UHGV virus genome: UHGV-0038079
Reading direction: 5' to 3' (one strand)
Length of the DNA: 27,742 bases
Origin: a virus
The position numbers and the translations under genes are program-made. Below, piece by piece: positions 1-27,742 of the stretch. How positions within the stretch are numbered: the stretch's first letter is position 1; each line of letters begins with the position of its first letter. The notes below the pieces were generated by a model. That model was not told the origin of the DNA, searched no databases, and saw only the letters and a list, made by a program, of their open reading frames with translations.

Positions 1-503
1 TCAGAAATATCAGCTCCATTAGCCGATTTCTGCATAGCTCCGGAGGCTTTATTTATCGTTTCTCCCAAACCAAGGTATGTGAGAATGTCAGCAATAGTCT
101 TTTTCCCGATAATGTCACGGCCAACAGAAGTCAAATCAGTCTGCGCAGCTGTATCATTTCCAGTGAAATACGGGAGTTTATTTGCACCGGTTTCCAGCCC
201 AGCTAATGCCGTCAGCGTGGCATCAAGGGCCTGGAAATCCTTCCCAAAAGCGGTTCCCATTTTGGAGATAAACCCGTTCAGGTCACCATCATCAAGCACG
301 TCCAGCCCACTTTTGTTGGCTGTATACTGCGCAAGCGCTGCCGCAATAAAGCTGGCCTGTCGAATAACCTTATTGACTTGCGCACTGGATGCTTTCCCTG
401 CTGTAAATCCGGATAAAAGCGCAGGCAACGCTTCCCATTCCTCCTGCGACATAACATTGGCATTTCGATCCGTTGCAAACGCTTTAAAGTCATTTTTCGC
501 CAT
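1..503 (-). CDS. Tail fibre protein, N-terminal part (3' end lies beyond window start)
   Basis: ATG at 503..501 overlaps the stop of the upstream gene (ATGA). Frame stays open to position 1, so it is missing from the ORF track. Translation MAKNDFKAFATDRNANVMSQEEW...DATLTALAGLETGANKLPYFTGNDTAAQTDLTSVGRDIIGKKTIADILTYLGLGE carries the conserved motif of the P2 gpH / lambda Stf tail-fibre family. Confidence 0.75.
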   Translation of the reverse strand, partial: MAKNDFKAFATDRNANVMSQEEWEALPALLSGFTAGKASSAQVNKVIRQASFIAAALAQYTANKSGLDVLDDGDLNGFISKMGTAFGKDFQALDATLTALAGLETGANKLPYFTGNDTAAQTDLTSVGRDIIGKKTIADILTYLGLGETINKASGAMQKSANGADIS

Positions 504-1183
504 CAGAGTAATACTCCCCATGCTCCTACATCAAAACCACTGATGAATTCGTTATCCATATCAAAACCAAAAAATTTTGAACCTTCCGATGGGGTTTCCA
601 CAGAAGGTGTTTCAATGCCACCCGCCCATACCCCGGCGGCTTTTACTGTGAGATACCCCTGTTTAATTGCCGCAATTAACTCACGCGATACATCTGAAAT
701 ATCAGTATCAGGAAAGACCCAGACCGATATCGTCATGTCCTGGTTATCGACTATCTGCATTCGTAGCCCGGATCCTGCTGTTGCCGCATCAAGAATTGCC
801 GGAAGCGAATCATTCCGTCCGTCCCAGTTATTAATCGCAATCTTCGCTTTAAGAATGACACGATAAGTTTCATCGCTGAGATACATGTATCCTGAATCAG
901 GATCGTATGGTCCCTGCCATACACCCTGATCATATCCAAGCCCGTCGGTATCCCAGCTGAAATAGACACCTGAGATAGGCTGGCTGACAACACGGCTACG
1001 TCCGATCCACAATCCCAGAATGTCAAGTTGCACACCAACCGCAGAGTCAATATCAAATGCAGTAATCAGCCCTCTGGTGGCAGCCGCAACATCAATAAGC
1101 GGCCGGGTCATCAGATCAACATGTGCAAGAAATTTAGGTTTGGTGGCGTGGTAGTTCGTGATTAGTTCGGTGTATTTGCTCAT
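503..1183 (-). CDS. Baseplate/tail protein (Mu gp48 / P2 gpI-like position), 226 aa
   Basis: ORF track; sits between a J-like baseplate gene and the tail-fibre gene; 4-nt overlap with the upstream gene. Confidence 0.5.
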   Translation of the reverse strand: MSKYTELITNYHATKPKFLAHVDLMTRPLIDVAAATRGLITAFDIDSAVGVQLDILGLWIGRSRVVSQPISGVYFSWDTDGLGYDQGVWQGPYDPDSGYMYLSDETYRVILKAKIAINNWDGRNDSLPAILDAATAGSGLRMQIVDNQDMTISVWVFPDTDISDVSRELIAAIKQGYLTVKAAGVWAGGIETPSVETPSEGSKFFGFDMDNEFISGFDVGAWGVLL

Positions 1184-2379
1184 GACTCCACCGTTATAAC
1201 GATATTTTCCGGGGTACAGGACGCAGATTCGTTGTATCTGATATCAATGTTTGATGACGACAAAGCCCCCGGGGATTTACCAATCGTCAGTTCCTGAATA
1301 TCGTAATAGCGTGCATTCCCGCCACTCACCACGCCAAGATTCGCCGGTGAGTAAATGCGACTTAAAAGGACCGAATCACCAATCATCAGACTATTGATAT
1401 AGTCGGAAATAGCCTGCTGGATCTGCTGCCCTATCTGTGAGGTATAACCCGTAAAAACTTTTAATTTAATCCGGGCATAAACAGGCACATCACTGGAACG
1501 CGAGAATTTGATTACATGGGGATTGCCGTATTTATCCGGAACCGTAACGGATGTTGTACCGTGAGTGGCTGTCCCCTGGCCTTTATTCCCTCTGATAGCC
1601 TGAGCAATATCCGTCACATCACCACCATCCACAATTACAGCAACAGAGTGTGGCGGCAACCCGTTACCGTCCTCCGAACCAGTATCGTTTTCATAGAGTT
1701 TGTGGCGGGTTACACCGGCAACATTAGAAACAGCACCATCCAGTGCTTCAAATGGGGTTATTGATGGCAACGCAACACTGTGTGACTGGCGGATACGTAA
1801 CTCAGCATCAGTTTCTGCCGGAGAGCCAACAGTAGCCGCAGCAGGATTAGTTACCGAAACCCAGCCACGGGTTGGCGTATTAATTTCAGTGATTGTTCCA
1901 GCCAGCGCCGCCACTGCACCACTGACGGAACATGTTGCGGTCGCCATCACTGTACCATCCACGCCGACCACCACTGAAGCAGGCAAACGCCATATCACAT
2001 TATTACTGTCTTTCACGCTGCCATTAATGATGGTTGTTCCGGCAGTTCCTGTAAGAAGCAAATCAACCGTAGAGTTCGTCGCGCCTTTACGTGAAATACC
2101 ATTTATTTTCACGTTACTGGTCAGTGCAGCCCCATAGCCGGTTGCCGGTGAAAAACAGTTGTAGACAGTTATCGCCATATTATTGGCATCATGAATCGCC
2201 AGCGCCATCAGAGCCACCATCTGGCCGTCTTTGCTGTCCGGTTCGAGGTAGGCATCACTGCCATAAATCTGCTGAAAATAGCTAATCAGGGTGCTGAGTA
2301 TCGTCTGATAATCAGGCGCACTGATCCCCTCTGCGGTTACCTTTGCAGATAAACCGAGAGAATCAAGGTTCAGAGCCAT
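1180..2379 (-). CDS. Baseplate wedge protein (gpJ / Mu gp47-like), 399 aa
   Basis: ORF track; size and position in the conserved spike-W-J-I-fibre order. Confidence 0.55.
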   Translation of the reverse strand: MALNLDSLGLSAKVTAEGISAPDYQTILSTLISYFQQIYGSDAYLEPDSKDGQMVALMALAIHDANNMAITVYNCFSPATGYGAALTSNVKINGISRKGATNSTVDLLLTGTAGTTIINGSVKDSNNVIWRLPASVVVGVDGTVMATATCSVSGAVAALAGTITEINTPTRGWVSVTNPAAATVGSPAETDAELRIRQSHSVALPSITPFEALDGAVSNVAGVTRHKLYENDTGSEDGNGLPPHSVAVIVDGGDVTDIAQAIRGNKGQGTATHGTTSVTVPDKYGNPHVIKFSRSSDVPVYARIKLKVFTGYTSQIGQQIQQAISDYINSLMIGDSVLLSRIYSPANLGVVSGGNARYYDIQELTIGKSPGALSSSNIDIRYNESASCTPENIVITVES

Positions 2380-2732
2380 TACGCCTCCGATGTAACAGTC
2401 GTTATTCCATAGAGAGTGTCGATTTCAGCGGAAAACATGACACGTCGGGTCGTTGTATCCACCGTCGTATTGAAAGAGAGGATTGATTTAACGCCCCGCG
2501 TTTCGAGGATGCGCTTACGGATCGCCAAGTTGTAGGTTTCCGGCTTCTGCTTACCGAGTACGGACTGGATCCACGGAGTCCCCTCAGTGGTGTCGAGAAA
2601 CCATTGCCCATACCACAATTCGAATCGCGTTTTTACCGCCTGCGCCACGGCCTCCGGTGAGTTAATCAGCCAGGTGTCATCACCGCTGCCAAAAGTGTAA
2701 TCGCCATCGGCGTCTTCACGTCTGTATCGCAT
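2379..2732 (-). CDS. Small baseplate protein (gpW / Mu gp46-like position), 117 aa
   Basis: ORF track; start overlaps the stop of the spike gene; conserved position. Confidence 0.45.
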   Translation of the reverse strand: MRYRREDADGDYTFGSGDDTWLINSPEAVAQAVKTRFELWYGQWFLDTTEGTPWIQSVLGKQKPETYNLAIRKRILETRGVKSILSFNTTVDTTTRRVMFSAEIDTLYGITTVTSEA

Positions 2733-3484
2733 CAGTTTACTCCGTCGGTATTGCTTCCACCGCGCTGAACACCACCATGAGTGTGCGTATCATCGATTGG
2801 CTTGCCGTTAGCCTTAACGCTCCCCAAGAACTCAACAGCACCAGTGATTTTTGAAGCCACACCAGAAACAACAGACCCCACCATGCCCCCCATCCAGGTT
2901 AACAGGCCATGAATGGTTACTTTCTCAGAAAAATCAGCCAGAGGGGCAACCACATCAAGACCACCCGGAGCGACAATTTTAATTTTCCTGGTATCAGGAT
3001 TAAGCTCAAAATAGGTGCTGCCGTCGTCACTACGCAACTGTGTGGCACTGGTATTAATACCGCTAATCTTCCTCGCCTGCGACTGGGGACCGGCAATACA
3101 AAACGCATCCGATAAATCATGCATTCTGTCATCGACCGGCTCCTGTATCCCACCGCTCTGCCACCAGAAATCAATACAACGATCGGCAAAAACGACAAGA
3201 CACTCATCCCCGGCTTTAACCGGAAAAGTCAACGTACAGCCTCCGCCGCGCGGGAATACCACTGGTACATCCACCAGCAGGGGTAATGTCGTCGACTGGT
3301 TGATTCCATTTGAGTCCGGCTCATAGCCTTTAATCGCAGGTTGAACAACCACTGTTACCGCGTCCGGATCAAATGACTGGACGATGCCGGGCATAGAAAC
3401 ACGCAGCGCCGACATGACAGAGCCAGCAAGTCTTACATCGGCCTGTTCTTTGTTACCAAGTTGAGCGCTTAAAGAAACTGGCAT
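2732..3484 (-). CDS. Baseplate central spike protein (P2 gpV / Mu gp45-like), 250 aa
   Basis: C-terminus KANGKPIDDTHTHGG resembles the gpV C-terminal tip and contains an HxH motif; RBS GGAGA upstream of ATG 3484. Confidence 0.6.
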   Translation of the reverse strand: MPVSLSAQLGNKEQADVRLAGSVMSALRVSMPGIVQSFDPDAVTVVVQPAIKGYEPDSNGINQSTTLPLLVDVPVVFPRGGGCTLTFPVKAGDECLVVFADRCIDFWWQSGGIQEPVDDRMHDLSDAFCIAGPQSQARKISGINTSATQLRSDDGSTYFELNPDTRKIKIVAPGGLDVVAPLADFSEKVTIHGLLTWMGGMVGSVVSGVASKITGAVEFLGSVKANGKPIDDTHTHGGVQRGGSNTDGVN

Positions 3485-3501
3485 TCATATGTCTCCAGAA
3501 A

Positions 3502-3527
3502 GTAAAAAACCCAACCGAAGCTGGGTT
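3502..3527 (-). terminator. Intrinsic terminator downstream of ant
   Basis: Minus-strand AACCCAGC-TTCG-GTTGGGTT stem (8 bp with one G-U, UUCG tetraloop) followed by TTTTTT. Confidence 0.55.
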
Positions 3528-3544
3528 GTCGCGTTGGTTATCTG

Positions 3545-4459
3545 TCAGTAGTTATGTACTGAAGGAGGTAATTCTTTATTCTTAAGTCTCATCCATGCGG
3601 AAAGATTCGTTGGTCCGTCTGGCTCATTGATATCAACATCTCGTGTGTGATTGATTAAAACGTCTCTCGCCATTCCGATAACATACGAGAATTCATGACC
3701 GTAGTCGTAGCATCTGCCGGAATAGTTCGATTGAATTTGTTTTAATGCCGGATACAGTTCGCGGAATAATGCCTGTGAGCGGTTGGCATAATCCCATAAC
3801 CATACAAGGCTGTTTGCTTCTTTTGCAGAAAACTCGTTTACTTTCTTCTCTTGTTTGCCAATGAACTCACCTTCAAGTGGAACTCGAGCTGCAAGTGACA
3901 GTGCTTCTGTAAACTGCTCCTCACTGATTTCTTTGTACGAACAGCCAAAATGAGATTTCAGTGACGACCACATGGTGATCATCGCCTTCGCCTGTTTTTC
4001 TTTTGGCAGAGACTGACCGCGACTCATGACGAGTTGTTTAATAGCTTCCTGCTGTTCAGTGGTGATTTTACCAGGCAACGCCTTTTTAGCTTTCGGTGTA
4101 TTTCCGTAAGACCCCGTTTTACGAATGGATGGCAAAACTTCAGCTGTTACCCATTTGCGGAATTTGTGCGGGACTGAACCTTTATTGACGGCATCACGGC
4201 AGCGCAGAACCAATGTATACATACCTGATTCGCTCACAATGCTTAAATTCTGCTCACCACCAAGGGTGTAACTTAAAGTTACTCCCTTCTCATCGTCATC
4301 AAGTGCAGTAAGCGCCTTGCGTGAGTTAGTCAGGGCTAAAGCATCACAAACATCTTTTGCTACAAACCACGGCTCGCCGCACTTGTTGATGACGCGGATT
4401 TCACTGTCGCCGAATTTGAAGATGGTGAAATCGTTTTGTGCCTTTGCTATACTTTTCAT
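3545..4459 (-). CDS. ant: Antirepressor Ant (P22 immI Ant-like), 304 aa
   Basis: Antirepressor-like N-terminal domain ([33 protein letters not shown]); lies directly downstream of an Arc-like gene, as in P22 immI. Confidence 0.75.
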
Positions 4460-4532
4460 GTCAATATTTCCCGATCAGATTTGTTGATGTAGAAGCCTCG
4501 CCAGTTCCCGCTGTCGGGGCTTCGTTATTTTT
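4460..4532 (+). ncRNA. Predicted sar-like antisense RNA covering the ant start region and arc-ant spacer
   Basis: Plus-strand extended -10 TGcTATACT (4445..4453) just inside the ant 5' end; plus-strand hairpin GAAGCC...GGCTTC (4493..4523) followed by GTTATTTTT; same topology as P22 sar. Confidence 0.4.
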
Positions 4533-4692
4533 AGAGAGCATTCCGCATTTTCTCCCGGTACTTCAACCACCAAGCTAATCCTTGAACCAACACTGAGTTT
4601 TCTGACATTCCCTCTTCCTCTGCAATGCGCTTAACTTCTTCCTTAAAGCGGTACGGGTAGCGAAGAGTTGTCTTTACTTCATTCTTTTCCAT
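4531..4692 (-). CDS. arc: Arc-like ribbon-helix-helix repressor, 53 aa (below the ORF-track size cutoff)
   Basis: Hand translation MEKNEVKTTLRYPYRFKEEVKRIAEEEGMSENSVLVQGLAWWLKYREKMRNAL; same length and RHH pattern as P22 Arc (LRWPREV...ENGRSVNSEIYQRV). Confidence 0.7.
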   Translation of the reverse strand: MEKNEVKTTLRYPYRFKEEVKRIAEEEGMSENSVLVQGLAWWLKYREKMRNAL

Positions 4693-4799
4693 GCTGTCTC
4701 CTTATTTCACAATGAAGGCAAATTGCCTTTAGAGTCAATTTACCATGATTGCACATGAAGTCAAGTTGCCTCTACAATGATTTTTATTTGAGGTGAGTT
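4693..4799. promoter_or_regulatory. Divergent promoter/operator region (Pant-like leftward, Pmnt-like rightward)
   Basis: Plus-strand -35 TTGCAC (4749..4754), 18-bp spacer, -10 TACAAT (4773..4778), SD GAGGTGAG before mnt ATG 4800; minus-strand -35 TTGACT; perfect 15-bp palindrome AAGGCAAATTGCCTT at 4715..4729. Confidence 0.5.
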
Positions 4800-5123
4800 A
4801 TGTCAGAAAAATTTCCCAGCCAAATGCAAGACAAGTTCACCGTGAGGTTTCCTGACGGATTGCGCGATGCTATAGCTGAACGAGCTAAACGTAATGGCAG
4901 ATCAATGAACTCAGAGATTGTGCAGATACTGGAAGATGCCTTGAATGCAGAAAATACTCTTGGGGAAATAGCAGATAAAATTAACAGCGTCTCGGTTCCG
5001 CTAAATGTTGATGCGCTAGTTCAACTTCAAGCCCAGGTTATCGCCATGCAAAAAGAAATACAGGAAAAGTTCAGAGAGCAGAACGAAAAGTTGAGAGAAC
5101 TGCTAAACAAAAAACCCACCTGA
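4800..5123 (+). CDS. mnt: Mnt-like ribbon-helix-helix repressor, 107 aa
   Basis: N-terminus FTVRFPDGLRDAIAERAKRNGRSMNSEIVQILEDAL matches the Arc/Mnt fold motif (P22 Mnt ...ANGRSMNSELLQIVQDAL); divergent from arc. Confidence 0.75.
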   Translation: MSEKFPSQMQDKFTVRFPDGLRDAIAERAKRNGRSMNSEIVQILEDALNAENTLGEIADKINSVSVPLNVDALVQLQAQVIAMQKEIQEKFREQNEKLRELLNKKPT

Positions 5124-5132
5124 CGGTGGGTT
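5104..5132 (-). terminator. Intrinsic terminator downstream of the secreted-protein gene (overlaps the mnt stop codon)
   Basis: Minus-strand AACCCACC-GTCA-GGTGGGTT hairpin followed by TTTTTTGTTT. Confidence 0.5.
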
Positions 5133-5147
5133 ACGGAGAGGGCAAGA

Positions 5148-5483
5148 TCATTTAACCTTTCGGCAATCGTACGTCCAAAATTCCCGAGGCTCGTCCATAT
5201 TTTTGCGGATAACTTCAACGTTGAGGATCGCTTTTTTGTTTCGTTTGATGTAGTCCATACCTAACCAACGTCCAGTATTAGGATCAGGTAACATCCATTG
5301 CATCATGACGTTATCGAAATCGTCTTTTTGTTTCAAAAAGGTCATTTTTTGTGTTTCTGGCTTTTGACCATTGATGTGCATGAGGCCATCATTACCAGCA
5401 TCAAAGCGGAATGGTCCGCACTGCGTTGCCGCCGAAACGGTTAACGGCAGGGCCAAGAATAAACAAAAAAATACTTTTTTCAC
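5148..5483 (-). CDS. Small secreted protein of unknown function, 111 aa (GTG start)
   Basis: N-terminal signal peptide MKKVFFCLFLALPLTVSA-ATQ; SD GGAG 9 nt upstream of GTG; start overlaps the stop of the upstream baseplate gene; own terminator. Confidence 0.6.
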   Translation of the reverse strand: MKKVFFCLFLALPLTVSAATQCGPFRFDAGNDGLMHINGQKPETQKMTFLKQKDDFDNVMMQWMLPDPNTGRWLGMDYIKRNKKAILNVEVIRKNMDEPREFWTYDCRKVK

Positions 5484-6514
5484 TCTACATCTCCGACTTT
5501 GTCCAAAGTGCCTTTTGCCAATAGTTCTTTGCCACCTTTAGCCAGGCAAAGCAGGTCCATATACCACGCCTGCCCTCGGGTGTCGCCAGTATAATCAATG
5601 CTGCCCACAATGTAATCACCGTCAGTACTAATACTGGCAGGCTGTGACATGCCTGGCAGACCGTTAACGTAGAGATTACCGTCGCTTTCAGACTCATCCA
5701 GTCGTGCTGGCGATTTCGCTACCTGGTCATTACTCAAAGAGGCACGGTATACAGATGCCTGATCCAGACGAATAAGCCCACCGAGCTTAATATTTGGATT
5801 AATCAGACATCTGACATTTACGCCAGCTCCCATCGTCTGCTGTGGCATACCGATAAGCCCGGTGTTAGCATTCAACACCGTAGCAACACCAATATATTTA
5901 TCTTCAGGAACAATATTTACCAGATTATTTTCATACCACCAGTTAGCCTTACACTGCCCTGCGATATGATTCATCAACCTTGATGTGTTTTGATAAACAA
6001 CGCGCCCCCGGGGAAATACCGTTTCAGGCATGTCAGGAACTGCGCCGGATTCGATGCCATATGGTTCGAATGATTTCATACCCAGACTGAAAAGATCTCT
6101 GTACTTCCAGCCAGCTGCCACTGTGGTTTTCACACTTGCGTTCAGGTGGCCTTCCCAGCTGTCAATACACTGCAACATGATCCAACTGTCTGTGGCATTA
6201 TCTTTACCAGTGACAGTAAAACGGATATCTCCATTGAATATCATGCCAACGTTTTCATCAGGATAATTACCTGCTACATCCGGTTGCCCCTTGTATCCGG
6301 CAATAACCTGTATACGCGAAAACTCCTTCTGCATAATCCGGTTCTGAGTGGTAGGAGACAGGTTATAAACCTTAAAATTTCCAACGAATCCATTAAATAT
6401 GGTCGCAGGCATTTTCTGAATATTGAAAGTGACTTTAAGCTCAGAAATTTTTATCCCGTCGCCCTTATCATCAACAAGCAATAATTCAAAGTGACGCATC
6501 CAGTTTTTCGACAT
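5480..6514 (-). CDS. Baseplate hub-like tail protein, 344 aa
   Basis: ORF track; position between tape-measure-proximal genes and the spike; assignment by synteny only. Confidence 0.45.
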   Translation of the reverse strand: MSKNWMRHFELLLVDDKGDGIKISELKVTFNIQKMPATIFNGFVGNFKVYNLSPTTQNRIMQKEFSRIQVIAGYKGQPDVAGNYPDENVGMIFNGDIRFTVTGKDNATDSWIMLQCIDSWEGHLNASVKTTVAAGWKYRDLFSLGMKSFEPYGIESGAVPDMPETVFPRGRVVYQNTSRLMNHIAGQCKANWWYENNLVNIVPEDKYIGVATVLNANTGLIGMPQQTMGAGVNVRCLINPNIKLGGLIRLDQASVYRASLSNDQVAKSPARLDESESDGNLYVNGLPGMSQPASISTDGDYIVGSIDYTGDTRGQAWYMDLLCLAKGGKELLAKGTLDKVGDVE

Positions 6515-6516
6515 TG

Positions 6517-6819
6517 TTACTCCGTGAAAACATAGAGGTGTGAGAGCGTTCCAAGATCGAATTGCGTCGGGTTTTCCTGCCCTGCCACGTCGCAGAGTAC
6601 CACCAGCGAAAACCCGAGATTCATATATCGATACTGCGCCAGCAGGTCAGCCCCCGTAATCATCGGAATGCCTGAGATAATGGCGGAACCATTGCTGTCA
6701 GCAAGATCCAGAACCCAGTACTCTCCGCGCCAGATGACAGACAGTTGATAAACCGTACCGTTAATTGTGGTGGCAAAAGTCTGATTATCAGCCACCAGTG
6801 GGATTTCTACGGCCTCCAT
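6517..6819 (-). CDS. Tail/baseplate protein, 100 aa
   Basis: ORF track; tightly packed in the tail operon. Confidence 0.4.
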   Translation of the reverse strand: MEAVEIPLVADNQTFATTINGTVYQLSVIWRGEYWVLDLADSNGSAIISGIPMITGADLLAQYRYMNLGFSLVVLCDVAGQENPTQFDLGTLSHLYVFTE

Positions 6820-6822
6820 GAA

Positions 6823-7473
6823 TCACCTTCCCAGAAATAAATTGCTCAGATACCCATCAACAGTGGAGATACCTTCTTGCGCCATCTGTGGCAGCGATTT
6901 CAGAATGGAATTATTCGGCGGCACCGTTGTTTTGGTGCCTGTATTCTGCACAGCAGACGTTCCGACCCCCTCGGTCATATTGTTTTTCGAGGCAACCCTG
7001 ATTGACTGCGTGGAGGTAATAATCACCTCCCTGAGGGTAAGGGTCGCCAGAAGCACATTCTCACTACTCTTGTCAGTCGTCACCTCCAGCGTTTTTATCA
7101 ACATATTGTTGTAAATACGCTTGCCGGTTGTCACATCGAAAGGAATACGATCCCGCTGCAGATTAAGCAACTCCTGATACAGTTCTTTCGGGCTCAGACC
7201 CAGTAAACTGGTAGCCGTCAGGTTACTGGCAAAATCAAGCAGCGATCCGCCTCCGGAAAAACCGGTTTCCATCACAACCTCAGAAGGCCGCCTGAATGCG
7301 TGTTCTGATATATAACCAGCGCCCTCACCACTGGCACCAGCATTCGTGGGCTGTTCAACCGGATGTTCCGTAATTTCCAGGGCGTCAGTGTGCTTTTCGG
7401 TAATAACCACATCAGGAATAATGATTCCTATTGAGCGGGTTCGCTGCTGCAGTAAAACAGATAAAAAGTCCAT
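6823..7473 (-). CDS. Tail/baseplate protein, 216 aa
   Basis: ORF track; start overlaps the stop of the upstream gene. Confidence 0.4.
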   Translation of the reverse strand: MDFLSVLLQQRTRSIGIIIPDVVITEKHTDALEITEHPVEQPTNAGASGEGAGYISEHAFRRPSEVVMETGFSGGGSLLDFASNLTATSLLGLSPKELYQELLNLQRDRIPFDVTTGKRIYNNMLIKTLEVTTDKSSENVLLATLTLREVIITSTQSIRVASKNNMTEGVGTSAVQNTGTKTTVPPNNSILKSLPQMAQEGISTVDGYLSNLFLGR

Positions 7474-8084
7474 TACGCAGGTCCTTTCAATTGCTGTACC
7501 GCCCTGGCATTTACAGCCCCCTGCTTGTCAGCGATCAGATTAGCCGCCTCCTGAGGGTTGTTAACTCCATGAACATTTATAACAGTCTGCTGGTTAAGGC
7601 TGCCAGCGGCGGCCTGATACGCCAGCGGGCTGTTCCAGTTTGAATAACCTTCTTTGCGCGCCATCGACTGCATCAATGCTCCCATAGTCTGGGGATCTGT
7701 AAGATTCAATATTGCATTCGGTGATACTCCCATCCATTTCGCAACATCCTGTGCATACTTTTTCGGATCGTTGTTATCACCTGCCGGGGCCCAGGTACTG
7801 ACAATATCCTGAATAGTCTGTAATGCCCGTCCGGTTGTTTTCCCGGTAAAGTAACGCATGAGTTGGTTTTTCATCGCCTCCCAGCCCTCAAGAGCTGATT
7901 CGAAAAACCGGAACCCTTTACCGCTCACCGGGCGAATGTTCCCGGGGTTATTGTTGCGATCAGCAAGAGTACCGCCGCCGGGGATGTCTGCCTGGACGTT
8001 GGAGCCATGCACTACACCGTTACTCTGTCCCTGCCGGATAACTTTACCGGGTCCCCGTGCAACCAGTCCATCCACGCAGGCCAT
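7473..8084 (-). CDS. Tail protein downstream of tape measure, 203 aa
   Basis: ORF track; GAGG SD 9 nt upstream of ATG 8084; 5' end overlaps the tape-measure 3' end by 73 nt. Confidence 0.4.
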   Translation of the reverse strand: MACVDGLVARGPGKVIRQGQSNGVVHGSNVQADIPGGGTLADRNNNPGNIRPVSGKGFRFFESALEGWEAMKNQLMRYFTGKTTGRALQTIQDIVSTWAPAGDNNDPKKYAQDVAKWMGVSPNAILNLTDPQTMGALMQSMARKEGYSNWNSPLAYQAAAGSLNQQTVINVHGVNNPQEAANLIADKQGAVNARAVQQLKGPA

Positions 8085-9478
8085 TCACGGACCTCACTGA
8101 CATCCCTGCGTCCGATATCTGTTTTTATACCAATAGCAGCCAGCGTGTCGCCGATAATTCGCTTCGTATACCTCAGTGAAGATTTTGCGCTATCGGCAAT
8201 ATTTTCTCTGTCACTAACAATATAACCCGCGTAAAGCGCCCACAATTTAAGCCAGGGTGGGACCGGCAAACCAGATATTTTCCCGAAAGCCCCCAGAACC
8301 TTGGATACCCAGACACCCGCGATGAATGTACCGAGGATTTCCAATGATTTTTGCCAGCCGCCAACACCATCTTTTAGTTCCAGAAGGTGATCACGAAGCC
8401 AGGTGATCGCATCCTTCGCTTTATCTATTGCCGGTTGCCATTTTTCCCAGTCGATAAGGCTGTTACCGCCTTCTTTCCATGTTTTGTAGTCTTCCCACAA
8501 GAGACCGAGAGCCACGATCAGACCAGTAATCAGCCCTATAGGTGACATCCAGAAAGTAGAGTTAAGTATCCGCATGGCGACAACCAGACCGCCGATAACC
8601 TCTATCAGGGTTTTCGTTTCGGCATCCAGTTTCCCCCACCACTCGATGATATCTCCGACACCATCGACTATCCGAAATGCAACCCGCCCGACTATCTCAC
8701 CCAGCCAGAGGATCCCCTTTATGACCTTTGTGATGGTGACTTCAATTTTGGGAAAATTTTCAATTATCTTTTTGCGCAGGTTATCAATCTGCCCCGCCAG
8801 TCCGTCCGCAAGATTCGATCCGATTTTGTCCCGCGCCATCCCGGCCATTTCACCGAGCGATTTCAGCGAGGTCATAAACCGGTTTGACGATAAGGCAGCC
8901 TGATCGGCATTAAATCCGATCGCTTTCACCATTTCTGAATACTGAGCGCTGAACTGCCCCACTCCGCGACGCATAGCCATCAGGGTATTTTCGTCAATGC
9001 CCAGCATCTGCGCATACTGGTTAGCCCGGTAATACGGCATGCCGCTGAGTTTCTGTCCAACGCCCGTAAAGATAGCGGCCATGTCACGCATGTTACCGCT
9101 GGCATCACGGGTCTGTACGCCCAGGCGATTCAGAAAGCCTTCTGCTCCGGGATTGTTACGAATAAACCGGGAGAGGTTTTCCAGAGAAGATCGCGCAGCG
9201 TCCACGCTGCCGCCAACCTGCGAAACCGCATAGCCAATAGACTGAATTCCCTGGACTGTCGCGCCGGTGCGCTGTGACGCCCAGTAAAGATTATCCAGGC
9301 CGGAGGCGATCTTAGCCGTGAAGGCCACCACGGACAGCGCAGCTCCTTCAACAGCCAGCCCCATTTTGATGACATTTGCAGTTGTACCGGCGAGGACAGA
9401 ACCGAATTTTTTCGCTCCTGCATCATCCACACTGAAGCCAAGCGAGACGAGGAAATCTTTAATAGTCTCGGCGTTCAT
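8012..9478 (-). CDS. Tail tape measure protein, about 488 aa
   Basis: Long protein with a hydrophobic central segment downstream of the tail chaperone; start moved to ATG 9478 (MNAETIKDF, SD GAGAGAGGA) instead of the track start 9499. Confidence 0.65.
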   Translation of the reverse strand: MNAETIKDFLVSLGFSVDDAGAKKFGSVLAGTTANVIKMGLAVEGAALSVVAFTAKIASGLDNLYWASQRTGATVQGIQSIGYAVSQVGGSVDAARSSLENLSRFIRNNPGAEGFLNRLGVQTRDASGNMRDMAAIFTGVGQKLSGMPYYRANQYAQMLGIDENTLMAMRRGVGQFSAQYSEMVKAIGFNADQAALSSNRFMTSLKSLGEMAGMARDKIGSNLADGLAGQIDNLRKKIIENFPKIEVTITKVIKGILWLGEIVGRVAFRIVDGVGDIIEWWGKLDAETKTLIEVIGGLVVAMRILNSTFWMSPIGLITGLIVALGLLWEDYKTWKEGGNSLIDWEKWQPAIDKAKDAITWLRDHLLELKDGVGGWQKSLEILGTFIAGVWVSKVLGAFGKISGLPVPPWLKLWALYAGYIVSDRENIADSAKSSLRYTKRIIGDTLAAIGIKTDIGRRDVSEVREWPAWMDWLHGDPVKLSGRDRVTV

Positions 9479-9713
9479 TATCCTCTCTCCATTTCTCAAT
9501 GCGCCGCTGGTTATCCGCTTTTACCGCCAGATGGTCATTCAAGAGAGCAATATCGTACAAATCGACAGAGCCATCTTTAAGTGCTGTATAAGGAATTAAC
9601 CCGGCATCAACCGGGTCAAGGAGATAAGACAGCCCGTCAGGCAGGCTGTTGAGGGTTAGCCCTGAAGCTGGTCCGGCGTCGCGCTGGTAGGGATCACGGG
9701 CAAAAAATTTCCC
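9459..9713 (-). other. Predicted -1 programmed frameshift site and C-terminal extension of the tail assembly chaperone (G/GT-like)
   Basis: Minus-strand run G GGA AAT TTT TTG (plus 9701..9713) near the 3' end of the chaperone ORF; the -1 frame stays open for about 80 codons across the chaperone-TMP spacer and stops at 9461..9459, just inside the TMP start. Confidence 0.55.
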
Positions 9714-10108
9714 AGCGAATCGGCGACCACCCGCGCCACCAGCTGCAGCATGACCAGCAGGTCAATATCATCAAACATCAGTTCGCCCTGGGTAAATACC
9801 GGCACCCATCCGTCCATATGACGCCGCAATACCACCGCAAGACAGGGATGAATAATCGCGTTGGTGTCTTCTTCGGTCAGGGAAGACAGTTCCTCAGCGA
9901 TACGCGGGAGCATGGTTTCAAACACCGGTTTTAACTGCTCGAATTTCACGGTGTCGATTTTGCCGTCAGCAGGCAAACGGGAGCGAATGCTCCCGAAATC
10001 TGACATCATTCCCGCCAGTACCGGCAGAAGTTTGAGGGTCACTTTCAGTTGGTCAAAAACGCTGAGTTTTGCCACGCGATATTTCACGCCTTTGATTTCG
10101 AATTCCAT
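9656..10108 (-). CDS. Tail assembly chaperone, 150 aa
   Basis: ORF between tail tube and tape measure; acidic; carries the slippery site near its 3' end. Confidence 0.6.
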   Translation of the reverse strand: MEFEIKGVKYRVAKLSVFDQLKVTLKLLPVLAGMMSDFGSIRSRLPADGKIDTVKFEQLKPVFETMLPRIAEELSSLTEEDTNAIIHPCLAVVLRRHMDGWVPVFTQGELMFDDIDLLVMLQLVARVVADSLGNFLPVIPTSATPDQLQG

Positions 10109-10111
10109 GTA

Positions 10112-10552
10112 TTAAAACTCCCCGAGAACCTGGTCAATCTTGCCGCAGTCAAACACCCACGGCATCGTATTACCGGTTTTAGCGTTGGCGTTATCCGGTT
10201 GTTTCTGGAACGCAACACTGCGTGCCGTGATGATGTCGCCGCTGACCTTGTTGCGGATCACGATAACGTTATTCCCCCATGTTGCAGAAGACTGGCTCTG
10301 TGCGTTATACGCCAGCGACAATTTTTTATTTGTCGGTGATGTCTTCAGAAGGTTAACGGTAATCGTCCCGCTTTTATCTGCATGGAGGCTGTGCATCACT
10401 TCGCCATCAGCACCGATGGTCATGGTGTTTTTAGGACCGCCCATCGCAACCACAATCCCCTCCTCAGAACTTGCCGAACCGTACCCGAGGTCAATCGAAC
10501 CGGTCGGCCCGGTCAGCGTCGCAGTGACATCCATAAAAGAATAGGTAGACAT
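10112..10552 (-). CDS. Tail tube protein, 146 aa
   Basis: Small protein immediately downstream of the sheath gene; conserved sheath-tube order. Confidence 0.6.
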   Translation of the reverse strand: MSTYSFMDVTATLTGPTGSIDLGYGSASSEEGIVVAMGGPKNTMTIGADGEVMHSLHADKSGTITVNLLKTSPTNKKLSLAYNAQSQSSATWGNNVIVIRNKVSGDIITARSVAFQKQPDNANAKTGNTMPWVFDCGKIDQVLGEF

Positions 10553-10562
10553 TCACTTCCCC

Positions 10563-11708
10563 TTAGCGAACAACGTTAATCTGTACGTCAGCGTAATGAA
10601 CCGCGCCTGCAAGTTTTATTGCAGCCTGAATCACCGGAGCCTTACGGGCTTCACGTTCTGATTGTGCCTGTTCATCCAGCGGCTGGGCGTATACGTAATA
10701 ACCTTTGGGCAGCGTGTCACCTGATGACAACTGACCAAGGTCGCCCCCGTTCCATACGCCCGGAGCAATCAGTCCATTCTGAACGGCCTGATCCAGTGAT
10801 TTTTCAACATTTGATAACAGTCGGGTAATACCGGCTTCAGTCTGGGGAACTTTCGTGGTGCTGGTATAAAGCAGGTTATAAAGGTTGGTCTGCACATAAT
10901 TCTGTAACCAGTCCAGGCCGTGGCGTTCATCAAAGAAATCGCCGTTAGCCATCACTCCCTGCTGGAGGATAGCTGTATCATTCTGGTAGTACACGAACAC
11001 ATTGCAGTTTTTTGCATCAAGTGCCGATGCCTGGCTGACTGTCAGTGTTTCATACCCGACACCCGGCTCCTGCTTAAACTTGAGCGTAATCGCGGTATTA
11101 CTGCCATTGAAATTAACCGTGAATGCCCGGCCAAATGCAGATAACGCAGCGTATTTATTACCCGATGAATACTGAATAAAACTGCGTGAATATCCGGCGG
11201 TTTTCAGTTTTGATGCCAAATCATCGCTGGATTCAGTCTGCAGGCATTTTTCATCGCTTGTCGTAATCGCCAGAATACGGCTTACAGAAGAGGATTCGAT
11301 CGCCGCAGCCACTTTCAACCAGTCTGCATCCGGAATATCTGCATCGTCTGCAATCCCCAGCCCATACCATGAAGTATAATCAAGCATGGCATTCACAGCC
11401 TGCTCCAGCGTCTCAGGCGTGGCCTGTTCGCTGTCTCCCTTCGTTTTCACCCAACGACCAACAAAAACCTCCTGAGGTTTCGGTGATTGAGAGAAAAACA
11501 CCTGCGCAGCCTTATATTCTGGTGATTCCAAGCCAAAATCTTTTCCAATATCTTCCGCGGCAGAATAACGGCGAATGCGCTCACTTACCGGAATAATTGT
11601 GGACGGGCCGAGAATGAGTAATGCACCAAAATTTCGCCCTGATGCTGCACGCGGCGACATGATCACATCAACATTAACAACGTTTGATACAGGCAAGCCC
11701 TGTGCCAT
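10563..11708 (-). CDS. Contractile tail sheath protein, 381 aa
   Basis: Size and position upstream of tube/chaperone/TMP. Confidence 0.65.
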
Positions 11709-11711
11709 AGC

Positions 11712-12278
11712 TTAATCTCCGAAAAAGATGACTGGTGCTTCCACCAGCGATTTAATACCGTACTCGCGCACAACCTTCCGGCGCAGACGCACCGTCATAT
11801 CGTAGCGGCGGACCCATTGCTGATTAATAAGTTCAGGGAAGGGAGTCAGACCTGTGTAATCGCCAAGAGACAGCCCCAGCGCATTCAGTGCTGCATTGTT
11901 CTGCGGTACAGATATACCGTCACGAAACCGGGACGCATACACCATCCCCGCCGGACCATAAAACGAAGCCATACACTCAATCGTTTCATGCCGCCAGAGC
12001 TGAGAGCCATCATCGGTCTGTCTGGTGAATGCCGGACTGTCATCACCTGACCATCCGATAACCCCAAACGCACACCAGTTCGTTTCAACCGGTAGCAGTG
12101 GCGGCTGCTCTTTCTGCCAGCGCGGGCGAACCATCCCGGCAGACAGACCGGAAACGTTACGCATCCACTGGCTTAACAGCCTGTCGAGCGCTTCGTCATA
12201 ATCCGGATCGCCACTGGTTGGTATTAACCATCCGCGCTCTGTACTGGTGTTATTGCTCAACCGGAGTTCCCCCATCAA
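11712..12278 (-). CDS. Neck / tail-completion protein, 188 aa
   Basis: ORF track; lies between head-completion genes and the sheath. Confidence 0.4.
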   Translation of the reverse strand: MMGELRLSNNTSTERGWLIPTSGDPDYDEALDRLLSQWMRNVSGLSAGMVRPRWQKEQPPLLPVETNWCAFGVIGWSGDDSPAFTRQTDDGSQLWRHETIECMASFYGPAGMVYASRFRDGISVPQNNAALNALGLSLGDYTGLTPFPELINQQWVRRYDMTVRLRRKVVREYGIKSLVEAPVIFFGD

Positions 12279-12639
12279 ACGGCATCAACTCACAATGCGC
12301 CTGAACGAATCCGGCCCCATAAGCTGTATACGGGTCGACGAAGGTCACACGATAATCACGGCCCTGATACGTCACGATATCGGCATCACGGCCAGTCTGT
12401 CCCTGCGTCAGTCGCTCAGTCGTCACAATCAGAATTGCACCGCTGATTACCTGCCCTGCCTGCATACGGCGGTTTTCCAGAGAGCGATCAACAGTTACGA
12501 CTCCGGCAAACTGCTTTTTAACTTCACTGTCTCTGCCGATCCCGTCCTCATCCACCGTTTGCACTCGGCGTGTTACCCACAAATTGAAGTCGCAAAAATC
12601 GGGGTCAAAAAGCACATCTGTTACATCAAGAGTCGGCAT
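12250..12639 (-). CDS. Head-tail joining protein, 129 aa
   Basis: ORF track; overlapping neighbours. Confidence 0.4.
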   Translation of the reverse strand: MPTLDVTDVLFDPDFCDFNLWVTRRVQTVDEDGIGRDSEVKKQFAGVVTVDRSLENRRMQAGQVISGAILIVTTERLTQGQTGRDADIVTYQGRDYRVTFVDPYTAYGAGFVQAHCELMPFDGGTPVEQ

Positions 12640-13180
12640 CTTTATCCCTCACAACATGGGTAATAGCTCTGCGATATTGCCCGGTATCAATTAATGGTTT
12701 CGCCAGATCGGTTCCCGGAGATTCGCCAGCAGAACGCCGGGCAAGTTCCGCTTTTGCCCCTTTGCGCCCACGGCGTGCACGTGCTTCAACGGTGCTATCA
12801 GCAAGCGGTGTAAAGCCGGTAATGGTCATGTAACGCCTGACGCCATTCGCGGCCAGCGTTCCGGCGCGGTTGAGTGCTCTTTCCGCCCCCGCCGCATTTC
12901 CATCAAGCGCAGCCTGCGCCGCTGTTTTGAGCTGCGGCAACGTCTGTTCTTCTACCGATTTAACGCCGGGGACCAGGTGAGGTCGTGGCGGGATGTTTTG
13001 CGCCGGTGAGCCGTATTCGTTGAGGTAACCGATCCCGGCATTACCAAACGGAACATCCTCACGCTCGCTGTCTGCTTCCGGGATACCCACCAGCACTTCT
13101 TTTTTACTGATGGATTTGAGCGCATCCAGAATGGCCTGAGCGTTATCCACCCTCGTTGTTACACCGCTTTTGAAGCTCAT
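12626..13180 (-). CDS. Head-tail connector/adaptor protein, 184 aa
   Basis: ORF track; position downstream of the capsid gene. Confidence 0.4.
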
Positions 13181-13584
13181 AGCTGGCGACCGCCTGCGCC
13201 AAACATCGTGATCAACTGATAAAATTCAGCGCCATATCGGGTGTTATTCCAGAAGCCTGCGTCAGGGTTTAGCGTCGCGCTGGTGTCATAGCTGACGCTT
13301 ACCTTATCCACGGACTTTGAGGACTGAACACCATTGGTTGAACCGCCCGGCCCGCCAGCCAGCATCGCCCGGCTGTCTGCCGCCCAGAGCGTCATGTAGT
13401 GTGCAACGAACAACTCGGCAAAGTACGGAAACAACTTTTTTCCGGTGACGTTTTCGCTCAGCAGCACATCGGCCAGGTTCAGACGAAACTGGATTTGCGC
13501 TTCGGGATATTTGGCAGGGTCAGCAAACTGCGGGAAGTCGCGGCGAAAATCACTTACCGCTGGCAGACTTTGATTCTTTGGCAT
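13177..13584 (-). CDS. Head completion protein, 135 aa
   Basis: ORF track; overlapping neighbours. Confidence 0.4.
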
Positions 13585-13771
13585 TTTTTACCTCGTTACG
13601 CGCGTCTGTGGCTTTGCCAACGGATACTTCAGCGTGCGCACGAGTGAACCAGTGCGTGGCAACGTCTTCCTCCACAGCATGACGGCCTTTAACAAACTCG
13701 CGCCGAGAACCGTCGGGAAGCGTGAGCACAAACGGGGTATGTACGTGTATTACTGCATCATTTTTTGCCAT
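13550..13771 (-). CDS. Small lysine-rich protein downstream of major capsid gene, 73 aa
   Basis: ORF track; SD AAGGA upstream of ATG 13771. Confidence 0.35.
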
Positions 13772-13815
13772 CGGGTCATCCTTAATGGCCCCGCCAGGGG
13801 GGGGCCATGTGGCTG

Positions 13816-14757
13816 TTAAATGCCATCAACGTACGAAATGGTTTCTTTGTACACTGGCTCGACTGCACCCAGCTTGCCGTAGTAAGTGACGATCTGATAC
13901 AGACCGCGATACTGCACCGGCACGCTCTGAAGCGGAACCAGCGGGTAGCGGACGTATTTTTTATCGTTGGTGTACGCAACCATGCGATCCTTATTCCCCA
14001 CACCACGGCCTTTCAGCCATTTAACCGCGCGGATATTCAGCGGAACACCGTTCTGGTGATAGCTGATGGTGTTGGTCTGAAGGTACGTCAACAGGGACTG
14101 GTTACCCGCAGATGAAACGATGATGCTGGACAACAGAGCAAACTGCTCAGGCGGGATCAGCAAATCACGCGGAACCACAGAGTAACCGGAAGCGGCCCAC
14201 GCATCAGACAGCACCTGGTTAATGCTTGCGCGGATTTCGTCCGGTGTTGAGGTTGCCCACGTTTTGGCAGCGTTGTTGACAGGAACACCGTTCAGGGTAA
14301 CAAGGCCTTTCAGGTTTAATGCTGAATCGCCAACATATACCTGTTCATCGTTATCCATCTGCCATTTCAGTTGCATCCCGTCATACTTCTGCGTATCGAT
14401 CGGGCGTCCGACCTGCTGAGCAGCCTGCAATTCTATGACCGTCCAGCCAAGTTCCATCCCCCACAGGTTCAGCGGGTTACCGGATTTGCCGATATCCACG
14501 TTCACGCCAGCAATAGCGGTTGAGTCTTTGCCTACCCAGTTTTTGCCATTCGGATTTGCGCCAGTACCCGCAGCGGCGAAGCTGGTATTCGTCCAGCTGG
14601 AAATGTCATCTGCGATGGAGACATCTTCACGCAGTTGGATATCGCGGGTCCAGGTGTACCCCACCAGTGGCAGGTTCAGCGTCTGGTCGAGTCGTTCCAG
14701 CTCCCCGATGAGAAAGGCACCAGAGCTGTCAACGGTTGCCTGATCAAAAGTAATCAT
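13816..14757 (-). CDS. Major capsid protein, 313 aa
   Basis: Position after scaffold and decoration genes; followed by a strong GC hairpin at 13785..13808. Confidence 0.65.
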   Translation of the reverse strand: MITFDQATVDSSGAFLIGELERLDQTLNLPLVGYTWTRDIQLREDVSIADDISSWTNTSFAAAGTGANPNGKNWVGKDSTAIAGVNVDIGKSGNPLNLWGMELGWTVIELQAAQQVGRPIDTQKYDGMQLKWQMDNDEQVYVGDSALNLKGLVTLNGVPVNNAAKTWATSTPDEIRASINQVLSDAWAASGYSVVPRDLLIPPEQFALLSSIIVSSAGNQSLLTYLQTNTISYHQNGVPLNIRAVKWLKGRGVGNKDRMVAYTNDKKYVRYPLVPLQSVPVQYRGLYQIVTYYGKLGAVEPVYKETISYVDGI

Positions 14758-14768
14758 TCGTCTGTTCC

Positions 14769-15275
14769 TTAAATCTTCCAGGAAATTTCTGCATTGCCGT
14801 TAGCATCACCGGCACCTGTGAATTCAGCGTTGGTCAGCACCACGTTTTTGCCACTGACTGACGTGGCCATGAATCCACCCAGCGGCACTTTGATGGATTC
14901 ATCAGTGGAGACGACAACGTATACCGGGTCGCCTTTTTTGATGGTGCTGGCATCAAAATCAGAACCGAGATTAACGGTCACGTAGCCACGCTTCATTGCG
15001 TCGCCCGGGAAGTTCTTGCCACTCCCCACCTGGCGAACCATGTCCGGCTGCGAAGTGGTCGGATAAGGGCGCACATAGATCCCCTTCACCTTGTCTGCGG
15101 TATCACCATCTGCCAGCGGCACGAAAAAACCGTCATCATCGTATTTACCAGCCAGCCCATAGGCAGCGAAGGCGTTATCGGATTTAAGGACCACCGGTTC
15201 GACGGTTAAGTCCTGCGGGCGAGAGACAGCCCCGGCAATGCCAACAGGCATCCGGTACAGAAATACATTATTCAT
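14769..15275 (-). CDS. Head structural/decoration protein, 168 aa
   Basis: ORF track; between the scaffold-like and major capsid genes. Confidence 0.5.
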   Translation of the reverse strand: MNNVFLYRMPVGIAGAVSRPQDLTVEPVVLKSDNAFAAYGLAGKYDDDGFFVPLADGDTADKVKGIYVRPYPTTSQPDMVRQVGSGKNFPGDAMKRGYVTVNLGSDFDASTIKKGDPVYVVVSTDESIKVPLGGFMATSVSGKNVVLTNAEFTGAGDANGNAEISWKI

Positions 15276-15278
15276 TTT

Positions 15279-16499
15279 TTACCCTTTACGGTTTGCCCAG
15301 AATTCAGCGTTTTGTTTGTTCAGGGAAGCGATACTGGTCATGCCCATGTTTGGGCGCTGTGCATCGCCGGTGGTGGCGCGGGTGTTTCGCCCTTTGGCAA
15401 TCTCAGACACGGCATTAAACGCCATGTCGACCGATTGTTTCGGCAATTTGCGGATATCCGCATCACCGACTATCTGGCGAACCAGCGTTTTATCTGCGGA
15501 AGCCAGAACCTCGCGTTTGAACGCGGTCGGTTTCATCTTACGGCTCAGATCGATACCCGGAACGATAACTTCGGCACGCCAGGCTGAGTCACCAGTAATC
15601 GTGGTTTCCTCTTCATCGTCCTCGCCGTCACCGGTCGGATTATCGTCAGGCTTATTGTCGTTATCGCCCGTCGCATTTCCTTCCAGCTTAGCCAGCAGGG
15701 CTTTCAGTAATGTTTTGAGGTCATCATCACTGTCGCCGGTTGGACCTCCACCCATCTCTGGTGCTTTGTCCGGTAGTGGTTGCTGCGGGGACAGGTTGAT
15801 GTTGAGATTAACGCCCTGCGGCAAATCCCCCTCATCTCCTGTAACCGATGCGGGAGCCGACTCCACCAGTTCGTTCATGGTGTCGGCATCTCCTGTCTTG
15901 ATGGCTGCACGCATGCGGTTCCACCAGTTTTTCTTTTGATTTGCCATTGTGTCTCTGTCTCCAATTGCACAACGATTTCCGGCTCTGCCTTTGGGGACAA
16001 GAGCCACATGGTTTCCGGTAATATCGACCTGCTCGGCTTTACCTGGCTCGGCCTGCTCGTACTCCGCGTCATAGCCGCACGACACTTCACGCAGGCCATC
16101 TTCGATAAGCTGAATGGCGTTTTCGTCTTTGACGATAAGGTCAGCCAGCATCAAATCAGACTGCTCACCCGTCCCGCGCCGGACATTCTGGAGGTGCCCG
16201 ACAGCAAGCTCTTTCCAGTTCTCGGGATTTACCAGCCGCACATTCCCGTTTTCATCTTCAGGATGCAGGATCGTGATGCTCATCCCTTCGAATGAGGCGA
16301 GCGTGGCCGGATGGAATACCTGCTCAGGAGAACGCGTTACGACTATCTCACCGAGCTTGTCGGGTTTGAGGTTTGGCAGATCGGCAGAGCCGTAGAGCTG
16401 CTTACCCGTTCGACCTATCGGCACGTCTTTGCACAGCAGCGAGCCGTCAGCCAGCTGATAGCGGGTTTCCCCCAGCCTGGTATTGAAAAAATATTTCAT
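15279..16499 (-). CDS. Scaffold / prohead protease-like protein, 406 aa
   Basis: Acidic low-complexity C-terminal half (DSDDDLK, GDGEDDEEE) typical of scaffolds; position after the head-morphogenesis gene. Confidence 0.55.
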   Translation of the reverse strand: MKYFFNTRLGETRYQLADGSLLCKDVPIGRTGKQLYGSADLPNLKPDKLGEIVVTRSPEQVFHPATLASFEGMSITILHPEDENGNVRLVNPENWKELAVGHLQNVRRGTGEQSDLMLADLIVKDENAIQLIEDGLREVSCGYDAEYEQAEPGKAEQVDITGNHVALVPKGRAGNRCAIGDRDTMANQKKNWWNRMRAAIKTGDADTMNELVESAPASVTGDEGDLPQGVNLNINLSPQQPLPDKAPEMGGGPTGDSDDDLKTLLKALLAKLEGNATGDNDNKPDDNPTGDGEDDEEETTITGDSAWRAEVIVPGIDLSRKMKPTAFKREVLASADKTLVRQIVGDADIRKLPKQSVDMAFNAVSEIAKGRNTRATTGDAQRPNMGMTSIASLNKQNAEFWANRKG

Positions 16500-16513
16500 G
16501 GTTTACCTGCGAT

Positions 16514-17287
16514 TCAGGCGAGATAAGAATGAGGGTTGGGAAAAACGATTTCTTTATAACAGCGACAATTCGGGAGCTCGCCAGCGTGACCGGTCATGCC
16601 ATCAAGCGTTGGAGGTTTGCCCCATTCGACAAACTTACCTTCCATCTCCCGATGAGAATGCCGGACGTCGCCATCTTCGGCTGTACGCCAGATATAACCA
16701 TTCGAGCCGATTGACAGCGCACGCGCCTGATCCAGCGCGCCGGTTGCACGTCCAAGCTCGGTACGGGCGATAAGGTTCGCTCGTGAGCGTGACACGTCAC
16801 CGGACGCTGCTATCTCTTTCGCGAATGGTTCAGCGCGGCCACCAGACACAACGGCCTCGATGGCCTTGTTCTGAATGTCATACACCCGATCGGCGGCCTC
16901 AAGAGGCAGCGATTTGATGTACTTAATTTGCTCGGCGACGATGGATTTCATCACCTGGCCTACCGGAGCGCGGTCGACCATGTTGCGCAGCTCTGAGCTG
17001 ATATTCCGGCTGTGCTGACGCCACTGCTTTTCATTCTGGCGCGCTATGTCTGCGGTGAAGTTCTCAGCTACCTTTGTCGCCCAGGGGGTGATGATTTCAC
17101 TGTAGCGTTCCAGCGCCTCAATAATTTCCGTGATACTGTCATTTGAACCATCGTAGCGACCATTTACGATGTCCCCGACCGCCCGCGCTATCTGCCGTAG
17201 GCTCGTTCGATATCGGATCTCCGCCTGGCGGCTCTGGCGGTTTGTCGTCAAGTTCGCCGATGCCTGGCGGCGCTTCGTCTTCGGCAT
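16514..17287 (-). CDS. Head morphogenesis protein (Mu F / SPP1 gp7-like), about 257 aa
   Basis: Position after portal; start set to ATG 17287 (MPKTKRRQ, SD GAGGA) rather than track start 17332, which has no SD. Confidence 0.6.
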   Translation of the reverse strand: MPKTKRRQASANLTTNRQSRQAEIRYRTSLRQIARAVGDIVNGRYDGSNDSITEIIEALERYSEIITPWATKVAENFTADIARQNEKQWRQHSRNISSELRNMVDRAPVGQVMKSIVAEQIKYIKSLPLEAADRVYDIQNKAIEAVVSGGRAEPFAKEIAASGDVSRSRANLIARTELGRATGALDQARALSIGSNGYIWRTAEDGDVRHSHREMEGKFVEWGKPPTLDGMTGHAGELPNCRCYKEIVFPNPHSYLA

Positions 17288-18605
17288 TCTCGATATCCTC
17301 GTCGGTAATAGATGCCCCGATGCCGGTGACATCAGAGTTTTCGCGTAGGTCGGTCATTGCCGCCTTACGCGTCATCAATCCGTCGCCCAGCGCGGTGCTG
17401 ATCGCGGTGGTGGTATTTACGGCCACCGTTGAGCGGTCAACGTCAGACATTTGCCAGAGCGGGTTAAACTCAAACGTGAAATCGTCCGGCAGCGGCTTGC
17501 CAAGCTCCGAACGATGCATGATGTCCAGTATCCGACGCATCGGCAGCCGTAAGCGGCGTTCCTGCAACGAGCTCACCCGGTCGTAATAGTTGGCGAGGTC
17601 TGCGTCACCGGTAGAGAAGCCTTTCGGGGACTGCCCGAAAAGGCGCACCAGCGGGATACCAACGGCACCGCTTATCTGCTCAGCGAACTGCGAAAGAATG
17701 TCATCCAGACCACTGAAGCTGTACTGGTGGGTTTCGAACTTATCCCGCGAGTCCATGAGCGTCATGCCTTCATTGCTCTGGAACTGGCGGATCAGGTCGA
17801 TGTTCTTCAGCAACGCTTCGAACGCTGGGCCACCAAGCGCGATAATCTCGCGCAGCTTCTCCACGCTGTAGGTGCGCAGATGCGCTTTGTAGACCAGCTG
17901 AGCCGCGCCGAGAGTGGCGCTGTCGAACGCAGTAAGCCGATCCCAGATTCGCTCTACAACCGACATTCCCCATTCGTTTTCGGTCATCTTCTGCTGGAAT
18001 GGCAGCGTCACCCCGTCGAAGCGAATAAGGCGGCTGTGATGGATGCGCCAGGCTGGAATGCCCGTGGCAGTGGTCACCACATCGTAAAACTCAGGTTTGC
18101 CGAGATCCGGCCCCATATCTTTAATGCGGCGGGTCAGCACCGGGTTAATCATCCAGCGGTCGAGTGGGAGAACGCCCTTAAACTTGCCTTCTCCAATGGT
18201 TTCGAGCCTCAGCGGGGTCATTGGTGCCTGCCCCTCAATCATGATGAAACCCACCGCGCCGCCGTAGAGACGCGACCATTTCAGCACGTCGTTCAGCGCA
18301 TCCCAGATTTGCAACTCATCCAGTTGTGATTCGAGAATGCCGCGATCTTTTGCATCAATTTCCGAAGTGATGCGAATGCCTTTGCGGGTCATATCATCCG
18401 GGATAGCATCGACCGCTTCGCCGATGATCCAGGACGAACGATAGGACCATTCCACCAGCATGCGGTTGCGACTGGTGAAGTTAGCCCGGTAGGTCGATGC
18501 TGAGTGCTGGTTAGGCGTCTGCATTCCCACGCGGGCGACAAAGTTCTCATAGCCATCAGCGGTGGCCTGCGCAGTTCTCCGCAGGGCTTGTTTGTTTCGT
18601 GCCAT
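17139..18605 (-). CDS. Portal protein, 488 aa
   Basis: Large protein immediately downstream of terminase large subunit; start overlaps the TerL stop. Confidence 0.7.
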   Translation of the reverse strand: MARNKQALRRTAQATADGYENFVARVGMQTPNQHSASTYRANFTSRNRMLVEWSYRSSWIIGEAVDAIPDDMTRKGIRITSEIDAKDRGILESQLDELQIWDALNDVLKWSRLYGGAVGFIMIEGQAPMTPLRLETIGEGKFKGVLPLDRWMINPVLTRRIKDMGPDLGKPEFYDVVTTATGIPAWRIHHSRLIRFDGVTLPFQQKMTENEWGMSVVERIWDRLTAFDSATLGAAQLVYKAHLRTYSVEKLREIIALGGPAFEALLKNIDLIRQFQSNEGMTLMDSRDKFETHQYSFSGLDDILSQFAEQISGAVGIPLVRLFGQSPKGFSTGDADLANYYDRVSSLQERRLRLPMRRILDIMHRSELGKPLPDDFTFEFNPLWQMSDVDRSTVAVNTTTAISTALGDGLMTRKAAMTDLRENSDVTGIGASITDEDIENAEDEAPPGIGELDDKPPEPPGGDPISNEPTADSAGGRGHRKWSLRWFK

Positions 18606-20227
18606 CAGGCCTGTCTCCCTAGCAGCTCCCAGATGTTCAGGGCTGAATTCATTGGCGCGTAGCTGATCATCACCGAGTCGGCAAGGTTTGGCGACCGGGT
18701 TCCATCAGGCTGTTTATCAATAACGATTTTTCCCACACCATTAATGGAATAGGTCGGCTGCGAAAGCTCGATGATGAGTTTATCTTTGAGTGCCATGCCA
18801 CTGCTGATTGAGATGATTTCGTCCGGGTTGTAAGCCATACCTTCAATCACGGCGCGCCAGGTATTCTGAAAAAGTTTACGTAACCGCCACCAGCTCTGGG
18901 CTTTGGCGTTAGCGAAGAAGTCCTTGTTCAGACGTGCGGCTTGCCCGTTGTCACCGCGCACCGCTTCGTCGTCCGGATCAAACACCGCGCCGCTACCGCG
19001 AAACGGTGTAGCGAGTATTGACGGTCGACGCGCAGCGTTACGCTGTTCGTTGATAGCGCGTGCATCGCCGCGAACGCCAGCGCCCAGCCCGTCCTCATCA
19101 AAGCGAAACTCTTCGAGGTTGTCCTGTTCGCAAAAACCGAAGACCTTCTCGACGGACTGATAAATGTCGCTGCCCACACCGGACCATTCCCGCACATTCT
19201 CCAGGAGGAAGCCATGACGGGTGGAAAAGGCATTTTTGTCCCTGCCTTCGTCGGCGACATCCATCGCGCCAAGTCGTTTGCCTGTTGGCTGGATCCCCAG
19301 TTTGATATGTGCATCAACGGCAGCCTGTACCCATTCGGATGGAATCAGGACGCCTTCCGCTGATGCGCTGTAGTTCAGGTCAAGTTCCTGTGCCACCACC
19401 ACCGGATTATCGATTTTCTCGCATTCCCTGCGATACCACTCTTCATCCTTGCGAGGATCATCCCGCCAGTGGAATGTGAATACCGGTATCTTCCCGCCAT
19501 GACGCTTCTGAGCGAACGGGTTCGCCATGCCGTTAACTGAACTCAGGTCGATACGGCAACGCGTCGTTTGTGACAACGCCGCATCAATCAGCAAAGGACG
19601 CTGAAGGAATGCAGCCTCATCAACCAGATAAAGCGTGGTACGGTCACCACGACCAATATTATCGCCAGCCTCGCCTTTGATAACGGCACCAGTTTCAGGA
19701 AACTCAACACGCATATATGGCGCGTGCTTCTTCTCGCTCCACGAACCGCGAAACTCTACAGGTAGCGTTTCCACGAACTTGCGCGCCTTCCAGAACAACG
19801 CTTTCGGGTCACCAGTGCTGTCGACGTATTCCTCTTTACGGGAGCCGAAACCGATAACCATTTCTTTGTTGAAGAGACAAAGCGAGCAGGCCAGTCCGAT
19901 CGCGGTCCAACTGAGCCCCATTTCACGGGATTTTTCGGTAATACCATTCTCCCGATTACCCCAGCGTTCCATAATCCAGTGGATCCACTCCTCCTGCTTA
20001 GGGAAGAGTAAAAACGGAATGGTCACCGGCAGGCCATAATCAATATTACGCGGGTCCGTTGTCATGCCCCAGTCGATGATGAACTGAGCCGGGTTGGTCC
20101 GGTAAAACTGCTTCAATACGGGCAATATTTCAGGATTCTGGCGAATGCGCTGTAGGCGTTCCATCCGCCATTCAAAAACTATCTGGTAATCAGGATGTTT
20201 AAAATCGAAGGGGAATGGTAACGGCAT
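18605..20227 (-). CDS. Terminase large subunit, 540 aa
   Basis: Size and position after the small subunit; ATPase-type N-terminal region and nuclease-type C-terminal region. Confidence 0.85.
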
Positions 20228-20229
20228 AC

Positions 20230-20781
20230 TTAGCCCATCATTTTTCTATACGCCTCTGCAGCCTGCTCCGGAGTTAAGTTGGTAATTTCTGTTCTGACTG
20301 GTCCTCCATCAGCGCCAGTCACTTCATTTTTGACGTTGTCTTTAAACGCCTGAACAGAAACATGACGCCCAAGCAACTCAAGGTTTTTAACCTTATCAGG
20401 CCATTTGATTTTCTTCAGGAGTGCGGCGCTATCTGCGGATGCCATCTCCACGACATCCATTCCCGATAACGTTGTGCGCCATACCTTAGGCCAGTCTTTA
20501 ATGGGTTTTAGCTCACCGTTTTGCAGGAGAATGTCAAGCACATCCATCTGGTCGATTTCAATAAGGCGATTAAGTACATATTCTGCATTAATACCAACAA
20601 GATCATTGCGTTGTGCTTTCAGTTCGGCGATTCTTAACTTGATGTCAGGTTTTGACAGGTTTTCGGATGCGGTACGGTTAGCTGTCTTTGCGCTGTACCC
20701 CGCCCGAATAGCCGCTTGCGTGGCGTTTAAATCGATGAGGTACTCGCGACAGAACATTTCTTGCTTGTCGGTGAGTGCCAT
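20230..20781 (-). CDS. Terminase small subunit, 183 aa
   Basis: N-terminus [30 protein letters not shown] is a typical small-terminase DNA-binding motif. Confidence 0.8.
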
Positions 20782-20803
20782 AAATTACCTTTAAGGATTT
20801 CAC

Positions 20804-21022
20804 ATGAGTGATGAATACAAACAGAAAATCGGCATTCCAGATGACCATACACTGGAGCTTGTCTCTTCTAACTGGAAAGGAGCTCGAAAAGGTCAGGATA
20901 CCGATGAATACCTTTACCGTGAGTTGGACACTGCGGGAAATGTAGTGGCCACTTATGAAATTAAAGATTCAACTTCTATATATCCACCATTCGGAAGATC
21001 TATCTCTTATAAGAAGGTCTAA
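20804..21022 (+). CDS. Hypothetical protein, 72 aa, divergent from the terminase operon
   Basis: SD AAGGA 7 nt upstream of ATG 20804; plus-strand gene embedded in a minus-strand operon; no family recognised. Confidence 0.5.
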   Translation: MSDEYKQKIGIPDDHTLELVSSNWKGARKGQDTDEYLYRELDTAGNVVATYEIKDSTSIYPPFGRSISYKKV

Positions 21023-21355
21023 GCAACCAGCTGACCAGCATGGCATTTCCGATTGAACATTTACACGTCCAGGATAATGCCATGTCTATTCCACAGTTCT
21101 ATCGTCACCTACCGATATTGGCGTGAACTACACGCACTTGACATCAGCAGGAGCGAAGTACGCCCCCTCCCGTCTAGGTCGCCAGCGGCACAAAGCCATT
21201 AACCAGCTCAGGCTGACGTCGTGACATCTTGCCCGTTTACTCGCCGCCGTCGTTCGTATTCAGTTTGATGATGTAGATGTCGGACATTGAGATCCTCTTT
21301 ATCCGCTTGTGGGGATATCAGTTAAGTTATCCCGTGTAGGGTATAAGCCATTATC

Positions 21356-21381
21356 AAAGCCATTCTGCAAGGAATGGCTTT
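21356..21381. terminator. Strong 10-bp stem hairpin, possible weak or bidirectional terminator
   Basis: AAAGCCATTC-TGCAAG-GAATGGCTTT; flanked by only short T stretches. Confidence 0.4.
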
Positions 21382-21411
21382 TGTGATGGCAATAAAAACA
21401 GCCGCAGGAGG

Positions 21412-21660
21412 TTAGATTAAGTCTTCACGTTTTACATATTCATCGATGTGATAAAGATGCATAAACTTTTCATCATGCCCACCAAATATCTGTGTTATCG
21501 ATTCGTCATCCCGGCCTTCAACAATTAAATGCTTTTCATGTGTTCCCGGCATAAATAACGCCCTTACAACATGTTCTAAGTGGTGTTTGAACTGTATGTG
21601 AAGCTCTCTTTCATCCTCAAAAGGAATATTTTCGGTAAGTTCAAAATAACGAAATGCCAT
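21412..21660 (-). CDS. Hypothetical His- and acid-rich protein, 82 aa
   Basis: SD GGGAGG 6 nt upstream of ATG 21660; own promoter-like region with palindromes; 9 His in 82 residues. Confidence 0.55.
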   Translation of the reverse strand: MAFRYFELTENIPFEDERELHIQFKHHLEHVVRALFMPGTHEKHLIVEGRDDESITQIFGGHDEKFMHLYHIDEYVKREDLI

Positions 21661-21686
21661 ATCTACCTCCCGTATAATGAGAGCTC

Positions 21687-21715
21687 ATCATTAATGAATT
21701 TTCTTGTCATGACAA
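21687..21715 (-). promoter_or_regulatory. Predicted promoter of the 82-aa gene with overlapping palindromic operator-like sites
   Basis: Minus-strand -35 TTGTCA, 17-bp spacer, -10 AATGAT; perfect 12-bp palindrome TTGTCATGACAA (plus 21704..21715) over the -35; near-palindrome TAATGAGAGCTCATCATTA (plus 21673..21691) over the -10/start region. Confidence 0.35.
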
Positions 21716-21911
21716 TGACAAATTATTTCAGGTTCCATTAGATATAGCTTTGTAATGAACAGGCACTTATCTCAACGCAGCCCCTTACCGCGCGCCAGAT
21801 GCTCAACTTCAAGCATCAGCAATGAGATGTTTAATCTGGATTCACTCCAGAAGTAATCACCACCCTGTCTACAGAGCCAGATGTGAAGAATGATGAGTAA
21901 AATTATCGCTA

Positions 21912-22379
21912 TCATCGAAGGCATTGCATCCTGATGTATTCCTGAAGCGCTCTCAGTGCTGTTTGGTCGCGGATAATTCCGTCCCGGATACCGAGAACGT
22001 TTCGTCCAGCACTTGGAGAGAGTTCGACGGTGGCATCATTGCCCATGCCGGAGGCGCTGGAGGTTTCGGCTGAGGATGGCACAGGGGATTTTCCTTTGAC
22101 GAGCACCCTGCCACCATCATCAAGCTTGCGCCGAAGAGCATCATTTTCAGCTTTCGCATCAGCTAACTCCTTCGTGTATTTAGCATCGAGTGCATCAGCA
22201 TCACGCTGGCGCTGCTGCATGTCAGTAATGGTGGCGTTCGCCTTCTCCAGTTCACTGGCCTTGTTATCGCGCTGCTCTTTGTAGGCGATTGCGTTATCAC
22301 GGTAATGATTAACAGCCCATGACAGGCAGACGATGATGCAGATAACCAGAGCGGAGATAATCGCGGTTACTCTGTTCAT
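21912..22379 (-). CDS. Rz: Rz i-spanin
   Basis: N-terminal TM helix ([23 protein letters not shown]) then coiled-coil; ATG 22379 overlaps the endolysin stop (ATGA). Confidence 0.8.
21953..22159 (-). CDS. Rz1: Rz1 o-spanin, embedded in Rz in the +1 frame
   Basis: Lipoprotein signal with lipobox ([16 protein letters not shown]) followed by a proline-rich segment; entirely inside Rz. Confidence 0.75.
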
Positions 22380-22873
22380 TGCTGACCCCACAAACAGATT
22401 TCACGCTCAATCTCACGACGAGTCATGAGACCTTTCCATTGCTTACCGCCAGCATATGTCCAGCGACGTAGCTGATCACATGCGCCTTTGATATCGCCCT
22501 GGTTTATTTTGCGAAGAAGCGTCGATGTTCTGAAATTGCCAGCACCCACGTTGTAAATGAATGAGTAAAGAGCGCCGCGCGTTGTTTCCGGTATATCGAC
22601 TTTGATGTACGGGTTAATTTGTCTGGCGACAGTGGCAAGATCTTTATTCAGGAGGGCTTTGCATTCTGCTTCGGTATACGTTTTACCGAGCATGATGTCT
22701 TTTCCGGTGTGTCCGTGACATACAGTCCATACGCCAACGATATCTTTGTATGGTATGTAGCTGACACCTTCCAGGCCATCGTCACCACTCGGACCAGTGA
22801 TGAGCACAGACGCTATGGCAACAGCCCCACCACCAATAGCAGCAGCAACAGCCTTGCGTAATGATGGCGACAT
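22376..22873 (-). CDS. R: SAR endolysin (phage 21 R-type lysozyme), 165 aa
   Basis: N-terminal signal-anchor-release segment [18 protein letters not shown] followed by a lysozyme domain; very close to the phage 21 R sequence as recalled. Confidence 0.9.
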
Positions 22874-23088
22874 TATTCACCTCTCGCAGCCTTACGCTTG
22901 TCTTCTCTGATTTTGAAATACAGATTTGTCAGATAAGTGAGAAAACCCAACACAAGGCTTCCAAGCACTCCAATCGCAGCCCACTGTGACGGACTGACCT
23001 GATCCAACCACTGCAAAAACCAGTATCCTGCACTACCAGCAGATGTTCCGTAGGCAATGCCAGTTGAGATTTTGTCCATTGATTTCAT
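22873..23088 (-). CDS. S: Class II pinholin (phage 21 S-type), 71 aa, dual start
   Basis: [30 protein letters not shown]... near-identical to S21 as recalled; Met1/Met4 dual-start motif; SD GGAGG. Confidence 0.9.
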
Positions 23089-23135
23089 AGCAACGCCTCC
23101 GCCAGTAACGGATTGCGTAGTTCTTATATTGGGAA

Positions 23136-23199
23136 GGGAGAAAAAGAAGGCCGTAGCATAACTATCACTGATGAGTTCAGGATAGCCAGTGGCTACGGC
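23136..23199 (-). other. Long hairpin followed by a T-rich run between the tRNAs and the holin gene
   Basis: GCCGTAGC ... GCTACGGC 8-bp arms around a 34-nt interior with an inner CACTG/CAGTG stem, then CTTCTTTTTCT on the minus strand. Confidence 0.3.
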
Positions 23200-23206
23200 T
23201 CAGTTT

Positions 23207-23282
23207 TGGTGCTGGTTAACGGACTTGACCCGCTACCAATTCGCTTACAAGGCGACCGCTCTACCATTGGAGCTAAACCAGC
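23207..23282 (-). tRNA. tRNA, anticodon UGU (Thr-like), 76 nt with encoded CCA
   Basis: Hand-folded cloverleaf: 7-bp acceptor stem GCTGGTT/AACCAGC, D arm GCTC-CAATGGTA-GAGC, anticodon loop CTTGTAA, discriminator A + CCA; T loop GTCAAGT has G at position 54 (non-canonical). Confidence 0.6.
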
Positions 23283-23287
23283 ATGTT

Positions 23288-23362
23288 TGGCGGGACAGCG
23301 TGGACTCGAACCACGATAAGAAGGTTAACAGCCTTCCGTAATGACCTTTATACGACTGACCC
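23288..23362 (-). tRNA. tRNA, anticodon GUU (Asn-like), 75 nt with encoded CCA
   Basis: Hand-folded cloverleaf: canonical T arm CGTGG-TTCGAGT-CCACG, anticodon arm GAAGG-CTGTTAA-CCTTC, acceptor GGGTCAG/CTGTCCC with one T:T mismatch, discriminator G + CCA. Confidence 0.6.
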
Positions 23363-23405
23363 AAATAAAAAAAAGCCACCGTTGCAACTTAAGAGTCACT
23401 AACGG
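23363..23405 (-). terminator. tR'-like terminator just downstream of the late promoter
   Basis: Minus-strand CCGTT...AACGG stem (with internal GTTGCAAC palindrome) followed by TGGC-TTTTTTTT; the loop is large, so strength is uncertain. Confidence 0.4.
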
Positions 23406-23419
23406 CAGCTTACCTTCTA

Positions 23420-23449
23420 ATTATGGCTAAATGGATAATTGCATGTCAA
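23420..23449 (-). promoter_or_regulatory. PR'-like late promoter (presumed Q target)
   Basis: Minus-strand perfect -35 TTGACA (plus 23444..23449, inside the last Q codons), 18-bp spacer, -10 CATAAT (plus 23420..23425). Confidence 0.5.
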
Positions 23450-23945
23450 GGCTTTTAACAGCAACATGCTTAACTTTCTCAACACGTTTACGCATTTTGA
23501 AAGCATTTTGCATTGGCTGGTACAAAACAAATAACGACGCTTTCAGGATGTCGTCAATTTCGTTTCTACAGGTTGCCAGTGAAGGTTTTCTCCATCCCTC
23601 GCCACCACGTCCACACATCTTGCGTGGCTTTGCAGTCGCGTGATAGTAGGATGCAATTGCTCGCTTAGATGAACCATGAGCGTAGTAGCTGAGGAGGATG
23701 CCAAAGGCTTTCTTGTCAATGTACATGACGGAATCGACGACCTGAGAAATCAACATTCCATCATCATCATTACACATTGGCCTTGTCATAACTCTTCCCG
23801 GCTCTACGCTCTCCATGAACTTCGCTATTACGCTGCTCATGCGCTTTTCCAGACGACCTGAATAAACCCATGCGCCCCACAGTTCAAGCCAGCCATTCAG
23901 CCACTCGTGCTGCTCTTTGGTGAGGTTTAGTTCTCTTATGCTCAT
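23427..23945 (-). CDS. Q: Late-gene antiterminator Q (phage 21/82-type family), 172 aa
   Basis: Position between ninH and the late promoter/lysis genes; motif WGAW...RPMCNDDDGMLI...LSYY as recalled for non-lambda Q families. Confidence 0.7.
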   Translation of the reverse strand: MSIRELNLTKEQHEWLNGWLELWGAWVYSGRLEKRMSSVIAKFMESVEPGRVMTRPMCNDDDGMLISQVVDSVMYIDKKAFGILLSYYAHGSSKRAIASYYHATAKPRKMCGRGGEGWRKPSLATCRNEIDDILKASLFVLYQPMQNAFKMRKRVEKVKHVAVKSLDMQLSI

Positions 23946-24130
23946 CGTCTTCCTCTCTTGCCCTGTTTGACCATCAGGACGCCGTTAACTATTACGTGAC
24001 GCTCGCCTTTGCTGTCTCGGTTGTACTTGAGCACTGTTCCTCTTGCACAGGAAAGCATCCTCGCCACTTCGGTCTGATTGCCTCGTGTCTGGATAAGAAG
24101 CTCTGGTATCGTTTGAATTGTGGCGTTCAT
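23942..24130 (-). CDS. ninH: NinH-like protein, 62 aa
   Basis: TIPELLIQTRGNQTEVARMLSCARGTVLKY matches lambda NinH as recalled (TIPDMLVETYGNQTEVARRLKCSRGTVRKY). Confidence 0.75.
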   Translation of the reverse strand: MNATIQTIPELLIQTRGNQTEVARMLSCARGTVLKYNRDSKGERHVIVNGVLMVKQGKRGRR

Positions 24131-24489
24131 ACGTTCTCCAGTTCGGTGATTTTTATTCCAAGCCTTCCGCCTGGTACTTTCACACCACGAATTACGCGAA
24201 TGTCATCGAATTGCTCGTCGTCTTCCGCAAATCCGGCGTGGATAAGGGAGTCGAGTAAACCTTTCAGGATGTTGTCGAGGTCGCGGCGGCGGGAGTCTGG
24301 AACGTCTGCGATGACTTTGATGCGGAGTCGTGATTTGGTGAAAATGTCTAACTTAAGTTGGCGGATGATTTGCTGAACGTCTTTTCGGTATTTCTGGCCT
24401 TTATCGCTTATGTAATATTGGCTTCCCCGTCTTCGCCAGTAGGTATTCACCGACGGCGGGTATGGAAGCACAAACTGATATTCGTTCAT
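24127..24489 (-). CDS. rusA: RusA Holliday-junction resolvase, 120 aa
   Basis: LPYPPSVN...DVPDSRRRDLDNILKGLLDSL...GGRLGIKITE matches RusA hallmark motifs. Confidence 0.85.
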   Translation of the reverse strand: MNEYQFVLPYPPSVNTYWRRRGSQYYISDKGQKYRKDVQQIIRQLKLDIFTKSRLRIKVIADVPDSRRRDLDNILKGLLDSLIHAGFAEDDEQFDDIRVIRGVKVPGGRLGIKITELENV

Positions 24490-24776
24490 GACTTAATCTT
24501 CCCCTCCTTCAGCAGTATCGCCTGCGTCCTGATTACGCCTTCGAGGTGGTAAAGTCTGGCGTCTTTGTTGTCGAGATTATGGGTGCGTCGGTCGATTTCA
24601 TCGTGGCAGTCACTACAAGCCCATGCGCCGATCAGGTCGTCAGGTTTCATTCCCGTTCCGCAAATTCCAGCCATCCGGTAATGTGCCAGAACTGTAGTTT
24701 CAGGATTACCATTGCATACGCCGTAAATACGTACCTGGCATTCTCTGCCGCGTGCTTCTTTGCGTAGGTTAGCCAT
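24486..24776 (-). CDS. YbcO-like putative nuclease (DUF1364), 96 aa
   Basis: MANLRKEARGRECQVRIYGVCNGNPETTVLAHYR...CSDCHDEIDRRTH closely resembles DLP12 YbcO as recalled. Confidence 0.75.
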   Translation of the reverse strand: MANLRKEARGRECQVRIYGVCNGNPETTVLAHYRMAGICGTGMKPDDLIGAWACSDCHDEIDRRTHNLDNKDARLYHLEGVIRTQAILLKEGKIKS

Positions 24777-25498
24777 TAAGCAGCCTCCCCGGTTACTTTC
24801 AGCATCCCGTTATCGAGCAGCTTTCTGGTCAGCCACTGTTGACCACGCCCGGTGATTTTTGTGGTGAACGATATCTGTATTCCGTGATTTGTGTTGACCG
24901 CTGTTTCTTTCACTGTGAAATAGCCGCGATCCATATATTCCTGCATTGGCACATTGCGCCGGGAACCTGAAGCAATTAGGATTTTGTGATCGCGCATCCA
25001 CGCAAACAGCTTGTTCGGACCAATACCGACAACCTTTGCAAAGTTTCCAATCAAAATTCCGCTGGCCTCGCCAACGCGATCGGCAAACTCAACTTTAGGT
25101 GCGGCAATTGCGAGCTGGTTTTCCAGTTGCATTTTCTGCTCAGCAAGATCAGCAGCAAGGCGCAACGCTTCCGGTAGCGTTTTGGGGATATTAACCGCAG
25201 CTTCTTCAAGCTCTCGCCAGCGGTCAACAAGGCGAGCGGTGAACTCTGGCGACAACTGAGCGACAACGACAATACTGTCTCGCTTACCTTGTTCGCCCTC
25301 GAAGACGTAATGCTCGTACTGAACATTGAACCCTAAGTTATTGATTCTTTCGGAAACCTCAATTTGAGGAAGCCGGATAACACCATTTTTAGCCAGCGTT
25401 TCGATGGTACGTTTCACATTGTCATGACGCTTACCCACCAACTCAGCGATTTCAATGCTTGTCATTTTGATGGCATTGCCATTTATTAACTCATTCAT
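24776..25498 (-). CDS. Antirepressor-like regulatory protein (Rha N-terminal domain + KilA-C/ANT C-terminal domain), 240 aa
   Basis: N-terminal SIEIAELVGKRHDNVKRTIETL (Rha-like), C-terminal ...GNFAKVVGIGPNKLFAWMRDHKIL (KilAC-like). Confidence 0.7.
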   Translation of the reverse strand: MNELINGNAIKMTSIEIAELVGKRHDNVKRTIETLAKNGVIRLPQIEVSERINNLGFNVQYEHYVFEGEQGKRDSIVVVAQLSPEFTARLVDRWRELEEAAVNIPKTLPEALRLAADLAEQKMQLENQLAIAAPKVEFADRVGEASGILIGNFAKVVGIGPNKLFAWMRDHKILIASGSRRNVPMQEYMDRGYFTVKETAVNTNHGIQISFTTKITGRGQQWLTRKLLDNGMLKVTGEAA

Positions 25499-25667
25499 CG
25501 TCTTCTTCCTCGTACATTGAGCTATTCGGATCGCTCATCAGTTCTGTACAGCACGCTTCACATACATGAACTTCCAGCACATGCAGCTTCTGACCGCAGT
25601 TAGCGCACGTTAAAGCCCGCTCGACGCTTTCTTTCTGGTATTGGAGGGATTGGGATGGGATAAGCAT
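25491..25667 (-). CDS. ninF: NinF-like protein, 58 aa
   Basis: [40 protein letters not shown] matches lambda NinF as recalled; start set at the internal Met of the track ORF. Confidence 0.75.
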   Translation of the reverse strand: MLIPSQSLQYQKESVERALTCANCGQKLHVLEVHVCEACCTELMSDPNSSMYEEEDDE

Positions 25668-26067
25668 GGCTTTCACCATTAAAAAGTCGCTTGTAAGCAT
25701 CAATGTCTCGTTTTGCTTCACCAAGCTTTCGTCTTAATTCCATGTTTTCTGATTCAAGCTTTTCCATGTCTTGCTGGTATCGATCGCGGTGTTCTTTCCA
25801 TGCTTTTTGATACGCCTTCATGTATGTCATGTTGGCCTTTCTCTTTGCCTGACGAACTGCGTGGTGGTTTTTAACAAACCAGTCAGGGTCGTTAAATGCT
25901 GCTCTGGCGCATGTATACCAATAATTTGTTGCCTCCCTGTTTAGCCAATAAATACTGATAAATGGCAACCGGATAGACACCATTTTTCGTTGTGACTCTT
26001 TCTCGCCAAACATGTGCCCTTTTTTGATGCTAAGGCCAAATCCAGGTTGAATTAAAAGCATTGTCAT
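25600..26067 (-). CDS. Hypothetical protein, about 155 aa, between ninE and ninF
   Basis: ATG 26067 overlaps the ninE stop (ATGA); predicted coiled-coil segment ([31 protein letters not shown]) and Pro-rich tail; 3' end overlaps ninF by 68 nt out of frame. Confidence 0.45.
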
Positions 26068-26240
26068 TTCCTCGCACGATGTCTTAGCCACCGGATATCC
26101 CACAGGTGAGCCGTGTAGTTGAAGGTTTTTACGTCAGATTCTTTTGGGATTGGCTTGCGTTTATTTCTGGAGCGCTTCGTTGGAAGGTATTTGCAGTTTT
26201 CGCAGATGATGTCGGTGATACTTCGTCGCTGTCGTCTCAT
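26064..26240 (-). CDS. ninE: NinE-like protein, 58 aa
   Basis: [47 protein letters not shown] matches lambda NinE as recalled; ATG overlaps the dam stop (ATGA). Confidence 0.75.
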
Positions 26241-26764
26241 GCTGCCCTCCTGACGCCCTGCCCGATCGCCATCAATGCCGCTTTGGATACGGTAGTAAAC
26301 ATCCGTCGAGGACTGATGAACGGTCGCCAAATCAGCAGCATGGAACCTTTGCTGTTTCCCTTCTTCTCCAGCCCTGTCGATGGTTCGATAAAATTAATCC
26401 GTCCATCAGTGATGATGCGAACTTCGTCAACACTCTCCAGAGCCTTGCTGAACCATCCGACAGACATATCCTCTGGCACAAGCATCACTACCGTCTGTCG
26501 CTGTTGCATGCACTGCTCAGCGGCTTTTTCCACCCACGGCCTGATATTGCTGTACGGTGGGTTATTCCAGATTGCACCGTGGCTTATCCACTCAGAATTT
26601 AGCGCGTCGTCAGCCTCAGTTAGCCAGTGAGCGCACAGAGCATTTTTGTCGCTCGCTGCCGAATCCAGCCAGAATCCAAACTCAATATCCAGTGCATCAA
26701 AAAGCCAAAGCGGCGTTTGCCAGCAGTCCTTGTCGTGTGCTGGCGTATTTGATTTGATAGTCAT
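26237..26764 (-). CDS. Phage-type DNA N6-adenine methyltransferase (orphan Dam family), about 175 aa
   Basis: [16 protein letters not shown]-terminus and NPPY catalytic motif (IWNNPPYSN); ATG 26764 overlaps the ninB stop. Confidence 0.8.
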
Positions 26765-27201
26765 GCAGCCCGATCTCCCCATCGCGCTTTCCATTCGAGA
26801 GCCAGTCGCGCTTCGTCTGACCACTTAACGCCACGCTCTGTACCGAATGCCTGTATAAGCTCTAATAGCTCCGCAAATTCGCTTACACGCATCCTGCTGG
26901 TTGACTGGCCTATTACCACAAAGCCATTCCCGGCAAGGTTAGGAACAACGTCCTGCTGCTTTAATGCTGCGGTAAACACACACTTCCAGCTTTCTGCATC
27001 CAGCCAGCGCCCATGCCATTCAACCTGACGAGAGACGTCACCAAGGCAAGCCCAAAGCTTTCGATTCTGGTCTAAGCTGCGGTTGCGTTCCTGAATGGTT
27101 ACTACGATTGGTTTGGTTGGGTCTGGAAGAATTTGCTGTACCGCGTGAATAGCGTTTTGCTGATGTGCTGGAGATCGAATTTCAAAGGTTAGTTTTTTCA
27201 T
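26761..27201 (-). CDS. ninB: NinB recombination protein, 146 aa
   Basis: MKKLTFEIRSPAHQQNAIHAVQQILPDPTKPIVVTIQERNRSLDQNRKLWACLGDV... essentially the lambda NinB sequence as recalled; start set at MKKLTF (27201). Confidence 0.9.
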   Translation of the reverse strand: MKKLTFEIRSPAHQQNAIHAVQQILPDPTKPIVVTIQERNRSLDQNRKLWACLGDVSRQVEWHGRWLDAESWKCVFTAALKQQDVVPNLAGNGFVVIGQSTSRMRVSEFAELLELIQAFGTERGVKWSDEARLALEWKARWGDRAA

Positions 27202-27278
27202 GACTTCCCTCTCCCCCAAATAAAAAGGCCTGCGATTACCAGCAGGCCTGTTATTAGCTCAGTGATGTAGATGGTCAT
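27198..27278 (-). CDS. Putative 26-codon hydrophobic peptide ORF, translationally coupled between ren and ninB
   Basis: MTIYITELITGLLVIAGLFIWGRGKS; SD GGAGG 8 nt upstream; ATG overlaps the ren stop and its stop overlaps the ninB ATG; encoded across the tR2-like hairpin, so it may be a chance translation. Confidence 0.3.
   Translation of the reverse strand: MTIYITELITGLLVIAGLFIWGRGKS
27216..27250 (-). terminator. tR2-like intrinsic terminator between ren and ninB
   Basis: Minus-strand AGGCCTGC-TGGTAATC-GCAGGCCT (8-bp stem) followed by TTTTTATTT. Confidence 0.6.
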
Positions 27279-27565
27279 TGCCTTACCTCCATAAGCGCCC
27301 TATTAATAAACGCCGTCATTGGATTTGCACATCCCCACCCCGTACCATCTGGATTTCTTTTAATTGGCTCCTTCTTCACTTTGCGTTTTGCATAAATAAC
27401 CGTCTTCCACTTACGCTCAACAACACTCAAATGTCCTTGTTTCACCATATGCCTTGCTGCTTGAGCGATTCTGTTATTTGGTATTCCGGTGATCAGTGCT
27501 AATTCATGTGGGGAGAATTGTTCATGAGTTTTCAGATATTCCAGGATGATTTCTTTTCCAGTCAC
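27275..27565 (-). CDS. ren: Ren-like protein, 96 aa (GTG start)
   Basis: MTGKEIILEYLKTHEQFSPHELALITG... matches the lambda Ren N-terminus as recalled (MTGKEAIIHYLGTH...); same length; SD GGAG 8 nt upstream. Confidence 0.7.
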   Translation of the reverse strand: MTGKEIILEYLKTHEQFSPHELALITGIPNNRIAQAARHMVKQGHLSVVERKWKTVIYAKRKVKKEPIKRNPDGTGWGCANPMTAFINRALMEVRQ

Positions 27566-27742
27566 GATCTGCTCCTGTAACTATCCCATGTAAACGCAAG
27601 AGTGCACCCGCCGCCATCATTCATCCTGTCAATAACACGCTCACCAATGAATGCAGACAGTTCATCTTGAGCTGGCCCCCTGAAATACCAGACAGTAGAT
27701 GTATCTTAAAATAAGAGATAGGCTTGGATATATGTCTAACAC

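Follow-up and report, generated by a model that had tools for sequence, protein, structure and literature searches.

A phrog_1511-family gene in the ninE-ninF exchange slot of a lambdoid nin region, extended by the loss of its stop codon

Tight packing of the nin genes by ATGA junctions is documented for the phages P22, L and lambda (PMC8022706), and in lambda these genes are dispensable for plaque formation (PMC10695390). The joint between ninE and ninF differs among the described phages. In lambda it is empty, ninE being joined to ninF directly by a GTGA overlap. In P22 it holds ninX, the product of which matches PF10765 (E 4.1e-31) and is also of unknown function. In HK629 it holds the gene for gp55, which is annotated as 135 aa long and overlaps ninF by only 8 nt. 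Literature searches (ninX/ninF; bZIP with prophage) returned general nin-region background and nothing on the family to which gp55 belongs, phrog_1511.

The window analyzed here is the whole of a 27,742-nt stretch of viral DNA (UHGV-0038079). Its right end is a nin region of the HK629/E212/N7 type, with 95-98% identity over the stretches that match, in which an extended form of the gp55 gene is situated between ninE and ninF. An earlier note, made from the sequence of this stretch, held that the gene has no equivalent in the lambda nin region, and this is borne out, because lambda ninE runs straight into ninF. The positional equivalent in P22, a point absent from that note, is ninX, which occupies exactly the same slot and is unrelated in sequence. 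The features of the region are, in window coordinates:

24486-24776, minus strand: YbcO-type putative nuclease (PF07102, E 3e-44)
24776..25498, minus strand: Roi-like Rha/KilAC (ANT) protein, downstream of ninF (Pfam ANT, E 7.7e-33; Phage_pRha, E 6.3e-09)
25491..25667, minus strand: ninF, 58 aa, zinc-ribbon-like (Pfam NinF, E 1.6e-12; phrog_672, E 2.8e-36)
26067..25600, minus strand: phrog_1511-family gene, stop-loss allele (translation, PHROG match)
25600..25602, minus strand: TAA stop used by the extended open reading frame (sequence)
25603..25659, minus strand: read-through tail, codons 137-155, in an alternative frame of the ninF 5' region (same peptide after the stop in phages with other cargo)
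25660..25662, minus strand: stop-loss codon TAT (Tyr136), TAG in relatives (DNA alignment with HK629, H-19B and P22)
25663..26067, minus strand: conserved 135-codon core, the normal extent of the gene (PHROG profile to aa 135, HK629 gp55 of 135 aa, dN/dS)
26064..26240, minus strand: ninE, 58 aa (Pfam NinE, E 7e-44)
26237..26764, minus strand: Dam-type N6-adenine DNA methyltransferase, upstream of ninE (Pfam Dam, PF05869, E 7.3e-65; 175 aa in carrier contigs)
26761-27219, minus strand: NinB (PF05772, E 1e-54)

Translation of the window gives an open reading frame (ORF) of 155 aa from the first ATG, closed by the TAA at 25602-25600. The first ATG (26067-26065) overlaps the ninE TGA (26066-26064) in an ATGA junction, and at its other end the ORF shares 25600-25667, a stretch of 68 nt, with ninF out of frame. 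All that the earlier note had stated of the ORF at the level of sequence is confirmed: the translation and the Pfam matches of the neighbors agree with 155 aa between ninE and ninF and with the out-of-frame overlap, the coordinates agree with the ATGA start, and the Pro-rich C-terminus is present as quoted. The note gave no strand, which is minus. A Shine-Dalgarno sequence, GAGGA, is situated 2 nt ahead of the first ATG and 8 nt ahead of a second ATG at 26061. Because of this spacing the second ATG is the likelier start, and the product would then have 153 aa. Most database entries of the family are called as 133 aa (153 aa for the stop-loss form), which fits a start at the second ATG. Rfam scans and promoter and terminator scans of the ORF region on both strands found no internal promoter, terminator or Rfam element.

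In the contigs that carry the same allele, the genes follow the replication module in the order NinB-Dam-NinE-X-NinF-Roi-YbcO-RusA-NinH-Q, where X is the extended gene. Judged by ORF sizes and position, the order in the window is the same through RusA and Q. The Dam gene meets its neighbors by overlapping stop and start codons, forming an ATGA with ninE. The extended gene likewise has overlapping stops and starts and lies in the early right operon between the replication genes and Q, as is usual for lambdoid nin genes. As with other nin genes, plaque formation probably does not require it, which the empty slot in lambda also suggests.

The product matches phrog_1511, annotated as 'unknown function', with an E value of 2.6e-86. 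The match is full-length, residues 3-135 aligning with positions 1-133 of the 133-position profile. The family is typically 131-135 aa long and ends just inside the downstream gene, whereas the window protein has 153-155 aa. Using tblastn, the family was found in 58 phage records, always as a 'hypothetical protein', so that the gene, which the earlier note had called unassigned, is not uncatalogued. These records include HK629 (gp55), HK630, mEpX2, ECP1, VT1-Sakai (H0039), Stx1 and Stx2 phages and P22-like Salmonella phages and, more distantly, Yersinia phage PY54 (ORF53). Hundreds of E. coli genomes also carry the gene. A search of 5.8 billion proteins yielded 80 protein clusters from E. coli, Salmonella, Klebsiella and Citrobacter, typically of 131-133 aa and having no Pfam domain. 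An exhaustive profile search gave 62 representatives of 123-141 aa, down to 19-30% identity. All 41 divergent members match phrog_1511; the PHROG families to which the relatives belong are phrog_1511 and phrog_8749, neither of which has a known function. No functional label came from Pfam and PHROG scans of the 41 divergent members, and Pfam, NCBIfam and PADLOC scans of the window protein gave sub-threshold coiled-coil noise and no significant family.

The nearest described relatives, the genes of HK629 (gp55), HK630, mEpX2, ECP1 and VT1-Sakai (H0039), are the same gene, having 95-99% amino acid identity over 135 aa, the same position between ninE and ninF and the same start context. However, genes of the gp55 type end at a TAG after 135 codons and overlap ninF by 8 nt, whereas the window allele has 20 more codons and an overlap of 68 nt. 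PY54 ORF53 and the phrog_8749-type proteins of N15/PY54-like phages are homologous at no more than 47% identity, with the same length and the same predicted architecture. Their genes lie in early-operon accessory clusters, as does the window gene, but without ninE and ninF as flanks; their C-termini differ and none has the extension. The neighbors in these clusters are RdgC, an exonuclease, a Lar-like protein, Dam or N6/N4 methylases, and DinI.

Compared with alleles at dS of 0.3-0.8, the phrog_1511 gene has a dN/dS of about 0.13. Because of this ratio, and because there are deep homologues of the same length, the frame is more than a chance ORF; by these measures it is coding and under purifying selection, in agreement with the earlier note, which had taken it for a real protein-coding gene. 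The ORF is, very probably, a genuine conserved accessory gene of lambdoid and other temperate enterobacterial phages, already catalogued though uncharacterized, the odd features of which come from a single stop loss.

Several database records of the gene are irregular. Many entries in protein clusters P0057-P0075 are N- or C-terminal fragments, and two separate PHROGs, phrog_28676 and phrog_18832, correspond to halves of the gene, suggesting frequent disruption in cryptic prophages or fragmented assemblies. One cluster of 121 aa (P0074), named as a CII-family regulator (PF05269), is 100% identical to the window protein over half the query length and may be a fusion or deletion product. The locus of H-19B (L003, AF034975.3, 1501-1966) has one extra C, reading TTTATCCAGT vs TTTATCAGT, which frameshifts the gene, and the H-19B record leaves about 400 nt unannotated between two genes called 'nin orf-58'. 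The extra C is either an error of early sequencing or the mark of a pseudogene. In AU5Stx1 the match to the gene is in two pieces.

The extension can be traced to one nucleotide. Family members normally have 133-135 aa and stop at a TAG situated inside codons 2-3 of ninF (ATGCTTAG; CTT AGC), which results in the 8-nt overlap. The DNA alignment has ATGCTTAGCC in HK629, H-19B and P22 at the site of ATGCTTATCC in the window, and the start of ninF is ATGCTTAGCCC in these three phages vs ATGCTTATCCC in the window. The difference is a G>T at window position 25660 (A on the plus strand), which turns TAG into TAT and, in the ninF frame, Ser3 of NinF (AGC) into Ile (ATC). Without the TAG, translation would run on in an alternative ninF frame, for 20 more codons, before meeting the TAA. 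As judged from this alignment, both the basic, Pro-rich tail and the 68-nt overlap are due to the single stop loss. The same alternative-frame peptide can be read after the stop behind NinX and C5-methylase cargo. Since it follows the stop after any type of cargo, the tail arises incidentally from the sequence of ninF.

The earlier note had presented the long overlap and the Pro-rich C-terminus as characters of the gene. As family traits they do not stand, because they arise from one substitution and the stop is kept in 161 of 163 junctions. Likewise, of the frame that the note had proposed to follow in related nin regions, the 135 codons are conserved and the extension of 20 codons is not. 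Nor does the extension resemble an overprinted, dual-coding stretch: its 60-nt frame is closed by the TAG in 161 of the 163 relatives, and its sequence follows the NinF frame.

The joint is bracketed by the conserved 3' end of ninE and the conserved start of ninF (AATGCTTAGCC...), and between these at least three unrelated cargo genes are found. In the alignment and the slot census, the ninE end, ...GCGAGGAAATGACAATG, is common to all types of cargo and holds the Shine-Dalgarno sequence and both candidate starts. Whatever the cargo, its start is the ATGACAATG (MTM) at the ninE stop and its end the TAG in codons 2-3 of ninF. The cargoes are NinX-type genes (PF10765, 112-140 aa, internally mosaic), the phrog_1511 gene and a C5 cytosine methylase of 316 aa. 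P22 NinX occupies the slot in the same way as the window gene: the first three codons, the end of ninE and the closing ...AATGCTTAG at ninF are common to the two, and the ...GAGGAAATGACAATG and AATGCTTAGCC junctions are identical. However, the window protein has no PF10765 match and BLASTP gives no alignment with P22 NinX at E <= 100, and homology is rejected. The comparison shows that the ninE-ninF slot, situated in the delayed-early right operon, is recombinationally exchangeable. It is thus a clean lambdoid exchange slot, in which unrelated cargoes share one start and one stop, and the stop is owned by the downstream gene. Because the common stop lies within ninF, any mutation of the TAG would extend whichever cargo is present into the same peptide.

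The methylase cargo was found in two IMG/VR loci (L093 and L121; PF00145, E 6e-14), with an MTM start and the same AATGCTTAG junction, and has no counterpart in the window. A common variant of NinX, present in 27 loci (401-nt and 386/410/416-nt classes, e.g. L095, L137, L156 and L159), ends ...MMQRIQ* at an earlier stop, and its joint with ninF is different (...CLAHPNPFNTR in that frame). There are therefore at least two types of junction on the 3' side of the slot. A methyltransferase adjoins several family members, and a functional link to DNA methyltransferases was considered on this lead. It was dropped when Dam was found upstream of ninE in 31 of 77 loci with phrog_1511 cargo and in 26 of 65 with NinX cargo (40% vs 40%). 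Counts taken from the slot census do not represent frequencies, as one of its two scans targeted phrog_1511 cargo.

The loss of the stop is predicted to bear on ninF as well. With termination moved from 5 nt to 60 nt past the ninF start, termination-reinitiation coupling is expected to be weaker, and ribosomes reading through may occlude the ninF start. Gene callers often miss ninF in the carrier contigs, which is a side-effect of the extended ORF on annotation. The ninF frame extends upstream without a stop (window 25491-25724, minus strand), giving 77 aa from a TTG and 69 aa from an ATG; in a carrier contig (L199, 3362-3571) one gene caller chose the form of 69 aa. These longer forms are probably an artifact of the long overlap; P22 and HK629 annotate 58 aa.

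The stop-loss allele is rare in the collections scanned. At the junctions of IMG/VR and reference phages (n=83) there are 82 G and 1 T, and of 163 ninF 5' ends 161 encode 'MLS' and two, those of the window and L080, encode 'MLI'; these are non-random samples, the first IMG/VR scan having targeted phrog_1511 cargo. As judged by identity bands, an exact 41-mer spanning the site occurs in its TAG form in 284 records among 5,426 complete E. coli genomes and in its TAT form in none. The stop-loss form was absent from 185,579 species-representative genomes and had one match among JGI metagenome contigs, the scan of these two collections being for the stop-loss form alone. On the other hand, the exact 153-aa product is on record as GDP14983.1 (E. 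coli), which occurs on 83 contigs and in 169 index blocks of an assembly collection, and a JGI entry and GDP14983.1 together represent identical products of 153 and 155 aa. Carriers of the allele include the E. coli assemblies GCA_005395165.1 and GCA_037023045.1. Its occurrence on 83 contigs, and in several backgrounds, led to the rejection of a private mutation or a read error as the source of the stop loss.

The 468-nt gene is identical in all ten carriers examined, without even a synonymous difference, while the flanks differ by exchange of modules and represent at least three mosaic backgrounds. Upstream, the carriers have O/P, DnaB or IstB-like replication genes, in some cases together with an HNH gene; downstream, they have either Roi-YbcO-RusA or NinG-phosphatase. 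The nearest TAG alleles, of the ECP1 type, have an identical 135-aa core and three synonymous changes. Because the gene is identical in ten carriers with differing flanks, we read the stop-loss form as one young haplotype that would have had a single recent origin and then spread by recombination.

The coiled-coil segment proposed in the earlier note is borne out by structure prediction. The AF2 model of the full-length protein, a monomer calculated with a 23-sequence alignment, has a mean pLDDT of 80 and a pTM of 0.38. It has four beta strands (3-8, 13-18, 28-33 and 37-42), helices 44-59 and 61-67, and a long helix, 69-129, with pLDDT up to 94. The N-terminal 70 residues predicted alone with divergent homologues have the same topology (pLDDT 90, pTM 0.68). 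The core is thus laid out as a small beta/alpha N-domain (aa 1-67), a basic helix start (aa 69-100) and a heptad coiled coil (aa 80-129). The a/d pattern runs from M80 to F129 (M80, M83, W90, Y97, M101, L104, N108, L111, L115, I122, Y125, F129), with Asn108 at an 'a' position. Residues 65-100 have a pI of 10.3. Conservation peaks in a block from A57 to 78, which begins A57-F-N-D-P-D-W-F. D60, W63 and N67 hardly vary over the wider superfamily, forming a D-P-x-W-x3-N motif, and this is followed by a conserved (V/I)R-x-A-(K/R)(K/R)KA motif at aa 71-78. The tail has a pI of 11.6, is Pro-rich and contains an RKRR run; its 20 residues would be unable to continue the coiled-coil helix. A fold search of BFVD returned the window protein itself and uncharacterized proteins, with no structural relative, and a PDB profile search gave weak coiled-coil and bZIP matches only (E >= 0.15).

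Some of the 133-aa database entries have the source names 'bZIP transcription factor' or 'BZIP domain-containing protein', according to which the window protein would bind DNA by a basic region beside a leucine zipper. Like the eukaryotic bZIP proteins C/EBP and GCN4, it has a basic segment followed by a heptad hydrophobic zipper in one continuous helix, predicted at 69-129, with an Asn at 'a', and the PDB profile matches include C/EBP chains (E 0.4-1.5). However, coiled coils commonly give such weak matches, and the scores against Pfam bZIP_1 (PF00170, 13.6 bits vs a cutoff of 27.6) and bZIP_2 (PF07716, 10.1-11.9 bits vs 22.3) are below the gathering thresholds. Alignment by hhalign with six canonical bZIPs, the sequences of which were entered by hand, had 37% probability and covered the zipper (aa 92-129) only, leaving the basic region unaligned. 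The bZIP signature, N-x7-R/K nine residues before the first zipper Leu (N-x7-R/K-x9-L), is not found on the conserved residues: the Pfam alignment puts its Asn and Arg on the non-conserved N79 and Q87, and from the conserved N67 the 'd' positions are at N+16 and N+23, off by two from the canonical N+18 and N+25. Furthermore, the window protein has an N-terminal beta/alpha domain that the eukaryotic proteins lack. Membership of the bZIP family is rejected by the Pfam thresholds and by hhalign, a role as a bZIP transcription factor is unlikely, and the resemblance is architectural only, that of a basic helix followed by a zipper. Our own reading, of low confidence, is that the product is made early, is dispensable and forms a coiled-coil homodimer, by which a basic helix and a small N-domain would be offered to a partner, either nucleic acid or protein. 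The monomer model and the sequence periodicity suggest a dimer, probably parallel, formed by the zipper-like coiled coil (aa 80-129), which would present the basic helix start (aa 71-78) and the N-domain, joined through D-P-x-W-x3-N. Its most likely activity would be the binding of nucleic acid or of a host or phage protein early in lytic growth. It is about equally plausible, if still doubtful, that the protein binds or inhibits a host protein, for example in anti-defense or host takeover, and not nucleic acid. Long coiled-coil dimers are common among phage inhibitors. The protein is small and early-expressed from a non-essential region, its swappable slot is beside accessory genes and can hold a C5 methylase instead, and distant members are in accessory clusters with Lar-like, DinI, Dam and RdgC proteins. 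These arguments are all drawn from context; there is no PADLOC model match and no match to a known anti-defense fold, and the linkage to Dam, equal for the two types of cargo, is non-specific.

The tail calls for a similar choice. The stop-loss form is a tolerated minority allele and not a conserved design, although its spread into at least three mosaic backgrounds would also fit a mild advantage of the tail. Were the 155-aa form adaptive, the basic, Pro-rich C-terminus or an altered coupling to ninF would be under selection, and an early gene overprinting might be in view. The abundance of the haplotype, on 83 contigs and in 169 index blocks, is in keeping with this, as is the charge that so basic a tail would add beside the end of the coiled coil. 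Yet nearly all junctions keep the stop, the complete E. coli genomes and the species representatives have no exact match, comparable extensions are missing from the divergent members of the family, the residues of the tail follow entirely from the conserved NinF frame, and the haplotype has zero diversity and hence no record of selection, all of which makes an adaptive variant improbable. Equally improbable is the broader proposal that phrog_1511 and phrog_8749 are an unrecognized class of small phage dimers binding DNA or host proteins, a viral analogue of the bZIP grip in which a new beta/alpha N-domain, the conserved D-P-x-W-x3-N as a hinge and a basic helix continuing into a zipper would be united, with the stop-loss haplotype spreading by an advantage of the tail or of ninF coupling; if this were true, overprinting would be seen in progress at a mosaic joint of phages. 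An explanation by sequencing or assembly error, or by a chance open frame, would draw on the single-base difference on which the extension hangs and on older records with apparent errors in the gene, such as the frameshift in H-19B. It is effectively refuted, and its probability is negligible: the T allele is in at least ten independent assemblies (NCBI, ENA, Logan and JGI), and the dN/dS and the deep homologues show a coding frame.

The earlier interpretation is thus supported in part; the gene is a conserved hypothetical that was already catalogued, and its mosaic position was known. The Pro-rich tail and the long overlap out of frame give the impression of a special design, yet here they come from one lost stop in an ordinary gene. 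The phrog_1511 family is common in prophages of E. coli, Salmonella and Klebsiella, including Stx phages. Because it is so common, yet has no known function or structural relative, it is a reasonable, if non-urgent, target for functional screens.

Follow-up and report, generated by a model that had tools for sequence, protein, structure and literature searches.

tR2 is an intrinsic terminator of phage lambda, located where transcription enters the nin/Q region. It halts RNA polymerase that is unmodified, and the genes downstream therefore depend on N-type antitermination. The mini-gene ninA, which carries this terminator, is counted in the literature among the non-essential nin genes. The nin5 deletion takes out the genes ren-ninA-ninI and the phage still grows; the NinA peptide is dispensable.

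The relation between tR2 and translation was studied by Li et al. 2015 (NAR 44:2554, PMC4824070), who inserted tR2, preceded by its natural sequence, between genes for RFP and GFP. Transcripts ending at tR2 contain no stop codon for the NinA ORF and are, accordingly, non-stop mRNA. The presence of the NinA start site before tR2 cut the expression of the upstream RFP to about half, and RFP was rescued when GGAG in the ribosome binding site was replaced by CCAG or the ATG start codon by AAG, from which it was concluded that the NinA site ‘is not weak’. The GGAG to CCAG replacement also abolished NinA initiation in lambda. Translation of NinA reduced the efficiency of tR2 by only about 10%, a small effect that the authors ascribe to the distance of 30 nt between start and stem, too short for a ribosome to catch the polymerase. 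With the natural upstream sequence, the efficiency was ~0.8 when a stop codon was located 18 bp before the stem and ~0.9 when it was located beyond 30 bp; it is almost zero when the stop codon sits a few bp before the stem. In the reporter, the upstream stop codon did not overlap the NinA ATG, unlike the native ATGA arrangement. The sources given by Li et al. for NinA are Kroger and Hobom 1982 and, for ribosome profiling of lambda, Liu et al. 2013.

Organisation of the ren–ninA–ninB junction

The window analysed here is the whole 27,742-nucleotide sequence of the UHGV virus genome UHGV-0038079. A short ORF comprising 26 codons and a stop codon is located on the minus strand at positions 27278–27198, with an ATG at 27278–27276 and a TGA at 27200–27198; its product is MTIYITELITGLLVIAGLFIWGRGKS. 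The upstream gene (27275–27565, minus strand) has a GTG start and encodes a 96 aa protein, and its TGA (27277–27275) shares the sequence ATGA with the ninA start codon. Downstream, on the same strand, is ninB (26761–27201), encoding a protein of 146 aa (Pfam NinB, E 1.1e-54; PHROG 72). The ATG of ninB (27201–27199) and the TGA of ninA also share ATGA, so the first-pass annotation was right in considering the ORF coupled at both ends. The Shine–Dalgarno (SD) sequence of ninA, GGAGG (27286–27290, minus strand), is 7 nt 5′ of the ATG, within the last codons of the upstream gene. The SD sequence of the downstream gene, in this case ninB, is GGGGGAGAGGG (27207–27217, minus strand); it belongs to the conserved cassette and doubles as NinA codons, covering the end of W21 and the residues G-R-G. 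The ORF, its SD sequence, both overlaps and the terminator were all found on the minus strand precisely where the earlier annotation had placed them.

The product of the upstream gene matched PHROG 1687 (‘MarR family’) with an E value of 6e-40 and PHROG 142 (‘Ren-like exclusion protein’) with one of 3.5e-13, and its identity to lambda Ren is 43% over 58 aligned residues. The name ‘ren’ given to this gene earlier is, thus, appropriate in the sense of a Ren homologue (hereafter, Ren-like), but the gene is not lambda ren itself. The distance to the stem of the terminator is 25 nt from the Ren-like stop codon and 29 nt from the ninA start codon.

Of the six reading frames, only that of ninA stays open across the cassette. 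The best 19-residue Kyte–Doolittle window of NinA has a score of 2.04, in agreement with the earlier description of a hydrophobic peptide of transmembrane length, and the C-terminus GRGKS is basic. A hydrophobic segment of this length with a flanking charge is what a small single-pass membrane protein would have.

The early and nin regions of the window are lambdoid and are joined to structural genes at positions 1–21000, which include terminase, portal and sheath-type tail genes. The structural genes are ~95% identical to those of the vB_EcoM-689R2 group and 83% identical to those of Salmonella phage SEN34. This combination indicates that the window represents a prophage under lambdoid regulation whose virion module is of the myovirus type.

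Terminator tR2 within ninA

A terminator scan placed the hairpin AGGCCTGC-TGGTAATC-GCAGGCCT at positions 27226–27249 of the minus strand, within ninA codons 10–18. The stem, composed of AGGCCTGC and GCAGGCCT, has 8 bp, including 6 GC pairs, and the loop has 8 nt (ΔG −15.1 kcal/mol). The hairpin is followed by a U-tract, TTTTATTT (27218–27225, minus strand), which extends from the end of codon 18 to the first base of codon 21 (L-F-I-W). The ORF does, therefore, physically contain both the hairpin and the U-tract, and this hairpin was the sole terminator-like site found by the scan in the region 26000–27742. The stem, loop and U-tract are identical to those of lambda tR2 (J02459) and of the tR2 oligonucleotides of Li et al.; the primers used in that work contain the same GGAG...ATGACCATC sequence and the same hairpin as the window. 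The relation to tR2 noticed in the first-pass annotation is thus correct, and the designation ‘tR2-like’ is too cautious, since the hairpin is lambda tR2 base for base. A recent record for phage 21 (OL657228.1) also shows a hypothetical protein with a terminator annotated inside it. The structure has been maintained in evolution, and the stem variants C33T, C51T and C52T found among copies of this hairpin (type A) result in G-U pairs.

When the segment 27180–27300 was folded, the terminator stem was the sole robust element (z −0.83). A pairing of AUGAC in ninA with GUCAU at the ninB start was present in the minimum free energy fold; this candidate was dropped in view of the z value and the loss of the pairing at other downstream junctions. 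The sequence contains neither an upstream complement of the 5′ arm of the hairpin nor an alternative antiterminator pairing. No Rfam leader family scored above the threshold in this region. The best resemblance was to Trp_leader (27220–27324, minus strand; 19.7 bits, E 0.41, gathering score 41), but an identity with this family was rejected as the score is far below the threshold; the match is probably due to nothing more than the co-occurrence of a short ORF, a hairpin and a U-tract.

Identity and annotation of ninA

The ORF is almost certainly the already named mini-gene ninA of lambdoid phages, which carries tR2, and is not new; the first-pass annotation did not identify it under this name. 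The peptide encoded in the window is 100% identical to ‘NinA protein’ entries of NCBI and UniRef (AFM76324.1 and others; K7PHM1) and matches PHROG 5907, a family annotated without a function (E 1.6e-19, residues 1–26). No family matching NinA was found in Pfam. A megablast search of the region against phage records matched 417 records. The same ORF is annotated as ‘ninA: NinA protein’ between ren and ninB in phage 21 (AJ237660.1), and ‘ninA protein’ is annotated between gene 12 and ninB in P22 (M10074.1; P22 NinA is Q38675). In the Nil3 record (AM051322.1), NinA is annotated with ‘tR2’ within it, and the records of ECP1, mEp234 and PhiR12_4 also label the ORF NinA. As in phages 21 and P22, the ORF of the window is the first nin cistron, located between a replication or ren gene and ninB, with overlapping signals.

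The lambda copy differs from the window copy by one synonymous base (codon 5, ATT in lambda and ATC in the window). The ORF is, nevertheless, without annotation in the lambda records J02459 and NC_001416, where it occupies positions 40567..40647, and ninA is likewise not annotated in an E. coli chromosome with the same cassette processed by RefSeq/PGAP (NZ_CP025881.1; locus L246, 1323..1403). It is owing to its absence from the lambda and RefSeq annotations that the ORF looks unannotated. A 281-nt query containing the Ren-like end, ninA with tR2 and the ninB start was matched in 2089 of 5426 complete E. coli genomes. A widespread gene is, consequently, missing from the reference records and open to ‘rediscovery’.

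Translation of ninA is highly probable. Initiation at its start codon was shown for the lambda copy by the mutations in the ribosome binding site and the AUG, and the window copy is one synonymous base apart, which supports the earlier assignment of the frame as a genuine cistron with an active start.

Conservation and variation of the cassette

About 330 related loci were gathered in four ways, employing NinB homology, the hairpin alone, the back-translated N-terminus and the second allele described below. An intact ninA frame is present in ~95% of the 190 hairpin-bearing loci, which represent 118 distinct contexts. The ATG is precisely where the conserved block starts, and the gene ends that precede it are of seven kinds: lambda Ren, the Ren-like protein of the window, three helicase/primase C-termini and two small proteins. 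An SD core (GGAG, GGAGG, AGGAGG, AAGGGG, GGGAG or GAGGAG) is present 6–9 nt upstream in all seven contexts, while SD-like cores occur in the same range at about 10% of random positions of the window. The upstream stop codon and the ninA ATG form ATGA in five contexts, TGATG in one and TAAATG in one.

On the downstream side, the cassette precedes about ten different genes; GGGGGAGAGGG is retained, and these genes start 5–9 nt after it. Relative to the ninA stop codon, at least five genes have their start at −1 (ATGA or GTGA) and three at −5; others begin at +3 or +6. The C-terminal 1–8 residues of NinA vary with the downstream junction. This pattern agrees with the ‘chain of interlinked genes’ with ATGA architecture described for the nin region.

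Codons 2–10 are located outside the hairpin, and six of their eight common variants are synonymous, the other two being the replacements I to V and I to M. Given an expectation of 26% synonymous changes, the excess has a binomial p of about 0.005. Within the hairpin, a change of a loop base results in L13Q in six contexts.

The comparative data contradict the fallback reading of the earlier annotation, that of a frame open by chance across a GC-rich hairpin: the SD sequence and the overlaps are conserved, a second allele exists and the frame is intact in nearly all hairpin-bearing loci.

The cassette of ~80 bp is a discrete mosaic unit, with nucleotide homology that sets in at the ATG and ends past GGGGGAGAGGG but short of the next start codon. 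Recombination joins it freely to replication and nin modules of different kinds, and it behaves like a conserved linker for module exchange.

A search with a degenerate back-translated DNA pattern, using one genome per species, found only two Escherichia genomes and suspect contigs, with no deeper spread. The suspect contigs (L211–L229) are ~48.4 kb long or short, with low coverage, and are assigned to Pseudomonas, Oceanobacillus, Bradyrhizobium, Shewanella, Nocardioides and others. These matches are most likely the result of contamination of the assemblies with lambda DNA and not real prophages.

Second hairpin allele and interrupted copies

A second allele (type B) was found in 97 loci. It has an unrelated hairpin, GGGGCTATT-TACAC-AGTAGCCC, followed by TTTTTTATT, with the same 36-nt span, and shares with ninA the first ten codons, the ATG, the frame, the upstream junctions and the hydrophobic character of the product. 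The type-B product, MTIYITELITGAIYTVALFYWIKNEGDPDGHR, has 32 aa and is HK97 gp56. Its frame is open in all 47 distinct contexts, and the stop codon is often located 11 nt inside the next gene, or 7–13 nt before the next start. Stems of types B and C display a compensatory path from T-A through T-G to C-G (loci L311, L247, L316 and L237). The occurrence of two different terminators in one frame argues for joint constraint, with the caveat that an open frame over ~12 codons alone is not improbable.

Examples of type B include loci L029, L044, L053, L067, L233 and L235. Peptides of the HK97 gp56 type are mislabelled ‘histone H1’ in many NCBI entries. In L237, the junction is 1 nt shorter and the ninA frame continues in frame into the downstream gene.

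Some loci deviate from this organisation. In ~17 loci, ninB is located straight behind another gene, with neither ninA nor the tR2 hairpin. Six hairpin-bearing loci are devoid of the 5′ half of ninA and contain an inserted AT-rich HNH endonuclease gene of 203 codons. The insertion point is between ninA codon 9/10 and the stem (L024, 759..1480; also L096, L202 and L173). What remains upstream is a chimera of 34 aa (MTIYITELIAGLSLLMVLTVYIIKYILYANKKTN) whose ORF overlaps the start of the endonuclease gene, and the hairpin begins 1 nt after the endonuclease TAA. The HNH gene looks like a homing endonuclease targeting the conserved ninA/tR2 cassette. The 34-aa chimeric product is common in databases; since HNH-split ninA is common, an intact ninA is not required.

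The same insertion is present in the E. coli matches H111 and H116, and the endonuclease has the motif IDHVNGNRLDNRISNLRLAT. The 34-aa ORF without a hairpin (‘type D’) had been considered as an independent sign of selection for a transmembrane peptide, and was rejected because it is the chimera created by the HNH insertion.

A few ninA copies are frameshifted or shortened after the U-tract. In Klebsiella phage phiKp_30 (L089, 601..690), a 27-aa hydrophobic ORF is kept and the next gene follows 55 nt later; the stem has a C-to-A mismatch (ΔG −8.5 kcal/mol) and the U-tract is interrupted. This phage is the sole case among the loci compared where the frame outlives a good terminator. The counter-examples show the peptide to be non-essential and leave the evidence of selection on its sequence suggestive only.

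Possible functions of the ninA–tR2 cassette

The ~80-bp ninA–tR2 cassette probably combines a terminator, acting as RNA, with a translated linker cistron that occupies the same DNA as a reading frame. By a narrower balance, we infer that coupling to the downstream gene is the function under selection. Ribosomes finishing the upstream replication or ren gene would restart at the overlapping ninA ATG. As the ninA start is only 29 nt before the stem, a new ribosome would not catch the polymerase and termination would stay efficient; transcripts ended at tR2 carry no ninA stop codon and are non-stop messages. On antiterminated, full-length transcripts, the ribosomes would translate through the hairpin and melt it, stopping atop the next start codon just past GGGGGAGAGGG and handing translation to ninB or another next gene. 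The product, a hydrophobic peptide of 26 aa, may become inserted in the membrane. Several observations speak against the linker reading: ninA is dispensable, ~17 loci have ninB but neither ninA nor tR2, the junctions of many type-B copies and of phiKp_30 are not tightly overlapping, and HNH-split copies are common.

It is rather doubtful that the embedding of tR2 in a translated ORF is itself functional, as a built-in switch penalising early transcripts that are not antiterminated. In such a switch, only antiterminated transcripts would contain a complete ninA with its stop codon, while the non-stop message would stall the ribosome, recruit tmRNA and lower expression from the upstream cII-O-P-ren message. 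If so, the cassette could contribute to the dependence of some lambda hybrids on ribosome rescue, and the two unrelated in-frame hairpin alleles would be an evolutionary trace of dual coding; in place of such a switch, or alongside it, a membrane target for the NinA peptide is conceivable.

The linker reading has to be weighed against three others. NinA might have a function of its own as a small membrane protein; it could, for instance, modulate a host membrane protein or serve as an exclusion or fitness factor, and the terminator would then be embedded in its gene for economy. The hydropathy of the 19-residue window and the basic C-terminus are compatible with such a role, and across the two hairpin alleles no frame other than that of ninA is open or strongly hydrophobic; the synonymous excess and conservative replacements in codons 2–10 and the hydrophobic ORF that phiKp_30 retains despite its mismatched hairpin and broken U-tract point in the same direction. 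Hydrophobic codons, however, are yielded almost automatically by U-tracts and AT-rich DNA, L13Q puts a Gln mid-helix in six contexts, and the last 1–8 residues differ at every downstream junction. Taking into account also that the nin region is dispensable, that a literature search gave no NinA phenotype and no experiment on its membrane localisation, that Pfam has no corresponding family and that frameshifted, truncated and HNH-split versions are in circulation, a membrane protein seems unlikely. Less likely still is the device suggested in the first-pass annotation, resembling an attenuator, where ribosome traffic through the ORF decides termination at tR2. Silencing the ribosome binding site or the AUG shifted tR2 efficiency by only ~10% (Li et al. 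2015), far from the strong change in read-through upon peptide translation that characterises attenuators, and this speaks against control of termination by translation of the ORF. Mutually exclusive antiterminator and terminator helices are not found, nor is a run of regulatory codons, and the 29 nt between the start and the stem are too short for a new ribosome to reach the polymerase. The Rfam score of 19.7 bits compares with a gathering score of 41; the weak, sub-threshold resemblance to Trp_leader (E 0.41) is still a point in favour of this device. It is also favoured by the location of the terminator wholly within a translated ORF and by the near-complete repression of tR2 when a ribosome stops a few bp before the stem. 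Moreover, the reporter of Li et al. 2015 did not reproduce the native ATGA, at which a ribosome trailing the polymerase could restart. Such a device remains improbable.

Deletions of the nin5 type render lambda N-independent. This indicates that tR2 works in vivo although ren and ninA are translated, which is a further argument against an attenuator. Finally, the frame might be an untranslated product of chance, conserved only as a terminator, an SD sequence and a recombination linker between phage modules. A frame of ~25 codons open by chance is not unlikely, the cassette is highly conserved in nucleotides and located at mosaic junctions, and the ORF is not annotated in J02459, NC_001416 or the RefSeq E. 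coli chromosomes. Against this stand the SD sequence and ATG with an overlapping or abutting stop codon in seven of seven unrelated upstream contexts, the stop/start overlap kept with many different downstream genes, the third-position bias of variation before the hairpin and the initiation demonstrated experimentally (Li et al. 2015). A chance frame is, therefore, already largely refuted and can be given very little credence.

Comparison with known systems

NinA is similar to the type I toxins Hok, Ldr, TisB and Ibs in its length and single hydrophobic helix but, unlike their genes, ninA is an internal cistron of a long operon. No promoter-like sites were found on either strand in the region 26000–27742, and no Rfam antitoxin families were found; the idea of a type I toxin–antitoxin system was dropped, as there is no antisense promoter in that region. 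We know of no report of NinA toxicity. The leader-peptide attenuators of trp and pyrBI are like ninA in that a short translated ORF is located before or over an intrinsic terminator and a ribosome could mask the stem. In contrast to these leaders, ninA has no antiterminator helix or regulatory codons, and its ORF runs past the terminator to the next gene.

The allele encoding HK97 gp56 is closer. It shares with the window the first 10 codons, the upstream junctions, the 36-nt spacing, an in-frame hairpin with a U-tract and the hydrophobic product. It differs in the unrelated hairpin GGGGCTATT/AGTAGCCC, with a ΔG of about −11 to −13, in a longer C-terminus and in the stop codon, which is usually 11 nt inside the next gene, whereas the window has ATGA.

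The closest counterpart is NinA itself (lambda/21/434, P22 Q38675, K7PHM1, PHROG 5907), which the window resembles in the 26-aa sequence, the location, the ATGA overlaps and the hairpin. Compared with lambda ninA, the window has a diverged Ren homologue upstream and ATC as codon 5; otherwise, nothing of substance differs. Judged by its sequence, the terminator of the window is identical to lambda tR2 and, like it, is located where the nin region is entered, and an efficiency of ~0.9 was measured in reporters for the identical sequence (Li et al. 2015, PMC4824070). The ninA–tR2 cassette is a clean natural case of a terminator within a translated, coupled cistron; it belongs to a well-studied system and does not constitute a novel type of element.
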